A program made the translations under genes and the position numbers. A DNA stretch of 64,000 nucleotides. Origin: Candidatus Parcubacteria bacterium (lineage in GTDB: Bacteria; Patescibacteriota; Patescibacteriia; Patescibacteriales; UBA12075). Positions 1 through 64,000 of the stretch are shown here, in pieces; positions within the stretch are counted from its first letter, which is position 1, and each line of letters begins with the position of its first letter. The notes beneath the pieces are model-generated. The model ran no database searches. It worked only from the letters and a program-made list of their open reading frames with translations, and was not told where the DNA came from. The stretch lies in assembly GCA_002869165.1 (NCBI GenBank), contig PKTK01000005.1, positions 2,553 through 66,552 of the forward strand, in the 5' to 3' direction.

Positions 1-8981: not shown

Positions 8982-10460
8982 ATGTCAAAACCTTTAAAAA
9001 TTGTTTCAATATCTTCAGAACTTGATCCATATTCAAAATCAGGCGGTCTTGCTGATGTTTCCAGAAGTCTTCCTAAAGCAATCAAACGTTTAGGGCACGA
9101 AATTATTTGTATAACTCCACTTTACAATCAGATAATCAACAAGCAAAAATACGACCTGAAACCAGTCTTTAAAGACGTCGAAGTTTTTTTTAATTCAAAA
9201 GACAAACTAAACGTCAGCTATTACAAGGGTTATAACATGAAGGGTCTGCCTGTTTATTTTGTTGAATGTAAAAAATATTTTTCAAAAAGAAAATCTATAT
9301 ATGGTTCAAGCCATGAAAATGCCCGTTGGCTTGTTTTTGATGTAGCAGCTTTAAAGCTTATCTCTCTACTTAAATTTAACGCTGATATTGTTCATTGCCA
9401 TGACTGGCAAACTGGCCTTATTCCCTATTATTTAAAAACAGATTTTAGATACTCCAAAACTTTAAAAAATGCCAAAACTGTTTTTACTATTCATAATTTA
9501 GTTTTTCAAATGGGAACAAACTGGTGGGACGTTCCAGTAAGCAAAAAGGATTTTGGCAAAAAAAGACTACCCCACCTTGAAGACAAAAATCTTGATTATA
9601 TTAATTTTGTTAAAAGAGCCATTCTTTCTTCTGATGCTATCTCAACAGTATCAGAACAATACCGCGAAGAAATAATGACAAAAAAGTTTGGCCAAGATTT
9701 ACACCGAATTTTAAAGAATCGTGAAGACAGACTCTTTGGGATTGTAAACGGGATTGACTACAAGGCCTATAATCCAAGTGTTGACCCTGGTTTATTTAAA
9801 AGATATAGCTACAAAACCGTCAAAAGAAAAAAACTTAACAAAGAATATATCCAAAAAAAATTCAAACTACCAATTGATATGGAAATTCCTCTTATTTGTC
9901 TCACTTCAAGAATCGCCTATCAAAAAGGTTATGTTTTATTTATGGATATAATTGAAGCTCTTATTAGATTGGATATTCAGATTATCATCATGGGAGATGG
10001 AGATAGGGCTTATGTTTCTACTCTAAAAAAATATACAAAAAAATATCCCAAAAAACTCATCTATATCCCTTTTAATGAAAATAAAAAAGTTGAAACACTT
10101 CTTTATGCTGGATCAGATCTTTTTCTTCTTCCGAGTCATCATGAGCCCTGCGGAATAAATCAGCTTATTGCTATGAGATACGGCTGTATTCCAGTAGTAA
10201 GAAAAGTTGGTGGACTTAACGATACTGTGGCCAACTTCAATCCAAAAACAAATCGCGGTACTGGTTTTGTTTTTTCTAGCTTTTCTCCTTATCCTTTTTA
10301 TGGAGCGATAATTCGAGCTTTGGAAAATTATAAACATCGAAAAATATGGCGCGAATTAATGGTTAGGGCTATGAGAGATTCAAATTCCTGGGAAATTCCG
10401 GCAAAAAAATATATCTCTCTATATAGAAAAGTAATGAAATTTAAAAACGTAAAGAAATAA
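8982..10460 (+). CDS. glgA: glycogen/starch synthase (GT5), copy 1
   Basis: KIVSISSELDPYSKSGGLADV N-terminal KxGGL-type motif, PSHHEPCGINQL and the C-terminal GT-B half, 492 aa. Confidence 0.85.
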   Translation: MSKPLKIVSISSELDPYSKSGGLADVSRSLPKAIKRLGHEIICITPLYNQIINKQKYDLKPVFKDVEVFFNSKDKLNVSYYKGYNMKGLPVYFVECKKYFSKRKSIYGSSHENARWLVFDVAALKLISLLKFNADIVHCHDWQTGLIPYYLKTDFRYSKTLKNAKTVFTIHNLVFQMGTNWWDVPVSKKDFGKKRLPHLEDKNLDYINFVKRAILSSDAISTVSEQYREEIMTKKFGQDLHRILKNREDRLFGIVNGIDYKAYNPSVDPGLFKRYSYKTVKRKKLNKEYIQKKFKLPIDMEIPLICLTSRIAYQKGYVLFMDIIEALIRLDIQIIIMGDGDRAYVSTLKKYTKKYPKKLIYIPFNENKKVETLLYAGSDLFLLPSHHEPCGINQLIAMRYGCIPVVRKVGGLNDTVANFNPKTNRGTGFVFSSFSPYPFYGAIIRALENYKHRKIWRELMVRAMRDSNSWEIPAKKYISLYRKVMKFKNVKK

Positions 10461-10464
10461 TATT

Positions 10465-11616
10465 ATGAAATGGATAAACTTTTTACATTTTTATCAACCT
10501 GTAAATACCGATGCCCACATCATCAAAGAAGCAACTGAAATGAGTTACAAAAGAGTGATTAATGCTTTAAAAAAAAATCCTCATATAAAATTTACCATCA
10601 ATATCAATGGTTCACTTTTGATTAGATGGAAGGAGCTTAATTATTTTGACCTAATAAAAGATGTTGATGAATTGATCAAAAGTGGTCAAATAGATTTGAC
10701 TGGAACTGCATGCTACCATCCTCTTCTACCATTAATTCCTGAAAAAGAAGCCAAAAGGCAAATCAAAGAAAACGAAGAACTTTTAAAAAAATTTTTTTCT
10801 AATTATAAACCTAGGGGATTCTTTTTGCCAGAGATGGCTTACTCAAAATCCATTGCTAAATTAGTAAAAGAAATGGGGTATGAGTGGATTATTCTTGATG
10901 AAATTGCTCATACAGGAGAATTAAATAAGACTGACACAGAAAAAATTTATGAAATAAAAAATATTGGCCTAAAAGTAATCTATAGATCTAGAAAATATTC
11001 TAGTTCTTTTGTACCAAATACTATAGCCAAATTACTAGACTCAAACGAAGTTATAATTTCTGCTACCGATGGGGAATTGTACGGACTTAGACACATCGAC
11101 CATGCAAAAGAATTTGAACAACTTTTAGAAAATAAAGGTTTAATTACCAAAACTATCTCAAGCTACATAAAAGAAAACAAAGAATTAATTGAAACTGATC
11201 CGCTTGATTGTAGCTGGGAATCAGATGAAGAAGAATTAAAAATTTATCGACCATATAATCTTTGGGATAATCCAGATAATAAGATCCACAAAAAACTTTG
11301 GGATCTGGCTATGCTTTCTTACAACACTACCCAAAAATTTAAAAATGATGATAATTATGTCTGGGCTAGATGGCATATGGTAAGAGGTTTTGCTAGTTGC
11401 ACATTTTGGTGGGCCTCAGACAAAGATTTTTCATACATTTTTGGCCCTCATGCATGGAACCCAGATGAAATAGAGAGAGGCGTAAATGAATTTATCCGTT
11501 CAATCAGAGCCATTGAAGATGCAGCCAGTAGATATACCAAATTAAAAGCAGAGAAACTATTTATAGAAATAAAACAAATGATCTGGGAAAAACATTGGAC
11601 CCGCTGGAAAAATTAA
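10465..11616 (+). CDS. GH57-family alpha-glucan-active enzyme (branching/amylase-like)
   Basis: WINFLHFYQP N-terminus and its size and position directly after glgA resemble GH57 catalytic domains. This is a family-level call only. Confidence 0.55.
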   Translation: MKWINFLHFYQPVNTDAHIIKEATEMSYKRVINALKKNPHIKFTININGSLLIRWKELNYFDLIKDVDELIKSGQIDLTGTACYHPLLPLIPEKEAKRQIKENEELLKKFFSNYKPRGFFLPEMAYSKSIAKLVKEMGYEWIILDEIAHTGELNKTDTEKIYEIKNIGLKVIYRSRKYSSSFVPNTIAKLLDSNEVIISATDGELYGLRHIDHAKEFEQLLENKGLITKTISSYIKENKELIETDPLDCSWESDEEELKIYRPYNLWDNPDNKIHKKLWDLAMLSYNTTQKFKNDDNYVWARWHMVRGFASCTFWWASDKDFSYIFGPHAWNPDEIERGVNEFIRSIRAIEDAASRYTKLKAEKLFIEIKQMIWEKHWTRWKN

Positions 11617-11636
11617 TATTATTTAGATACACCAAC

Positions 11637-12656
11637 ATGAATAAGATAAACCAACTTTTTGACAAGGAATTTGTTTTGGATTATTTCCAAAAAAAATTAC
11701 TTCCTCATTATCCTGATTTTTACAAAATTAAAAACATTAAAATAATTGGCCATAAAAAATTTATTTGGGAGCACACATATCATGTAGTTATTGAATTTAG
11801 GACAACCCTAATAAGTAAAGAGGGGAAAACAATTAAATTACCTATTTTCTGTTCAGCTCATTCTAATGAACCAAGAAAAAATGTCTATACATCTCTTAAA
11901 TATTTATGGTATAACGGCTTTCACAAAGGGCATTTAAGTATTCCTCATCCTCTTTTTTATTCAAAATATTTTAATGGCACTTTTTATAGAGGGGTAAATG
12001 GAAAACATTTATATCACTTTATTCGTGAAGGCAACAAAAAAGAAATAGAAAATCTTGTTCCTAAGGCTGCTCACTTGTTTGCCAAACTTCACCACGGAAA
12101 GAAAAAAGATCCACAAAATTTCAATCCAGATAATTCTCGCATAAAAACTGTCACGCCTGGAGCTAAACATATTATTGAAAGAATACATTATGATTATCCT
12201 GAATATTTAGATTTTTACAAAAGTGCTTATAAATTTTTTATAAAAAAAGAAGAAGAGTTTTTAAACTCCACTGAAAAAAAATGGTTAGTACACGGTGATG
12301 CTCATCCGGAAAATATTATTAAAATGGGAAAGGTAAAAATTGGTTTAATTGATTTTACTGACCTTTGTTTAAGTGATTTTGCTCGTGATCTTGGCTCTTT
12401 TACACAACAACTAGAATTCATGAGCAACAGAAAAATAAAGAACGAAAAATATGCTAAAAAAATCTGCGACTTATTTCTAATCTCATATTTTTCAAAAGTT
12501 CCAAAATTAAATATCACTCCAGAAATCAAAGAAAGAATAGATCTTTATTACTATTGGACTGCCACAAGAACCGCAACTCATTTTCTCATGAAAGATGGGC
12601 CAGAACCAGAAAGGGCGACCCCCTTAATAAATCGAATTAAAAATTTTATCAAATAA
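11637..12656 (+). CDS. APH/choline-kinase-fold phosphotransferase (maltokinase-like?)
   Basis: Catalytic loop LVHGDAHPENII and GLIDFTD (HxDxxxxN ... DFx). I prefer the ATG at 11637 over the track start 11595, which overlaps the GH57 gene by 22 nt. Confidence 0.6.
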   Translation: MNKINQLFDKEFVLDYFQKKLLPHYPDFYKIKNIKIIGHKKFIWEHTYHVVIEFRTTLISKEGKTIKLPIFCSAHSNEPRKNVYTSLKYLWYNGFHKGHLSIPHPLFYSKYFNGTFYRGVNGKHLYHFIREGNKKEIENLVPKAAHLFAKLHHGKKKDPQNFNPDNSRIKTVTPGAKHIIERIHYDYPEYLDFYKSAYKFFIKKEEEFLNSTEKKWLVHGDAHPENIIKMGKVKIGLIDFTDLCLSDFARDLGSFTQQLEFMSNRKIKNEKYAKKICDLFLISYFSKVPKLNITPEIKERIDLYYYWTATRTATHFLMKDGPEPERATPLINRIKNFIK

Positions 12657-12660
12657 ACCT

Positions 12661-13527
12661 ATGCTAATAGATCTCCAGCTTCACTCAACTTATTCTGATG
12701 GATACCTAAGTCCAACTGAGGTTGCTCAATTTGCTAAAAATAATGGCATTGAAGTAGCTGCTCTCACTGACCACAATACCGTAGGTGGTGTCCATGAATT
12801 TAAAAAAGCTTGTAAAAAACTAAAAATAAAAGCAATAACTGGTATTGAAATATACTGCAGATTAAATGGCCACAGATTTAATGTTCTGTGGTACAATTTC
12901 GATGAAACTGACCCAAGGCTTCACGATCTCCTAAGAGAAAGCCAAAGAAGAAGAAGGATGCAAATGAGAAATATTTTAAACAGAATGAATAAAAATAATT
13001 TCAAAATAAAAGTTAACAAAATAATAGACAAATACAATCATTACGTTCCGGTTAATCAAGTTATAGACGATATTATAGCTACTCCTTATAATTTACGTTT
13101 AATTAAAAAGAAACTAAAAAATAAAAATCCCAGAGAAAATGATATTATTAATGAGTTTTTTCAAAATCAAAAAAAACTCCCCATGCTAAGAAATTCTTTT
13201 ATCGATTTAAAAAGAATAAATCTTTTAAGAAAAAAAATAGGCGGACAAATTATTCTTTGTCACCCTGCCAAACACTCATATATCAACAAAAAAAGATGGG
13301 AAAAATTTAAAAAAATGGGAATTGATGGTGTAGAAAAGTTATCTCCTCATCACTCTTATGAGGCAATAATGTATATTCAACATTTAGCTTCAGAGCTTAA
13401 TTTCATTGAAACTGGCGGGTCTGATTTTCACAAAGTTGAAGGTGGAGACCACCCAACACAAAGATCTTGGGATTATTTCAAAATAGATTCTAGTCTTCTA
13501 AAAGATATTAATAAGATTATTAACTAA
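12661..13527 (+). CDS. PHP-domain metal-dependent phosphoesterase
   Basis: IDLQLHSTYSDG, LTDHNT and GGSDFH motifs of the PHP family. Confidence 0.7.
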   Translation: MLIDLQLHSTYSDGYLSPTEVAQFAKNNGIEVAALTDHNTVGGVHEFKKACKKLKIKAITGIEIYCRLNGHRFNVLWYNFDETDPRLHDLLRESQRRRRMQMRNILNRMNKNNFKIKVNKIIDKYNHYVPVNQVIDDIIATPYNLRLIKKKLKNKNPRENDIINEFFQNQKKLPMLRNSFIDLKRINLLRKKIGGQIILCHPAKHSYINKKRWEKFKKMGIDGVEKLSPHHSYEAIMYIQHLASELNFIETGGSDFHKVEGGDHPTQRSWDYFKIDSSLLKDINKIIN

Positions 13528-13633
13528 TATATATAAAAAACATGCTACAATAAAGCGTGTTTTTTTATTTTATAAAACAGTAATAAATATGTTATAATGT
13601 AATATAGACTAGAAAAAAATATTTATTAAAAAA

Positions 13634-14197
13634 ATGCATCATTTAATTTTTGAAGGAGCAGAGCTAGCAGGAAAAAGCTGGTTAATGTCACAAGTTTACA
13701 ATAAACTAGAGCCAAAGTACCGTAGTAACCAAAATATTCTAAACGGTTGTCATTGGTTTAATGCTGATATAGGCGTTTTTGGCACTAAGCACGGCAAAAA
13801 TGTAATCAAGTCTTATCTGAATATTTTTGAAGAACTTGCGGGAAAAAACATAATTGTTGAAAAACTTCATATATCTGACATAGTTTATAATCAAATCTAC
13901 AACAACAACAAAATAAACTACACATCAATTGAAAAAAAATTAAAAAAACTTGGATTTAAAATTATTTTTATCTGCTTTCCTGAAGATAAGGAAAATTTAA
14001 AAAAACGCATTCAAGATAGACTAAATATCTATCCTCACTACAAAGACATACTAAAATCCCCTCAATGGTATATAAATCAACAAAGAAAATACAAGGAAAT
14101 TCTAAAAAACTCCGTCCTTGATACATTGGTAATTGAAACCGATATCCTGCCTGATCCTAAACAATATCAGAAAATTCTTGACTGGATAAATGAATAA
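13634..14197 (+). CDS. P-loop kinase-like protein (dNK/thymidylate-kinase fold?)
   Basis: Walker A at the N-terminus (IFEGAELAGKSWL), ~187 aa. Nothing else recognised. Confidence 0.45.
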   Translation: MHHLIFEGAELAGKSWLMSQVYNKLEPKYRSNQNILNGCHWFNADIGVFGTKHGKNVIKSYLNIFEELAGKNIIVEKLHISDIVYNQIYNNNKINYTSIEKKLKKLGFKIIFICFPEDKENLKKRIQDRLNIYPHYKDILKSPQWYINQQRKYKEILKNSVLDTLVIETDILPDPKQYQKILDWINE

Positions 14198-14199
14198 AC

Positions 14200-15378
14200 A
14201 TGCCAGATCAAACTATAAAAAAATGCTACAAAAAATCAATTGAACTACTTGAGAAAAACTCAAGCGTTTTTGGTTCTTTGGCCTGTAGCGAACAAAAAAA
14301 AGCTAAAGAAAGAAATTATCTTGGCATATTTTCCCGAGATGCTTCCATTTGTGCTATGGGGATGATAAGCACTAAAAATAAAGCTTTAATCAGATTGGCA
14401 AAAAGAAGTCTTCTTACTTTATCAAAACACCAAGCCGAAGATGGAGAAATTCCTAATTATGTTAAACCTGAGCTTCCTTATACTGACTTTTGGCGACTGG
14501 GTAGTGTTGACGCCACGCTTTGGTGGTTGATTGCCCTTGATTTTTATAACAAAAATTCTGGAGACAAAAAACTAAAAACTAAACTTGATAAAAAGATAAA
14601 AAAGGCTATTATCTGGCTCCGTGCTCATGAGCACAACAAAGATTTTCTCCTTGTCCAAGGAGAAGCAAGTGATTGGGCGGATATCATGCCCCGCAACGGA
14701 AGAGTGCTATATTCTAACGCTCTCTGGTATCACGTAAAAGAATTATACAAAGTAAAAGAAAAAACTTTAACTAGACGTAATTTTAATCTACTTTTTCACC
14801 CATATGACAAAATAAGCAACAAAATCCCAAAAAGTATCACAAGCACAATTAAAATGATGCATCACTCAAAAAACAAAGATAGATATTATAAGAGTTTTGT
14901 ATCCTATAAATACTGGGGTGATGACTGTGATGTTTACGGAAATTCCCTAGCTATTCTTTTTGGTCTTGCTAAACCTGATTTTAAAAAAGATATTTTTAAA
15001 TTTATTAATAAACAAAAAATCATCACTGGATTTCCTGTACCAGCTATGTTTAAACCAATAAAAGAAAATCATGTTTTGTGGAGAGAATACATGAAAAATC
15101 ATCATCAAAACTATCCTCACCAATATCACAATGGTGGCACCTGGCCATATATTTCATGTTTTTATGCTATGGCTCTAAAAAAAGATGGGCAAACAAAAGA
15201 AGCTAAGCTTGAATTATACAAAACTGCAAAATTAAATGAGCGGAACAATTGGCGCTTTTCTGAATGGTTTCACTCTCGCACTGGTCAAGCTCATGGTATG
15301 AGCGGACAATCATGGAATGCTGGAGCTTTTTTACTTGCCTATCACTATTTATATAATGATATAAACATAAATACATGA
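14200..15378 (+). CDS. (alpha/alpha)6-barrel glycoside hydrolase, glycogen-debranching C-terminal / GH100-like
   Basis: FSRDASICAMG, GEASDWADIMPRNG and YHNGGTWPY resemble amylo-alpha-1,6-glucosidase / neutral-invertase-type domains. The TGA stop overlaps the next start (ATGA). Confidence 0.55.
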   Translation: MPDQTIKKCYKKSIELLEKNSSVFGSLACSEQKKAKERNYLGIFSRDASICAMGMISTKNKALIRLAKRSLLTLSKHQAEDGEIPNYVKPELPYTDFWRLGSVDATLWWLIALDFYNKNSGDKKLKTKLDKKIKKAIIWLRAHEHNKDFLLVQGEASDWADIMPRNGRVLYSNALWYHVKELYKVKEKTLTRRNFNLLFHPYDKISNKIPKSITSTIKMMHHSKNKDRYYKSFVSYKYWGDDCDVYGNSLAILFGLAKPDFKKDIFKFINKQKIITGFPVPAMFKPIKENHVLWREYMKNHHQNYPHQYHNGGTWPYISCFYAMALKKDGQTKEAKLELYKTAKLNERNNWRFSEWFHSRTGQAHGMSGQSWNAGAFLLAYHYLYNDININT

Positions 15379-16853
15379 GTAAATCTAAAAAATTAAAAAT
15401 ATTAATGGCTGCTGCCGAAGTTTCGCCTCTAGCTAAAGTCGGCGGATTAGCTGATGTAGTTGGTTCCATTGCCCCAGCTCTTCAAAAACTAAAAACTGAC
15501 ACTCGTATTATCATGCCACTTTACGGCTCTATCGATAAAAAATCTTTTTCCCTTAAAAAAACTCATTCAAACATCAAAGTTCCCTCTGGCAGAGTGATGA
15601 TAAATGTAAATATTTGGGAGGCTATATTACCAAAATCCAAGGTGAAAATTTACTTTATTGATGCACCTCAATATTTTGACCAAAAGGAAGTATATTTAAA
15701 AACAAATAATTCTGAAAGGTTTTTATTCTTTTCTTATGCAATTTTATTTATTTTACCAATTATAAATTTTGAACCAGATATTATACATTGCCATGATTCA
15801 CACACAGCCTTAATACCAGACATCATTAAAACTAATAATTTAGAATATATAAAAAACCTAAAAACATTATACACTATTCACAATTTTAGATATCAGGGAA
15901 AAACTCGTCCAACTGTATTGAGCACAGGAAACTTAAACGCAGACTTATTAAAAAGTTTAAGTATCGATATTAAAGATGGGGATGTTAATTTTATGGTTCA
16001 AGGTGTTTTAAATGCTGATTTAATAAATACAGTAAGTCCTAGTTATGCTAAAGAAATTGTTTCCTCAGCATATGGTGCTGGTCTAGAAAAAATTATCAAA
16101 AGAAGAAAAAATGATTTGTTTGGTATTCTTAATGGAATTGATACTGATTTTTTTAATCCGGCAAAAGATAAATATATATACAAAAAATATAATATAAATA
16201 CAATCAATAAAAAACAGGATAATAAAGTTGCTCTACAAAAAGAATTAGGCCTACCAATAAACAAAAATAAAGCAGTGGTTGCACTCATTTCAAGATTTGC
16301 CTGGCAAAAAGGAATTGACTTATTTACCGATGAGTTTCTTACTTTGGATTGTCAATTTGTTTTTTTGGGTACTGGCTCAAGAGAATATGAGCAGCACATT
16401 CAAAAACTTGCAAAAAAATACCCTAAAAATATTTCAGCAAATATTAAATTTAATGTTGAGTTAGCACAGAAGATCTATGCGTCATCTGATATATTTCTTA
16501 TGCCCTCCAGGTTTGAGCCCTGTGGTCTTGGGCAAATGATATCAATGAGATATGGCACTGTTCCAGTAGTTAGAGAAACGGGCGGGCTAAAAGACTCTGT
16601 AAAAAGTTTAAACATCAAAAAAGGAAAGAATAGAATTTACAGATTCTCAAAACCAGTCACTGCTACTGGCTTTAGCTTTAAAAAAATTGATGAGAAAGAA
16701 TTTTTTGAAGCTCTAAAAAGCGCCCTTTACGTTTATTACAACCACCCGGAATCCTGGAGACATATTCAAAAAAATTGTATGAAAAAAGATTTTTCCTGGA
16801 AAAGCTCTGCCAAAGAATATTTACAACTTTATAAAAAAATTCTCAAAAAATAA
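15375..16853 (+). CDS. glgA: glycogen/starch synthase (GT5), copy 2
   Basis: KILMAAAEVSPLAKVGGLADV and PSRFEPCGLGQM, 492 aa. A clear but divergent paralog of 8982..10460. Confidence 0.85.
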   Translation: MSKSKKLKILMAAAEVSPLAKVGGLADVVGSIAPALQKLKTDTRIIMPLYGSIDKKSFSLKKTHSNIKVPSGRVMINVNIWEAILPKSKVKIYFIDAPQYFDQKEVYLKTNNSERFLFFSYAILFILPIINFEPDIIHCHDSHTALIPDIIKTNNLEYIKNLKTLYTIHNFRYQGKTRPTVLSTGNLNADLLKSLSIDIKDGDVNFMVQGVLNADLINTVSPSYAKEIVSSAYGAGLEKIIKRRKNDLFGILNGIDTDFFNPAKDKYIYKKYNINTINKKQDNKVALQKELGLPINKNKAVVALISRFAWQKGIDLFTDEFLTLDCQFVFLGTGSREYEQHIQKLAKKYPKNISANIKFNVELAQKIYASSDIFLMPSRFEPCGLGQMISMRYGTVPVVRETGGLKDSVKSLNIKKGKNRIYRFSKPVTATGFSFKKIDEKEFFEALKSALYVYYNHPESWRHIQKNCMKKDFSWKSSAKEYLQLYKKILKK

Positions 16854-16855
16854 CA

Positions 16856-16890
16856 TAAAAAAAGCCTAGAAAATTTTCTAGGCTTTTTTT
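16856..16890. terminator. bidirectional terminator between glgA copy 2 and the GH130 gene
   Basis: AGCCTAGAAA pairs with TTTCTAGGCT, flanked by an A-run on the left and a T-run on the right. Confidence 0.7.
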
Positions 16891-16893
16891 ATG

Positions 16894-17865
16894 TTATTTA
16901 ATTTGCAACGACTTATAATTATATAAAACCTCGTTTAAATCAACGCTTGCCTGACAAACCGAAAAATCACCTGCTCCATAATATAAAAGAAGTTTATCAC
17001 TAACTACTTGTGCACCATTACAAAAAATAACTTCTGGTTTTGTTGCTTTGTCTGTTGAAATATCTGTTTTTTTTGAATATTCATACAACTGATCAATCTT
17101 AATAACTGGGTTTTTGCTACGAAAAATAATTTTCTTTGGAAATTCTAAATCTAGCAAAATTAAGCCTAAAGAGTATTCGGCTTGATCATTTATTCCGTGA
17201 TACAATACTACCCATCCCTTTTCAGTATATATAGGAGGCGGCCCCATTTCAACATGAACTGAATCAAAAAAACCTAAACGTGGCTTTATAAATGGTCTTG
17301 TACTTGCCTGCCACCTAAGACCATTATCAGATTCTGCTAACCAAATATATCTATCACCAAACATCATCCAATATTTATCTTTTATTTTTTTAGAAAAAAT
17401 TCCGCCTGCCTTTGACCATTCAGTTATTGCCTCTTCTGTTTGTTGAGCCTTATCCCAAGGAACAGTAAAACTTCCTGCCATACAAGCATTCCAGGCCAAT
17501 AGTGCATTATCAAATTTTTTCCAATCATAAAGATTTTTGGAAATCGCAATACATAACCTGGCTGATTTCCCGTCATAAGCTGTGTATGTCATCAAATATC
17601 TGTCTTTGATTTTTACAATTCTAGGATCTTCAACTCCTTTTTTATCAATTTTTGAATCAGCATCGAGAACTACCCTTTCTTTTTTAAAATTAACTCCGTC
17701 ATTAGAAATATATAAAACTATTTCTGATATACCTAAAACGTTTTTGGACCGACAAAATAAATAATATTTACCTTCTTCGTAAAAGAAGCCGGGATTATAA
17801 ATTTTGCGATAAATCGAAAAAGCTCTTGGTTTAATAACTGGATTTTTTTTATTCTTCTTTATCAT
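16894..17865 (-). CDS. GH130-family glycoside phosphorylase/hydrolase-like protein
   Basis: GVEDPRIVKIKDRYLMTYTAYDG and a later WVVLYHG beta-propeller pattern typical of GH130 (DUF377). Confidence 0.6.
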   Translation of the reverse strand: MIKKNKKNPVIKPRAFSIYRKIYNPGFFYEEGKYYLFCRSKNVLGISEIVLYISNDGVNFKKERVVLDADSKIDKKGVEDPRIVKIKDRYLMTYTAYDGKSARLCIAISKNLYDWKKFDNALLAWNACMAGSFTVPWDKAQQTEEAITEWSKAGGIFSKKIKDKYWMMFGDRYIWLAESDNGLRWQASTRPFIKPRLGFFDSVHVEMGPPPIYTEKGWVVLYHGINDQAEYSLGLILLDLEFPKKIIFRSKNPVIKIDQLYEYSKKTDISTDKATKPEVIFCNGAQVVSDKLLLYYGAGDFSVCQASVDLNEVLYNYKSLQIK

Positions 17866-17893
17866 AACTAAATTATAGCATTTCTTTTCTTAC

Positions 17894-17932
17894 AAAACAA
17901 AAAACTAGCCATAGATTAGATAGGCTAGTCTT
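17894..17932 (-). terminator. intrinsic terminator of pnp
   Basis: ACTAGCC (17904-17910) pairs with GGCTAGT (17923-17929). On the minus strand the hairpin is followed by TTTTTGTTTT. Confidence 0.6.
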
Positions 17933-17942
17933 TTATATTATC

Positions 17943-20207
17943 TTATTGTCTTTTAAAATTTCTTTTGGGTCTATCACCGTTATTAAACTTTTTTCTAAAT
18001 CCACCATTTCCACCATTTCCACCAAATCCACCAACTTGTTTACCTTTTTCTTCTTTCCACAAATCTTCATTCTCCTTTAAACCTTTCATGGTTAGATTTA
18101 CTCTTCCCTGATCATCAATTTCTTTTACTCTCACAGTTACTACATCTCCTTCACTTACAAAATCACTTGGCTTACCAACTCTATATGGAGCCATTTCGCT
18201 TACATGAACCATTCCATCTCTACCGGGTAAAAGCTCTACAAACGCACCAAAATCAAGCATGCGAACAACTTTTCCAGTAAAGATTTCTCCAGCTTCAATT
18301 TCTCTTACAATATCTTGAATCCATTTAACTGCCTTTGCTGCTCCCTCAGCGTCATTTCCGCAGACCATCACAAGTCCATCATCTTCAATATCAATTTGTA
18401 CATCACAAACATCAATTATTTCATTGATTACCTTTCCACCTGTACCAATAACCTCTCTTATTTTTTCTGGATCAATATGAAATGAAGTAATACGTGGCGC
18501 ATACGGAGATAAATCTTTATTTGGCTCAGGGATTGTATCAGTGATCACTTTTAATATTTTGAGTCTAGCTGTTTTAGCTTGTCTTAAAGCTTCTTTTACG
18601 ATCTCTGCATTCAAACCATCTGTTTTTGTATCAAGCTGAATTGCAGTTATACCGTCTTCTGTACCAGTTACTTTAAAATCCATACCACCCTTACCATCTT
18701 CTAAATCTTGGATATCGGTAATGACTTGCCAAGAGCTCATATCAGGATAACTAGCCAGACCAATGGCAATACCAGCAACTGGTTTTTTAATTGGAATACC
18801 TGCATGCATACAAGCAAGAGTTGATGCGCAAGTTGCCCCCATGGAACTAGACCCGTTAGAACCCAATGTTTCTGAAACGAGTCTAATAGTGTAAGGAAAG
18901 TCTTCTTTACTTGGCATCATTGGTTCAAGTGCCTTTTCAGCTAAAGCGCCATGTCCAATATCTCTTCTAGAGGTTCCTCTATTTGGTCTGGTCTCGCCAA
19001 CTGAAAATGCTGGAAAATTGTAATGATGCATGAAAGTCTTTTTAGAATTTCCCTCTAATCCTTCTAAGCTTTGAGCGAGTCCTGCCGCTCCTAATGTAGC
19101 CACTGTCAACACTTGAGTTTCACCACGAGAAAAAAGTCCAGCCCCGTGATTTCTTGGTAGAATATCAACATCAGCTTCTAGGTTACGGATATCTTCAATA
19201 TCACGGCCATCAACCCTTCTTTTATTTTCAATAATCTCTTTGGTAATTTCAGTATCAATTGCTTTTTGCACAGTTTTGCCAATCGCAAATTTTCTATGAT
19301 CTGAGCCAATTCCTTCAGAAAACAAATACTCATCCAGTTGATCTTTGATGGCTTCAACAGCTAACTTCCTTTCACCTTTTGTGTAATATTCTTTATTAAA
19401 TAATATTTGGTTTACATTCTGACCAAGCCAAGCTTCTGCTTTTTTAAGCAATTCTTCTTTTTCCTTTTCTGCTTCTTGTTCATCAACATTCTTTTTTTGT
19501 TCTTTTTCTTCGTGTTTTTTTATTTCTACTTTTGAAGCCATTTCTTTAATCAAGTCAATAACTGGTTTGAGTTCCTTTTGACCGGCTAAAATTGCTTCAT
19601 ACATCAAATCTTCCTTAACTTCCTTGCCGCCTGCCTCAATCATTAAAGTTTTTTCTTCAGTTCCAGCTACAATTAAATCAAGTGAAGAATTCTCTCTTTG
19701 TTCATAGGTTGGATTAAAAACAAACTTGTCTTCCATTATACCAACTCTAATACCACCAATTGGCCCCTTCCAATCCGCACCAGAAATTGACAATGCAGCA
19801 GAAGCTGCAATAAGTCCAACGATATCATAATCATTTTCCTGATCTACTGATAAAGTAGTAAGGACTACTTGAATATCTTTACGAACTGAGTCATCAAAAA
19901 GAGGTCTGATAGATCTATCAATCATCCGACCAGTCAGAACTGACTCATCACTTGGTCTACCTTCACGCTTCACCCACTGTGAACCTTTGATAATACCAGC
20001 AGCATAAAGCTTTTCCTCAAATTCAACCATCAAAGGAAAGAAGTCAACTCCTTCTCTTTCATATTTGGCCTGAACTACCGTAGCCAAAACAACCGTATCT
20101 CCGTATTGTACGGTTACAGCTGAATCAGCTTGTTTTGCAAGCTTACCTGTTTTAATTGTTAGAGTACGGCCAAGCCACTCACAACTGAAAACATTTTCAT
20201 TTTTCAT
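17943..20207 (-). CDS. pnp: polyribonucleotide nucleotidyltransferase (PNPase) with Gly/Asn/basic C-terminal tail
   Basis: Two RNase PH domains, KH and S1 (GKVVRMLDFGAFVELLPGRDGMVHVSE). There is an extra ~45-aa tail, KGKQVGGFGGNGGNGGFRKKFNNGDRPKRNFKRQ. Confidence 0.95.
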   Translation of the reverse strand: MKNENVFSCEWLGRTLTIKTGKLAKQADSAVTVQYGDTVVLATVVQAKYEREGVDFFPLMVEFEEKLYAAGIIKGSQWVKREGRPSDESVLTGRMIDRSIRPLFDDSVRKDIQVVLTTLSVDQENDYDIVGLIAASAALSISGADWKGPIGGIRVGIMEDKFVFNPTYEQRENSSLDLIVAGTEEKTLMIEAGGKEVKEDLMYEAILAGQKELKPVIDLIKEMASKVEIKKHEEKEQKKNVDEQEAEKEKEELLKKAEAWLGQNVNQILFNKEYYTKGERKLAVEAIKDQLDEYLFSEGIGSDHRKFAIGKTVQKAIDTEITKEIIENKRRVDGRDIEDIRNLEADVDILPRNHGAGLFSRGETQVLTVATLGAAGLAQSLEGLEGNSKKTFMHHYNFPAFSVGETRPNRGTSRRDIGHGALAEKALEPMMPSKEDFPYTIRLVSETLGSNGSSSMGATCASTLACMHAGIPIKKPVAGIAIGLASYPDMSSWQVITDIQDLEDGKGGMDFKVTGTEDGITAIQLDTKTDGLNAEIVKEALRQAKTARLKILKVITDTIPEPNKDLSPYAPRITSFHIDPEKIREVIGTGGKVINEIIDVCDVQIDIEDDGLVMVCGNDAEGAAKAVKWIQDIVREIEAGEIFTGKVVRMLDFGAFVELLPGRDGMVHVSEMAPYRVGKPSDFVSEGDVVTVRVKEIDDQGRVNLTMKGLKENEDLWKEEKGKQVGGFGGNGGNGGFRKKFNNGDRPKRNFKRQ

Positions 20208-20221
20208 GTGTTTCTTGTGAA

Positions 20222-20280
20222 TTGACCACGAGATTAAAGACTAGTAGAAAATCTACATGATCTCAATATCTCATGGTCAA
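20222..20280 (-). promoter_or_regulatory. long stem-loop in the pnp 5' leader
   Basis: TTGACCACGAGAT (20222-20234) and ATCTCATGGTCAA (20268-20280) form 13 bp. The single non-Watson-Crick position is a U.G pair only in the minus-strand (pnp sense) RNA. The stem lies 15-73 nt upstream of the ATG. Confidence 0.5.
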
Positions 20281-20369
20281 CTATTATTATAAATTATTAA
20301 CTGAAAACTATTGGTATAATTTTCAATTTATAATTCTGGAACAGAAATTTTCTGCTCCAGATTTCCGTC

Positions 20370-20558
20370 TTATTCTTTAATTTTTCGTATCCTTCTGCTC
20401 TGCTTCAAAATATTTTTTGTCTTTCTTTTAAAATCAGGATTATTTAATATTTTTTCAAACCTTTTGGCAATACCTGGCGAAAACAATTCTCTTGCTTTTA
20501 TTTTTAACTCTGGATGATAACCACAAAACTCTCTGCAAAAAAAAGACACGGATTGCAT
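20370..20558 (-). CDS. small basic hypothetical protein
   Basis: 62 aa, starts 13 nt after the NYN gene stop, Lys/Arg-rich C-terminus. No motif recognised. Confidence 0.35.
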   Translation of the reverse strand: MQSVSFFCREFCGYHPELKIKARELFSPGIAKRFEKILNNPDFKRKTKNILKQSRRIRKIKE

Positions 20559-20570
20559 TTTAACATCCTT

Positions 20571-21071
20571 TTATTTTCTAAGTAAATACTTCTTTGAATC
20601 ACTTAGATTCAAAAAGTCGTCTGATGAATCAATTAAAGCCGAAGAGGTAGTTTGCCTAAAGCCAACTACCTCTACTAAACAGCCTTTTGTATTTTGAATA
20701 TATTCAACGAGTGGTAAATAATCACCATCGCCTGATACAATTATAATAACATCAAGTTTTGAAGCAAGTTTAATTGCATCCATAGCAATTCCAACATCCC
20801 AATCTGCTTTTTTTGCGCCACCCGCAAAAATTTGCAAGTCTTTCATTTTCACCTCAAAACCCTGTGAAGAAAGCGCTTCAAAAAATGGAGTCTCTTCCTC
20901 AGTTTCAGTTTTAATTACATAAGCAATGGCTCTAACTAATTTTCTGCCTGCAACTGATGCTTTTAAAACTTCATTGAAATTAACTCTGGTGTGATACAAA
21001 TTTTTTGCAGAGTGGTACATGTTTGATACGTCCACCAATACGCCTACTCTCTGCTCCTTGTGTTTTATCAT
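20571..21071 (-). CDS. NYN-domain (LabA-like, PIN-related) putative ribonuclease
   Basis: GVLVDVSNMYHSA at the N-terminus and IIIVSGDGDYLPLV, the NYN/LabA signature. Confidence 0.7.
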   Translation of the reverse strand: MIKHKEQRVGVLVDVSNMYHSAKNLYHTRVNFNEVLKASVAGRKLVRAIAYVIKTETEEETPFFEALSSQGFEVKMKDLQIFAGGAKKADWDVGIAMDAIKLASKLDVIIIVSGDGDYLPLVEYIQNTKGCLVEVVGFRQTTSSALIDSSDDFLNLSDSKKYLLRK

Positions 21072-21164
21072 AGTAAATATTAAATACTAAATCACGAATC
21101 CTAAATAAATTCAAAAACAGTAAATTTTAATGTTTAAAACTTTTTATTTTAGATTTAAATAAAT

Positions 21165-21527
21165 TTATACTTCTTCTTCCTCTTCTTCAACTTCTTCCTC
21201 CATTGCCATTAAAGCTTCTTCTTTTCTTTTCTTTTCTTCTTCATCGTCAATCATTTTTTTAGCAATTTTAAGCTTAAGTTTTTTTGCCAAATCTTTGAAA
21301 GATTCTTCATTTTCTTTTTGTAAATACTTAAGAAGTCTTCTTCTTTCGCCTACCTTTTTAAGCAAACCTCTTCTTGAAGAATGGTCTTGTTTGTGTGATT
21401 TTAGGTGATCTGATAATTGAGCTATTTCTTCAGTTAAAATAGCAATTTGCACCTCTGTTGAACCAGTATCATTTTCGTGTTTTTTAAATCTGTTAATGAT
21501 ACGTTGTTTTACTTTTTTGTCTATCAT
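21165..21527 (-). CDS. rpsO: 30S ribosomal protein S15 with acidic C-terminal extension
   Basis: [49 protein letters not shown] is canonical S15. It is 120 aa, about 30 aa longer than I recall for typical S15 (~89 aa, from memory), and ends [11 protein letters not shown]. Confidence 0.9.
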
Positions 21528-21848
21528 TTTTTTCTTTTCCCTAACCGAGAATAGCTTATTTACCTAAACCAAGAAAGGGTCATTAATTATTTAGTGTTAA
21601 ACAAGTCAACAATAACATTTTTTTTGAAAATTTGCAATACTTTATTCATATTAAAAATAATTACCTGTATATATATAAAATCACAAACAATATTGACTAA
21701 AAACATCTTTTATAATATACTAATTTTTACTTAATATTAGATAAAAATTTATTATACTTAATATATGCTTTATTACAAGCTTATTATTAATATTATTTTA
21801 ATATTTTTATAATATATTATAAGTAAGAATAATAAATAAATTAAAAAT

Positions 21849-22538
21849 ATGACAATACTAGTAGTTGAAGATGAAATTAAAATTACAAGATTTATAAAAA
21901 AGGGGTTGGAAATGGAACACTACACAGTAGACACAGCTTATGATGGAGAAGAAGCCTTGGATAAAATCGAAATAAATGATTATGATTTAATTATTTTAGA
22001 TATTATGCTCCCCAAAATTAATGGAATAGAAGTATGCGCAAAAGTAAGAGAAAAAAAGATTGAAGCCCCTATTATCATGTTAACTGCCAAGGATACTGTT
22101 GATGATCGTATCAAAGGACTTGATGCAGGAGCAGATGATTATTTGGTTAAACCTTTTGCTTTTGGTGAATTACTGGCTAGAATTCGAGCTTTATTGCGCA
22201 GAGAAAAAACCACCAAAGCAACCAAGCTAAAGGTGGGTGATCTTGTACTTGATCCAGCAACTCATGAAGTTTTTCGTGGAGACAAAGAAATCGAATTATC
22301 AAGTAAAGAATATCGTTTATTAGATTATATGATGCGTAGACCAGGAAATGTTTGCACTAGAACCATGATTGGCGAACATATTTGGGGTTACAATTTTAAT
22401 GATGACTCAAATGTAATTGATGTCTATATAAGTTATTTAAGAAAAAAAATTGATACTGGTTTTAATAAAAAACTTATTCACACAATAAGAGATGTAGGCT
22501 ACAAAATTCAGTACAAATCTAGACCTATTAATAGATAA
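21849..22538 (+). CDS. OmpR/PhoB-family response regulator
   Basis: Receiver domain (ILVVEDE, DLIILDIMLP, KP) plus a winged-helix C-terminus (IHTIRDVGYKI). Confidence 0.9.
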   Translation: MTILVVEDEIKITRFIKKGLEMEHYTVDTAYDGEEALDKIEINDYDLIILDIMLPKINGIEVCAKVREKKIEAPIIMLTAKDTVDDRIKGLDAGADDYLVKPFAFGELLARIRALLRREKTTKATKLKVGDLVLDPATHEVFRGDKEIELSSKEYRLLDYMMRRPGNVCTRTMIGEHIWGYNFNDDSNVIDVYISYLRKKIDTGFNKKLIHTIRDVGYKIQYKSRPINR

Positions 22539-22545
22539 CAAAAAA

Positions 22546-25428
22546 ATGGATCCAAAAACTTTTTTTGAAATAAAAGATAGCGTTTTTCCTGTGCGTGGAC
22601 TAAAGTCCACGTTAAATTTTTTACTTAAAAAAATTGATTCAATAGAAGAAAATATAAACTTAAATGCAATTTATGAGATAATTTCTATCAATTTAAAAAA
22701 GCACAACATTAGTTCTCTTATTTCCATTATTGATGAGGCTAATAGTAGTGTTTTTATTAAACACTACTCCTTACCAAAAAAAATTGAAGCAATGATACAA
22801 AAGAAAGAATTTTCTGTTAATTCTTTCAAAAAAACCAGTCACTATAATAATTGCATTGAGAGAAAAAAGTCGATTTATATCAAAAAAAGGATTAATAGCA
22901 TAATAAAAGACCATAAACTTGAAAAGGAAATTCCTGAAACTCACAATGAGATAAATTCGATTATTTCTCCTTTAATTTTACGCGGCGAAATAATTGGGAT
23001 TATTGAAATACTTTCAAAAGATCTTACTCGAAATGATATACAAGCAGTTGATGACTTTTCAAAGCGACTTGTTTCTTCAATTACTAACAACATCTTTTTC
23101 CATGAAATAATAAGTTCGGAAAAAAAATATCGTACTCTTTTTACAAACTCAAGCGATGGCTTGGCTTTTTTTGATTTAGAAAAACAAAGATTTATTGAAA
23201 TCAATAGATCAATGGAAAAAATTATTTCTTTTTCAGAACAAGAATTAAAAAAAATAAACCTAAGCAAACTTCTTTTAAACCACCAAAATAACCGTCTATT
23301 AAAAATGGTGTCAAACATAAGAAAAAATGAATACGGTTACAAATTACCTCTAAAAATTTCTGAAATCATAATAGACAAAAACGGAAATGAAAGATTTTGC
23401 AATATTGAGATCAACCAAACAACTGATAAAAATATTTTATATTTTAATTTTCAAGACATAACTGAAAAAAAGAGAATTGAAAATCTCCTTAAACAAAGCG
23501 AAGAAAAATATCGACGTTTAGTTGATCAAGCTAGTGATGGTGTCATTTTATTAAATACAAAAGGGTTAATAACATTCGCTAATGAAGCTACCTCTGAAAT
23601 TCTTAGCTATCCAATAAATGAAATAATTAATAGCCATTTTTCAAAATTTCTTCACCCAGGTGATTTTTTCATGGTTAAAGAAAGATTCAGTGCTAGAATA
23701 GCCAACAAAATAGCACCAACTAATTATGAATTTCGAATTAAAACAAAAGATAAAAAAACAAAACATATCAGTTACATTGGTAGCATAATTAAGCAAAACA
23801 AAAAAATAACTGGTATTCAAGCAACAATTATAGATATAAGTAAGAGTGTAGAACTACAAAAGAAAATCAAAGAATCAAAAAGACATTACGAAAACGTCAT
23901 TGATTCCATTCAAGATGACATTGTAGTGATTAGAAAAAACTTTAAAATTGCAAGTTGCAACAAATCATTTGCCAAAAGTATAGGCATGTCGCCAGAAAAA
24001 CTTAAAGATGAATATTGTTATAATATTTTCCCAAAATATAAAAAGAACATTTTAAAAAGTCACTGTTCTAAAAAATTCTGCTACTCAGTCTGTAAGAATA
24101 TTAAGATTTTTGAAAATGGAAAAAAACAAACATATTACGAAACTATAAAAAATCACAATGGCAAAAATTATTACTACGTAATCAAAACTTTTCCAGTAAA
24201 AGAACAAAATGAAACTCGTGAAATTGTTATAACCATAAGAGACGTTAGTGAAAAATATAGAGCCGAAGAAGAAAATAAAAGACTTACAGAACTTACTAAA
24301 AAAATTCTTGATGCTTCTCCGGTTAGTATTATTGCCTTAGATAAAAGAGGTATTATTTTAGCAGCAAACAACCTAGCCAGAATAATGATGGAAACAAAAG
24401 AACAACCCCTGGTTGGAAGAAAATTAACTAACACCAAAGAAATAAAAAATAATTCCATAATACAGAAAAAGTATCATGAGCTTTTAACAAATGGTCATTC
24501 TTTTTTCTATGACAATCTTTCTTATTACGATAGTAAAAGCAAAGAAAAAAAATATCTTAATATAATTGCTGTTCCCTTATATGAACAAAAAGGTAGAATA
24601 AGCGGAGCTATATCTATGGCAATTGATAATACTGAAAAAATATTAGCCCAAAATAAATTAGAAAAATTAAATGAAGAACTGGAAAGAAAAGTAAAAAAAA
24701 GAACCGAAGAACTTTATAATACAAACAGAGAACTTAGTAAAGTACTAAAACTAAAGTCAAAATTTATTTCAGATGCAAGTCACGAACTTAGAACCCCGCT
24801 AACCATCATACAAGGCAATTTGGATCTAGCCATTAGTGAAAGCTTAAAAGAAAAAAACAATATACCTGAAAGCTATGAGCTAATAAAAAAAGAAATTGAA
24901 CAAATGACTGGCATTTTGTCAGATTTAACCATGCTAACGAATGCTGACTCAAACAGTGAAAAGATTAATTCTGAAAAAATTGACCTCAATCTACTAGCCA
25001 AGGCCGTAGCGCAATCTCTAATGGTAATAGCAGATCAAAAAAACATACAACTTAAAGCACATTTAGAAAATAAAAGTGTAATTTTTATAGGCGATGAAAC
25101 AAAACTTGAAAGACTACTACTAAATATTACACTAAATGCAATTAAATACACAGAAAAGGGCTCTGTTGAAATATTCGTAAAAAAAGACAAAAACCAGTTA
25201 AGGTTGATTGTTAAAGATACAGGCATCGGTATTCCTGAAGAAGATCTTCCATATATTTTTGAACGTTTTTACAGAGTAGATAAAGCCAGATCCAGAAATA
25301 TAGGCGGAACTGGTCTTGGTTTGTCAATATGCAAATGGATTGCTGAAGCTCATAATGGAAGTATAATAGTAGACTCCAAGCTCAACGAAGGCACAACCTT
25401 TACAACAATACTTCCTTTAAACAAATAA
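22546..25428 (+). CDS. soluble multi-PAS sensor histidine kinase
   Basis: No TM segment. Several PAS-like modules, then H-box SHELRTPLT, N-box LNAIKYT, DTGIGI and GGTGLGLS. One module carries a Cys cluster (C-x20-C ... HCSKKFCYSVC). Confidence 0.9.
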   Translation: MDPKTFFEIKDSVFPVRGLKSTLNFLLKKIDSIEENINLNAIYEIISINLKKHNISSLISIIDEANSSVFIKHYSLPKKIEAMIQKKEFSVNSFKKTSHYNNCIERKKSIYIKKRINSIIKDHKLEKEIPETHNEINSIISPLILRGEIIGIIEILSKDLTRNDIQAVDDFSKRLVSSITNNIFFHEIISSEKKYRTLFTNSSDGLAFFDLEKQRFIEINRSMEKIISFSEQELKKINLSKLLLNHQNNRLLKMVSNIRKNEYGYKLPLKISEIIIDKNGNERFCNIEINQTTDKNILYFNFQDITEKKRIENLLKQSEEKYRRLVDQASDGVILLNTKGLITFANEATSEILSYPINEIINSHFSKFLHPGDFFMVKERFSARIANKIAPTNYEFRIKTKDKKTKHISYIGSIIKQNKKITGIQATIIDISKSVELQKKIKESKRHYENVIDSIQDDIVVIRKNFKIASCNKSFAKSIGMSPEKLKDEYCYNIFPKYKKNILKSHCSKKFCYSVCKNIKIFENGKKQTYYETIKNHNGKNYYYVIKTFPVKEQNETREIVITIRDVSEKYRAEEENKRLTELTKKILDASPVSIIALDKRGIILAANNLARIMMETKEQPLVGRKLTNTKEIKNNSIIQKKYHELLTNGHSFFYDNLSYYDSKSKEKKYLNIIAVPLYEQKGRISGAISMAIDNTEKILAQNKLEKLNEELERKVKKRTEELYNTNRELSKVLKLKSKFISDASHELRTPLTIIQGNLDLAISESLKEKNNIPESYELIKKEIEQMTGILSDLTMLTNADSNSEKINSEKIDLNLLAKAVAQSLMVIADQKNIQLKAHLENKSVIFIGDETKLERLLLNITLNAIKYTEKGSVEIFVKKDKNQLRLIVKDTGIGIPEEDLPYIFERFYRVDKARSRNIGGTGLGLSICKWIAEAHNGSIIVDSKLNEGTTFTTILPLNK

Positions 25429-25473
25429 AAAAATAGACTTACAAATTAAGTCTATTTTTTTATTTGTGCAAAA

Positions 25474-25848
25474 TTATTTTTTCCAAAGTCCGTGCAAATT
25501 ACAATACGCTCTGGCACTTACGTCAGTAGCTGTAATTTTAAACTTTGCAGTTGGCAAATCGCCTGGTTTTAGGTTCTTTCGATAAACTTTATTTGGAGTA
25601 ATTATCTCAATCCACTCAATAAAGTGAGCTTCTTCCATAGGGTGATCCACTTCTCCAATTCTTACAATTATTTCGTCTTCTGTTTTTTTAATCACTGGAA
25701 CGTGTTTTTCGACAGCAGCATCCACTGTATTCTCTTCCATTAATCCCATTGGTGCTCCACAACAAACCAGTTGACCTGGCCCAATATGCAAAACTTCTAC
25801 AATATTGCCACAAGCTTCACATTTATAAATTTGATTTTGTTGAGTCAT
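25474..25848 (-). CDS. dfx: desulfoferrodoxin (2Fe superoxide reductase)
   Basis: N-terminal desulforedoxin [10 protein letters not shown]...CCG and a C-terminal SOR domain ([20 protein letters not shown]), 124 aa. Confidence 0.9.
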
Positions 25849-25857
25849 ATTTTTATG

Positions 25858-26382
25858 TTAATTATATTTTTTATTCATCTCTTCATCCAACACAATGTGG
25901 TCTTTTTCAACATTCATAATTGCCTCAAACACTTCCCTGACTCTGTCTTCTGTTGCTTCAGAAAGTGCTTTAGCATAAAATTCTACTGCTCGCTCCTCTC
26001 GATCTTGTGATGCTTTTAAACAAGCCGCTACATCATCTTCGCAGGCCTCATTTATTTCTGGAAGGTTTTCGGGTTTGAGAATTTTTTCAAACACTTCAGC
26101 GTGTTCTCTTTCAACTTTGTAAAGCCCTTTGAACATCAAAGCAACTTCTGTGTTTGACAAAGTCTTGGAAGCGCATTTATAAAAAGAGGCATTAGACAGC
26201 TCTAATTTCAAAGCGTCTTCAAAATTTTTTCTACTAACTTCACTCAACTCAACGTTATTGGTGTCTTTCCAAACATGAGCTAAGCCTAAATACTTTTGTG
26301 CTACTCCGCAAAAAGGACATGTTGGCGGAATATTATCGCCAATATACACCTCTCCACAAATTCGACATACAAAAATTTTCAT
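25858..26382 (-). CDS. reverse rubrerythrin-like protein (N-terminal rubredoxin-type site + ferritin-like domain)
   Basis: CRICGEVY...CPFCG at the N-terminus, followed by four-helix-bundle E/H motifs (KVEREHAE, NVEKDH). Confidence 0.7.
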   Translation of the reverse strand: MKIFVCRICGEVYIGDNIPPTCPFCGVAQKYLGLAHVWKDTNNVELSEVSRKNFEDALKLELSNASFYKCASKTLSNTEVALMFKGLYKVEREHAEVFEKILKPENLPEINEACEDDVAACLKASQDREERAVEFYAKALSEATEDRVREVFEAIMNVEKDHIVLDEEMNKKYN

Positions 26383-26384
26383 AT

Positions 26385-26969
26385 TTAATAAATTTCATTT
26401 TTTAATTGATAATAAGACTGAGGATGTCCACAAGCAGGACAAGTATCAGGAGCTTCTAGTCCTTTGTGTTCATAGCCACATTCTCGGCAAACCCATGATT
26501 GTTCTGTATCTCTCTTGTAAACCTGACCAGCTTCTATATTTACAAGAAGTTTTTGATATCTTTCTTCGTGATGAGCTTCAGCTACAGCAATATTTCTAAG
26601 TCTTTTGGCAATGTCTACCAAACCTTCTTCGTCTGCTACTTTTGCAAAATCAGGATACATATTTGTGTGTTCATGATTTTCGCCCGCAATAGCTGCCTTT
26701 AAATTTTCAATAGTAGTAGCAACTATAGTTGGACACCCTGCCTCCAAAGTTATTTCAGAATAATCATCGCTTGACTTGGCTTTTAAATCGTTGATCATTT
26801 GCATCAACCATTTGGCATGCTCCTTTTCTTGTTCAGCAGTTTCTGTAAAAATTGCGGCGATCTGTTCAAACCCCTCTTTTTTGGCAATGCTTGCATACAT
26901 ACTATATCTGTTTCTTGCTTGAGATTCACCAATAAAGGCTGCTGCTAGATTTTTAATTGTTTTTTCCAT
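26385..26969 (-). CDS. rbr: rubrerythrin
   Basis: GESQARNRY, EQEKEHAKW and EAHHEERY diiron motifs, plus C-terminal CRECGYEH...CPACGHP. I use the ATG at 26969 (MEKTIKNL). The track start 27044 would overlap mutM. Confidence 0.85.
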   Translation of the reverse strand: MEKTIKNLAAAFIGESQARNRYSMYASIAKKEGFEQIAAIFTETAEQEKEHAKWLMQMINDLKAKSSDDYSEITLEAGCPTIVATTIENLKAAIAGENHEHTNMYPDFAKVADEEGLVDIAKRLRNIAVAEAHHEERYQKLLVNIEAGQVYKRDTEQSWVCRECGYEHKGLEAPDTCPACGHPQSYYQLKNEIY

Positions 26970-27022
26970 AATATTTATCTTTTTTGCACCAACTAAAAGT
27001 ATAATGCTAAAAGTATTAATAA

Positions 27023-27880
27023 TTATTTTTGACATTGAGAACAATAAACTGTTCCTCTGCCATTTAGCTTAATTTTTGTTAATTTATTTTTACATTTATT
27101 ACATTGCTCTCCACCTCTTCCATATACCTGAAGCAGCTTAACAAATGATCCTTTTTTCCCTCTAGCATCTACATAATTATTAAAGGTTGTTCCTCGAGCC
27201 TTAATTGCTTTTTTTATAATTGTGTTGCTTGAATTAAAAATTTTCTTTATCTCTTCATCACTTAAAGTATTTGCAATTCGATCTGGCCTCACTCCTGCAC
27301 GAAACAATATTTCGTCTGCATAAATATTTCCTATACCAGCTACAAGTTTTTGATTCAGCAATAAATTTTTTATATTTATCTTTCTGCTTTTTATTATCTC
27401 TTTTAATTTTTCTATACGGAAATTTTTTTGCAATGGCTCTATACCATATGATTCTATAGTCTCGACCAATTCTCCTCCATTCACAACCTTCATGTATCCA
27501 AAAGTTCTCATGTCATTAAAATAAAGCTTTGAGTCATCATCAAAAGTAAAAATTATGTATGAATATTTATTTCTTTCAAACTCTGGATTATCGCCCGTAC
27601 TATGACCGCCTGCTAAATTTGTTTTTTTTGATGAATAAACTAGCTGGCCAGTCATTTTCAAATGAACTAATAGATATTTGGCGTTGTCCATTTCCAAAAT
27701 TATTAATTTACCAACTCTTCTAATGTCTTTCACTGTTTTATTTTTCAGTGATTTCAAAAACTCATTTTTCTTATTTTTTACTAACCTTTCCAAAACAATT
27801 TCAATATTTTTAATTTTTTTGCTGATTAAATATTTTTTCAAATCTTGGCGAATTGTTTCGACTTCTGGTAATTCTGGCAT
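27023..27880 (-). CDS. mutM: formamidopyrimidine-DNA glycosylase
   Basis: MPELPEVE N-terminus, H2TH region, C-terminal zinc finger CNKC...CSQC. Confidence 0.9.
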   Translation of the reverse strand: MPELPEVETIRQDLKKYLISKKIKNIEIVLERLVKNKKNEFLKSLKNKTVKDIRRVGKLIILEMDNAKYLLVHLKMTGQLVYSSKKTNLAGGHSTGDNPEFERNKYSYIIFTFDDDSKLYFNDMRTFGYMKVVNGGELVETIESYGIEPLQKNFRIEKLKEIIKSRKINIKNLLLNQKLVAGIGNIYADEILFRAGVRPDRIANTLSDEEIKKIFNSSNTIIKKAIKARGTTFNNYVDARGKKGSFVKLLQVYGRGGEQCNKCKNKLTKIKLNGRGTVYCSQCQK

Positions 27881-27989
27881 ATTTTTTTCTTTAACTAAGT
27901 ATTATTATAACAAATAATAATTATATTGCTAGTTTTTTGTCCAATTGAGTATAAAGTGTTATAATCTTAGCATATTAATAAACAACGAT

Positions 27990-28805
27990 ATGAACTACGA
28001 TATAATTTTAGAAAAATCCATTGAAGTTGCCAAAGAAGCAGGCAGGACTGCTATGAAATTTTATGGCAAAGAACAACATGTCAAAATGAAAGCCAAGGCG
28101 AGCCCCGTCACTGATGCTGACCTTGCCTCAAACAAAATAATTCTGGATGGACTCAAGGAATTTGGCTTTGAATATCTAAGCGAAGAAGATCAAAAAGACA
28201 AAAAACGTTTTGGAGCTCCATATGTTTGGGTGATTGATCCGCTTGATGGCACCAAAGACTTCATCCAGATGACTGGTGAGTTCACAATCATGTTTGCGCT
28301 CACAAAAAAATTTAAAGGGAATGTTTACAGGCCAGTGCTAGGCATCATCTACCAACCCCAAAAGAAAAATCTTTACTACGCTATAAAAGATTGTGGTGCT
28401 TACGTGCTTGAAAAATTAAAGAAAAAAAGAAAGCTTTCCGTTTCCAAACGAACTCGCCCTTCTTCTCTTCATATGCTATCTAGTAGGAATCATGGCACCG
28501 AATTGGAAAAAGAAGTGGCGTTTGTGTATGGGGTTAAACACAAAAAAGAACTAGGTTCATCTCTCAAGGCTTGTTTAATAGCTGATAAAGTTGGCGATGT
28601 TAGTTTCAATCCTTCAACTCACACTTACGAATGGGATGTGTGTGCTTCTGATTTGATTATCCATGAAGCAGGAGGTAAATTTACCACCACCAAAGGAGAA
28701 TTATTTTCATACAATAAAAAAGATCCACGAAATTATGATGGATACTTGGCAAGCAATGGACTAGTGCATAAAGATTTTTTAAAGGTTATCAAGAAAATGT
28801 CCTAA
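27990..28805 (+). CDS. inositol monophosphatase / CysQ-family phosphatase
   Basis: WVIDPLDGTKDF metal-binding motif and a later WDVCASDLIIHEAGG. The ATG at 27990 (MNYDIILEK) is preferred over the track start. Confidence 0.75.
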   Translation: MNYDIILEKSIEVAKEAGRTAMKFYGKEQHVKMKAKASPVTDADLASNKIILDGLKEFGFEYLSEEDQKDKKRFGAPYVWVIDPLDGTKDFIQMTGEFTIMFALTKKFKGNVYRPVLGIIYQPQKKNLYYAIKDCGAYVLEKLKKKRKLSVSKRTRPSSLHMLSSRNHGTELEKEVAFVYGVKHKKELGSSLKACLIADKVGDVSFNPSTHTYEWDVCASDLIIHEAGGKFTTTKGELFSYNKKDPRNYDGYLASNGLVHKDFLKVIKKMS

Positions 28806-28810
28806 AAAGC

Positions 28811-28933
28811 TTAAACTCTAAATTCTAAACCCTAAACAATATTCAAAATAAAAAATTCAAAACTAAAATGTTTTGAATTTTTTATTTTAAGTTTTGAGTT
28901 TGTTTGAGGTTTAGAGATTAGATTTTGGAATTT
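28811..28933. repeat. ~55-bp-arm imperfect inverted repeat built from short A/T-rich words
   Basis: The left arm ...CTAAACCCTAAACAATATTCAAAATAAAAAATTCAAAAC pairs with the right arm GTTTTGAATTTTTTATTTTAAGTTTTGAGTTTGTTTGAGGTTTAG... The inner ~19 bp are perfect and the outer part is degenerate. Confidence 0.7.
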
Positions 28934-29026
28934 AATTTAATCCTGTACTTTTAAAAAAACTCCATCATGTCCTATTGTTATATATCCTGATGGTGCTTCA
29001 TTCCAAGAAGCAGTATTGAAATATCT

Positions 29027-29620
29027 TTATCCTTTTTTCTTTTTTTCAAGCAACTTATGAGTGTGGCCACAAAAGACATAATCAGCCTTAAGTAGTTTGG
29101 CTAATCTCAGAGCACCTTTAGCAACTTCACTAGATCCTCTTTTCCAGGTTTTATTGTGCAACTTAATATAATCAACTAAAATTCTTTTTTTATCAATTTT
29201 TTTTAAAGCGTCATAAAAAATAAAAGCTATCTGACTCAAAATATAATTATTTGAAAGAAATTTATCAAACTGATGCCCATGAATTGCGAGAAATTTTTTT
29301 CCATTATATATCCAAGAATATCTGTGACAAACTTTTATGCCCAACAATTTAAATAAAACATGACCAGGAGCATCATGATTACCAAGCACCCAAACAACCT
29401 CTCTTTTGGCACTTAATTCTCGAAACTTAGAAAGGATCTCCCAGTGTTTAGTATGTAAACGATTAAAGTTTAGACCATCTAATATATCACCATTCAAGAT
29501 CAATCTCTTAAAGCTATATTTTTTTAATAAGCTCAAAATCTCCTTACAGCGCGTTGAGGAATCTCCTAAGTGAATATCCGAAATAATCAAAGTATTGATT
29601 TTCTTCTTAATGTTTTTCAT
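29027..29620 (-). CDS. calcineurin-like metallophosphoesterase
   Basis: ISDIHLGD, NGDILD, GNHD, GHQFD and GHTH motifs in canonical order. Confidence 0.8.
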   Translation of the reverse strand: MKNIKKKINTLIISDIHLGDSSTRCKEILSLLKKYSFKRLILNGDILDGLNFNRLHTKHWEILSKFRELSAKREVVWVLGNHDAPGHVLFKLLGIKVCHRYSWIYNGKKFLAIHGHQFDKFLSNNYILSQIAFIFYDALKKIDKKRILVDYIKLHNKTWKRGSSEVAKGALRLAKLLKADYVFCGHTHKLLEKKKKG

Positions 29621-29694
29621 TTAGTAATTGTAGCATTTTTTTAGGCTAAAAAAAAGACGGCTAATTAAATTAGCCGTTTATAAAAATTAGTTTT

Positions 29695-30720
29695 TTACGT
29701 TGAAACAATTTCTTCTCCAATATTATAATCAAAAAATAAAGAATCAGGCAAATCATCAATATATGTATTCCATTTTTCTCCATACATATTCTCTGCAACA
29801 CTAGTTGACTGAACCCATCTCAGTGTTCCTCCTCTTTCAACCACATAAACTTTTGAACTTGTTTGCATTTTAATCATTCTGCTACCTGGTTTATAGGTAA
29901 CATTTCCACCCAAGGGAATAGCTTCCATTTCTTTAACTCCTAAAATTACTACATCAGAAAAATCATCATACCAAGAATAAAATATTTTTTCATTGGGAAA
30001 AATATATCTTTTTGAATCCGCTCCACAATAATAAACTGTTGAGTAGTCTGCCATTTTTATTAGCGTATTTGACTCGCACAAACTTTCACTCGAAGATACA
30101 ATATTTTTATCATCATTTATTGTTCCACTCAACTCCTTAGCAATTTCTGGATTATATTCCTCTGAATTAAGCGCCGCCAATAAGCTATTATAAGGATTTA
30201 TTGGCTCATTGTTTGGTTTTCTAATTTCAAAATGCAAATGATGGCCTACTGATTCTGCATTACCAGAGTCCCCCATATACCCAATCAATTGACCACGCTT
30301 AACACTTACTCCTCTTTCTATGCCTTCTGCATAAGCATTTTTTATTCCGCCGTTTCCATCATCTGTTCCCGGAGTGTCATTGTTTATATGAAGATAATGA
30401 TAGGTGTAGTCATCGCTTCCTTTTATCGTAATAGCATAACCCCAAGACCCCTCAGGATTTACCATATAAGAAACAACCCCATCAACTGCCGCATACAAAG
30501 GCGCCATTTGCTCTCCCATTATATCAGTTCCTTCATGAAAATGATTATAACGGTCCGCTCCAAAAGTATCACTAAATTCAAAACTTATGTCAGTGTGAAA
30601 ATAAATGTCTTTTATAGCAACTTCTTGTGCTTTTAAAGTTTGAATTGATAATGACAAAGAAATAGCTAAAATAATAATAAAATATTTAATTGTATTTTTT
30701 ATATTTTTCACAATTAACAT
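29695..30720 (-). CDS. secreted M23-family metallopeptidase with C-terminal extra domain
   Basis: Signal or anchor sequence, HEGTDI (HxxxD) and GHHLHFEI (HxH), with ~150 aa of unassigned C-terminus. Confidence 0.8.
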   Translation of the reverse strand: MLIVKNIKNTIKYFIIILAISLSLSIQTLKAQEVAIKDIYFHTDISFEFSDTFGADRYNHFHEGTDIMGEQMAPLYAAVDGVVSYMVNPEGSWGYAITIKGSDDYTYHYLHINNDTPGTDDGNGGIKNAYAEGIERGVSVKRGQLIGYMGDSGNAESVGHHLHFEIRKPNNEPINPYNSLLAALNSEEYNPEIAKELSGTINDDKNIVSSSESLCESNTLIKMADYSTVYYCGADSKRYIFPNEKIFYSWYDDFSDVVILGVKEMEAIPLGGNVTYKPGSRMIKMQTSSKVYVVERGGTLRWVQSTSVAENMYGEKWNTYIDDLPDSLFFDYNIGEEIVST

Positions 30721-30768
30721 AATAGCATTTTTTAAACAATAAAAAAAGCAAGTCCCTCCTAGGCTTGC

Positions 30769-31386
30769 TTATTTTTTCCCATAGTTATTAAAACTTCTTG
30801 CTTTTCTTGTTTGATTTTCTCTTTCGTACAATTCCTCTAGCTCGGGTGATGTTATTTTCATTCTATAATGTTGACCAAAAACTCTACCATTTCGCTTGTC
30901 TTCTTCAAGTTTTTTCAATCTTTCACGCTCTTCTTCTGTTCCTTTGTACAGTTTTTGTCTGTCTTTTGCCCTGAACCTTTTTTTTATCTCAACATCTCCC
31001 TGAATAAAAGACTTCTCCTCACCAAAAACAATTTCTACATCATCAATTATTATATCTCTAACAAAATAGGACATATGTTCAATTTCTTTTCTCATACCAA
31101 TAAAATTCAAACAAGTAGCCACTTGTCTGATTTTTTTTCTATACAAATTCATTGGCAGTAAACAATAACTACATATAAAATCATGTTTTTCGCTGGCAAA
31201 ATAATCTTTGACCATTCTTTTACAAAACGTATCACATAAACAACAATTCTGTTTTTTATACTCATCAAGCAGTGGTAGTAACAATTCGTATTCTTTACAC
31301 AAAAAACACGTCAAAGTAATCCCCAGATCCATATCAGTTAAACCAGATTTTATATCCAACAATTTACAATCATTTATAACTAACAT
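30769..31386 (-). CDS. hypothetical Cys-rich protein
   Basis: The N-terminal 100 aa carry 13 Cys, including CFLC, CCLC..FC and CSYC. The C-terminus is highly charged. No family recognised. Confidence 0.45.
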   Translation of the reverse strand: MLVINDCKLLDIKSGLTDMDLGITLTCFLCKEYELLLPLLDEYKKQNCCLCDTFCKRMVKDYFASEKHDFICSYCLLPMNLYRKKIRQVATCLNFIGMRKEIEHMSYFVRDIIIDDVEIVFGEEKSFIQGDVEIKKRFRAKDRQKLYKGTEEERERLKKLEEDKRNGRVFGQHYRMKITSPELEELYERENQTRKARSFNNYGKK

Positions 31387-31782
31387 TTTCCCCTCCTTAT
31401 TATTTTTAAAGATCTAGGTTTAGATTAATACATGGAAAAATAATTGTCAAAATTTTTATAATTAATACAAATTCCAGCTTTTTAAAAATACAAAGCTAAA
31501 CAAATTTATAAAAATAACTTTTTCAAAAACTTTCCTGTTTAATATTAAGTAAAATATATAAATTATTATTCTTTTTAAGAAGTCAAAACACTATTATAAT
31601 TATTTTATCAGATAGAGATTGTATTGTTGTTATTAAGAAAAACATCATTGCAATTTTTAACTCTAATAAGTAACAATATATAAATATTAGTTATTAACTA
31701 GATATTTAATTCAATTATAAACAAAGGGTTGGATAAAAAATATTAATTAGTTTCAAATAATTTTTAGAACTGAATTGATTGA

Positions 31783-32292
31783 ATGCAACGTGGATATACC
31801 TATAGCAGTATTATGGTGTATAATATAATTATGTATATAAATAAAAAATTTTTTAATACAATTAAACCTATTTTAAATCGATTAGAAGATAAAATTGGTA
31901 ATGATTTTATTGTTTTTGGTTCCGCTCCTTTATACTTAATTGGAATTGTTGATTTTAATAAAAATATAAATGATTTGGATGTTGCAATAAAAGAAAAAAA
32001 TAAAATACCAAAAGAAGCTAATGAAGTTACTTTTCAAGGAGACCCAAATCAGAAACTTTATAAATTGAAAATTAATAACATTGAAGTAGATATAGGGACT
32101 TGTTGGCCAGGACAAGAAAACTACTTTTATAAATTATTTAACAATCATATAGTGGTAGATGGTTTTAAGTTTGCGAATTTGGACGTGTGCGAGGAATGGA
32201 AAGAACGAATGGTTAAAAAATACAACAGAGAAAAAGATAAAAAATATTTAATAAAAATTAAAAAATATAGAGCTAAACAAAAAGACGAGTAA
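31783..32292 (+). CDS. hypothetical protein, possible minimal nucleotidyltransferase fold
   Basis: FIVFGSAPLYL ... INDLDVAI resembles the GS...DxD NTase core. The real start may be the ATG at 31831 (MYINKKF). It is followed by the hairpin AAAAGACGAGT..ACTCGTCTTTTT. Confidence 0.4.
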   Translation: MQRGYTYSSIMVYNIIMYINKKFFNTIKPILNRLEDKIGNDFIVFGSAPLYLIGIVDFNKNINDLDVAIKEKNKIPKEANEVTFQGDPNQKLYKLKINNIEVDIGTCWPGQENYFYKLFNNHIVVDGFKFANLDVCEEWKERMVKKYNREKDKKYLIKIKKYRAKQKDE

Positions 32293-32504
32293 TAACTCGT
32301 CTTTTTGTAAACCGTGGGTGGCTAGAGGGAATCGAAGGCCTATCGGGTGTTTTTCAAACTCGAATACGCTAATTTGTTTTATTAATATTTTTTACTGTCA
32401 AGCCACTGTTTATTATTTATTATTACCCCCACCACACAAAATTCATCATCCTTCAAACGACCCAAACATAAAAGACTCCAAAAAATTGGAGTCTTTTATG
32501 TTTG

Positions 32505-32577
32505 GGTGGCTAGAGGGAATCGAACCCTCATCATCGGTACCACAAACCGATGTTCTAGCCGTTGAACTATAGCCACC
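32505..32577 (-). tRNA. tRNA-His (anticodon GUG)
   Basis: The reverse complement reads GGTGGCTATAGTTCAACGGCTAGAACATCGGTTTGTGGTACCGATGATGAGGGTTCGATTCCCTCTAGCCACC. The extra 5' G(-1) opposite C73 is the His hallmark. Confidence 0.9.
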
Positions 32578-32759
32578 ATGTTTAATTTTTCAATCAAGAA
32601 TTAAAAAATGGAAAATTGTATATTCTTAATTCTTAATTGATAATTTTTAATTGAAAATAATGCGCCCGGATCGAAGAGGCGGAAGCCCCACTGCAGATTA
32701 TTTCAATCTAATATCCAGACAAACATAAATTTATACAGCAAAAGCTATACAAATTTCTG

Positions 32760-32831
32760 TGCGCCCGGAGAGAATCGAACTCCCATAGCCAGCTTAGAAG
32801 GCTGGTGTTCTATCCATTGAACTACGGGCGC
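32760..32831 (-). tRNA. tRNA-Arg (anticodon UCU)
   Basis: The reverse complement reads GCGCCCGTAGTTCAATGGATAGAACACCAGCCTTCTAAGCTGGCTATGGGAGTTCGATTCTCTCCGGGCGCA, with anticodon loop CTTCTAA. Confidence 0.9.
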
Positions 32832-33030
32832 AAATGAAAAAGAAAAAGCCGTTTTGGTCGGCTATTCTTTAAATAATATACTAAAGAAACCAACAAAAGT
32901 CAATACCAATAATAAACTTGTATTTTTTCGAAAAAAGTTGTTAAATATTCCTAGTAAAACAAATTTTCTTTATTCTCCTTCTTTCTTTTGCTATAATAAT
33001 ATTAATAACCAATACATTATTAATAACAAT

Positions 33031-33957
33031 ATGACAAAAGACATTAAATCAGAAATTAGAAAAGCTTATTTACTAAACAAATACGTTATTATCACGCCTG
33101 GAAGAGCTAAAAGACCACGGGATGTGAAAGAAGAAACTATTATCAAACGTAGCAGTGAATGTCCTTTTTGCCCTGAAAACATCAACGATGAAAATATTAC
33201 CGACCAGATCAAGATTAATGGTAAATGGAGAGTTTTAAGTATAAAAAATATTTTTCCAGCCGTGACCTTAGATAATGACAAAGCCTATGGAACCCAGGAA
33301 GTAATCATTGAAAACCGAGATCATTCCAAGGAAATGTCTGATTTAAACGAAAGACAAATTAAAAATGTACTTAAAATGTATGCTAAGCGCACCAAAGAAA
33401 TTTCCAAAAATGAAAAAATTGATTACGTGCTTTGTTTTAAAAATCAGGGCTCAAAAGCAGGTGCTTCAATAATTCACGCTCACTCACAGATTTTTGCCTC
33501 TCATATTTTACCACCCGATGTCCACGAAGAACTTGGTTTAGCTACTTCATACAAAATCGAAAAACACTCTTGTCCATATTGTGATATTATAAAAAAAGAA
33601 ATGAATAGCCCAAGGAAAATTTGGGAAAACAAATTTGCCTGTGCAATCGCTCCTTATGCTTCTGAATACCATTATGAAGCTTGGATTTTTACTAAGCGCC
33701 ACATTGATAATATAACAAACTGTAATGAACAGGAATTAGACTCACTTGCGGCAGCACTTAAAAAAATATTGGTTAAATTAAAAAAACTTGATTTATCATT
33801 TAATTTTTATATGCATCAAGTTATATCTGATAAAAATCAACACTTTTATATAAAAATTCAACCAAGAGACTCTGTTTGTGCGGGTGTAGAACTAGGTTCA
33901 GGCCTGGTTATAAACTCAGTTCCTCCTGAAGTAGCTAGTGAATACTATAGAGAATAA
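33031..33957 (+). CDS. GalT-like HIT-family hexose-1-phosphate nucleotidyltransferase/phosphorylase
   Basis: Zinc motif SECPFCPEN and active-site HAHSQIF (HxHxQ). The ATG at 33031 (MTKDIKSEIRKAYL) is preferred. The 59 upstream codons of the track ORF run into the tRNA-Arg flank. Confidence 0.7.
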   Translation: MTKDIKSEIRKAYLLNKYVIITPGRAKRPRDVKEETIIKRSSECPFCPENINDENITDQIKINGKWRVLSIKNIFPAVTLDNDKAYGTQEVIIENRDHSKEMSDLNERQIKNVLKMYAKRTKEISKNEKIDYVLCFKNQGSKAGASIIHAHSQIFASHILPPDVHEELGLATSYKIEKHSCPYCDIIKKEMNSPRKIWENKFACAIAPYASEYHYEAWIFTKRHIDNITNCNEQELDSLAAALKKILVKLKKLDLSFNFYMHQVISDKNQHFYIKIQPRDSVCAGVELGSGLVINSVPPEVASEYYRE

Positions 33958-33958
33958 T

Positions 33959-36919
33959 ATGAAAAAACCAAAACCATTAAATTTATCCAATTTAAATCAA
34001 GGTTGGAGAGCAAATAAATTCAAAAGATCAAATATAATCAAGAATAGATTGCGGGCAAAAAAATCTATACGTTTTCGCAAACCCTCTGTTTATAAAAAAA
34101 TTCCTTTTTTAAAATATTTTACAAAAAAGAATGTTTTTATTTTTACAATTATTATAGGTTTTATTGGAATTATATCCATTTCCTCTTTAATACTTTGGTT
34201 ATCCAGAGGTCTTCCTAGTCCTGATCAACTAATGATTAGAGAAATTGCACAAAGCACAAAAATATTTGATAGAACCGGTGAAGAATTACTTTACGAAATT
34301 CATGGCAACCAAAAAAGAACATTAGTTAACTTAGATGATATTCCCAAATACGTCCAACAAGCAACTATTTCAATTGAAGATAAAAATTTCTATGAACACA
34401 AGGGATTTTCTCTTATAGCAATAGCAAGAACTGGTATTACTAATATTTTATATGGAAGAAAAGCAGGTGCCTCCACACTTACACAACAGTTTATCAAAAA
34501 CTCCGTTCTAACTTCAGAAAAAAAATATTCGAGAAAAATAAAAGAATTTATTTTAGCCTATAGATTAGAAAAACAATTTTCCAAGGATGAAATATTACAA
34601 ATGTATTTAAACGAAATTCCTTATGGTTCAACCTCTTATGGAGTTGAAGCAGCTAGTCAAAGATATTTTAATAAATCCGTTAAAGATATTAACCTAGCTG
34701 AAGCAGCTATACTCGCTGCCCTTCCTCAGGCTCCTAGTGCTTATTCACCATACGGATCAAATAGAGATATTTTAATTGGTAGACAACATTATATATTAGA
34801 TCAAATGGCTGAACAGGGTTATATAACCAAAGAGGAAGCTCAAGCAGCAAAAGACTTTGAGCTTGTTTTTGAAAAACCCCAAGAAAACATCAAGGCGCCT
34901 CACTTTGTAATGTATATCAAAGAACAGTTAGCTGAAAAATATGGTGAAAAAATGATAGAACAAGGTGGTTTAAAAATATATACTACTATTGATTTATATA
35001 AGCAAGAAATAGCAGAGCAAGTTATTAAAGACCATATGGAATCAAATGAAGAAAATTATGACGCTACTAACGCAGCTCTAGTTTCAATTAATCCTAAAAA
35101 TGGTCATATCTTGGCCATGGTAGGAAGTCGTGATTATTTTGATGAAGAGATTGATGGTCAAGTTAATGTTACCACTAGCTTAAGACAACCTGGCTCATCC
35201 ATGAAACCACTTGTTTATGCTACTAGTTTTTTAAAGGGCTACACCCCTGATACTATCCTTTATGATGTGGTAACCAACTTCTCAAACGACAAGGAGGAGC
35301 CATATGAACCCCATAACTACGATTTAGCGGAAAATGGACCAGTAAGCATCCGAAAGGCGCTAGCGGGTTCTCTAAACATCCCAGCAGTTAAAGCAATCTA
35401 TTTAGCTGGGGTAAATAATGTTTTAGATTTAGCTGAAGATATGAATTATACTACTCTAAAAGATAGAGATAGATATGGTCTTGCTTTAGTTTTAGGAGGA
35501 GCTGAAATAAAACTAGTTGAACACACCAATGCTTATTCAGCATTTGCAAGAGAGGGAAATATAAATGAACTTATTAGTATTTTAAAAATTGAAGATGCTG
35601 AAGGAAATATATTAGAAGAAGCAGAAGAAAAAGAATCAAAAGTAATGGATCCAAAAGCTGCTCGTATGATAAATGATGTTTTATCAGATAATAATGCTCG
35701 TGCCTATGCTTTTGGCACTCAAAACTACCTAAATTTAGGTTCTAGGCCAGTAGCAGCTAAAACTGGGACAACTAATGATTATCGAGATGCTTGGACTATT
35801 GGTTACACTCCTTCAATAGTTACAGGTGTTTGGGTTGGTAATAATGATAATTCACCTATGAGAAGGGGTGCTGCTGGAGGTGTGGTAGCTGCTCCTATTT
35901 GGCATGATTATATGAAACAAATTTTAGGTGATACACCAATAGAATATTTTAAAGAACCTGAAATTAAAAATAGTGACAAACCACTTCTAAACGGTGAAGC
36001 AGGAAGTATGGAGCTTATAAAAATCGATAAAGCAACTGGTTTACTAGCAACAGAATTTACACCAGAATCTTTTATTGAAGAAAAGAATTTTTTACAACCT
36101 CATTCAATACTACATTATATTGATATAAATGATCCATTGGGTGATATACCAGAAAATACTGAAAAAGATCCTCAATATAAACTTTGGGAAGAAGCAGTTA
36201 TGAATTGGGCTCTTGAACAAGCTTCTAGTACAGAAACTGAAATAGTATTTGAAACTCCTCCAAGTGAATTTGATGATATTCATACGGAAGAAAATATTCC
36301 CAAATTAAAAATTATCTCGCCAAATAATAACCAAAGCCTTGAATTAATTGTTTTATCTATTAATATAGAAACAGATTCAAAAAGAGGAGTTGAAAGAGTT
36401 GAATATTATTTAAATAATTCATTATTCTCTATAAATTACAATCCTCCTTTTTCACTAAATAAACGAGTTGATTTTCTTAATAACGGTTTTCATACAGTTA
36501 GAATTAAATCATGTGATGATGTAGATAATTGTATTGAAAAATCAATTAACTTTAATTTAAACTTAGAAAATAACAAAAAATCACTAACAAAGCCAAATAT
36601 TTCCATTACTAATCCTTCCAATGGTTTAGCAGTAATGGATTTTGATTTTCCATTAACTATTTCACTTGATGTAGAAAATCCTCAATTAGCTTCTGAAATA
36701 AATATTTACTTAATAAATGAAAGTTTAGAACAAACTATTATTAAAAGTATTGCCCCAATAGAAAAAGATAAAGTATCAACCACCTGGGAAGATATACCAA
36801 ATAGTGGCACTTACCAATTTTTCGCTGAATTAATTTCTTGGGAAGGTGAAAAATTTAATACCGATAAAATAAGTATATCCATAAATAATACCAAAGAAGA
36901 AACAGAAGAAGATAATTAA
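33959..36919 (+). CDS. class A penicillin-binding protein (GT51 transglycosylase + transpeptidase) with long C-terminal extension
   Basis: IEDKNFYEHKGF and RKIKEF...LNEIPYG (GT51). SSMKP, SLN and KTGTT (transpeptidase). The last ~250 aa look like beta-sandwich repeats plus an acidic tail. Confidence 0.9.
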   Translation: MKKPKPLNLSNLNQGWRANKFKRSNIIKNRLRAKKSIRFRKPSVYKKIPFLKYFTKKNVFIFTIIIGFIGIISISSLILWLSRGLPSPDQLMIREIAQSTKIFDRTGEELLYEIHGNQKRTLVNLDDIPKYVQQATISIEDKNFYEHKGFSLIAIARTGITNILYGRKAGASTLTQQFIKNSVLTSEKKYSRKIKEFILAYRLEKQFSKDEILQMYLNEIPYGSTSYGVEAASQRYFNKSVKDINLAEAAILAALPQAPSAYSPYGSNRDILIGRQHYILDQMAEQGYITKEEAQAAKDFELVFEKPQENIKAPHFVMYIKEQLAEKYGEKMIEQGGLKIYTTIDLYKQEIAEQVIKDHMESNEENYDATNAALVSINPKNGHILAMVGSRDYFDEEIDGQVNVTTSLRQPGSSMKPLVYATSFLKGYTPDTILYDVVTNFSNDKEEPYEPHNYDLAENGPVSIRKALAGSLNIPAVKAIYLAGVNNVLDLAEDMNYTTLKDRDRYGLALVLGGAEIKLVEHTNAYSAFAREGNINELISILKIEDAEGNILEEAEEKESKVMDPKAARMINDVLSDNNARAYAFGTQNYLNLGSRPVAAKTGTTNDYRDAWTIGYTPSIVTGVWVGNNDNSPMRRGAAGGVVAAPIWHDYMKQILGDTPIEYFKEPEIKNSDKPLLNGEAGSMELIKIDKATGLLATEFTPESFIEEKNFLQPHSILHYIDINDPLGDIPENTEKDPQYKLWEEAVMNWALEQASSTETEIVFETPPSEFDDIHTEENIPKLKIISPNNNQSLELIVLSINIETDSKRGVERVEYYLNNSLFSINYNPPFSLNKRVDFLNNGFHTVRIKSCDDVDNCIEKSINFNLNLENNKKSLTKPNISITNPSNGLAVMDFDFPLTISLDVENPQLASEINIYLINESLEQTIIKSIAPIEKDKVSTTWEDIPNSGTYQFFAELISWEGEKFNTDKISISINNTKEETEEDN

Positions 36920-36989
36920 AAGGAAGAATAATAACTACAAAAATAAAAAACTACCATAAATAAAGGTAGTTTTTTATATCTTTAAAATA

Positions 36990-38117
36990 TTATTGTTTAA
37001 TCGGCATTATAATATAAATATAATCATCTCCATTATCTGCTTTTAAAACACAAGGGGTATTTAAATCTATAATTTTTAAAATAATATTTTCCGTATTAAT
37101 ACTATTAACTCCTTCAAGTAAGTATATATAATTTAAAACTATTCCATTATCACTGCCTGTAATTTTTGATTCTATTTCTGTTTTATTTTCTCCAGTTATA
37201 CCAGATGAAGATGATATTAAAGTTATATTTTTATCTATTGTAAAATCTAAATTAATATCATTTACACCTGTTTTTGAAAATATTGAAGCTGCTTTTATTG
37301 CTCTAATAAATTCATTTCTATTTATCATTATTTCTGTTTTAGAGTCTTTGGGAATAATTTGTTTATAGTCTGGATATTGTCCTTCTATAACCCGAGAAAC
37401 AACTTCAATCTTATCTATAGAAAACATTATTTGGTTATCACTTAAATAAAATTCAATTTCTGATTCTCTTTCATCTAATTCCTCAATTTTAACATTTGAT
37501 AAAACTCTTAATACTTCTTGGAGTGTTTTAACAGGAATTATAACCTTGGATTCCATTTTTGTATTTGATTCTATTTTAATTTGTTTCTCTGCTAATCTAT
37601 ACGAATCTGTAGCAGCTATAGTTAAATTGTCTTTATCAAATACAAACAAAACACCAGATAATTCCATTCTTGTTTCTGAATTTGAAACAGCAAATATTGT
37701 TTTACTAAGTGCTTTTTTAAAATCATTAATTTTTGTTTTAAAATATGTTTCTTTGTTAATTTGGGGTATTAAAGGAAAATCATCAGCCTTCTCTCCTTTT
37801 ATTACAGTTTTGTAATTATCACTCTCTACAACTAATTCTTCTTTTTTGAGTTCAATATTTACTTTTTTATTTGCAAGTAATGAAATATAATCGGAAATAA
37901 TTTTTGAATTTACTGTAAAATTTCCCTCTTTTTCAATTTTCCCTCGAATAAAACAAGTAATACCAATTTCTAAATTAGTAGATATTAATTTAATTCCTTC
38001 TGAGTCAGCGTTAATTAATATATTATTTAAAATTGGAAGGTTAACATTTTTACCTGCTATATGAGAAACAAGAGATAAACCATTTTTTAAATTTTCTTGC
38101 AGTGTGGAAATTTTCAT
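36990..38117 (-). CDS. dnaN: DNA polymerase III beta sliding clamp
   Basis: 375 aa, MKISTLQENLKNGLSLVSHIAGKNVNLPILNNILI, positioned directly downstream of dnaA. Confidence 0.9.
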   Translation of the reverse strand: MKISTLQENLKNGLSLVSHIAGKNVNLPILNNILINADSEGIKLISTNLEIGITCFIRGKIEKEGNFTVNSKIISDYISLLANKKVNIELKKEELVVESDNYKTVIKGEKADDFPLIPQINKETYFKTKINDFKKALSKTIFAVSNSETRMELSGVLFVFDKDNLTIAATDSYRLAEKQIKIESNTKMESKVIIPVKTLQEVLRVLSNVKIEELDERESEIEFYLSDNQIMFSIDKIEVVSRVIEGQYPDYKQIIPKDSKTEIMINRNEFIRAIKAASIFSKTGVNDINLDFTIDKNITLISSSSGITGENKTEIESKITGSDNGIVLNYIYLLEGVNSINTENIILKIIDLNTPCVLKADNGDDYIYIIMPIKQ

Positions 38118-38387
38118 ATTGAATTATTTCTTTCTTATATTTATATATAATAAGTAATAGTAATAATAAGGGGTGTGATTAAGATTTCATTAAACTTTAA
38201 TGTTTACTAATATTAGAATGAATTTTGGGTTTTTTGCCTGTGATTATCTTGTTGAATTTTTGTTTTTATTACTTGCGTAAAATGTGCTTAAGTAATTTAA
38301 ATGATAAGTTATTAACTTTTCATTAAATTTCCTCACAGCTCTATTAACATGACAAATAACAACTTATCAATAGTCTCTTATGTGTAA

Positions 38388-39764
38388 TTAATTGAAGCTA
38401 GAATATAATGATTGTTTAATTGATTCAATATCTTGTTTAATTTTTTCGTCTTTTTCAAGTTCTTTAGTTATTTTATTATATGCATGCATTGCAGTTGTGT
38501 GATCTCTACCGCCTAATTCTTGCCCAATAGTAGGATAAGAAAAATTAATCTCTTCTCTAAGTAAAAACATAGTAATTTGTCTTGGATAAACTAATTCTTT
38601 TTTTCTACTTTTACCGATTAAGTCTTTATTTTCAATATCAAAATATTGAGAAATTACTTCTAAAATATTTTTTGCTGTAATTGATTTTGATTTATTACTA
38701 TTTATAATTGAGCTTAGAGTGTTTTTAGTGCTCTCAATGGTAGGTTTAGAGTTATTAAACTCATGAAAGGCAATAAGACGATTTAAAGCGCCCTCTAGCT
38801 CTCTAATGTTGTTCTGAACATTGTTAGCAATATAGTAAAGTATTTCTCCTTCCAACATATAATTCTTTTCTCGACACTTTGATTCTAGAATTGCAACCCT
38901 GGTTTCAATATCAGGTTGAGTAATATCAGCAATCATCCCCCATTCAAAGCGTGAGAGTAGTCTTTTTTCAAGAGCAGGAATAGATCTAGGAGGTCTATCG
39001 GATGTTAGTACAATTTGTTTATCTGATTGATGAAGTTCGTTAAAAGTATGGAAGAATTCTTCTTGAGTACCATCCTTACCTCCCATAAATTGAATATCAT
39101 CTATTAAAAGAAGGTCAACATTTCTATATTTATCTTTAAAATTCTTTGCTTGACCTGATTTAACAGAGTGAATATAGTCATTGGTAAATTTTTCACAAGT
39201 AACATACATCACATTTTCGGTTTTTTTAGATACCATATGTCCAATGGCTTGCAAAATATGTGTTTTTCCAAGACCCACTCCTCCATAAATAAATAATGGG
39301 TTATAAGCTTTACCGGGATTTGCTGAAACCGCTTGACAGGCAGCGTGAGCTAATTCATTTCCTTTTCCTACAATAAAATTATCAAAAATATATTTTAAAT
39401 TTAAACCAAACCTATTAACTGGAGTTGAAGGGAGAGTGGCTGGTGTTTCCTGGATACTATCAACTTGCTTTTGCGCAGTTGATTTATTAAATAAATTTGC
39501 GCTAGGATCAGCTTTTTTAGTTTCTACTTTATAAAATATTTCAGAAATTTTTTGATTTGCAATATTTTCCAGGGCTTCTGAAATAATACTGTGGTATTTT
39601 TTTTCTAACCAAGCTTTTGTGAAAGTGTTGGGAACACAAATAACAATTTTATCATCTTCAAACGAAGAGATAAAAGTGTTTTTAAACCAAGTGGTAAAGT
39701 TAGCGCGACTTAGATTGAGTTCTATTTCACCAAGAACAGATTGCCATAGTTGCTCATTATTCAT
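38388..39764 (-). CDS. dnaA: chromosomal replication initiator DnaA
   Basis: Walker A GGVGLGKTHIL, DDIQFMGGK, and the C-terminal DNA-binding signature GGRDHTTAMHAYNKI. Confidence 0.95.
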   Translation of the reverse strand: MNNEQLWQSVLGEIELNLSRANFTTWFKNTFISSFEDDKIVICVPNTFTKAWLEKKYHSIISEALENIANQKISEIFYKVETKKADPSANLFNKSTAQKQVDSIQETPATLPSTPVNRFGLNLKYIFDNFIVGKGNELAHAACQAVSANPGKAYNPLFIYGGVGLGKTHILQAIGHMVSKKTENVMYVTCEKFTNDYIHSVKSGQAKNFKDKYRNVDLLLIDDIQFMGGKDGTQEEFFHTFNELHQSDKQIVLTSDRPPRSIPALEKRLLSRFEWGMIADITQPDIETRVAILESKCREKNYMLEGEILYYIANNVQNNIRELEGALNRLIAFHEFNNSKPTIESTKNTLSSIINSNKSKSITAKNILEVISQYFDIENKDLIGKSRKKELVYPRQITMFLLREEINFSYPTIGQELGGRDHTTAMHAYNKITKELEKDEKIKQDIESIKQSLYSSFN

Positions 39765-40229
39765 AATTTGGAAATTAAAATATGAATATATTATTTTTGT
39801 TTACAAGACGGGTAAAAAACAAAAATAATATATTCATCTTTGGTTTATTTTTAATAAGAGTTCGTTTTTTGTTTTGATTATTTGATTATATCAAGTTATA
39901 GATTAAAACAAAAGACTGTTATTTGTTTATAACATGTGAATAAAAAGTGTACAAGTTGATTTGTCAATTTTCTTCACATATCACACAGCATATATCACAT
40001 AATATTTTTGTTTTTGTTTTTTTGTGGATCAATTTCAAAAAACAAAATAAATTTATTTTTTGATATTTGTTGTGTTATATGTGTTGTGTTAGAATGTTGA
40101 CTTTTTACTTATAAAGTGTTAATTTTATTTCATAAATAATAATAAAATTTCACTAAAAACAAAAAACAACAGTAAGTTGCTTTATTTTTTTTGAAAAAGA
40201 TGTAATGTTAGTGAAAATATAGCAAATAT
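39765..40229. other. candidate oriC / dnaA control region (rpmH-dnaA intergenic)
   Basis: 465 bp of very AT-rich spacer between divergent dnaA and rpmH. DnaA-box-like 9-mers: TGTGAATAA (39935-39943), TTCTTCACA (39970-39978), TGTGGATCA (40023-40031). A perfect 21-bp inverted repeat spans 39782-39802 / 39817-39837. Confidence 0.45.
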
Positions 40230-40367
40230 ATGCCAAAAAGAACTTTTCAGCCAAACACCAGAAAGGCTAAGAAAAAACATGGATTTCGTGCTAGAATGTT
40301 AAAAAAAGCAGGGAGAAAGACATTAAAAAGAAGAAGAGATAGAAAAAGAGCTTTACTTAGCAAATAA
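40230..40367 (+). CDS. rpmH: 50S ribosomal protein L34 (below the ORF-track size cutoff)
   Basis: Hand translation gives MPKRTFQPNTRKAKKKHGFRARMLKKAGRKTLKRRRDRKRALLSK then stop. This is the canonical L34 sequence, placed just upstream of rnpA. Confidence 0.9.
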   Translation: MPKRTFQPNTRKAKKKHGFRARMLKKAGRKTLKRRRDRKRALLSK

Positions 40368-40408
40368 TTTGTTTATTTAGCTAATTTTAGATATTTAAAT
40401 AATTTCAA

Positions 40409-40750
40409 ATGTTTAAAAAAACTGCTAGATTAAGAAAAAAAAAGGACATAGAAGCTGTTTTTAAGTCTAAAATTAGTAAATATAATAAATTTTTTGGTTT
40501 AAAGGCTAAAGAAAATAATTTAAACTATTCTCGTTTTACTGTTGTGGTTGGTACCAAGGTTTCCAAAAAAGCAGTTGTGCGAAATAGAATTAAAAGAAGA
40601 GTCAGATCCGTATTAAAAGAAGAATATAAAAGTTTAGAAAGAAATGTAGATTTGCTAATATTAGCATTAAATCAAGCTGAAAACATAGACATGAAGGAAA
40701 CTAGAAATTCTGTTAAAAATCTTTTAAAAACAGCAAAATTATTAAAATGA
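40409..40750 (+). CDS. rnpA: RNase P protein component
   Basis: [26 protein letters not shown] (RNR motif), 113 aa, follows rpmH. The TGA stop overlaps the yidD start. Confidence 0.85.
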
Positions 40751-41037
40751 AAAAAAAGGCAATTGATATTATTACTTCTGTAGATACATTTTTGGCCTTT
40801 TTTTTAATTAAAATAGTAAAATTTTATCAAAAGTTCTTTTCTTTTGACCATAGTGCCTTTAAAATATTTTATCCTTTTGTATTTTGTAGATTTAAACCTA
40901 CTTGTTCAGAATATACAATTGATGCTCTAAAAAAATATGGAGCTATTCGAGGCACTCTAAAAGCAAGCTGGAGAATACTTCGCTGTAACCCCTGGAATAA
41001 AGGAGGATATGATCCAGTTGATAAAAATAATAAATAA
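40747..41037 (+). CDS. yidD: membrane protein insertion efficiency factor YidD
   Basis: [37 protein letters not shown], the conserved YidD core. Confidence 0.85.
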
Positions 41038-41085
41038 GGATTCGTAAATTCGTATTGATTCGTATTTTCGTAGCCCAAAATAATC

Positions 41086-41832
41086 ATGTTTCAAACTTTT
41101 TTTTATAAACCAGTTGTAAATTTACTTATCTTTTTATATGATATTATCCCTGGACACGATATAGGTCTGACTATTTTGATTTTTGTAGTTATTGTTAAAA
41201 TTGTTCTTCACCCTCTACAAAAAAAAGCGATTACTTCTCAAAAAGCCTTACAAGAAATTCAACCGGAAATTGAAGAATTAAAAAAGAAATACAAAGATGA
41301 CAAACAAGAACTTGGTAAAGCAACTCTAGAATTATACAAAGAAAAAAAAATCAATCCATTTTCATCTTGTTTGCCTCTCCTAATTCAACTCCCATTTTTA
41401 ATAGCTATTTTTAGATTGTTTAGAACTGGTTTTACAGATAATAATATTTTTAACCTTACATATTCTTTTGTTAGTGCTCCCGAAACAATTAATCCGATTA
41501 CCTTGGGTTTTGTAGATTTGTCTCAACCAGGAAATATTCTTTTGTCAGTTTTGGCTGGTGGTGCCTTGTATGTCCAAACCAAAATGATGATGGCGAGAAA
41601 ACCAGAACAAAAGAAAAACCCTAATCCAAATGAAACTGAAAACATGATGAATATCATGAACAAACAAATGCTTTATATGATGCCTGTTTTTGTTGCTTAT
41701 ATTTCATACACCACTCCATCAGGCTTAGCACTTTATTGGTTTGTGTTTACCTACTTAACAGTAGTACAACAATATTTTTTATTTAAAAAACGAGATGAAG
41801 ATAGTATAGAAGTAATTAAAAAACAAAATTAG
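41086..41832 (+). CDS. yidC: membrane protein insertase YidC (short form)
   Basis: 248 aa, helices with KINPFSSCLPLLIQLPFLIAIF and PSGLALYWFV. Canonical position after yidD. Confidence 0.85.
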   Translation: MFQTFFYKPVVNLLIFLYDIIPGHDIGLTILIFVVIVKIVLHPLQKKAITSQKALQEIQPEIEELKKKYKDDKQELGKATLELYKEKKINPFSSCLPLLIQLPFLIAIFRLFRTGFTDNNIFNLTYSFVSAPETINPITLGFVDLSQPGNILLSVLAGGALYVQTKMMMARKPEQKKNPNPNETENMMNIMNKQMLYMMPVFVAYISYTTPSGLALYWFVFTYLTVVQQYFLFKKRDEDSIEVIKKQN

Positions 41833-41841
41833 GAGGAAATT

Positions 41842-42171
41842 TTGCACATTAAAGACCTACTAGATAAGGGCCGAATAGGCGATTATGTAATGATTTTGAA
41901 AAAACGTGAATATTATTATGGTGTTATTGAATCATATGATTTATTCGAGGAAGAAATTGTGTTCAATCTCAAAAATACCAAACGTTTAAATGGTGAAAAT
42001 TGGGAAGTCTGCAATACATATCAAATTATTTTACCTTTTAGTTGTAAACCAGAACGCATAAATTTTTTTGATGTTTTGCAAATAAAAAATTGTAAAGATA
42101 TAATTTATATCTACCCTAAGGAGCTCAAAAGTATGAACCCAGTTTTTATGGGGCAACAACAAAACCGTTGA
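41842..42171 (+). CDS. hypothetical protein
   Basis: TTG start 7 nt after a perfect AGGAGG, with a terminator right at the stop. No family recognised. It occupies the position where I would expect jag in many bacteria (from memory). Confidence 0.55.
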   Translation: MHIKDLLDKGRIGDYVMILKKREYYYGVIESYDLFEEEIVFNLKNTKRLNGENWEVCNTYQIILPFSCKPERINFFDVLQIKNCKDIIYIYPKELKSMNPVFMGQQQNR

Positions 42172-42192
42172 TAAAAAAATCAACGGTTTTTT
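42161..42192 (+). terminator. intrinsic terminator
   Basis: ACCGTTGAT (42164-42172) pairs with ATCAACGGT (42179-42187), followed by TTTTTT. Confidence 0.7.
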
Positions 42193-42234
42193 CTTGTTTT
42201 AAAAAAATAATATTAAAAGAGAAAAAAGGTTTAG

Positions 42235-42807
42235 TTATTTTAGAATTTCAACACCAAACTTTTTTAAGCTCTCAGACAACTCAAATATCGGTAAGCCCAT
42301 AACTGCAAAGTAATCCCCTTCTATTTTTTTGATAAGTGTGCTTCCAAGGCCCTGTATCCCAAAAGCCCCTGCTTTATCCATTGGTTCTTTGCTTTTTATA
42401 TACTTATCAATTTCATATTCACTTATATTTTTAAAATAAACCTTGGTTGTTTTGGTTTTGGTAATTATTTTTTCATCACTCATCACGCAAAGACCGGTTA
42501 TTACTTGAACAGAATTAGAACTTATTTTTCTTAGCATTTTTTTGGCGTCTTGTTTGTTTTTTGGTTTGCCCATAACTTTATTTTCAAATACAACCAAAGT
42601 GTCAGAACCAATTACTATAGTCTCGGGGCTTTTTTCAAGTACATCCTTGGCTTTGTTTACTGCAAAAAGTTCCACCAGTTTTTTTGGGGCTAATTTGATA
42701 TTATTGTTTTCCTGAAAAGCACTTTCTTTAACTACAAAATTAAGTCCAAGGTTTTTTAATATTTCTTTTCGGCGGGGTGATTTACTGGCTAAGATTATTT
42801 TTTTCAT
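42235..42807 (-). CDS. maf: Maf-family nucleoside triphosphate pyrophosphatase
   Basis: KIILASKSPRRKEIL, GSDTLV and DKAGAFGIQG motifs. Confidence 0.9.
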   Translation of the reverse strand: MKKIILASKSPRRKEILKNLGLNFVVKESAFQENNNIKLAPKKLVELFAVNKAKDVLEKSPETIVIGSDTLVVFENKVMGKPKNKQDAKKMLRKISSNSVQVITGLCVMSDEKIITKTKTTKVYFKNISEYEIDKYIKSKEPMDKAGAFGIQGLGSTLIKKIEGDYFAVMGLPIFELSESLKKFGVEILK

Positions 42808-42808
42808 A

Positions 42809-43159
42809 TTATACTTTGGCTAAATCTGTTATTTTTCCAACCACGTATTGTTTTCCTTCGTGTTCAATTACTTTGCCATAGCCAATAATTTTTATTCTAG
42901 AACCATCTTTTTTATTTACTACCAATTCAACTGGCGATTGTCTTTTATTTTCAACTATTTCCTGTAGTATTTCTTTTCTGTCCCCACCAATTACCTCAGT
43001 TGTTTCATCAAATGGTTTTTCTAGAAAATTTACACATTCATAATCAACTAATTTACAAAAATTACCACTTACAGCAGTATAAGTTTGATTTTCTACATCA
43101 ATAATAACATCATAGTCATTGATAATTTCTTTGGCTTTTTTTATTAAATTTTGCGTCAT
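42809..43159 (-). CDS. small stand-alone PAS-like domain protein
   Basis: 116 aa. The C-terminal strands VNKKDGSRIKIIGYGKVIEHEGKQYVVGKITDL look like the PAS beta-sheet. Fold-level guess only. Confidence 0.4.
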   Translation of the reverse strand: MTQNLIKKAKEIINDYDVIIDVENQTYTAVSGNFCKLVDYECVNFLEKPFDETTEVIGGDRKEILQEIVENKRQSPVELVVNKKDGSRIKIIGYGKVIEHEGKQYVVGKITDLAKV

Positions 43160-43240
43160 AATTTAATATGTTAATTATTATATTATTTATAATATTACAG
43201 AAATTAAAAAGGAACAAGTCAAACTTGTTCCTTTGAGTAA

Positions 43241-43420
43241 TTATTTTTTTATCTTTAAGCCAATTTCTTCAAAAAATTCATTTGAATATGGTTGAGAATC
43301 TTTTGTATAAATCTCAGTTGTTTCAGTGTTGACGTGAGAAAACGTCCCCTCTTCAATTATTTTCCTTTGTTCTTTACTAGTGGATATTCCCCACCAAGAA
43401 GATTCATTGTCGTCTTTCAT
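43241..43420 (-). CDS. 59-aa hypothetical protein (below the track cutoff)
   Basis: Hand translation gives MKDDNESSWWGISTSKEQRKIIEEGTFSHVNTETTEIYTKDSQPYSNEFFEEIGLKIKK. GAGAGA lies upstream. The hairpin GGAACAAG/CTTGTTCC (43211-43231) plus a T-run follows directly downstream on the minus strand. Confidence 0.45.
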   Translation of the reverse strand: MKDDNESSWWGISTSKEQRKIIEEGTFSHVNTETTEIYTKDSQPYSNEFFEEIGLKIKK

Positions 43421-43452
43421 TTTTATCTCTCTTCATTGAATTTATATATCAT

Positions 43453-43854
43453 TCATTTTGCCATTACGCAAGCATGAAAGAATCCAACATCGTTGTATCC
43501 ACAAAATGCTAGTGGGATTCCCTCGGGCATTGCCGAAACACAAAATGATCCGTCTTCGTTGTAATCCCCTTTGGTTTTTTTTGAAAAACGTACTCCAAGC
43601 ACAATGGTTTTTGTGTGTTGAGTGTATCCCGCCACAATTCCAGGTAGACCCGTTGCTGTGGTAGCACCAGCAATAATTACTCCATGGTTTTTTGCCACGT
43701 AGCATTCGATTTTTTCCGTTGACTCACCGGGAGTTCGATGAATAGATGAAACTACTATATGTGGTTCAATATGATGATTTCTTAAGAAATCCAGACCTTT
43801 GTTTAAAAACACTTTGTCGTTTTCGCTACTAACCAAAATATAAATCTCGTTCAT
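43453..43854 (-). CDS. divergent PurE/AIR-carboxylase-fold protein
   Basis: VSSIHRTP (compare SAHRTP) and IIAGATTATGLPGIVAG (compare GGAAHLPGMVA). 133 aa, shorter than typical PurE. No other purine gene is nearby. Confidence 0.5.
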   Translation of the reverse strand: MNEIYILVSSENDKVFLNKGLDFLRNHHIEPHIVVSSIHRTPGESTEKIECYVAKNHGVIIAGATTATGLPGIVAGYTQHTKTIVLGVRFSKKTKGDYNEDGSFCVSAMPEGIPLAFCGYNDVGFFHACVMAK

Positions 43855-44156
43855 TTTTCAAATCACCTTTTGTTAAAATATTAGTCTAAAAATCTTTCTT
43901 TTCTGTACAAGAGCGAATTAACACAAAGACCAGTTAATGAAATTACATTACTATGATTAAAAACAATAAAAGATTTTCTAGAAAACATTTTTTTGTCACG
44001 TTTTTTTGATAGTTTTTTACATTTCTTCACGTCTTTTCCTCTTTTGTTTTTTTTATTTCCTGTCATTCCCGCCGAGCGAAGCGAGGAAAGGGAATCTCAT
44101 AAATGTGCCTTCAAACAAAAACTCAATATAAGCTTCGCGAGTAACACAGCAAATAA

Positions 44157-44558
44157 CTACAATTTATCAAAGAACTTTTCTGTCTCCTCCTCCATATCAA
44201 CTTCATTTTTTTCTATCTCTACAATATCCTTGGACTTAATTATTTTAAAATATCTAATATTTTTTTTCAAGCTTTTTGCTAGTTCAATTTCTGCTAGCAC
44301 CCCATCAGACACCGCCCCAAACACCCACAGTTCATCCGCTCTTTTCACTAGATTATTATTCCCTTCTCGCACCAAGTTTCTATCAACTGTATCAAGTAGA
44401 AAATAATCAAAGATCATGAAGGGATTGAGCGGCACTCCCCCATTTTCAATAACAAATTTGGATATGTATGAACGAAAATAAAAAAGATGTTTACTCATAG
44501 CAGTGTAAACTAAGTTCTTGCCTTTGTTTAGTTGTTGGGATTTGTGTTTGAAGGTCAT
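44157..44558 (-). CDS. hypothetical protein, possibly nucleoside 2-deoxyribosyltransferase-like fold
   Basis: GGVPLNPF ... ADELWVFGAVSDGVLAEIELAKSLKKNIRYF resembles that Rossmann-like family. Weak call. Confidence 0.35.
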   Translation of the reverse strand: MTFKHKSQQLNKGKNLVYTAMSKHLFYFRSYISKFVIENGGVPLNPFMIFDYFLLDTVDRNLVREGNNNLVKRADELWVFGAVSDGVLAEIELAKSLKKNIRYFKIIKSKDIVEIEKNEVDMEEETEKFFDKL

Positions 44559-44605
44559 TTTTTGGAGCCGCTTATCGTGGTTTTATCGGATGTAACAAAA
44601 GCGGG

Positions 44606-44986
44606 TTATTTAAAAAAATTGTTATTTTCATCGATTAGCTCAATCATATTACCATCTTGGTCGTTAATAAAGAATTGACGTTTTTCTCTATCTAGGTTTT
44701 CATTAATATCTGTTTTTTGCATGTTATCGTCGATATCATAAACTTCAACTTTTTTTGCAATGATTCTTTTAAGATAGTCTGATAGGTTGTTAATGGAAAC
44801 ACAAAAATGATAGAAACTATCTTTAATTGGATCGCCAGAATCTTGAGCAAGGTGTAAATATTGATCCCCGATTTTTATCCATCTAGATTTACCACGCTCT
44901 ACTACTTCCATTTCTAAAAGATTTGAATAGAAGTCTGCTGCTTTTAGTCTATCAGAGACCAAGATGGTAATATGATTTATTTTCAT
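44606..44986 (-). CDS. glyoxalase/VOC-family protein
   Basis: MKINHITILVSDRLKAADFYSNLLEMEVV and a second HFCVSI half-site, 126 aa. Confidence 0.65.
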   Translation of the reverse strand: MKINHITILVSDRLKAADFYSNLLEMEVVERGKSRWIKIGDQYLHLAQDSGDPIKDSFYHFCVSINNLSDYLKRIIAKKVEVYDIDDNMQKTDINENLDREKRQFFINDQDGNMIELIDENNNFFK

Positions 44987-45204
44987 TAGAGAATATTGAT
45001 AATTTAATTATATAGCTTTTGTTATTTCCGATAACGTTTCTCGATATCTGAAGTTTTGATTCAACTTTATTAGTAATAATTAGGAATCAAAATTTGGGTG
45101 AAAGAAATTTATCCTCCGTATTAATCTTTCTTTGGAGCGAAGCGGAAGAGAAAAGCTAATAAAGGTGAATTTCTGGAACCGCATATGCAGGTGTTAAGTG
45201 AAGT

Positions 45205-45456
45205 TTATGAATTTAATTTCGTAGAAATCACCAACCTTATTTTTAGTTTTGGGATATATAGACCGTTATAACTCCAGATGACGGTACCACAACCCATTAA
45301 TCCTTCAGGGCATTCGTATGATTCATCGCGACTTGTCCATTTAAAATACACTTCAGTATATTGATAAGTCATGAAAGAGAAGGTTGTTAAAAATATCATG
45401 ACAAGAAGTAATATAATATATTTTGTTTTCCTGGGAATTAAATTCATAAATTTCAT
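45205..45456 (-). CDS. small membrane-anchored hypothetical protein
   Basis: 83 aa, one TM helix (YIILLLVMIFLTTFSFM), then a CPEGLMGCG motif. Confidence 0.4.
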   Translation of the reverse strand: MKFMNLIPRKTKYIILLLVMIFLTTFSFMTYQYTEVYFKWTSRDESYECPEGLMGCGTVIWSYNGLYIPKLKIRLVISTKLNS

Positions 45457-45460
45457 TTAA

Positions 45461-45925
45461 CTAGAGTGATATGAGAAGTTTTACAGATACATTATTAAGT
45501 TTTATTTATCTGTAAAATTTGGACGGAGAGAATTGATAAATTGTTTTTGTTATCCCTAGTGTTTATTTAAAAATCAGAATTGGACACACGAAGCATTAAA
45601 TTGCAATACTTCGTGTGTAGTGGGTGCACTCAGTCTTTTTTTTGATAAAGAATTGATATGGTAATTGCTATACCGTTGCTTTTGTTGATTTTAGTATCAA
45701 CTTCATGACTTAAAATGGTTATTTCTCCAATGTTTTTTAGCCAATCATTAACTTTATAGTCAATCATTTTTTTATCCCAGCCCGAAAATAACACATGTTC
45801 CATGTTTTTCTCCCTATGCTTATTATTTTTTATACCTGCGCCAAAGACCCAATTCTGATTTTTAAATTTTTTATTAAGAACAAAAACAAATTTATCATTT
45901 CTCGCAGTCTCATATCACTTGTTAA
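45461..45925. repeat. ~85-bp imperfect inverted repeats bracketing a small ORF
   Basis: Three colinear blocks pair. AGTGATATGAGA (45465-45476) pairs with TCTCATATCACT (45908-45919). GAGAGAATTGATAAATTGTTTTTGTT (45526-45551) pairs with AACAAAAACAAATTTATCATTTCTC (45879-45903). TTTAAAAATCAGAATTGG (45566-45583) pairs with CCAATTCTGATTTTTAAA (45849-45866). Confidence 0.75.
45630..45803 (-). CDS. 57-aa hypothetical protein inside the inverted repeats
   Basis: Hand translation gives MEHVLFSGWDKKMIDYKVNDWLKNIGEITILSHEVDTKINKSNGIAITISILYQKKD. GGGAGAA lies 5 nt upstream of the ATG. A perfect 10-bp hairpin ACACACGAAG/CTTCGTGTGT (45584-45618) lies just downstream. Confidence 0.45.
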   Translation of the reverse strand: MEHVLFSGWDKKMIDYKVNDWLKNIGEITILSHEVDTKINKSNGIAITISILYQKKD

Positions 45926-46119
45926 GTGAAGTTGGCCATTGGAATTCGTTAAACTTCTTTAACAAATCAATAGCTTAACTTAGCACAAAACTTGAAAAAA
46001 ATCAAGCAAATTTCACATAACAAGTTATATGTGAACTTGTGAATTTAACAACTAATATTAAAAATAAATTTTTAAAAAATATGTTAACATGATTGTTTGT
46101 GCTAACATATTTTATTTAT

Positions 46120-46902
46120 CTATAATCCCCTTTCCTTCCCTACAATTATCCTTAGTTTTTTGGAAGCTAGATTTATGGTGGCTGGTGTGTCGACTTGTTC
46201 TACATTGTCTATTGTTATTTGACTTCCTTTTTTGTTTGAGATCGTTAGTTCTTGGAAGTTGAAGATGCTTGGAGTATTGGTTTTCTTACCTAGGGATAGG
46301 AGTTTGTTTGAGCTGCTGGTGTTAATGCAGAAGTCTAGATGTCCGTCTTGGGCGTTGCTAGGAAAGTTATCTGGAAGTTTAAATTGGTCTAGCATATTTA
46401 CCACCGCGATCTCACCTGCTTCATTTATTTCAATAGTATAAGAACCGTCAACATTTACTGATGTGTCTTCGGTTTGGATGATGGCTTCGCCAAGGAAGAA
46501 TTTATTATTTATTTTTCCTACGTCAAGCTCTTCGATTCTTCTGGCAGACAATATATTGCAAGCATCTGCGCCAACTGGAATACCAAGTTTTTGGGCAAAG
46601 CTGGAATTTTTGTTTTCAATGGGAATTATACCGATGGGTACGATTTGGGCATAATCGTTTTCTGTATAAAAAGAAATTACTGCATTAACAATCTTGTGCA
46701 GAATTGCGTTTCCGCCAACTACAATAATGGTTTTGGCGCCTTTTTTTATTTCATTGTGAACAGATTCTTTTAGAGATTGAAGAAGACCAAGTCTAATTAT
46801 TTTTCCGTTTAGTCCAAGGTCAGTTAATCTTGTTTCGATTTTGGCAATTTGTGAATCAAACTTTTTCTCAACTACAAAAGAATCATAAATATAAACATGC
46901 AT
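46120..46902 (-). CDS. diacylglycerol-kinase-catalytic-domain (YegS/NAD-kinase-like) protein, divergent
   Basis: IIVVGGNAILHKIVNAV replaces the usual GGDGT. The overall size and the PIGIIPI segment fit the DAGK_cat fold. Confidence 0.45.
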   Translation of the reverse strand: MHVYIYDSFVVEKKFDSQIAKIETRLTDLGLNGKIIRLGLLQSLKESVHNEIKKGAKTIIVVGGNAILHKIVNAVISFYTENDYAQIVPIGIIPIENKNSSFAQKLGIPVGADACNILSARRIEELDVGKINNKFFLGEAIIQTEDTSVNVDGSYTIEINEAGEIAVVNMLDQFKLPDNFPSNAQDGHLDFCINTSSSNKLLSLGKKTNTPSIFNFQELTISNKKGSQITIDNVEQVDTPATINLASKKLRIIVGKERGL

Positions 46903-46923
46903 AAATCTTTAGTCTTCTTTTGA

Positions 46924-47286
46924 TTAGTGATGCGTTTGAGACATTTTTAGATTACCATCAATTCGAGCACCTTTTTCAATGGAAATTTCAGTAGCTTCAA
47001 TATTTCCGCTAATATTAGCAGAATTAAGAAGTTCTAGATAGCCTTTTACCTTGACATCGCCTTTAATCTTACCAGCAATTTTTGCTGATTTTGCGCTAAT
47101 ATTAGCCAAAATACTAGCTTTTGATCCTACTTCTAGGTGACTTTTTGTAGTAACCTCCCCTTCTACTTCACCTTCTATAATTATATCTCCATCTCCATGA
47201 AAGTCCCCTTTCACTTTAATAGATGGTCCGATTATAGTCTCTGCTGTCCCTGGTCTAGAAACAGTTTTTTCTTCTTTGTTAAACAT
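46924..47286 (-). CDS. bactofilin
   Basis: TIIGPSIKVKGDFHGDGDIIIEGEVEGEVTT..., a repetitive beta-helix pattern of the DUF583/bactofilin family, 120 aa. Confidence 0.7.
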   Translation of the reverse strand: MFNKEEKTVSRPGTAETIIGPSIKVKGDFHGDGDIIIEGEVEGEVTTKSHLEVGSKASILANISAKSAKIAGKIKGDVKVKGYLELLNSANISGNIEATEISIEKGARIDGNLKMSQTHH

Positions 47287-47374
47287 AGTTATTTTTGTAT
47301 ATTTGATAATTAATTTATAGTTTAATTCTAATCCAAATCAACTAGAATATCAAGCCACAACCCTCCCCTTTTAC

Positions 47375-47575
47375 TTTATCATTACGAGTGGATCCGTCAG
47401 GCGGCGGAGAAAAATCCCATGAACATGGAAATTGATCGGCTCCAGTTAGTAACAGCCACCTCAAACAATGCTTTTCTTTTAGTCATTTTCACTTCCTTTT
47501 TTGTCATTCCCGCAAGGCGGGAAGGAGGTGAATTGCAAAGCAAGATAGGCCACCCTGGAGTGTCCAGAAATTTAA
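47375..47575 (+). repeat. two tandem long units of the GTCAT-hairpin repeat family
   Basis: Unit 1 (47375-47480) runs TTTATCATTACGAG...ACAGCCACCTCAAACAATGCTTTTCTTTT. Unit 2 starts at TTGTCAT (47501) with a perfect hairpin TTCCCGC-AAG-GCGGGAA (47507-47523), followed by GGTGAATTGC...CCCTGGAGTGTCC, which is homologous to 53683-53726. Confidence 0.65.
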
Positions 47576-47880
47576 TTAAACCTGTAAGCTTACTTTTTGC
47601 AAGAGTAAAAGTAACAAAAAGTTTTAGGGGCCCCTGCCTGCGGTCAGGCAGTGATTCGCTATAGAAAATAATATTCCTCCTGCTACCACCAATGAGGCTA
47701 ATTTAGCTCTCTAAAAAACCTAATAAGGACACATAAAAACGTTTTTTGTTGATGTATAATTTGCTTGTACAGATCGATTAATAAGTGATATATAAGTTTA
47801 TAAATATTTGAAGAATTAAGTAGTATAAGCTAAAATTTAACATAATAAAAACACTACATTATTGCAGTGTTTTTATTATG

Positions 47881-47954
<74 letters not shown>

Positions 47955-48050
47955 CTGTTTATTCAATTAAAAATTGGCAATTAAATATTAAAAATGTTGT
48001 TCTATTTGGAACATGTTAGAATATATACATAAATCTTTAATTGTAGAACG

Positions 48051-48122
48051 TGTCCCCACCAGGAATCGAACCTAGATTTAGGGTTTAGGAAACCCTCGTT
48101 CTATCCATTGAACTACAGGGAC
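48051..48122 (-). tRNA. tRNA-Arg (anticodon CCU)
   Basis: The reverse complement reads GTCCCTGTAGTTCAATGGATAGAACGAGGGTTTCCTAAACCCTAAATCTAGGTTCGATTCCTGGTGGGGACA, with anticodon loop TTCCTAA. Confidence 0.85.
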
Positions 48123-48719
48123 TGAAAATAAATAGAACCATTGGTATATCCCTGGTTCATGTATATACTATAAAGCATTATTTAAGATTTGGCAATATTA
48201 TATGTAATAATTTATCCACTAGCAAGAATATTAAAAATAGTATAAAATAGGGGATAGATAGAGGTGTTTTTGGGGATACTATAAGTTAATAAACATATAG
48301 TATTTTTTCTAAAAATAGCTTAAAAAACTTAAGTCTACAGTATTCTAGACTTAAGTTACCAAAATAAAACAAAAACACAAATAAAAACATATTTTTTAAG
48401 ACAAAAAGTATGTTTTTATTTATTTTAGTTCCATGTAGAACTAAAATTATGAATTATTATAGGTGGTTTCTTCGCTTACTTATAATAATTAAACATTTTA
48501 ACAAATAAATTGTTCAAATAAGCAAAATGAAAAACAAAAATTACAGTAATATTTATTATTTTAAAGATAAGTCCACACTACTGTAGACTTAAGTTTTTTT
48601 GTACACAATTACAGTGGAAAAGTGTATAAAACTATATAATTTAGCTAATATTAGGGAAATATTAAAGTGGATAAATAGGGGATAAGCCAATTTAAGTCCA
48701 CAATATCCTAGACAATACT

Positions 48720-49673
48720 ATGTTTGATACAATTATTATAGGTGCAGGACCTGCTGGCATGACAGCTGGAATATATGCGGCCAGAAGAGAAATGAAAACG
48801 TTAATTATTGGAAAAGAAGTAGGTGGTCAAGTTGTATGGGCCTCTGAAATTGAAAACTACCCAGGAGTTAAAAAAATTCAAAGCTTTGAATTAATTCAAA
48901 ATTTCAAAGAACACGTAGAAAGTTTTGGTGTAGAAATTAAAACAGATGAAGTAAAAGAAATTGTAAAAAAAGACGATTTTTTTGAAATAATTACTAATAA
49001 TACAAAGTACGAAACTAAAACTGTAATTGTAGCTATTGGTCTATCACCAAGAAGATTAGCTATAAAAGGTGAAGAAGAATTTGCTGGAAAAGGGGTGACA
49101 TATTGTGCTAATTGTGATGGCCCTTTTTATAGAGATAAGGAAGTTGCAGTAGTAGGTGGTGGAAATTCTGCTCTTGATGCAGCTGAAATGTTATCTAAAA
49201 TTGCTAAAAAAGTCTATCTAATTCACAGAAGAGATGAATTCAAAGCTTTTGAAGCCTTGGTAAGTGAAGTTAAAGCAAGAGAAAATATTGAGCTTGTTCT
49301 GAATGCGAATATTTCTGAAATCAAAGGGAATACAAAAGTTGAAAAAATTGAAGTAACAAATAATGATGGAACAAAAAAAGAAATAAATGTTGACGGTGTG
49401 TTTATAGAGATAGGTAGAATAGCAAGAACAGATTTGGTTAAAGAACTGGCTGAACGAAATGAAAGAGATGAAATATTGGTAGACGAGAAATGTAGAACTA
49501 AAACTAAAGGATTGTTTGCTGCAGGAGATGTAACACAGATTCCTTTCAAACAAATTTCGTCAGCCAATGGACAAGCCACAATTGCAGCTTTGGCTGCATA
49601 TCAGTATTTGCAATTAAAAGCTGGAAATTCAGCTGATATTATACTTGATCGAAGTATTAAAAAAAATGCTTAA
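48720..49673 (+). CDS. trxB: thioredoxin-disulfide reductase
   Basis: IIGAGPAGMTAG, redox-active CANCDG, GGGNSALDAA and AAGDV motifs, 317 aa. Confidence 0.9.
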   Translation: MFDTIIIGAGPAGMTAGIYAARREMKTLIIGKEVGGQVVWASEIENYPGVKKIQSFELIQNFKEHVESFGVEIKTDEVKEIVKKDDFFEIITNNTKYETKTVIVAIGLSPRRLAIKGEEEFAGKGVTYCANCDGPFYRDKEVAVVGGGNSALDAAEMLSKIAKKVYLIHRRDEFKAFEALVSEVKARENIELVLNANISEIKGNTKVEKIEVTNNDGTKKEINVDGVFIEIGRIARTDLVKELAERNERDEILVDEKCRTKTKGLFAAGDVTQIPFKQISSANGQATIAALAAYQYLQLKAGNSADIILDRSIKKNA

Positions 49674-50292
49674 TCTTGATTTTGAAAAATCGGTTTTTTA
49701 TAGTGGATATAATAATGTCGCGGGAGTTGATGAAGCAGGTAGAGGACCTTTGGCTGGACCAGTGGTGGCAGGGTGTGTGTTGATTGGTAGACATACCAAA
49801 ATCGACAAAGAATTGATGGATAAGTGTCGAGATTCAAAAAAACTTACAGAGAAAAAAAGAAAGTATTTGTTTGATCTGATTACAAAAAAAATAGAACATT
49901 ATGCAATTGGTGTCTGTGATGTTCATGTGATTGACAAAATAAATATATTGGAGGCCACATTTTTAGCAATGAAAAAAGCAATTTCAAATTTGCAACTTCA
50001 ACCGGATTTTGTTTTAGTGGATGGTAAGATTAAGATTAAAAATTTAAATATTGAACAAGAAGCAATTGTAAAAGGGGATAGTCAGGTTCTTTCAATTGCC
50101 CTGGCTTCTATCTTGGCTAAAGTGACTAGGGATATGATAATGGAAGATTTACACAAGAAATATCCGAATTATTCTTTTGACAAGCATAAGGGATACGGGA
50201 CTAAACTTCATATGGAAAGGCTACAAATTTTTGGTCCATCCTTAGTGCATCGCACTTCATTTAGACCAGTAAGTGATCTAATCAAGAAATAA
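49666..50292 (+). CDS. rnhB: ribonuclease HII
   Basis: VAGVDEAGRGPLAGPVV and DSKKLT motifs. The ATG at 49666 overlaps the trxB stop by 8 nt. Confidence 0.9.
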   Translation: MLNLDFEKSVFYSGYNNVAGVDEAGRGPLAGPVVAGCVLIGRHTKIDKELMDKCRDSKKLTEKKRKYLFDLITKKIEHYAIGVCDVHVIDKINILEATFLAMKKAISNLQLQPDFVLVDGKIKIKNLNIEQEAIVKGDSQVLSIALASILAKVTRDMIMEDLHKKYPNYSFDKHKGYGTKLHMERLQIFGPSLVHRTSFRPVSDLIKK

Positions 50293-50329
50293 ACTTGTTA
50301 GTAGTGATTAAATTTTGTATAATTATAAT

Positions 50330-50878
50330 ATGGATAACACAAGAGAGGAACAAGTATTGAATATTGAATTAATATTACATAAAGCAGGCGTAGGTGAAGG
50401 TATGACTGTAGCTGATTTTGGTTGTGGTACTGGTCATTTTGTTTTTCCTATTGCTCGAATTGTAGGCGGCAAAGGATTGGTGTATGCGGTTGATATCCTA
50501 AAAACAGCATTAAGGAGTGTAAAACGAAGAATAGAACTAGAGAATTTTTATAACATAAAACCAATTTGGAGTGATTTTGAAATATATAAAGGTACAAAAA
50601 TTGAGTCTTCTAGCTTAGATGTTGCTCTACTGGTTAATACATTACATCAATCTAAGCAAAAAGGAGCGATTTTGCGTGAAGTTAATAGGACGGTAAAAAA
50701 AGGTGGTGTGTTATTGGTGGTTGAGTGGAAAAATGTAAGCCTACCTTTCGGTCCTAGACCAGAACAAAGGGTTAGAGATGATCAGGTTGTTGAAATAGCC
50801 AAAAAGCTAGGCTTAAACTATGAAGAGCGTTTTGATGTGGGAAAGTACTACTATGGCTTGATTTTTCACAAACTATAA
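50330..50878 (+). CDS. class I SAM-dependent methyltransferase
   Basis: Motif I VADFGCGTGHF and the later LLVVEW. Substrate unknown. Confidence 0.65.
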   Translation: MDNTREEQVLNIELILHKAGVGEGMTVADFGCGTGHFVFPIARIVGGKGLVYAVDILKTALRSVKRRIELENFYNIKPIWSDFEIYKGTKIESSSLDVALLVNTLHQSKQKGAILREVNRTVKKGGVLLVVEWKNVSLPFGPRPEQRVRDDQVVEIAKKLGLNYEERFDVGKYYYGLIFHKL

Positions 50879-50919
50879 TTTAGTATATTGAGAGGGAGGA
50901 AATGAATTAATAGAATAAT

Positions 50920-51306
50920 ATGAGCAATTTATTGAATTTATCTTATTGGTTTAATATGCGACCAGGGGATTTACACCCAAACGGCTATGTTTTTTTTGGA
51001 ATATTTATATTAGCCTTTATAGTTTTAATAGTTTTATTCCAAATAGTTAGAAAAAGACCAAATAATGTTTATTTTAAAATTTGGCGAGGTTTAAATAGTT
51101 TTGCTATAACTAATTTAATTATAGCTTTGTTTTTAATGTTTTTTGAAAGTGAAACCCTGTATTTACTAGGAGCTAGGTTTTGGTTATTGCTTTGGCTAGT
51201 TTCAATGGCTGTTTGGCTATATTTTATCTTAATACATTTAAAAAAAATACCCGAAATCAAGGAACAGTTTAAAAAAGAACAGGAATACAAGAAATATATA
51301 CCATAA
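50920..51306 (+). CDS. hypothetical membrane protein
   Basis: Three or four TM helices and a basic C-terminus. No motif recognised. Confidence 0.45.
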   Translation: MSNLLNLSYWFNMRPGDLHPNGYVFFGIFILAFIVLIVLFQIVRKRPNNVYFKIWRGLNSFAITNLIIALFLMFFESETLYLLGARFWLLLWLVSMAVWLYFILIHLKKIPEIKEQFKKEQEYKKYIP

Positions 51307-51367
51307 AACAGATAATATAAATAAAAACAAAAAATAGGCTAATATTAGCCTATTTTTTATATATTTT

Positions 51368-51727
51368 ATGACTTATAAAAAACAAATTGGCAACCTTGGA
51401 GAGGATATTGCAACTAATTATTTAAAAGAAAAAGATTATAAAATAATAGCTAGAAATGAAAAAATATCCTATCAAGAAATTGATATTATCGCTAGTATTA
51501 AAGGAATAACTGTATTTGTAGAGGTAAAAACTTCTACTTTTTTTGATGATTATAGCGCTGAAATGGCCATGAACAAGACTAAATTGAAAAATTTTAAAAA
51601 AGCCATTTCTATGTATTCTAGTATTCACAAATTAGACATAGATATGTGTAGATTTGACCTAATTGCTGTGTATATAAATAACGCTAATAATTTACCTAAT
51701 ATTAAACATTATATTGAAATATTTTAA
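51368..51727 (+). CDS. yraN: YraN-family (UPF0102) endonuclease-like protein
   Basis: IGNLGEDIATNYLKEKDYKIIARN ... EIDIIA ... FVEVKT, the PD-(D/E)xK pattern of YraN. Confidence 0.75.
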   Translation: MTYKKQIGNLGEDIATNYLKEKDYKIIARNEKISYQEIDIIASIKGITVFVEVKTSTFFDDYSAEMAMNKTKLKNFKKAISMYSSIHKLDIDMCRFDLIAVYINNANNLPNIKHYIEIF

Positions 51728-51740
51728 TTTTTTTATGATG

Positions 51741-51794
51741 TTCTTCACATGTTTTTCCCCTGGTTTTTGCACAGTTTTTCACAAGTTTTCCACG
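51741..51794 (+). repeat. five direct ~11-bp repeats, T-tract + CACA (DnaA-box-like / phased T-tracts)
   Basis: TTCTTCACA (51741), TTTTTCCCC (51752), TTTTGCACA (51765), TTTTTCACA (51775) and TTTTCCACG (51786). Spacing is 10-13 bp, all in the same orientation. Confidence 0.7.
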
Positions 51795-51825
51795 TTTTTT
51801 GGCTAGTTTTAAACTATTTATCTAC

Positions 51826-51853
51826 TTGACCCCAAGTATAGCACTGATATACA
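51826..51853 (+). promoter_or_regulatory. sigma70-like promoter with extended -10
   Basis: TTGACC (51826-51831), a 16-nt spacer, and TGaTATACA (51845-51853). The predicted start near 51860 is 5 nt before the first helix of the structured element. Confidence 0.5.
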
Positions 51854-51864
51854 CTGGTAGTACC

Positions 51865-51993
51865 TTTAACGTGTTAGGAAAATAGGGAATACTACTGAGG
51901 CTTAAATAGTTTACTAGAAAACTTCAGTAGTAGACCCTTATAAAGGGCATAAGCGGGTTTACCTACTTTGTTCCTTTAGCCTAACACGTTAAA
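51865..51993 (+). ncRNA. candidate structured RNA / cis-regulatory leader, family unknown
   Basis: A 14-bp perfect closing helix: TTTAACGTGTTAGG (51865-51878) with CCTAACACGTTAAA (51980-51993). Internal helices: TACTACTGAGG/CTTCAGTAGTA (51890/51922, one G.U), CCCTT/AAGGG (51935/51943), and possibly AGGGAA/TTCCTT. Confidence 0.5.
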
Positions 51994-52170
51994 TTGATTA
52001 TAAATGATTAAAATATTTTGTCTTAATTATATGAGGACCATTTTGGTTGCAAGCGCAAAGCTACAACCAAAAAAGAAAAAATAAAAACAAAGGATTATTT
52101 CGCTTTAATCTAATTTACAAAAACAAAAACCATTTATATTATTAATTTTGCAAGGAGGTTTTATTAGTCT

Positions 52171-53508
52171 ATGTTGAAATTAATTACACGTTTTGTCTTT
52201 GGTCTTGCATTTATCTTCGTGTTTAGTCTGATGACTATTACTTCTGTTGAAGCTTCAGAAGTTTCCGCACCGACAGTTTTGAAGATTAATACTTTTAAAT
52301 CTTATGCAATTGATGCGCCTGTTATTTCTGGTGTTACACAGTCTGGCACTAATGTGCTTGTCTATGTTGATGGTGAATACACTGGAAGTGCAGTTGTGAA
52401 AGAATCTGGCACTGAAAGTGACAGTTTTTATTTTCAAACAAAAAAACTTGAGGCAGGAATTCACAAAGCATATTTAGTTGCTGAAGACAAAACCACAATG
52501 GAAAGATCAGATCCAGGAGCTGAATTTGATCTAGAGGTAAGAGAGTTGGATGCTCCAACTCTTGTCGTGCCAAATCCAAAAACAGTTACCGCTAAAGTAA
52601 AACCAGTAATCAAAGGTTTAACACTTAGTGGAACTTATGTGCATTTATTTATTGATGGAGTTTATAATGGAAAGACCGCTATTGTTGAAGATCAATCAAC
52701 CACAGCTAATTTCGCTTATACTCCTTTTTTAAATCTAAGCATCGGTAATCACTATGTGTGGGCTATTGCTGAAGATGTGAACGGAAGAAAATCAAAAGTA
52801 TCAGCAGTACAAGAATTTACAATTGAAGAAGAAATGGTTGCACCAATTTTGGTAAAGACAATTGATAATCAAAGCAATTTCAAGCGACCTATAATCACTG
52901 GTTTAGCTACCAACAATTCTTTGATCCAAATTTATATAGACCAAAGATTGGCAGGTGAGTTCATGGTTGAAAATTCTGATACAGGGACAGCTAATTTTGC
53001 TTATACAGTTGAAAATGACTTAAGCTCTGGTGATCATCTATTTTACGCTATTGCATTTGATCATCGAGGCAAGGAAAGTAAATGGTCAAATTTGATGAGC
53101 TATAAAGTTGGTGCAACTTTGACACCAGCTATTAGCAGCTCAGCTGAGAGTGAGGAGCTAGTAATTGGCACAGAAGAAAAACAAGAGGAGTCAGTTGAAA
53201 GAAATGTAAAAACAGAAGAAATGTTAACTGAAGAAAATAATGGACAAGTAGATCAAGGTGACGAAGAAGCAGACGAAGACACTATGAATGAAGAGGAGGA
53301 TAGTATCGAGAAAATTTTAAACCAAGACCTAGAAAATGAAGAAGGTGAAACCAAAGGAGCTGTAACAGAATTAAATGATTCACAAGGAAAATTAGGTTGG
53401 AATGCATTGGTGTTTGTTCTATTTTTGGTAGCAGTTATTCTCTGGATCTTTTGGGTTAATAGAGAGCTTATAAAAGAAAAGAAAGAACAAGAAGAAAAAG
53501 AAAAGTAA
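52171..53508 (+). CDS. surface protein: signal peptide, four Ig-like repeats, acidic stalk, C-terminal TM anchor
   Basis: A ~95-aa repeat recurs four times (P(V/I)I(S/K/T)G(V/L)T..GT.V.(V/L)(Y/F)(V/I)DG.Y.G ... (A/F)EDV/D..G..S). Then comes the E/D-rich region EEADEDTMNEEEDS and the TM helix ALVFVLFLVAVILWIFWV. Confidence 0.7.
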   Translation: MLKLITRFVFGLAFIFVFSLMTITSVEASEVSAPTVLKINTFKSYAIDAPVISGVTQSGTNVLVYVDGEYTGSAVVKESGTESDSFYFQTKKLEAGIHKAYLVAEDKTTMERSDPGAEFDLEVRELDAPTLVVPNPKTVTAKVKPVIKGLTLSGTYVHLFIDGVYNGKTAIVEDQSTTANFAYTPFLNLSIGNHYVWAIAEDVNGRKSKVSAVQEFTIEEEMVAPILVKTIDNQSNFKRPIITGLATNNSLIQIYIDQRLAGEFMVENSDTGTANFAYTVENDLSSGDHLFYAIAFDHRGKESKWSNLMSYKVGATLTPAISSSAESEELVIGTEEKQEESVERNVKTEEMLTEENNGQVDQGDEEADEDTMNEEEDSIEKILNQDLENEEGETKGAVTELNDSQGKLGWNALVFVLFLVAVILWIFWVNRELIKEKKEQEEKEK

Positions 53509-53540
53509 TAAACATTTTACAGATAATACCATAAATAAGA

Positions 53541-53569
53541 CCTCGGGCTTTGGCTCGGGGTTTTATTTT
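53541..53569 (+). terminator. intrinsic terminator of the surface-protein gene
   Basis: CCUCGGG (53541-53547) pairs with CUCGGGG (53554-53560), including two G.U pairs that form only in the + sense RNA. It is followed by TTTTATTTT. Confidence 0.6.
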
Positions 53570-53644
53570 GAATTAAGAATTAAGAATTTTGAATTAAGAA
53601 TTAAGAATTAAGAATTAAGAATTAAGAATTAAGAATTAAGAATA
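53570..53644. repeat. 7-bp microsatellite (AATTAAG)n
   Basis: Two copies, a TTT interruption, then six perfect copies of AATTAAG and a partial copy. Confidence 0.9.
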
Positions 53645-53655
53645 ACCTCTTTTAG

Positions 53656-53792
53656 TTGTCATTTTGAAGCGTTATCGAAGAAGAAGGTGAATTGCCGAAG
53701 ACAAGAGAGATTGCCCTGGAGTATCCCTTGAATATGAGGATAAGTAGGTTGCTGCAAGCAACCGCCACCACAAACAACACTTCTGTCTTTTT
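53656..53792 (+). repeat. long unit of the GTCAT repeat family
   Basis: TTGTCATTTTGAAGCG...GAAGGTGAATTGCCGAAGACAAGAGAGATTGCCCTGGAGTATCC...GGTTGCTGCAAGCAACCGCCACCACAAACAACACTTCTGTCTTTTTTT. It is homologous to 47501-47575 and to the tails at 47452-47480 and 3241-3280 (reverse strand). Confidence 0.65.
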
Positions 53793-54034
53793 TTATAATT
53801 ATTCCCCTCCTTTACAAGGAGGGGTTGGGGTGATTATCTTAAATTAATGCATTGAAAATTGTTTAAAAATTACAAAGTGCCTGAAAGGTAAAAATTATAA
53901 ATTAAAAATTGCAAAAATAAATATTTTTAAATAAAAAATAAACACAAACTTTAAAAAATAATGCTAATTGAAAATAAAACAGAGAAGTGTTACACTATTT
54001 AAAAGAAATTGTTATTAATAATCGTAATAAGAGT

Positions 54035-55342
54035 ATGGAATTTTTAAGAAAAAATTTAATATATATTTCCGTTGCCATAGTAGTGATATTGGCAATTTTT
54101 AAATTTATATCACCGGCCCCAGTGGCGCAGGAATATAGTTCAGACAAGGTAAATCTTTATTTTTTTTATGGTGATGGATGTCCACATTGCGCCAAAGAAG
54201 AGATACTGCTTGATGAATTGGAAAATAAATATCCAGAGATAAATATTTATAGATATGAAACCTGGTACGACTCGGAAAATGCTCAAGTACTTGATCATTT
54301 GCGTTCGGAAATGGATTTTCGTGCTGGAGTACCGGTTTTGATTGTTGGTGAAGAAGTGGTTGTTGGTTATGGCTCGTATGAAAGTACTGGTAAGAAAATT
54401 GAAAAACTGGTAACAGAACATATTGAAACAGGTTGCATAGATATAGTGGCACCCTTGGTTGGACTTGATGAAGAAGATGCTAATTTAAGTGGTGAAAAAA
54501 CATGTGAACATACCTGTGATCAAAAGGAAGGGGAATGTGAACATGATTGTGGTTGTTCAGCTGATTTGGATAATTCTGACTATGAAGCGCCCAAAGATTC
54601 TATTAATGTTCCTTTTGTGGGTGATGTAAATTTGAACAGTCTAGCTCTTCCTACTTTTACGGTTGTAATTGCAGCAGCAGACGGCTTCAATCCTTGTGCT
54701 ATGTGGGTTTTACTTTTCCTTATCAATTTACTGATCGGCTTGAATGACAAACGCAAGGTTTGGATTTATGGCATGACCTTTATTTTGACTTCAGCTATTG
54801 TTTATTACTTTTTGGTATTTACATGGCTTCAAATATTTTTACTTATCGGCTTGATAGTGTGGGTGAGGCTTCTGGTGGGATTGTTTGCAGTTGGCACTGG
54901 CGCTTATCACATCAAAGATTATTGGGAAAACATGGATGGAGGTTGCAAAGTAACAGACAATGAAAAAAGACAAAAGATATTTACCCGTCTAAGAGAAATT
55001 GTTCAGAGAAAGCAAGTTGTGTTTGCACTTGGTGGAATTATTTTGCTTGCTACAGCTGTTAATATGGTTGAGCTTCTTTGTTCGGCTGGCTTTCCTCAGA
55101 CCTTCACTCAAGTTTTGGCTATGAAGAATCTTGGTTTTTGGGAGAACCAAATGTATTTACTGCTCTACATCGTCGTCTTCATGCTTGATGATTTGTTGAT
55201 ATTTTCTCTGGCAGTTAAGACTATGCAACTCAAAGGAATTAGTGCAAAATATTCAAGGTACTCAGGACTAGTTGGTGGAATATTAATACTCTTGATTGGC
55301 GTGCTTTTGATACTCAAGCCTGAATGGATAATGTTTGGTTAA
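54035..55342 (+). CDS. thioredoxin-fold domain fused to a DsbD/CcdA-like membrane domain via a Cys/His-rich linker
   Basis: TM anchor, FFYGDGCPHCAKEE (CxxC), linker CEHTCDQKEGECEHDCGC, then a polytopic domain with DGFNPCAMWVLLF and VELLCSAGFP. The ATG at 54035 is preferred over the GTG at 53987. Confidence 0.6.
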   Translation: MEFLRKNLIYISVAIVVILAIFKFISPAPVAQEYSSDKVNLYFFYGDGCPHCAKEEILLDELENKYPEINIYRYETWYDSENAQVLDHLRSEMDFRAGVPVLIVGEEVVVGYGSYESTGKKIEKLVTEHIETGCIDIVAPLVGLDEEDANLSGEKTCEHTCDQKEGECEHDCGCSADLDNSDYEAPKDSINVPFVGDVNLNSLALPTFTVVIAAADGFNPCAMWVLLFLINLLIGLNDKRKVWIYGMTFILTSAIVYYFLVFTWLQIFLLIGLIVWVRLLVGLFAVGTGAYHIKDYWENMDGGCKVTDNEKRQKIFTRLREIVQRKQVVFALGGIILLATAVNMVELLCSAGFPQTFTQVLAMKNLGFWENQMYLLLYIVVFMLDDLLIFSLAVKTMQLKGISAKYSRYSGLVGGILILLIGVLLILKPEWIMFG

Positions 55343-55354
55343 ATTTTGAAAAAT

Positions 55355-55389
55355 AAAGAAGCCCCGGAATTATTATCCGGGGCTTTTTG
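55355..55389. terminator. bidirectional GC-rich terminator
   Basis: AGCCCCGG (55360-55367) pairs with CCGGGGCT (55377-55384). There is an A-rich left flank and TTTTT on the right. Confidence 0.7.
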
Positions 55390-55391
55390 TA

Positions 55392-55970
55392 TTATGCAGG
55401 AATTGCAAATGTACAAGCTTGTTTTTTGTCGCCAATATTTACTTTTGCTTCAAAAATAAATACCCTTGATCCTTTTTCTATGTTTGGTGTAAGTGAACAC
55501 CAGGCCAATTTATCACCGCCGATATTTACAGCTCCTATGTTGTGACTAGGCAGTGGAAAAGATTCTGATTCAGTAGATACGGTTGGTTTTTTTTCATTTT
55601 CTTTTAAGATCTGAGCTTCTGCAGTAAATTTTTCAATTAATGCAAGTTTTTCATCTCTTGTTTTCGTAATTAATTCGTCACTGTAATTTGAGTAATAACC
55701 AGTTGTGAGTTCTGCATGAACTATCAGCTCTTCTTTGGTGGCAAAAAAATTATATTATTCGAAATAATCAGAGTCAATATCAGGTCTATTTAAATTATAG
55801 CGAGTATCGATTGAAATTTCTCTGTGGAAAATTTCTTTGCAATGATCACATTGCCAGAACTCATCTGATTTAAAAATCCTATTTTGCTCGACCTCAAAAG
55901 CAGTTTCTGAAAATTTTTTAAGCCTGCCCTTTTCGCAGTCACATTCTACATAAGTTATAATTTTTGGCAT
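55392..55970 (-). pseudogene. zinc-ribbon paralog interrupted by one in-frame TAA
   Basis: The track ORF 55755..55970 (MPKIITYVECDCEKGRL...DSDYFE) ends at the TAA at 55755-55757. The same frame continues for 121 codons (YNFFATKEELIVHAEL...NIGAVNIGGDKLAWCSL...FAIPA) to the TAA at 55392. The continuation aligns with the C-terminal half of the upstream paralog and contains no Met. Confidence 0.75.
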
Positions 55971-55981
55971 TATGTATCCTC

Positions 55982-56545
55982 CTATCTTTTGATAGCTATA
56001 TAATATTCATATTCTTCACCAAAAATAGAAACGGTATTATAAGAAATTATAATACTATCACCTTCTTTGATATCTGAATCAATAAGACACCAGGCAAAGT
56101 TAAATTTTGAAATTTTAACAGCTCCAATATTTGAATTTGCCGCAGGAAATATATCACTAAGAGAAGTGCCAACAGAAAAAGATAAATCTGTATGATCTTT
56201 TCGCAAAGTAGCCTCTTTTATTTTTCTCAGTGTGATAATGAGATCTTCGTGCATTGGCAAAAAGCATCCAAATATTTGACCTGTTATATCAATTATTTCT
56301 TCTTTGGTGGTTGAAAATGTAAGTTTTATAAATTCTTGATAAACTGTTTTTGATGTGTCGTCCAGAGCATTTTTGCTTTTGTCGCGTTGGAAAATCGATA
56401 AACATTTATCACATTGCCAGAATTCACTGCACTCGTTAAACCGGTTTCCCTTTGAATCGCTAGAAGTATAAATACTTGTTTCCGCAAATTCAGTGAGTTT
56501 GCCTTTTTCGCAATCACATTCTACATAGTTTATAATTTTTGGCAT
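55982..56545 (-). CDS. hypothetical protein: N-terminal CxC...CxxC zinc-ribbon-like module + beta-rich C-terminal domain
   Basis: MPKIINYVECDCEKGKL...FWQCDKC, with AGGAGAG upstream. It is a full-length paralog of 55392..55970. No family recognised. Confidence 0.6.
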   Translation of the reverse strand: MPKIINYVECDCEKGKLTEFAETSIYTSSDSKGNRFNECSEFWQCDKCLSIFQRDKSKNALDDTSKTVYQEFIKLTFSTTKEEIIDITGQIFGCFLPMHEDLIITLRKIKEATLRKDHTDLSFSVGTSLSDIFPAANSNIGAVKISKFNFAWCLIDSDIKEGDSIIISYNTVSIFGEEYEYYIAIKR

Positions 56546-56759
56546 TTTTCTCTCCTGTTTTTATTTAGTCTTGTTTAAGGAACAGTTTGATTTGATTGTT
56601 TAAATTAACACATTATAGTTAGTATGTCAAATAATTAAATTTTGTTTATTAATTCAACGAATAATACTGAGTTTGTTTGAACTGTAGGTTAATTTAACTA
56701 TTAAATTATAAGAAATCTATTGAGAATGACAAAAGAAAAGGTTATGATATAATATATAT

Positions 56760-57830
56760 ATGAAAAAAATAATATTTATAATTTTATTAATATTTCCATT
56801 TTTTGCATTTGCTCAAGATGCAAGTTTTCAAGCAGAAGTTATAGAGATTTTAGCAGAGCAAAACACTGTTTTGCCAGATGGACAAGAAGTGTTTCAACAG
56901 AATGTGAAACTGAAAGGATTGAGTGGAGATTTTAAGGATGAGGAAGTTGTTTTTGAGGGGATTGGTGATTATGATGTGGTAAAAAAGAATCTATATGAAG
57001 TAGGGGACAAGGTTATTGTGGTTGAGAACATGTCTCATGATGGAAGTAGGGAATATTATATAACCGATTATGTTAGAACAAGTCCGATTTATTATTTATT
57101 GGGAATATTTTTTGTGATAATGATAGCGGTGGGTAGATGGAAGGGGATCCGAGCTATTTTGTCATTAGTATTATCATTTTTAGTAATTATTAAATACATA
57201 ATTCCACAGATTTTATCTGGAGCTGATCCGATTGTGGTTAGTATTATCGGGTCATTTTTGATACTCTTAATAGTTGTATATTTAACAGAAGGCTATTCTA
57301 AAAAATCACACATTGCTAGTATTTCTATTTTTGTTAGCTTGATTTTGACTATGGTGTTGTCTTGGTTTTTTGTTGAGATTGCAAGGTTATCAGGCCTTGG
57401 AAGCGAAGAAATATCTTATTTAGTCTCTTTGGACATCTTTACAATAAATTTTCAAGGTTTATTGCTTGCAAGTATTATCATTGGAACACTTGGGGTCTTG
57501 GATGACGTGGTAATATCACAGATCTCAACTGTAGAGGAATTGATAAACAGCGGTGTGAAGATAAAAAAAGAAATATTTAGTAGTGCCTACAAAGTGGGTG
57601 TGTCTCATATTTCTAGTATGACTAATACTCTGTTTCTTGCCTATGCCGGAGCATCATTTCCCTTGCTTATTTTGTTTGTTAGTGGTCAAAGCGCTTTTTC
57701 GGGTCTTACTGATGTTATAAATAACGAGGCAATTGCTACAGAAATTGTGAGGACTTTGGCAGGTTCTATTGGTCTGGTTTTGTCTGTGCCAATTTCTACT
57801 TGGATGGGGGTAGTGTTTTTGAAAAAATAA
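56760..57830 (+). CDS. YibE/F-family integral membrane protein
   Basis: Signal peptide, a ~100-aa extracytoplasmic domain, then 6-7 TM helices. The architecture and GTLGVLDDVVISQ resemble YibE/F. Confidence 0.5.
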   Translation: MKKIIFIILLIFPFFAFAQDASFQAEVIEILAEQNTVLPDGQEVFQQNVKLKGLSGDFKDEEVVFEGIGDYDVVKKNLYEVGDKVIVVENMSHDGSREYYITDYVRTSPIYYLLGIFFVIMIAVGRWKGIRAILSLVLSFLVIIKYIIPQILSGADPIVVSIIGSFLILLIVVYLTEGYSKKSHIASISIFVSLILTMVLSWFFVEIARLSGLGSEEISYLVSLDIFTINFQGLLLASIIIGTLGVLDDVVISQISTVEELINSGVKIKKEIFSSAYKVGVSHISSMTNTLFLAYAGASFPLLILFVSGQSAFSGLTDVINNEAIATEIVRTLAGSIGLVLSVPISTWMGVVFLKK

Positions 57831-57833
57831 TTC

Positions 57834-58055
57834 TTTGTCATTCCCGCCTGCCCCGTCTTCTTGCGGGGGCGAGCGAATATTTTTCTCTTTGTCATCCTGG
57901 GGCTCGGAACGAAGTGAAGAGAACCCGGGATCCATCGTTTTGATTGCGGTAAAATTTTACTTGTCATTTCGAACGAAGCGAAGCGAAGAGAGAAATCTAT
58001 TTTTTTTCTCTTAAAATACGTATTATAGATCTCTCATTTCATTCGAGATGACAAA
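57834..58055. repeat. cluster of four short GTCAT-hairpin units (three direct, one inverted)
   Basis: Units at 57834-57880, 57887-57933, 57960-57997 and 58028-58055 (inverted). Each has TTTGTCAT, a stem beginning at the AT, and a purine-rich loop with GAAGCGA/GAAGTGA. Confidence 0.75.
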
Positions 58056-58089
58056 AATATAATGTTTATCGTAGATTTGTATTTCACCC

Positions 58090-58136
58090 TTGACAAGTAA
58101 AAATTTTTATGATAATATTTAGATAGTTATCTAAAT
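58090..58136 (+). promoter_or_regulatory. arsR promoter with overlapping palindromic operator
   Basis: TTGACA (58090-58095), a 17-nt spacer, and TAATAT (58113-58118). It is immediately followed by ATTTAGATA-GT-TATCTAAAT (58117-58136), a perfect 9-bp inverted repeat. Confidence 0.6.
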
Positions 58137-58154
58137 ATCTAATATTAATATAAT

Positions 58155-58415
58155 ATGAGTTTTAATAAAACAATGCAGGCCTTAGCTGATCCGACTAGAA
58201 GAACGATATTAGAAAAATTAAAGAAAAAAGATATGCCAGTGGGGGAATTGGCTAAGAATTTTGATATTACCTTGCCTAGTTTGTCACACCATTTAAATAT
58301 CTTAAAACAAGCCGATTTAGTAACATCTAGAAGAAAAGGACAAGAAATGATTTATTCACTAAATTTAAGTGTCTTTGAAGGTGTTGCCAAAACCCTGGCT
58401 AAGTTTTTTAAATAA
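58155..58415 (+). CDS. ArsR/SmtB-family (SdpR-like) transcriptional repressor
   Basis: LADPTRRTILEKL...VGELAKNFDITLPSLSHHLNILKQADLV, the winged HTH of the ArsR family, 86 aa. Confidence 0.85.
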   Translation: MSFNKTMQALADPTRRTILEKLKKKDMPVGELAKNFDITLPSLSHHLNILKQADLVTSRRKGQEMIYSLNLSVFEGVAKTLAKFFK

Positions 58416-58420
58416 AATTC

Positions 58421-58452
58421 TTTGTCATTCCTGCGAAGGCAGGCATGACAAA
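58421..58452 (+). repeat. perfect nested GTCAT hairpin between arsR and the SdpI-like gene
   Basis: TTTGTCAT-T-CCTGC-GAAG-GCAGG-C-ATGACAAA, starting 6 nt after the arsR stop. Confidence 0.75.
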
Positions 58453-58515
58453 ATAATAATATTAAATAATTCGCATGTGGTCCATTTGTAGTGGGTCCGA
58501 GCGAAGCGAGTAACA

Positions 58516-59187
58516 ATGAATCCAATAAAACCAACAATCAAAACAGAGCTGTTTGCTGTATTGCTAATAATTTTAGCTTGCCTTAGTTCAATTTATTTTT
58601 ATAGTGTTTTTCCTTCCAAGGTACCAATTCATTGGAACATAGAAGGACAAGTTGATAATTATAGTTCAAAAGAAATTGGAGCTTTCTTATTTCCCGTAGT
58701 AATACTAGCTATGTATTTAATGTTTATATTGATCCCTTATTTGGATCCCAAGAAAAATAGATATGACGAATTTAGAAAAACTTATCATATTTTTAAAAAC
58801 TTGATGATTTTATTTATGACCATAACATATTTTGTTGCTAGTTTTTCCGCAATTGGTATTGGTATGTCAATTAGCACCTGGATTCCTATTATGGTTGGTA
58901 TGCTTTTTGTGGTTTTAGGAAATTACATGTCAAAGATTAAACCAAATTGGTTTATGGGTATCCGCACTCCTTGGACATTATCAAGTGAAGAGGTTTGGAA
59001 CAAGACACATAGATTTGGCGGACTTGTTTTTATACTAGGTGGTCTTGTTATGATGTTCATGCCAATATATCCAAACAACATTAAAATGATTTTGTTTATC
59101 ACGATTGTTTTGTTAATGTCGCTTGGTACAACCCTGTATTCACTTTATTTATTTTTAAAAGAAAAAAATGGAAAAAATAATAAGTAA
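58516..59187 (+). CDS. SdpI/YhfL-family membrane protein (immunity-protein-like)
   Basis: N-terminal DUF1648-like helices (IHWNIEGQVDNY) and the SdpI-type segment KPNWFMGIRTPWTLSSEEVWNKTHRFGG. It is paired with an ArsR/SdpR-type gene. Confidence 0.6.
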   Translation: MNPIKPTIKTELFAVLLIILACLSSIYFYSVFPSKVPIHWNIEGQVDNYSSKEIGAFLFPVVILAMYLMFILIPYLDPKKNRYDEFRKTYHIFKNLMILFMTITYFVASFSAIGIGMSISTWIPIMVGMLFVVLGNYMSKIKPNWFMGIRTPWTLSSEEVWNKTHRFGGLVFILGGLVMMFMPIYPNNIKMILFITIVLLMSLGTTLYSLYLFLKEKNGKNNK

Positions 59188-59938
59188 GGAAAACAAGAAA
59201 ATAAAATTATTAAAATCTTTAAATAAAGCTAATAAAAGGAAGCGAGAGGGCAAGTTTTTGATAGAAGGAAAGAAGGAAATTGAAATGGCTCTAGAATCAG
59301 ATATTCAAATATTAGATATTTGTTATTGTTCTGAATACGGAAACGAATTTGATCTGGGTGTTTCAGGTTTTGAGGTGACTAAAGAAAAGTTTGATAAGCT
59401 TTCGTATAGAGAAAATCCAGATGGATTTTTGGCTATTGCTGAATTGCCAAAGATTGATTTACAAAATATTAAACTCAAAGAATGTCCGTTGGTGCTAGTA
59501 ATCGAAAAAGTAGAGAAGCCAGGCAATATCGGTGCTATGCTCAGAACTGCTGATGCTGTTGGAGTGGATGCAGTGATACTTTGTGAAGCACAAACTGATT
59601 TTTACAACCCTAATGTTATTAGATCAAGTTTAGGTGCAGTATTTAGTGTGCAAGTTGCAAGTGGAAGTAATAAAGAAGTCTTGGACTGGCTTATGAAAAA
59701 TAAAATGAATATATATTCAGCTTATATTGAAGACAGTAGTATAGATTTTACACAAGTAGATTTTAAAAAAGGAACAGCAATAGTAATTGGCACAGAACAT
59801 AAAGGGCTTAGTAAATTTTGGAGTGATAATGCTACCGAAAATATCAAGATACCAATGCAAGGAAAAATAGACTCGTTTAATGCATCAGTTAGCGCTGCGG
59901 TTCTAATGTATGAGGCATTTAAACAGAGAAATAGTTAA
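59168..59938 (+). CDS. TrmH/SpoU-family RNA 2'-O-methyltransferase
   Basis: GNIGAMLRTADAVG, VIGTEHKGLS and IPMQGKIDSFNASVSAAVLMYE SpoU motifs. Confidence 0.8.
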   Translation: MEKIISKENKKIKLLKSLNKANKRKREGKFLIEGKKEIEMALESDIQILDICYCSEYGNEFDLGVSGFEVTKEKFDKLSYRENPDGFLAIAELPKIDLQNIKLKECPLVLVIEKVEKPGNIGAMLRTADAVGVDAVILCEAQTDFYNPNVIRSSLGAVFSVQVASGSNKEVLDWLMKNKMNIYSAYIEDSSIDFTQVDFKKGTAIVIGTEHKGLSKFWSDNATENIKIPMQGKIDSFNASVSAAVLMYEAFKQRNS

Positions 59939-59972
59939 AATAAAAAACCACAAATTTGTGGTTTTTAAGTAT

Positions 59973-60167
59973 TTACACGATAAGTCCTCTTAAAAAAATA
60001 ACAATTATCCAAAATATTAAGAAAGGCCAAAATATCCACCTTAGAGTGTTAGCTAATGATTTACCGTCATGATCAGGAAATGAACCTAAAAACAAAGTCA
60101 TAATAGAGATAAGTACCAAGGGAACACCTAGCAACTTAAAAGCAAACCATGTCAAAGGAATATACAT
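59973..60167 (-). CDS. small two-helix membrane protein
   Basis: 64 aa, almost entirely hydrophobic, with several Trp and Pro residues. A terminator-like hairpin (CCACAAATTTGTGG, 59949-59962) lies downstream. Confidence 0.35.
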   Translation of the reverse strand: MYIPLTWFAFKLLGVPLVLISIMTLFLGSFPDHDGKSLANTLRWIFWPFLIFWIIVIFLRGLIV

Positions 60168-60310
60168 TTTTTTCTCCTTGGATTGAATTTAAAAACGAAC
60201 AAAATTTTTATAACTTAATTTAGCTAAAAAATAAAAAAAAGCCAATTATTTTATAAAAATTTATTTAATATTGGTAAAAAAATAAGTTTTCATAATTAGT
60301 TTTCTTAATA

Positions 60311-60339
60311 TTGACTAATTTAAAAAAAGGTGTTAATAT
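60311..60339 (+). promoter_or_regulatory. sigma70-like promoter upstream of tRNA-Asp
   Basis: TTGACT (60311-60316), a 17-nt spacer, and TAATAT (60334-60339), about 60 nt before the tRNA. Confidence 0.5.
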
Positions 60340-60402
60340 TTTACTATTAGTCCAGAATTTTGTGACTAATTTTATTTTTGAATAAAATTGAATATTTTTC
60401 TT

Positions 60403-60477
60403 GGGGGTGTAGCTCAGTTTGGTTAGAGCGCTTGCCTGTCACGCAAGAGGTCGCGAGTTCGAGCCTCGTCACTCCCG
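60403..60477 (+). tRNA. tRNA-Asp (anticodon GUC)
   Basis: GGGGGTGTAGCTCAGTTTGGTTAGAGCGCTTGCCTGTCACGCAAGAGGTCGCGAGTTCGAGCCTCGTCACTCCCG, with anticodon loop CTGTCAC. Confidence 0.9.
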
Positions 60478-60486
60478 CAAATTTAA

Positions 60487-60514
60487 AGAATCGCTATTGT
60501 TAGCGATTCTTTTT
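60487..60514 (+). terminator. terminator after tRNA-Asp
   Basis: AGAATCGCTA pairs with TAGCGATTCT (10 bp), followed by TTTTT. Confidence 0.7.
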
Positions 60515-60568
60515 GTATAAAAAACACCGAAAGGACAATTGTATCCTTTCGGTGATATGTAGTTTGAA

Positions 60569-61558
60569 TTACTTTGAGATATGCTCTGCAAGCATTTTTA
60601 ATATCTCTCGATGCTTTATGTTGTCTCTCCCGTAGTATGTTCGATTGCAATTAAAAGCGCATACAGTAGAACTTGAAGGATGAACAGCGAGTAAGCCACC
60701 AGTATATCCTGCATGCAGATAAACTCCCCAGTCTTTAGTGGATTGGCCGTATAGGTCTTGGTGCCAACCAAGTCCCTGAGATCTTGTCCCGGCTTTGCTG
60801 TAATCAGTAAAAACTTTTTTAAGATTATCATTTGAAACGATTTTCTCTTCCAACCATAGTCTTCCAAATTTAGCCAAATCATTAGTGCTAGCGAAAACCC
60901 CAGCATTGCCAGCAATTCCACCCATTAGATCTGCTGATTCATCATGAGTATAACCCTGGACAATTTCCCCATTCCTAACTTCGGTTGGAGGAGAAGCTAG
61001 TTTTTCTTTATCACTTGATCCCAGCTTTGTGTTTAGCAAATCATGGGTTCTAAAAAAATCAGAAAAAGTAGCTCTTAATGGTTTTTGATAAACGGTTTCA
61101 ATAAGTTGACCTAAAAACAAATAGGTTATATTCTCATAATGTACATCCTCGGTAGCCTTTATTGGTGGTACGACTTTGAGAATTTCAACACCAAAGCTAT
61201 TTTGGTATTTATCCCTGTATTCAGAAAGTCTTATTTCGAAATTTGCCTGGTGAGTCATTAAGTCTTGAATGGTTAGCTCAGAATTTTCAAAGACTGGTAG
61301 ATACTTTGCTACTTTATCTAAGGTGCTTAACTTTCCCTCTTCTTTTGCTGTTAAAATTATAGCAGATGTATAGAGCTTGGTAATTGAGGCTAAGTCGAAA
61401 AGCGTGTCAGAGGTGACAACGGTAGCGTCTGTATCAGAAAAGGTTCCAGTAGATAACCTAAACAACTCTTTCCCTTTCTTCATCACAAGCACTGAGCATC
61501 CTGGCGACATTCTGCCCTTAACAGCTTGTTCAATTTTTTCTTTTAATTCTTTAACCAT
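60569..61558 (-). CDS. beta-lactamase-fold serine hydrolase (class C / DD-peptidase-like)
   Basis: SxxK nucleophile motif LASITKLYTS at the expected position, 329 aa, with HAGYTGG near the C-terminus. The terminator CACCGAAAGGA/TCCTTTCGGTG lies downstream (60525-60554). Confidence 0.65.
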   Translation of the reverse strand: MVKELKEKIEQAVKGRMSPGCSVLVMKKGKELFRLSTGTFSDTDATVVTSDTLFDLASITKLYTSAIILTAKEEGKLSTLDKVAKYLPVFENSELTIQDLMTHQANFEIRLSEYRDKYQNSFGVEILKVVPPIKATEDVHYENITYLFLGQLIETVYQKPLRATFSDFFRTHDLLNTKLGSSDKEKLASPPTEVRNGEIVQGYTHDESADLMGGIAGNAGVFASTNDLAKFGRLWLEEKIVSNDNLKKVFTDYSKAGTRSQGLGWHQDLYGQSTKDWGVYLHAGYTGGLLAVHPSSSTVCAFNCNRTYYGRDNIKHREILKMLAEHISK

Positions 61559-61615
61559 GATTATTTCTTGTTATAATGTTACTCTTATTATATAGATTAT
61601 GGAAAAGTATTTCAA

Positions 61616-62590
61616 CTAATGTGAAAATTCTCCATTAACATATAAGCGTCCTGTGATTTTGCCTTGACTATTCACAAAAGGAACCCAAAAATCCGAAAAA
61701 GATTTTTTTCTATCTTTTTTGTCACTGAAGTTATCAAAAAGCAAATTCGAAATTAGATTCACAGTTGCAGCTGTTACGTGTCTACCATCGTTTTGCCAAA
61801 CTGGAAAATTTTGTTCAACTAAAGCTTGTACGATTTCATATGCTGGAAAATAATATATATTCTCAGTCATATTAATTACTTTGTGTAAAGCGATTAAAAT
61901 CGTAGACTTGGAAATATTGTTTGCTTCTCTGATCGGTAATCCCGAGAAAGTATATTTCAACGGAACAGGAGAGACTGTAAATATAATTGGAAAATCACTC
62001 CCATAATTCTCCTTAATAGTTTTAACTAGTCTCAATACCACCCCTTCAATCTCGTCAACCTCAGCAAACCTTGACTGCCAAGGACTTGAAACATCCTTGA
62101 TAATTTCAAGAGGCAATTGGTTTACAATAAGATTATCGTCTTCTTTGTGACTCCATATTTCAGATAATCCAAAGGTGAAAAGAAAGCATGTCGCTTGTTT
62201 AATAATTTTTTTAGCATTTCTGCTAAAACTATCATTAGCCCTCTCTAATTCGGAGATTGAATTAAATGATGCCCATGTTCGCCAAGGATCTCTGAATTGA
62301 TTAATGAGCTTAGAATCTTCTTTTTCAGAAATAATCCCAGCCTGCCAATCAACTTGTTCAAAAAGCCTGATTATTTCCATTGACATTGAAAAAGGATTAT
62401 AGAGAATATCCCAGGGCATTTGTTCCTTTATCAAACCGGAATAATCTAGCCATCGATTGAAGTTTCTAGCAAAGCAACTTCCTATACCGATTAATCCTTG
62501 AAAATCGATCTTTTCCTTTGGAGGATTAATTATAGGTAGGCTCGTATACCTCCATTTACTATTCGTTCTTGAGTGTCTTTTTGTGTCCAT
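61616..62590 (-). CDS. GSCFA-domain protein (SGNH-like, function unknown)
   Basis: A literal GIGSCFARNF motif near the N-terminus, and GGAGAA 7 nt upstream of the ATG. The start lies 61 nt inside the upstream gene. Confidence 0.55.
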   Translation of the reverse strand: MDTKRHSRTNSKWRYTSLPIINPPKEKIDFQGLIGIGSCFARNFNRWLDYSGLIKEQMPWDILYNPFSMSMEIIRLFEQVDWQAGIISEKEDSKLINQFRDPWRTWASFNSISELERANDSFSRNAKKIIKQATCFLFTFGLSEIWSHKEDDNLIVNQLPLEIIKDVSSPWQSRFAEVDEIEGVVLRLVKTIKENYGSDFPIIFTVSPVPLKYTFSGLPIREANNISKSTILIALHKVINMTENIYYFPAYEIVQALVEQNFPVWQNDGRHVTAATVNLISNLLFDNFSDKKDRKKSFSDFWVPFVNSQGKITGRLYVNGEFSH

Positions 62591-63891
62591 TGTGATTCTC
62601 CTAGCTTAATATCAACATTTAGACTTTTCATGTCTTCAATGATATTTTGATAACCGCGGAATAATTGATAAGCTTCTATGATGTTCGTTTTTGCTAGACG
62701 AGCTGATGCTCCAATTAACAACGCAGCGCCTGCTCGAATATCTATTGCAGCTACAGTAACTGTTCTGCTATTTGGATATTTACCATTAACAATAATGCTT
62801 TGCCCGTTTGCAGTTAAATCGTAGCCCATAATATTTAAGCCCTTAACATGTGTAGAACGACTATTATAGATCCTGTCGACTAGCTTTGTTTGTCCTTTGT
62901 GTTTACAAAGTCCAGAAATAACAATTGGACCCACGTCAGAAGGTATTCCTGGCCATGGTGTGCATTCAATTAATTTTGGATGAATTATTTTTGATACAGA
63001 AACACACAGTCCTTCTTTTGCGGTATTGCATTTCACATTCATTTTATCCAAAAGCTTGTTGACTGAGGGTAGTAATAATTTAACCCCTTTTAAACAAATG
63101 CTTCCTTCGGTTGCGATTGACATTGAAATATAAGTGAGAGCCACCGTTGTATCGTGTGGCAGTGAAATAGCTGCTTTAAAATGACTTATTTTTTTCATCG
63201 ATAGAATCTTAATGACCCTATTTTTTAAGGTCACCTTTCTTCCCGTGGTTTTTCGCAGAAAATCAATAAGCACCTCTGTAACGGGTTCAAGAGCAACATT
63301 TCTTAATGTTAGCTCTCCCTTAAAAACTAAAGCTGCTATTAATGCATGAGCTGTAACTCCAACGCTTGGCCCAAACTTAGTTGAACAATCAAAATCAATT
63401 GTGTTATTTGTTTTTGTTCTTATAGCTAGAAATTTACCTTCGGCTTTACTAAGAGAAATTCCAAAAGCATGAATGAGGTCAATATGACGATCAATTAATC
63501 TATCTGTAAAGCAACAACCACCGATACTGGAATCTATTTCAGTTCTACCAAATTTTAATGCAGACGCCGAAACAAGACAAATACTTGCACGACTTTTTGA
63601 AATTGAAGTCATGTTAAAGTCAGCATTATTTGGTTTTACACGTAATGAGCTTTTAGACTGCCCTAGTTTAGCAATATCGTTTTCTTGCGCCCAGTCAATA
63701 ATTGACATTACATCATCGCAAAAATGCATGTTATTTATCCAAGTTTCTTCATTTGATATTAACGATGCAAATAGTAGATGTACAGCAGAAATCTTGTCGC
63801 CTGGAATCGCAACTTGTCCTTGAGCCTTGTTTCCCCCACATATAATTATGGAGGCATTCTTTTTTGTGTTTTTATCCATTTTTTCCTCCAA
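62530..63891 (-). CDS. murA: divergent MurA-family enolpyruvyl transferase
   Basis: These align by eye with my recollection of E. coli MurA: GDKISAVHLL (K22 region), IGGCCFTDRLIDRHI (Cys115/Arg120 region), PSDVGP (Asp305 region), DIRAGAALLIG (Arg397 region). It has extra N- and C-terminal tails. Confidence 0.65.
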   Translation of the reverse strand: MEEKMDKNTKKNASIIICGGNKAQGQVAIPGDKISAVHLLFASLISNEETWINNMHFCDDVMSIIDWAQENDIAKLGQSKSSLRVKPNNADFNMTSISKSRASICLVSASALKFGRTEIDSSIGGCCFTDRLIDRHIDLIHAFGISLSKAEGKFLAIRTKTNNTIDFDCSTKFGPSVGVTAHALIAALVFKGELTLRNVALEPVTEVLIDFLRKTTGRKVTLKNRVIKILSMKKISHFKAAISLPHDTTVALTYISMSIATEGSICLKGVKLLLPSVNKLLDKMNVKCNTAKEGLCVSVSKIIHPKLIECTPWPGIPSDVGPIVISGLCKHKGQTKLVDRIYNSRSTHVKGLNIMGYDLTANGQSIIVNGKYPNSRTVTVAAIDIRAGAALLIGASARLAKTNIIEAYQLFRGYQNIIEDMKSLNVDIKLGESQWTQKDTQERIVNGGIRAYL

Positions 63892-64000
63892 TATAAAGAG
63901 TAGTTTGTTAATGAACTTTTGATTTTATTATATATAAAATCATTTTATCTTATACTATAAAAATGATTTTGTCAAAAACTGTCAAGTTTTATTAATTTAT

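Follow-up and report, generated by a model that had tools for sequence, protein, structure and literature searches.

The intergenic DNA of a Candidatus Parcubacteria genome (contig PKTK01000005.1) houses a family of repeated units, each headed by the sequence GTCAT, or a variant of it, and a palindrome. With a probability that we put near 0.55, these units are a lineage-specific, non-coding, interspersed DNA repeat of mosaic build, with an Ssn-motif head, comparable to the NIMEs of Neisseria or to the BIMEs/REPINs of E. coli. The short “GTCAT + hairpin” repeats that occur in many phyla were interpreted in 2025 as targets of the single-stranded DNA (ssDNA) nuclease Ssn (PMC11893778), and because the heads of the units carry this kind of target, a Neisseria-type mosaic repeat is preferred to a new small-RNA gene. 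The family is real, its first description (a sequence-only reading) needs correction, and it does not amount to a novel type of system; the evidence comes from only four full copies (c47375, c53656, c3346 and cL003). Three of these lie in the window, that is, the whole stretch of 64,000 nucleotides that was analysed; the last, cL003 (L003 7523–7620, minus strand), stands on the same contig about 2 kb beyond it.

Layout of the units

The units are placed between long open reading frames, singly, in tandem, or as tail-to-tail pairs (3162/3346 and 47500/47695). Their features in the window, P3 and P4 being hairpins, are as follows.

3162–3260, plus strand: degenerate unit c3162, tail-to-tail with c3346 (covariance model E=0.58, z=2.3–3.8; weak); head GTCATCTC...GAGATC at 3162–3199, P4-like TCTCTTAGACGTAAAAATAGC at 3198–3218
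3234–3346, minus strand: full unit c3346, without module A (Smith-Waterman, nhmmer, covariance model); head TTTGTCATTCT...GGAAT at 3315–3346, P4 at 3297–3317, P3 at 3278–3296, tail and end ...ATCTTGATAG at 3234–3279
44059–44125, plus strand: mini-unit, with head TGTCATTCCC-N20-GGGAATC followed directly by tail-like GCCTTCAAACAAAAAC (nhmmer E=0.068)
47374–47480, plus strand: full unit c47375 (Smith-Waterman, nhmmer, covariance model); variant head TTATCAT at 47376–47383, P4 (AATCCC-N8-GGAAAT) at 47413–47433, P3 at 47438–47457, tail CAGCCACCTCAAACAATGCTTTTCTTTT at 47453–47480
47481–47499, plus strand: linker between c47375 and the next head, with a second AGTCAT and a T-run
47500–47523, plus strand: NTS/SRM-like head, TTTGTCAT-TCCCGC-AAG-GCGGGA-A (sequence, DNA fold)
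47524–47565, plus strand: module A (GGAGGTGAATTGC..CAAGA..CCCTGGAGTGTCC), otherwise only at 53683–53726 (exact matches, z=4.2)
47600–47701, minus strand: probable degenerate inverted unit c47695, tail-to-tail with the plus-strand head at 47500 (z=3.7 against c3346); head TTAGCCTCATT...GGAGGAAT at 47673–47701, P3-like ATCACTGCCTGACCGC at 47627–47655
53570–53643, no strand: (GAATTAA) ×10.6 microsatellite, whose end lies about 15 nt 5′ of the c53656 GTCAT
53652–53794, plus strand: fullest unit, c53656 (Smith-Waterman, nhmmer, covariance model); head TTAGTTGTCATT at 53652–53663, module A at 53683–53726, P4 at 53722–53742, P3 (GGTTGCT/AGCAACC) at 53747–53763, tail at 53762–53794
53801–53826, plus strand: dRS3-like hairpin ATTCCCCTCC-TTTACAA-GGAGGGGTT, without GTC, closing the 3′ side of c53656 (read from the sequence, no statistics)
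56698–56733, minus strand: possible strongly reduced unit (GTCATTCT..ATTTCTTATAATTTAATAG), a resemblance by eye
57834–57878, 57888–57932 and 57960–57997, plus strand: three tandem short GTCAT heads, of the form GTCAT-arm...arm′-(C)
58028–58055, minus strand: short head GTCATCTCGAATGAAATGAGAGATC, whose loop resembles the head loop of cL003
58421–58452, no strand: minimal palindromic doublet TTTGTCAT-TCCTGC-GAAG-GCAGG-C-ATGACAAA

The modules come in mixed combinations. Module A is found only in c53656 and behind the head at 47500 (together c47501), module B (P4, P3 and tail) in c53656, c47375, c3346 and cL003, and the array 47374–47701 is made of three units in two orientations. Among these, c47695 is read with moderate confidence as a degenerate inverted unit: its alignment reaches z=3.7 with c3346 (reverse-complement score 163) and 1.9 with cL003, and support stays moderate because both nhmmer and the covariance model miss it. 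The copy beyond the window is preceded by the same heptamer array and junction (AAGAATA-N7-TTAGYTGTCATT) as c53656.

A family confirmed and redrawn

Since blastn-short, whose default scoring leaves the copies unconnected, is too insensitive at about 60% identity, similarity was assessed by Smith-Waterman alignment against shuffles and by nhmmer. The pairwise identity among copies is 56–64%. The three window units (47374–47480 and 53652–53794 on the plus strand, 3234–3346 on the minus strand) are mutually similar, with z=6.8 for c53656/c47375, 8.0 for c53656/c3346 and 7.7 for c47375/c3346; c53656 also aligns with c47501 (z=4.2), which has no significant similarity to c47375 or c3346 (z=1.3). 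An nhmmer profile made from the three window units, and not containing cL003, finds that copy at E=1.9e-10 (training copies: E=2.6e-32 for c47375 and 4.9e-23 for c3346). The covariance model, a check that had been proposed at the outset, gives 80–104 bits to the four full members, has no match below E=0.5 in the rest of the window, and leaves 375 kb of unrelated loci without a hit; these controls were returned by a search with the PLD-like protein encoded at 422–1894, and come from Cloacimonadales, Bacillota and Gammaproteobacteria at 36–47% identity, not from relatives. Elsewhere, the tail pattern CMGCCACCNCAAACAAYRCTTYT has a single match, by chance and within a prmC-like gene, in a metagenome collection that does not hold the source contig, and the microsatellite-head junction GAATTAAGAATAN{5,9}TTAGYTGTCAT has 0 matches in the GTDB genomes.

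The sequence-only reading had described at least four loci sharing three ordered segments: GTCAT with a hairpin, the segment here called module A, and a tail. All the motifs it quoted are in place, yet only c53656 has the three segments, the second being absent from c47375 and c3346 and the third from c47501. Three of the four copies it listed are indeed alike (z=6.8–8.0), whereas “47501–~47700” is a composite and not one copy, consisting of an NTS-like head with module A and then of the degenerate inverted unit at ~47600–47701 (minus strand). That module A is common to the 47524 region and 53683–53726 is borne out: GGTGAATTGC has exact matches at 47527 and 53686 only, and CCCTGGAGTRTCC occurs at 47553 and 53714 only, against 0.5 expected even with two mismatches allowed. 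The intergenic location was rightly noted, as was a GC content above that of the surroundings (36–54% in the units against 31.5% for the window). The 590-bp spacer, however, is not almost all repeat, since units cover about 325 of its 590 bp and the rest includes a bactofilin promoter-like site and a tRNA-Ala terminator.

The GTCAT head and the Ssn motif

Each Ssn recognizes its GTCAT-hairpin motif as ssDNA and on one strand only, and cleaves a few nucleotides on the 5′ side of it (Chenal et al., 2025, PMC11893778). SsnA, a GIY-YIG ssDNA nuclease, has NTS as its target; the C right after the palindrome is reported to be crucial for its binding, and the content of the loop is not essential to Ssn recognition (PMC11893778). 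Ssn homologues belong mostly to Pseudomonadati, yet are widespread across bacterial phyla; Patescibacteria go unmentioned in the main text of that article (PMC11893778).

The sequence TTTGTCAT is present 20 times, where 6.05 occurrences are expected, a count reached in 0/100 shuffles. The head at 47500–47523 equals the published Neisseria NTS core (GTCATTCCCGC...GCGGGAA) at 18/18 fixed positions; compared with the NTS core CGTCATTCCCGCGMAVGCGGGAATCYRG, it agrees at GTCATTCCCGC/GCGGGAA and has a loop of 3 nt, not 4. Its hairpin at 47503–47526 folds as DNA at −8.6 kcal/mol (z=−5.3). The hairpin said to follow GTCAT is strong here only, and is marginal elsewhere, with a stem of about 5 bp and a long loop: the other heads have arms of 5–8 bp and loops of 11–30 nt for most, they do not fold better than shuffled sequence, and most heads fold only marginally as ssDNA. 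A scan for complementary arms returned 15 sites against 8.6 expected. The mini-unit head at 44062 reads GTCATTCCC-N20-GGGAATC, that is, dRS3 arms plus C after the palindrome, and the cL003 head reads GTCATTCC-N11-GGAATC; the heads at 3162, 57888, 57960 and 58048 are built alike.

The upstream motif HGTCWY stands 5′ of the palindrome, with the variant TATCAT in c47375, and TGTCAT is found at the heads 47500, 53656, 3346 (minus), 3162, 44062, 57834, 57888, 57960, 58048 (minus), 58421 and cL003. C follows the palindrome at 3162, 44062, 57888, 57960, 58048 (minus) and cL003, and is absent at 47500, 57834, c3346 and c53656. The published SRM pattern, HGTCWYN(0-2)YYVSBRHN(0-5)WNVSBRGN(0-2)RNCYNB, which as a regular expression recovers the NTS consensus, matches neither the window nor any of the loci of this genome (0 matches); on our reading of pattern against sequence, a loop one base too short is all that keeps the 47500 head from fitting it. 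Neither regular expressions run on six-frame translations nor the Pfam annotations of the gene tables reveal an Ssn (GIY-YIG) gene in the 84 kb scanned.

As in SRM/NTS, the heads of the units carry GTCAT in a fixed orientation directly before a palindrome, with the exact stem TCCCGC/GCGGGA at 47500–47523 and, in several heads, the C after the palindrome; the units are also intergenic, clustered, multi-copy and strongly enriched in one lineage. Unlike SRM/NTS, they are 105–140 nt long, far beyond the 28-nt motif, no copy fits the strict SRM pattern, most arms are of 5 bp with loops of 11–30 nt, and the host is a member of the Patescibacteria with no ssnA homologue in the 84 kb scanned. The heads lie on the lagging-strand template in 9/13 cases if oriC is next to dnaA (~40 kb), and in 7/13 if it is the DnaA-box-like region at 48.1–48.7 kb. 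The latter region fits the GC-skew minimum better than the dnaA site (~40 kb).

Fold of the whole unit

In a unit the GTCAT head is followed by the two hairpins P4 and P3, and then by a tail able to pair with that head. On the strand opposite to GTCAT, RNAalifold predicts P1, an extended P3 and P4 in 4/4 copies, with 90% of the pair-cells paired against 32–52% in slid controls, and double (compensatory) changes occur at six pairs: GTCAT to ATCAT is matched by CAAC to CAAT, for example, and GGTTGCT/AGCAACC stands against GGTCACC/GGTGACC. The hairpins are kept despite about 40% sequence divergence among the units. The inverted ends amount to a 7-bp imperfect pairing that relies on two G-U pairs on one strand, positions that are mismatched on the other strand. 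The G-U pairs number 19 on the strand opposite to GTCAT and 3 on the GTCAT strand, an asymmetry that is biased because the opposite strand is rich in G+T and served for the prediction of the structure. It is the GTCAT strand that Ssn would read, so the preference of the G-U pairs for the other one runs against the Ssn reading. Single-sequence folds are no stabler than shuffles, save one strand of one copy, namely c53656 opposite to GTCAT (z=−2.55); for c47375 and c3346, neither strand surpasses its shuffles.

With Rfam 15 at gathering scores the whole window returns only tRNAs, and E-value searches over three loci give only noise, all far below gathering scores. Promoter- or terminator-like sites do not occur at a consistent position relative to the units on either strand. 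A scan of sigma-70 type, from which the Patescibacteria consensus may differ, links no promoter to the units, the number of sites around them being at shuffle level. No conserved reading frame was found in the units.

Relatives, empty sites and mobility

Relative to related genomes, the units represent inserted DNA. The Big_13-to-thioredoxin-family intergenic region has 478 nt here against 88–142 nt in four relatives (L006, L008, L009 and L010), and in L010 the bactofilin-to-tRNA spacer is 190 nt long and has no unit. A search of relatives, suggested by the sequence-only reading, came back empty: neither nhmmer nor the covariance model finds a unit in 63 kb. The density of TTGTCAT per 10 kb is 3.3–5.7 here and 0–1.6 in relatives. 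The orthologous spacers are thus short and unit-free, but these “empty-site” relatives are 58–67% identical in the neighbouring protein, and the comparison shows absence, not a datable insertion. No presence/absence polymorphism was found between two assemblies that are 99.93% identical, and no clear or fixed-length target-site duplication flanks the copies. TTAG/ATAG-like flanks were seen at some copies, by eye only. No transposase is listed in the gene tables for the 84 kb scanned, nor was a RAYT seen there. Because the copies are old (56–64% identity), there is no sign of recent mobility. An inversion of the tRNA-Arg/tRNA-Ala pair mediated by units was considered and found no support, as the other boundary, at 48123–48240, is not significantly unit-like (one borderline z=3.3 apart).

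Alternative explanations

The units had first been presented as either a small-RNA gene or a MITE, and the small-RNA half of this interpretation has little support. More broadly, the conserved pairing might mark a selected fold-back family, P1 closing P3 and P4, with compensation at about 60% identity, be it as opposite-strand small RNAs or as ssDNA structures extending the Ssn-motif system; we hold this to be doubtful. Genes for structured small RNAs of about 100–140 nt are likewise unlikely. They would most probably be transcribed from the strand opposite to the one first read, with the layout 5′ ..AAGCGUUGUUUG-P3-P4-..-AAUGACAAA 3′ closed by a helix P1 of tail and GTCAT complement. The fold common to all four copies on that strand, the 90% of paired cells, the six compensatory pairs, the excess of G-U pairs, the z=−2.55 of c53656 and the retention of structure at 56–64% identity would all suit such genes. 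They are opposed by the lack of an Rfam match, of promoter-like sites preceding the units on that strand and of a consistently placed terminator, by the shuffle-level folds of c47375 and c3346 on both strands, and by the biased G-U count; read on the opposite strand, moreover, the units are antiparallel to flanking genes at 3/4 loci, a functional RNA would not usually gain and lose modules, as happens here with module A and with the mini-unit at 44059, and no homologue is found by nhmmer or the covariance model in 63 kb from relatives. A decayed small protein gene on the opposite strand, such as MTKRKALFEVAVTNWSRSISMFMGFFSAA at 47397–47486 (minus strand) with a Shine-Dalgarno-like AGGAAG upstream, is very improbable. 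Opposite-strand translations do share K-x-K-A-L-F-x-V-A-V-(T/A)-(C/N), a peptide that mirrors the conserved nucleotide tail; comparison of frames largely refutes the idea, the frame of c3346 being shifted relative to the other copies with a stop 13 codons after its only ATG, cL003 having a stop 4 codons after its ATG, c53656 no ATG start, and the open reading frames differing in length and ends.

A classical MITE would be a deletion derivative of an insertion sequence, moved in trans by a DDE transposase, with TTTGTCAT terminal inverted repeats and target-site duplications. The units are small, intergenic, non-coding, interspersed in several copies and absent from relatives, their ends (GTCAT head and tail) are imperfectly inverted, and a minimal palindrome TTTGTCAT...ATGACAAA exists at 58421–58452, all of which fits, and the mobile-element half of the first interpretation is broadly right as to kind. 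Even so, a MITE is less probable than small RNAs: no consistent target-site duplication is present, the flanks mentioned above being seen in some copies by eye only, the gene tables of 84 kb are devoid of a transposase, internal modules vary between copies, the copies are 56–64% identical rather than near-identical and young, and the head motif is already assigned to another class of enzyme, the ssDNA nuclease Ssn. For want of duplications, transposase and young copies, and given the Ssn-related head, a mosaic repeat of NIME/BIME type describes the units better. That the similarity is due to chance or low complexity between A/T-rich spacers is the least credible proposal of all. It could call on the failure of blastn-short at default scoring and on several T-rich or A-rich flanks, but it is refuted by alignment z-scores of 6.8–10.2, by the independent copy at E=1.9e-10 and by the clean 375 kb control, and the units are GC-richer than the genome.

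A proposed mosaic repeat and how it may have spread

As a mosaic repeat, the unit would comprise (i) a head, “GTCAT + palindrome (+ C)”, as a long-loop variant of SRM/NTS, (ii) module A as an optional part, and (iii) module B, made up of P4 (AATCCC-N8-GGGAAT), P3 and a tail that is an imperfect inverted copy of the head. Because the tail is such a copy, the whole unit could fold back on itself. We infer that a hairpin-specific ssDNA enzyme, either an Ssn homologue encoded elsewhere in the genome or an analogous one, acts at the heads, and that, together with recombination and repair there, it would spread, shuffle and maintain the units. Such a mechanism would parallel that of the dRS3/RS modules in Neisseria NIMEs or of REP/REPIN/BIME elements. 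Any cellular role (modulating recombination or ssDNA uptake, or buffering gene 3′ ends) would be secondary.

NIMEs (neisserial intergenic mosaic elements) consist of 20-bp dRS3 inverted repeats around repeat families of about 50–150 bp, some of them with short terminal inverted repeats, and as of 2007 had reportedly not been seen in genomes outside Neisseria (Bentley et al., 2007, PMC1797815). The family described here resembles them in hairpins of ATTCCC-N8-GGGAAT type that bound, though not uniformly, modules of about 50–150 bp, diverged module families of which some have short terminal inverted repeats, arrays that mix modules, and an alternation of GC-richer hairpins with GC-poorer bodies. 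Several module families combined in arrays are represented by modules A and B. As to bounding, c53656 lies between its GTCAT head and the ATTCCCCTCC..GGAGGGGTT hairpin at 53801–53826, c47375 has the 47500 head as its 3′ neighbour and c3346 the inverted head at 3162; this is not uniform, and cL003 has no obvious 3′ hairpin. P4 is itself of the form AATCCC-N8-GGGAAT. In contrast to NIMEs, there are about 7 copies in 84 kb, in short arrays; the head lies within the unit, which has its own internal hairpins and pairing tail; two copies adjoin heptamer microsatellites; and the units have no shown link to surface-antigen genes or natural transformation.

REP, REPIN and BIME elements are extragenic hairpin repeats of proteobacteria, recognized as ssDNA by RAYT, an IS200/IS605-like TnpA, and present as singlets or inverted doublets. 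The units here are also hairpin repeats in singlets, inverted doublets and mosaics at gene 3′ ends, but the terminal motif is of GTAG type in REP and GTCAT here, and the enzyme is HUH Y1 there against GIY-YIG for Ssn. In Correia elements (CREE) the terminal inverted repeats are long (26–51 bp) and well conserved, the copies are highly identical, and a TA duplication is present. With them and other bacterial MITEs the units share a size of about 100–150 bp, terminal inverted repeats and an intergenic, non-coding nature; the long conserved inverted repeats, the TA duplication and the high copy identity are lacking.

Implications

For annotators, the GC-richer intergenic blocks of this genome are to be taken as repeats, not as small-RNA genes or small open reading frames. 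If the units are extended, modular Ssn motifs, the range of the Ssn-motif system would include the candidate phyla radiation, and larger mosaic repeats would form around such motifs in organisms other than Neisseria as well. Should the conserved pairing reflect ssDNA structures, the heptamer microsatellites on the 5′ side may be a by-product of nicking, and a mosaic system of NIME type would for the first time be known beyond Neisseria, from a reduced genome of the Patescibacteria.

A diverged family of intergenic repeats

The window is AT-rich (31.5% GC) and lies within a 239-kb metagenome contig (JGI 3300007102, Ga0102541_1056127), to which a second contig of 330 kb (ENA ERZ794999) is 99.93% identical. 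The motifs that the sequence-only reading had used to propose a multi-copy unit are present where it placed them: TTTGTCAT occurs 20 times in the window against 6 expected, and the blocks of the "second segment" match exactly at 47527/53686 and 47553/53714 only. Because identity between copies is only 56-64%, blastn-short does not link them to one another. Smith-Waterman alignment against shuffles gave z=6.8, 8.0 and 7.7 for c53656, c47375 and c3346 among themselves, and an nhmmer profile built from these three good copies, in a search including the 9.6 kb of contig before the window (L003), recovered a further copy, cL003, outside the window.

Units and partial units
53652-53794, +, unit c53656 (Smith-Waterman against shuffles)
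47374-47480, +, unit c47375 (Smith-Waterman against shuffles)
3234-3346, -, unit c3346 (Smith-Waterman against shuffles)
L003 7505-7616, -, unit cL003, ~2 kb before window position 1 (nhmmer E=1.9e-10)
47500-47523, +, head of the composite c47501 (sequence)
47524-47565, +, module A of the composite (sequence)
~47600-47701, -, degenerate unit (z=3.7 against c3346)
44059-44125, head-plus-tail mini-unit

A covariance model of the four full copies scores them at 80-104 bits; the rest of the window yields no match better than E=0.5, and relatives (63 kb) and unrelated loci (375 kb) yield no hit. Taken together, the z-scores, cL003 and the covariance model therefore establish that the repeat family is real and reaches past the window.

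The individual copies needed some redrawing. The ordered set of three segments ascribed to all of them is complete in c53656, but in no other listed copy. That placed at 47501 to ~47700 does have a head and module A, but is composite, its distal part being a degenerate opposite-strand unit which begins TTAGCCTCATT..GGAGGAAT and includes ATCACTGCCTGACCGC, both like c3346. By the same alignment test, c47501 resembles c53656 (z=4.2) and is not significantly similar to c47375 or c3346 (z=1.3). A tail-to-tail partner of c3346, starting from the head at 3162 (+), is a weak candidate (covariance model E=0.58, z=2.3-3.8). Nor do units make up almost the entire spacer 47290-47880: they occupy ~325 of its 590 bp; in what remains lie the tRNA-Ala terminator and, at 47353-47325 (-), a promoter-like site for the bactofilin gene.

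Architecture and pairing

Read along the GTCAT strand, a unit consists of a head, an optional module A, hairpins P4 and P3, and a tail. The head has the form (TTAG)-N0-2-TGTCAT followed by a palindrome, module A reads GRAGGTGAATTGC..CAAGA..CCCTGGAGTRTCC, and P4 is AATCCC-N8-GGGAAT. P3 is GGTTGCT/AGCAACC in c53656, GGTCACC/GGTGACC in cL003 and GGT-AT-CAC/GTGACC in c3346. The tail, CMGCC....AAACAAYRC, runs into a T-rich stretch, and ATCTTRATAG ends both c3346 and cL003. On the opposite strand, head and tail can pair (GUUGUUU with AAAUGAC) in all four copies; c47375, the sole copy with an ATCAT head, shows a compensatory double change, its tail carrying CAAT where CAAC would stand.

In the RNAalifold structure of the four copies, 90% of pair cells are standard, versus 32-52% in controls with partners shifted by 1-3 columns, and six pairs show double changes. 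Among 500 column shuffles, at most 23 reached the observed value on four of five measures, and 56 did so for the count of further pair types. Across four sequences, such conservation of pairing is suggestive, not proof. G-U pairs number 19 if the structure is read on the strand opposite GTCAT, against 3 on the GTCAT strand itself; this asymmetry is biased, since the prediction was made on the opposite strand, which is rich in G+T. Single-sequence folds are no more stable than shuffles, with the exception of the c53656 opposite strand (z=-2.55).

Likeness of the head to neisserial motifs

The Neisseria Transformation Sequence (NTS), CGTCATTCCCGCGMAVGCGGGAATCYRG, belongs with the wider "Ssn-related motifs" (SRMs), hairpin repeats bound and cut by SsnA, a 94-aa GIY-YIG nuclease (cd10448), as single-stranded DNA only and on the GTCAT strand only, the cut falling a few nucleotides to the motif's 5' side (Chenal et al., 2025; PMC11893778). 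Most important are the three bases ahead of the palindrome and the C that follows it, loop content being non-essential; particular lineages are enriched in these motifs, which often flank ssnA (PMC11893778). The head at 47500-47523 (TGTCAT-TCCCGC-AAG-GCGGGA-A) shares its GTCAT and stem with the NTS, but has a loop of 3 nt instead of 4, and its DNA fold is strong (-8.6 kcal/mol, z=-5.3). Other heads are as follows.

Further heads
44062, GTCATTCCC-N20-GGGAATC
cL003, GTCATTCC-N11-GGAATC
3162 and 58048 (-), GTCATCTC..GAGATC
57960, GTCATTTC..GAAATC
57888, GTCATCCTGGG..CCCGGGATC

The published degenerate SRM pattern (regex validated) matches none of these heads, because their loops are longer and their arms shorter, and in most the fold is only marginal; the heads thus appear to be NTS-like rather than strict SRMs. 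Across the 84 kb examined, this genome shows no GIY-YIG ORF. At 57834-58452, five short GTCAT heads bracket an 86-aa ArsR-type regulator gene (58155-58415; label from the Pfam assignment in the public gene table). This recalls the "NTS-gene-NTS" layout typical for ssnA, but the enclosed gene differs.

Lineage-specific presence and neighbourhood

Four related contigs keep the order trxB, RNase HII, methyltransferase, 128-aa protein, UPF0102, Big_13 protein and thioredoxin-family protein. The spacer bearing c53656 is 478 nt here versus 88-142 nt in those contigs, its equivalent in L010 containing a terminator only; the L010 bactofilin-side spacer (190 nt) is likewise unit-free, evidence for the units as inserted DNA. 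TTGTCAT occurs 3.3-5.7 times per 10 kb in this genome versus 0-1.6 in relatives. Homologues of the thioredoxin-family membrane protein carry the source labels Patescibacteria, Parcubacteria or Falkowbacteria, and the nearest non-identical one is only 67% identical; the relatives compared are distant, and the comparison shows presence specific to this lineage rather than an insertion that could be dated.

An (AATTAAG)n microsatellite precedes both c53656 and cL003 with an identical junction (AAGAATA-N7-TTAGYTGTCATT); a third array of this type, at 32622-32652, has no unit. Heptamer microsatellites, (ATAACAC)n and (GAATTAA)n, lie directly 3' of gene or tRNA ends, often beside terminator hairpins.

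Heptamer microsatellites
Window 2566-2596, 2636-2665, 3375-3408, 32622-32652, 53570-53643; L003 7625-7683

The lone gap between the two assemblies is 7 nt, one repeat length, and falls somewhere in the spacer that bears the (GAATTAA)n array (485 vs 478 nt).

The tRNA-Ala(ggc)/tRNA-Arg(cct) pair (47880-48122) is inverted relative to L006 481-649 and L010 2121-2310. The unit cluster adjoins the inverted segment at one of its boundaries; at the other, the sequence has no significant similarity to units. In the tRNA-Arg-trxB spacer (48123-48719), TTAAGTCCACA / TTAAGTCTACA boxes that are in part palindromic recur, accompanied by two TTATCCACT sites; like boxes stand at the syntenic place in L010 (2330-3090), and the cumulative GC-skew minimum falls at 44-48 kb. 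By these features the spacer looks like oriC, ~8 kb from dnaA (38388-39764) and ~450 bp from the unit cluster.

Three other loci deserve mention.

2804-3155, +, strong promoter-like site TTTACA-17-TATTAT with upstream TG (2804-2832) and strong terminator (3128-3152)
422-1894, +, PLD-like (cardiolipin-synthase-type) gene
55392-55970, -, and 55982-56545, -, tandem paralogues with a Cys-rich N-terminus (MPKII.YVECDCEKG.L)

The ~300 nt between promoter-like site and terminator lack a long ORF and match no Rfam family, and the locus may be an unannotated non-coding RNA. In a single GTDB scan, with six peptide words as seeds rather than a ranked homology search, the PLD-like gene matched Cloacimonadales, Bacillota and Gammaproteobacteria only (36-47% identity), with no Patescibacteria; it may have been horizontally acquired. 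An in-frame TAA at codon 72 makes 55392-55970, called as 192 residues in public, probably a pseudogene.

Nature of the units

There are arguments against each half of the initial proposal, a small RNA or a MITE. A structured RNA is an unlikely reading, which keeps what weight it has because compensatory change maintains the hairpins; against an sRNA gene, there is no Rfam family match, and no promoter- or terminator-like site is found at the same place from copy to copy, whichever strand is read. As for a classical MITE, no transposase was seen in the 84 kb examined, and neither young copies nor target-site duplications of fixed length were observed. A small ORF on the opposite strand was also considered: the copies have in common a peptide-like K-x-K-A-L-F-x-V-A-V, yet frames and stops vary among them.

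We rather read the units as mosaic repeats headed by an Ssn motif (probability about 0.55), in a family that is lineage-specific. The best analogy is the neisserial intergenic mosaic element (NIME), in which RS modules of 50-150 bp, belonging to more than 100 families and in some cases ending in short terminal inverted repeats, lie between 20-bp dRS3 inverted repeats (ATTCCC-N8-GGGAAT) in variable arrays (PMC1797815); about half of the dRS3 repeats are recognised as longer NTS repeats (PMC11893778). REP/REPIN/BIME elements, with their ssDNA transposase-like RAYTs, offer a second analogue, a comparison also drawn for Ssn motifs (PMC11893778). From both, the units differ in that the head belongs to the unit, that every unit contains conserved hairpins of its own as well as a tail that pairs, that heptamer microsatellites lie beside some units, and that the copies are few, strongly diverged and hosted by a member of Patescibacteria.

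Follow-up and report, generated by a model that had tools for sequence, protein, structure and literature searches.

Between the stop codon of a YibE/F gene (57830) and a promoter-like site upstream of arsR (TTGACA-17-TAATAT at 58090-58118), the 64-kb stretch of Parcubacteria DNA analysed here (hereafter, the window) carries four short palindromic units, U1-U4 (57834-58055), and units U5-U9 lie elsewhere in it. This raises the question of what these repeats are and which system, if any, reads them. Direct inspection of the sequence located all nine units and their complementary arms, and every coordinate and arm pair listed in a preliminary description of the window was correct (Table 1). All nine units are intergenic on the ORF map, as had been claimed, and the view that the ORFs drawn through them are artefacts is reasonable, since these ORFs either have no Pfam match or overlap real genes.

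The units share a common architecture. In 9/9, GTC is followed by a stem that opens with AT (GTCAT), the arms are 4-8 bp long and the whole unit spans 24-45 nt. A C directly 3' of the stem is present in five units (U2, U3, U4, U6 and U8) and absent in U1, U5, U7 and U9. The base before GTC is T, the same T that is at least 90% conserved among the foreign units described below. Loops of 11-22 nt, purine-rich and with an inner GNA mini-hairpin, characterise the long-loop form of the window, and the loop core GCGAAGC is common to U3, U8 and two loop-only fragments. At least six stem classes occur in the window, versus usually one or two in arrays adjoining ssn genes. In upstream copies, GTCAT is mutated to GTTAT or ACTAT.

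Table 1. Repeat units, possible remnants and the neighbouring gene cassette (positions in the window; arms written 5'/3'; R1, covariance model built from foreign units)
Feature	Position	Strand	Sequence features	R1 match (bits; E)
U1	57834..57878	+	TTTGTCAT + ATTCCCGCC...GGCGAGCGAAT; nested CCCCG/CGGGG hairpin; 3' arm without following C	
U2	57888..57932	+	TTTGTCAT; stem ATCCTGGG/CCCGGGAT at 57894/57924 with one T.G pair; 22-nt purine-rich loop with GGAACGAAGTGAAG; then C	
U3	57961..57997	+	TTGTCAT; stem ATTTC/GAAAT at 57966/57992; 21-nt loop GAACGAAGCGAAGCGAAGAGA with GCGAAGC; then C	17.9; 0.045
U4	58028..58055	-	TTTGTCAT; stem ATCTC/GAGAT at 58029/58045; 11-nt loop GA-AT-GAA-AT-GA; then C	34.4; 4.7e-6
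U5	58421..58452	both strands readable	TTTGTCATTCCTGC-GAAG-GCAGGcATGACAAA; NTS-like 8-bp arm, 4-nt loop; CCTGC/GCAGG nested within TTTGTCAT/ATGACAAA; 3' arm with one mismatch, without C	
U6	3162..3199	+	TTTGTCAT; stem ATCTC/GAGAT at 3168/3194; 21-nt loop; then C	14.3; 0.34
U7	3315..3343	-	TTTGTCAT; ATTCT.../...GGAAT with one G.T pair; then T instead of C	17.1; 0.07
U8	44061..44096	+	TGTCAT; outer stem ATTCCC/GGGAAT (44065/44090); inner CC-GA-GC-GAA-GC-GA-GG; then C	22.0; 0.0047
U9	47500..47523	+	TTTGTCATTCCCGC-AAG-GCGGGAA; TTCCCGC/GCGGGAA at 47507/47517; arm without final T, without C after it	
Loop-only fragment	45131..45155	+	GGAGCGAAGCGGAAGAGAAAAGC; possible decayed unit, weakly supported	not detected
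Loop-only fragment	58491..58514	+	TCCGAGCGAAGCGAGTAAC, just before the sdpI start codon; possible decayed unit	10.2; 3.3 (partial, 58498-58510)
Possible degenerate unit (uncertain)	53656..53690	+	TTGTCATTTTGAAGCGTTATCGAAGAAGAAGG; adjoins an (AAGAATT)n array; tail resembles the sequence after U9	
arsR-sdpI cassette	58155..59187	+	arsR 58155-58415, sdpI-like 58516-59187 (Pfam matches); U1-U4 upstream, U5 between the genes	

The placement of the units with respect to genes was variable. U1 starts 3 nt past the YibE/F stop codon and U5 starts 5 nt past that of arsR; U6 directly follows an intrinsic-terminator-like hairpin, and T-runs follow U1 and U3. Two convergent pairs were recognised, U3 with U4 (spacing 30 nt, span 95 bp) and U6 with U7 (spacing 115 nt, span 182 bp). 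The preliminary description had proposed a check for strand bias; relative to flanking genes, both orientations are represented among the units (U8 and U9 are antisense, and U4 lies on the strand opposite to arsR, upstream of that gene). GC skew in the window tracks gene orientation and was uninformative on replication direction.

The frequency of the units was compared with chance expectation. A naive GTCAT-anchored hairpin scan was too noisy at 31% G+C, so a pattern search with shuffles and a covariance model were used instead; a search for repeats across the full window gave just AT-rich families attributable to chance. The pattern TGTCATYYY-N(8-30)-RRRATC had 6 matches in the window versus 0.27 expected, a number reached by none of 100 shuffles. 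Five of the six are listed units; the remaining match (590-614) lies in AT-rich coding sequence and looks fortuitous. The loop motif GCGAAGCG was found 4 times versus 0.14 expected, always intergenic and on the + strand, and TTGTCAT itself 26 times versus 14.1 expected. Unit pattern and loop motif were thus over-represented 20-30 times. The loop-only fragments noticed earlier do contain GAGCGAAGCG, but they are not individually significant.

Membership of the units in a wider family was assessed with R1, a covariance model made from 39 foreign units with 11-nt loops and without any window sequence in its training. The five best R1 matches in the window were U4, U8, U3, U7 and U6, in that order (Table 1), whereas U1, U2, U5 and U9 went undetected by this 11-nt-loop model. 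Among the 39 foreign units, whose inner 2-bp helix had played no role in their selection, this helix covaries (GC in 31, AU in 8, none unpaired), and the inner helix of U4 is a compensated AT-GAA-AT version. The arms likewise remain complementary while their sequence varies, as had been stated: U6 (ATCTC/GAGAT) and a unit of contig L004 (ATTTC/GAAAT) are compensated paralogues with nearly the same loop, and so are U4 and a unit at L091 7582-7614. By nearest-neighbour DNA energies against shuffles, U5 (-8.0 kcal/mol, z = -4.2) and U9 (-7.5 kcal/mol, z = -4.65), both short-loop, were the only significantly stable units of the window, and the long-loop units were no better folded than shuffles (z = -0.9 to +0.8).

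The preliminary description had taken the covarying stems as a sign of selection on a folded RNA or single-stranded DNA. Its folded single strand is the right idea, given the compensated arms and the covarying inner helix. Complementary arms alone do not prove purifying selection, however; copies without a hairpin may simply stop propagating. As for the nature of the strand, the evidence points to ssDNA over RNA, because the units occur in both orientations, inverted pairs lie at nuclease genes, the characterised nuclease does not bind RNA and no Rfam match was obtained.

A described system has the same elements. Small GIY-YIG nucleases of the Ssn family act on NTS/SRM repeats, which they recognise as ssDNA hairpins (Chenal et al., Nat Commun 2025, PMC11893778). 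The NTS consensus in Neisseria is CGTCATTCCCGCGMAVGCGGGAATCYRG, and its core is the dRS3 repeat (ATTCCC-N8-GGGAAT); SRMs are inverted repeats of 20-50 nt that flank ssn, and Ssn is encoded in 81% of genomes with >200 SRMs (PMC11893778). SsnA, a GIY-YIG nuclease of ~95 aa, binds NTS solely as ssDNA, does not bind RNA, and cleaves just upstream of the repeat; the bases that border the palindrome, three on its 5' side and a C on its 3' side, are critical, the 5' GTC being required for cleavage and the 3' C being the most important base for binding (PMC11893778). The preliminary description had implied novelty, to be given up if the repeats proved to belong to a described family whose function is known; NTS/SRM (PMC11893778) is essentially such a family.

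The repeats around related nuclease genes were surveyed in 80 loci that encode ~95-aa GIY-YIG proteins, 54-75% identical to bait P0161 and drawn from many phyla, with at least 13 loci from Patescibacteria. The proteins are single-domain PF01541, and the catalytic spacing of P0161 (Y8/Y19/E66) equals that of SsnA (Y6/Y17/E64); judged by sequence, they appear Ssn-like and are putative members of cd10448, the entry by which NCBI's Conserved Domain Database defines the Ssn family. GTCAT hairpins occurred at 10.6/kb within 100 bp of the nuclease gene versus 0.24/kb at 2-4 kb (control 5-mers, 0.2-1.6/kb). A unit lay within 500 bp of the gene in 77/80 loci, and on both sides in 63/80. The nearest upstream unit was sense in 57/66 loci and the nearest downstream unit antisense in 57/71, each at a median distance of 26-30 bp, and the pairs of the window share this convergent layout. 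C followed the unit in 240/265 foreign units. Their loops, mostly 11-12 or 18-23 nt, are long and purine-rich and have the form GA-[xy-GNA-y'x']-GA, the same as the loops of the window.

Counterparts of individual window units were found among these loci. Long-loop ATTCCCGC units similar to U1 flank the GIY-YIG gene in L085, and U2 has a counterpart in L082, its loop core recurring in the loop GAGCGGAACGAAGTGAAGTGAA of a unit that flanks an Ssn-like gene. For U5, the GIY-YIG gene of L088 is flanked by GTCATTCCTGCGAAGGCAGGAATCC, and that of L062 by a near-identical unit whose loop is GGAG; U9, which is close to the Neisseria NTS core, has its counterpart in L086, where the exact 28-nt Neisseria NTS consensus flanks the nuclease gene. 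NTS cores were also found in L078 and L088. None of the 80 foreign loci showed the ATCTC stem that U4 and U6 have. In two Parcubacteria/Paceibacterota MAGs (L010 and L079), ssn-like genes lie inside unit arrays.

Other resources were consulted on the nuclease family itself. Viral contigs yielded just distant GIY-YIG proteins, at 33-52% identity, which gives no obvious sign of a phage-borne family. A PDB sequence search returned no solved Ssn, just distant UPF0213 proteins, PADLOC gave no defence-system match, and NCBIfam was uninformative.

None of the nine window units (0/9) matched the published SRM string HGTCWYN(0-2)YYVSBRHN(0-5)WNVSBRGN(0-2)RNCYNB (PMC11893778) or the NTS consensus. The string, which allows loops of about 5 nt at most, matched just 3/80 of the Ssn-like nuclease loci; it serves to search for the short-loop subtype and does not define the repeats. 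The strict dRS3 20-mer likewise had no match in the window, with one mismatch allowed, and literature searches with explicit long-loop sequences gave just unrelated primer matches.

A partner gene was sought in the window plus 10 kb on each side (~84 kb) by regular expression, tblastn, HMM and Pfam searches. No GIY-YIG gene was found in this sequence, which amounts to roughly one-tenth of a genome of typical size (~1 Mb); the best HMM score in the window had E = 0.17, and the positive controls scored 1e-48 and 1e-38. The same ~84 kb holds ~14 to 16 units, and no difference between four independent assemblies was seen in the units. Only one unit was found in 11 kb of relative L008, and no credible unit in ~37 kb of non-redundant sequence of relatives L005-L007; the YibE/F protein of the nearest relative is only 66% identical, too distant for a comparison of unit presence and absence.

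The units bracket the arsR-sdpI cassette, and the junction at which it lies is not the same in all relatives. In the closest relatives, L008 and L009, YibE/F abuts SpoU without a cassette, L005-L007 carry an ABC-transporter pair at this site instead, and contig L004 departs from the window exactly after U2, just past position 57934. The repeats do not travel with the cassette, because no genuine units were present in 46 SdpI-relative loci (174 kb). In a MITE test, U3/U4 and U6/U7 had unit-sized inverted ends, and no target-site duplication was discernible in the T-rich flanks.

Several other origins of the units have to be weighed. Palindromes arising by chance, or low-complexity sequence, might be suspected where a genome is AT-rich, since the naive scan does yield many AT-rich chance stems in coding DNA; this reading is refuted by the R1 E-values (4.7e-6 and 0.0047 for the two best matches), the loop-motif excess and the pattern excess over shuffles, and identical units in independent assemblies further reduce it to a negligible probability. 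Hairpins acting at the RNA level, as intrinsic terminators, mRNA 3'-end stabilisers or small RNAs, are improbable. The starts of U1 and U5 just past stop codons and the T-runs would suit such a role, and REP elements, which stabilise mRNA, offer a precedent. The orientations relative to neighbouring genes are mixed, though; the region 57700-58600 contains one weak terminator-like site, which falls within U1, versus 0.7 expected, and the loops are too long for terminators; with Rfam 15, the window tRNAs alone reached the gathering score and nothing credible appeared around the units at E <= 1 to 5. Across the family, moreover, inverted unit pairs flank a nuclease gene, and SsnA does not bind the RNA form (PMC11893778).

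Recognition and spread of the hairpins by an IS200/IS605-type Y1 transposase, as in REP/RAYT systems, rather than by a GIY-YIG nuclease, is very improbable. The architecture is analogous, with an oriented 5' motif, a hairpin and BIME-like clusters, and a 50-aa Y1_Tnp fragment in L008 has a canonical NTS-like unit as its neighbour, ~55 bp away. Yet, when IS200 TnpA and the L008 fragment were used as tblastn queries against 1.15 Mb of retrieved loci, the window and the 80 unit-rich loci among them, no further Y1 transposase came up; the gene consistently bracketed by units is a GIY-YIG gene, and the REP-type GTAG motif is absent. We regard as possible, if rather doubtful, that the units are SRM-class by origin and orphaned, in a genome whose cognate Ssn has been lost or was never present, and are thus decaying, perhaps imported, and inactive today. 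High and genome-specific unit density, with far fewer units in relatives, speaks against this, as do five intact units (U2, U3, U4, U6 and U8) and the presence of Ssn in most SRM-rich genomes (PMC11893778); in its favour are the damaged copies (U1, U5, U7 and U9, in which the 3' C or a portion of an arm is missing), the loop-only fragments, the mutated upstream copies and the six stem classes, compared with one or two beside active-looking ssn genes. The missing ssn-like gene would fit as well, except that the sequence searched is a small part of the genome. Integron attC sites were rejected by eye (no matching core sites, no integrase among the annotated genes, mixed orientations), and CRISPR repeats and uptake sequences have the wrong architecture.

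The reading that we prefer, and consider probable from sequence comparison, is that the window units are SRM/NTS-class repeats, recognition sites of Ssn-family nucleases. By analogy with SsnA, the source genome would encode a cognate Ssn that cuts the units, and the units may move or influence recombination. The short palindromes would fold into hairpins once the DNA becomes single-stranded, and a single-domain GIY-YIG Ssn of ~95 aa would recognise, on just one strand, the stem together with its preceding GTC and following C, cut a few nucleotides 5' of the unit, and ignore dsDNA and RNA. In the long-loop form, the outer AT-YYY/RRR-AT stem encloses a purine-rich GA-[xy-GNA-y'x']-GA, and the archetype GAGCGAAGCGA contains GCGAAGC, an extraordinarily stable DNA mini-hairpin. 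The arrangement at ssn genes, [GTCAT-hairpin>] ssn [<hairpin-ATGAC], resembles an IS-like module; the gene-less convergent pairs (U3/U4 and U6/U7) and the solo units would most simply be non-autonomous or decayed derivatives of it, seated at the borders of a variable gene cassette.

A bolder version of this proposal is speculative, and we think it unlikely as a whole. The long-loop units would be a distinct and very widespread SRM class whose hairpin continues through tandem G.A mismatches into the covarying GNA mini-hairpin; the gene-less pairs would be mobile but non-autonomous elements, moved in trans by Ssn, itself the enzyme of an unrecognised ssDNA IS-like element; and, in DNA-scavenging CPR bacteria, the units would mark or drive cassette exchange at YibE/F-SpoU-like junctions.

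The probable partner system of the units is already known; the CPR (Parcubacteria) host and the long-loop form depart from its published description. An unexplained repeat of a CPR genome can thus be assigned, with good probability, to a known mechanism, ssDNA hairpins read by Ssn nucleases. Of the repeats beside genes of this nuclease family, the published SRM string captures just a short-loop minority; the commonest form carries a covarying GNA mini-hairpin, and the nuclease-and-repeat module occurs in Patescibacteria. For annotation, gene-caller ORFs through such units are best treated as spurious, and unit-flanked CPR cassettes are candidates for Ssn-modulated recombination of incoming ssDNA.

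Compared with known systems, the repeats of this family resemble REP/BIME elements with their RAYT enzymes in being ssDNA hairpins with a short, oriented, conserved 5' motif, extragenic, often in inverted pairs and flanking the cognate enzyme gene; they differ in that the partner is GIY-YIG rather than HUH/Y1 and the motif GTCAT rather than GTAG, a Y1 gene being represented just by the L008 fragment. Comparable arrays are also known from the Neisseria intergenic mosaic elements (NIMEs) with dRS3 repeats, likewise short inverted repeats with short spacers, intergenic and beside variable genes, although no associated filamentous-phage recombinase was seen here. GCGNAGC is a stable DNA mini-hairpin (PMC13037366), known from physical chemistry and aptamer engineering rather than from genomic repeats; GCGAAGC is the commonest loop core of the repeat family, and the inner stem of the genomic units, unlike that fixed sequence, covaries (GC, AC/GT, GT/AC, AT/AT) around the G-N-A loop. 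From SRM/NTS itself, the window departs in its long-loop units (11-22 nt with the inner GNA mini-hairpin, against 4 nt in NTS), in the T rather than C before GTC, in having several stem classes in one genome and no ssn gene in 84 kb, and in its host, a CPR (Parcubacteria) MAG, a group without mention in PMC11893778. The likeness lies in the oriented GTC before an AT-opening palindrome, with a C after it in five of the nine units, in inverted repeats of the same length range, in intergenic clusters that bracket genes, in U9 and U5, which almost equal the NTS core, and in the same unit classes that flank ~95-aa GIY-YIG genes in 77/80 loci, Patescibacteria included.

Nine hairpin repeat units anchored on GTCAT, U1 to U9, lie in the window, which has a G+C content of 31.5% and is identical in four independent assemblies. 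Re-reading of the sequence recovered every unit and every pair of stem arms of the preliminary description, and all nine units are intergenic, as had been claimed. The pattern TGTCATYYY-N(8-30)-RRRATC occurs 6 times in the window against 0.27 expected, GCGAAGCG 4 times against 0.14, and TTGTCAT 26 times against 14.1. This over-representation, together with the matches to R1, a covariance model built from 39 foreign units without any window sequence, excludes a chance origin.

Repeat units in the window (U1 to U9, read in the sequence) and an intact unit on L091, the upstream flank in the same genome, with scores under R1
Unit	Position	Strand	R1 score (bits)	E-value
U1	57834-57878	+		
U2	57888-57932	+		
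U3	57961-57997	+	17.9	0.045
U4	58028-58055	-	34.4	4.7e-6
U5	58421-58452	palindromic		
U6	3162-3199	+	14.3	0.34
U7	3315-3343	-	17.1	0.07
U8	44061-44096	+	22.0	0.0047
U9	47500-47523	+		
L091 unit	7582-7614	-	34.1	

Under standard DNA nearest-neighbour energies, only the short-loop units U5 (z = -4.2) and U9 (z = -4.65) were unusually stable and the long-loop units were not; for the latter, complementarity and covariation make the case for a hairpin, and computed energy does not. The long loops are non-random and take the form GA-[xy-G-N-A-y'x']-GA(A), as in GAGCGAAGCGA, GAACGAAGTGA and GAGTGAAACGA. The 39 foreign units behind R1, all distinct, with 11-nt loops and picked on the outer stem alone, were aligned without gaps, and both inner pairs covaried: the first was GC in 31 and AU in 8 units and was never unpaired, and the second was CG in 20, UA in 8 and UG in 4. 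None of the shuffles and slid registers of this alignment approached the observed covariation. GCGNAGC is reported to be an 'extraordinarily stable' DNA mini-hairpin (PMC13037366); GCGAAGC itself is found in U8 and U3, and U4 carries a compensated inner version, AT-GAA-AT. Such a loop core fits a single-stranded-DNA structure, and its stability may be the reason that generic energy rules under-score the long-loop units.

When R1 was searched against the 64 kb, its top five matches were exactly five of the units of the preliminary description. U1, U2, U5 and U9 belong to other subclasses; for each of them, closely similar units flank a GIY-YIG gene in other loci (U1 in L085, U2 in L082 and L035, U5 in L088 and L062, U9 in L086 and L078). 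R1 also revealed more units just beyond the window in the same genome, in some of which GTCAT has decayed to GTTAT. A further cluster lies amid tRNA genes some 0.8-2.5 kb before the window starts (L091 7130-8760) and includes a tiny GTCATTCT-GAA-AGAAT unit immediately after a tRNA and copies in which GTCAT has become GTTAT or ACTAT.

Other repeats were seen nearby. Heptamer arrays, (AAGAATT)n or (AATTCTT)n, occur at window 53565-53650 and L091 7627-7684, and also at window 32622-32658; in two places such an array and a TGTCAT unit 15-20 nt away are arranged alike. Since the common ATTCT/AGAAT stem has AAGAAT as its 3' arm, the arrays may result from slippage of a unit arm. A stretch of about 45 nt that follows U9 (GGAGGTGAATTGCAAAGCAAGATAGGCCACCCTGGAGTGTCC; window 47500-47570) is similar to the one that follows a degenerate TTGTCAT at 53656 (53656-53725), and the two have a second block in common, (C/G)CCACC(T/A)CAAACAA; this sequence had no Rfam match, its pattern matched only in loci of the window genome, and it could represent a longer repeat or else an RNA. 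Intergenic GT-rich simple repeats (TGTTATGTGTTGTGTGAT...) lie at 2636-2665, 3376-3405 and 40061-40090, of which one is separated from U7 by about 30 nt. Finally, 55903-55971 and 56478-56546, the 5' ends of the adjacent minus-strand genes 55755-55970 and 55982-56545, are 83% identical over 69 nt, suggesting a local duplication.

The link with GIY-YIG genes was assessed independently of the window. A GIY-YIG sequence that served for retrieval only returned a very large family of real proteins of about 95 aa. The gene for one of these, P0161 from a Paceibacterota MAG (L010), lies within dense GTCATTGC...GCAATC unit arrays on both strands, with long variable loops; on the same contig, an RtcB gene (1015-5229) carries intein-type insertions with Intein_splicing and LAGLIDADG matches. 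A P0161 scan of a species-representative genome collection confirmed at least 521 relatives, and 80 loci were kept from many phyla, including Roizman-, Davies-, Gottesman-, Buchanan-, Portnoy- and Saccharibacteria, Kazan and Parcubacteria. In these loci, hairpins anchored on GTCAT and having 5 or more Watson-Crick pairs had a density of 10.6/kb no more than 100 bp from the gene, falling to 0.24/kb at a distance of 2-4 kb; seven control 5-mers gave 0.2-1.6/kb. A unit lay within 500 bp of the gene in 77/80 loci and on both sides in 63/80; loops were mainly 11-12 or 18-23 nt long, and a C directly followed 240 of the 265 units. The nearest upstream unit was sense in 57/66 loci and the nearest downstream unit antisense in 57/71, at a median distance of 26-30 bp on both sides. 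Gene and units together resemble an IS, each outer end carrying GTCAT; PMC11893778 also remarks on this likeness. In another Parcubacteria MAG (L079 3790-4445), a 94-aa GIY-YIG gene and unit arrays sit between hypC and hypD, and the gene has on each side a direct copy of a composite of about 110 bp (unit, 60-nt spacer, inverted unit); the whole looks like a mobile-module insertion. Convergent pairs with the same layout and no gene are U3/U4 and U6/U7 in the window and one pair on L004, a 3.2-kb, 3x-coverage contig from sister sample ERZ794998.

The window units border a variable cassette, as judged from the differing contents of the YibE/F-SpoU junction among relatives. The window itself has [U1 U2 U3 U4] arsR [U5, fragment] sdpI there. 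The closest relatives (L008, L009) keep the trxB...YibE/F-SpoU order with YibE/F directly abutting SpoU, their YibE/F being just 66% identical to that of the window and their SpoU 53% identical over its full length; more distant relatives (L005-L007) have an ABC-transporter pair at this place. The arsR-sdpI cassette does not carry the units along: none was found in 46 SdpI-relative loci (174 kb). Their density, about 14 to 16 in 84 kb, is specific to the window genome: L005-L007 held no credible unit and L008 one. Contig L004 matches the window exactly through YibE/F, U1 and U2 (L004 1700-1970 against window 57800-58000) and diverges after ...CCCGGGATCCA, the last shared base being window 57934; beyond this point come another unit on the minus strand and then tsf and rpsB, which have two further units between them. 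Either a strain has been rearranged at a unit boundary or the contig is an assembly chimera.

Several readings of the window units were weighed. The window and 10 kb on each flank contained no GIY-YIG gene, the 3' C is missing from four units, and decay is seen in several copies; a live alternative is therefore that the units are orphan relics, SRM-class repeats without present-day function. A REP/RAYT-type system is suggested only by an IS200-like Y1 transposase fragment of 50 aa, which lies at the edge of its contig, some 55 bp away from a canonical short-loop, NTS-like unit, CTTTGTCATTCCCGCGGAAACGGGAATCCAGA (L008 97-332); no Y1 gene was present in 1.15 Mb of unit-rich loci. A terminator or RNA role is disfavoured by the mixed orientations of the units, a single weak terminator-like site against 0.7 expected, the lack of an Rfam match and the indifference of SsnA to RNA.

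The window repeats are members of the NTS/SRM family described in 2025 (Chenal et al., PMC11893778). In that work, the Neisseria NTS is CGTCATTCCCGCGMAVGCGGGAATCYRG, and SRM ('Ssn-related motifs') are inverted repeats of 20-50 nt flanking ssnA homologues in numerous bacteria. The 94-aa SsnA protein consists of a single GIY-YIG domain (cd10448); it binds the hairpin in single-stranded DNA alone and cleaves a few nucleotides 5' of it. Cleavage depends critically on the three bases that precede the palindrome, and binding on the C that follows it; neither RNA nor double-stranded DNA is a substrate (PMC11893778). The P0161-like proteins are tied to this family by their single PF01541 domain, by a catalytic spacing (Y8/Y19/E66) equal to that of SsnA (Y6/Y17/E64), and by the NTS sequences beside them: L086 has the exact 28-nt Neisseria consensus 13 nt upstream of the gene and an inverted core copy downstream, and L078 and L088 contain NTS cores. 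The earlier proposal of a selected fold in a single strand, RNA or DNA, was right in spirit; by analogy with SsnA, the relevant form would be single-stranded DNA and not RNA. The window units share the NTS/SRM layout of GTC followed by a stem opening with AT, and five of the nine have the C after the stem. U9 (TTTGTCATTCCCGC-AAG-GCGGGAA) and U5 (GTCATTCCTGC-GAAG-GCAGG...) come near the NTS core. None of the nine matches the degenerate SRM string or the NTS consensus of PMC11893778 because their loops are too long, and the SRM string matches in only 3/80 nuclease loci. Compared with the published system, what is new is the occurrence of NTS/SRM-type repeats in a CPR host, a long-loop mini-hairpin subtype that dominates around the P0161-like nucleases and to which the published search string is blind, and the position of the units at a variable cassette junction.
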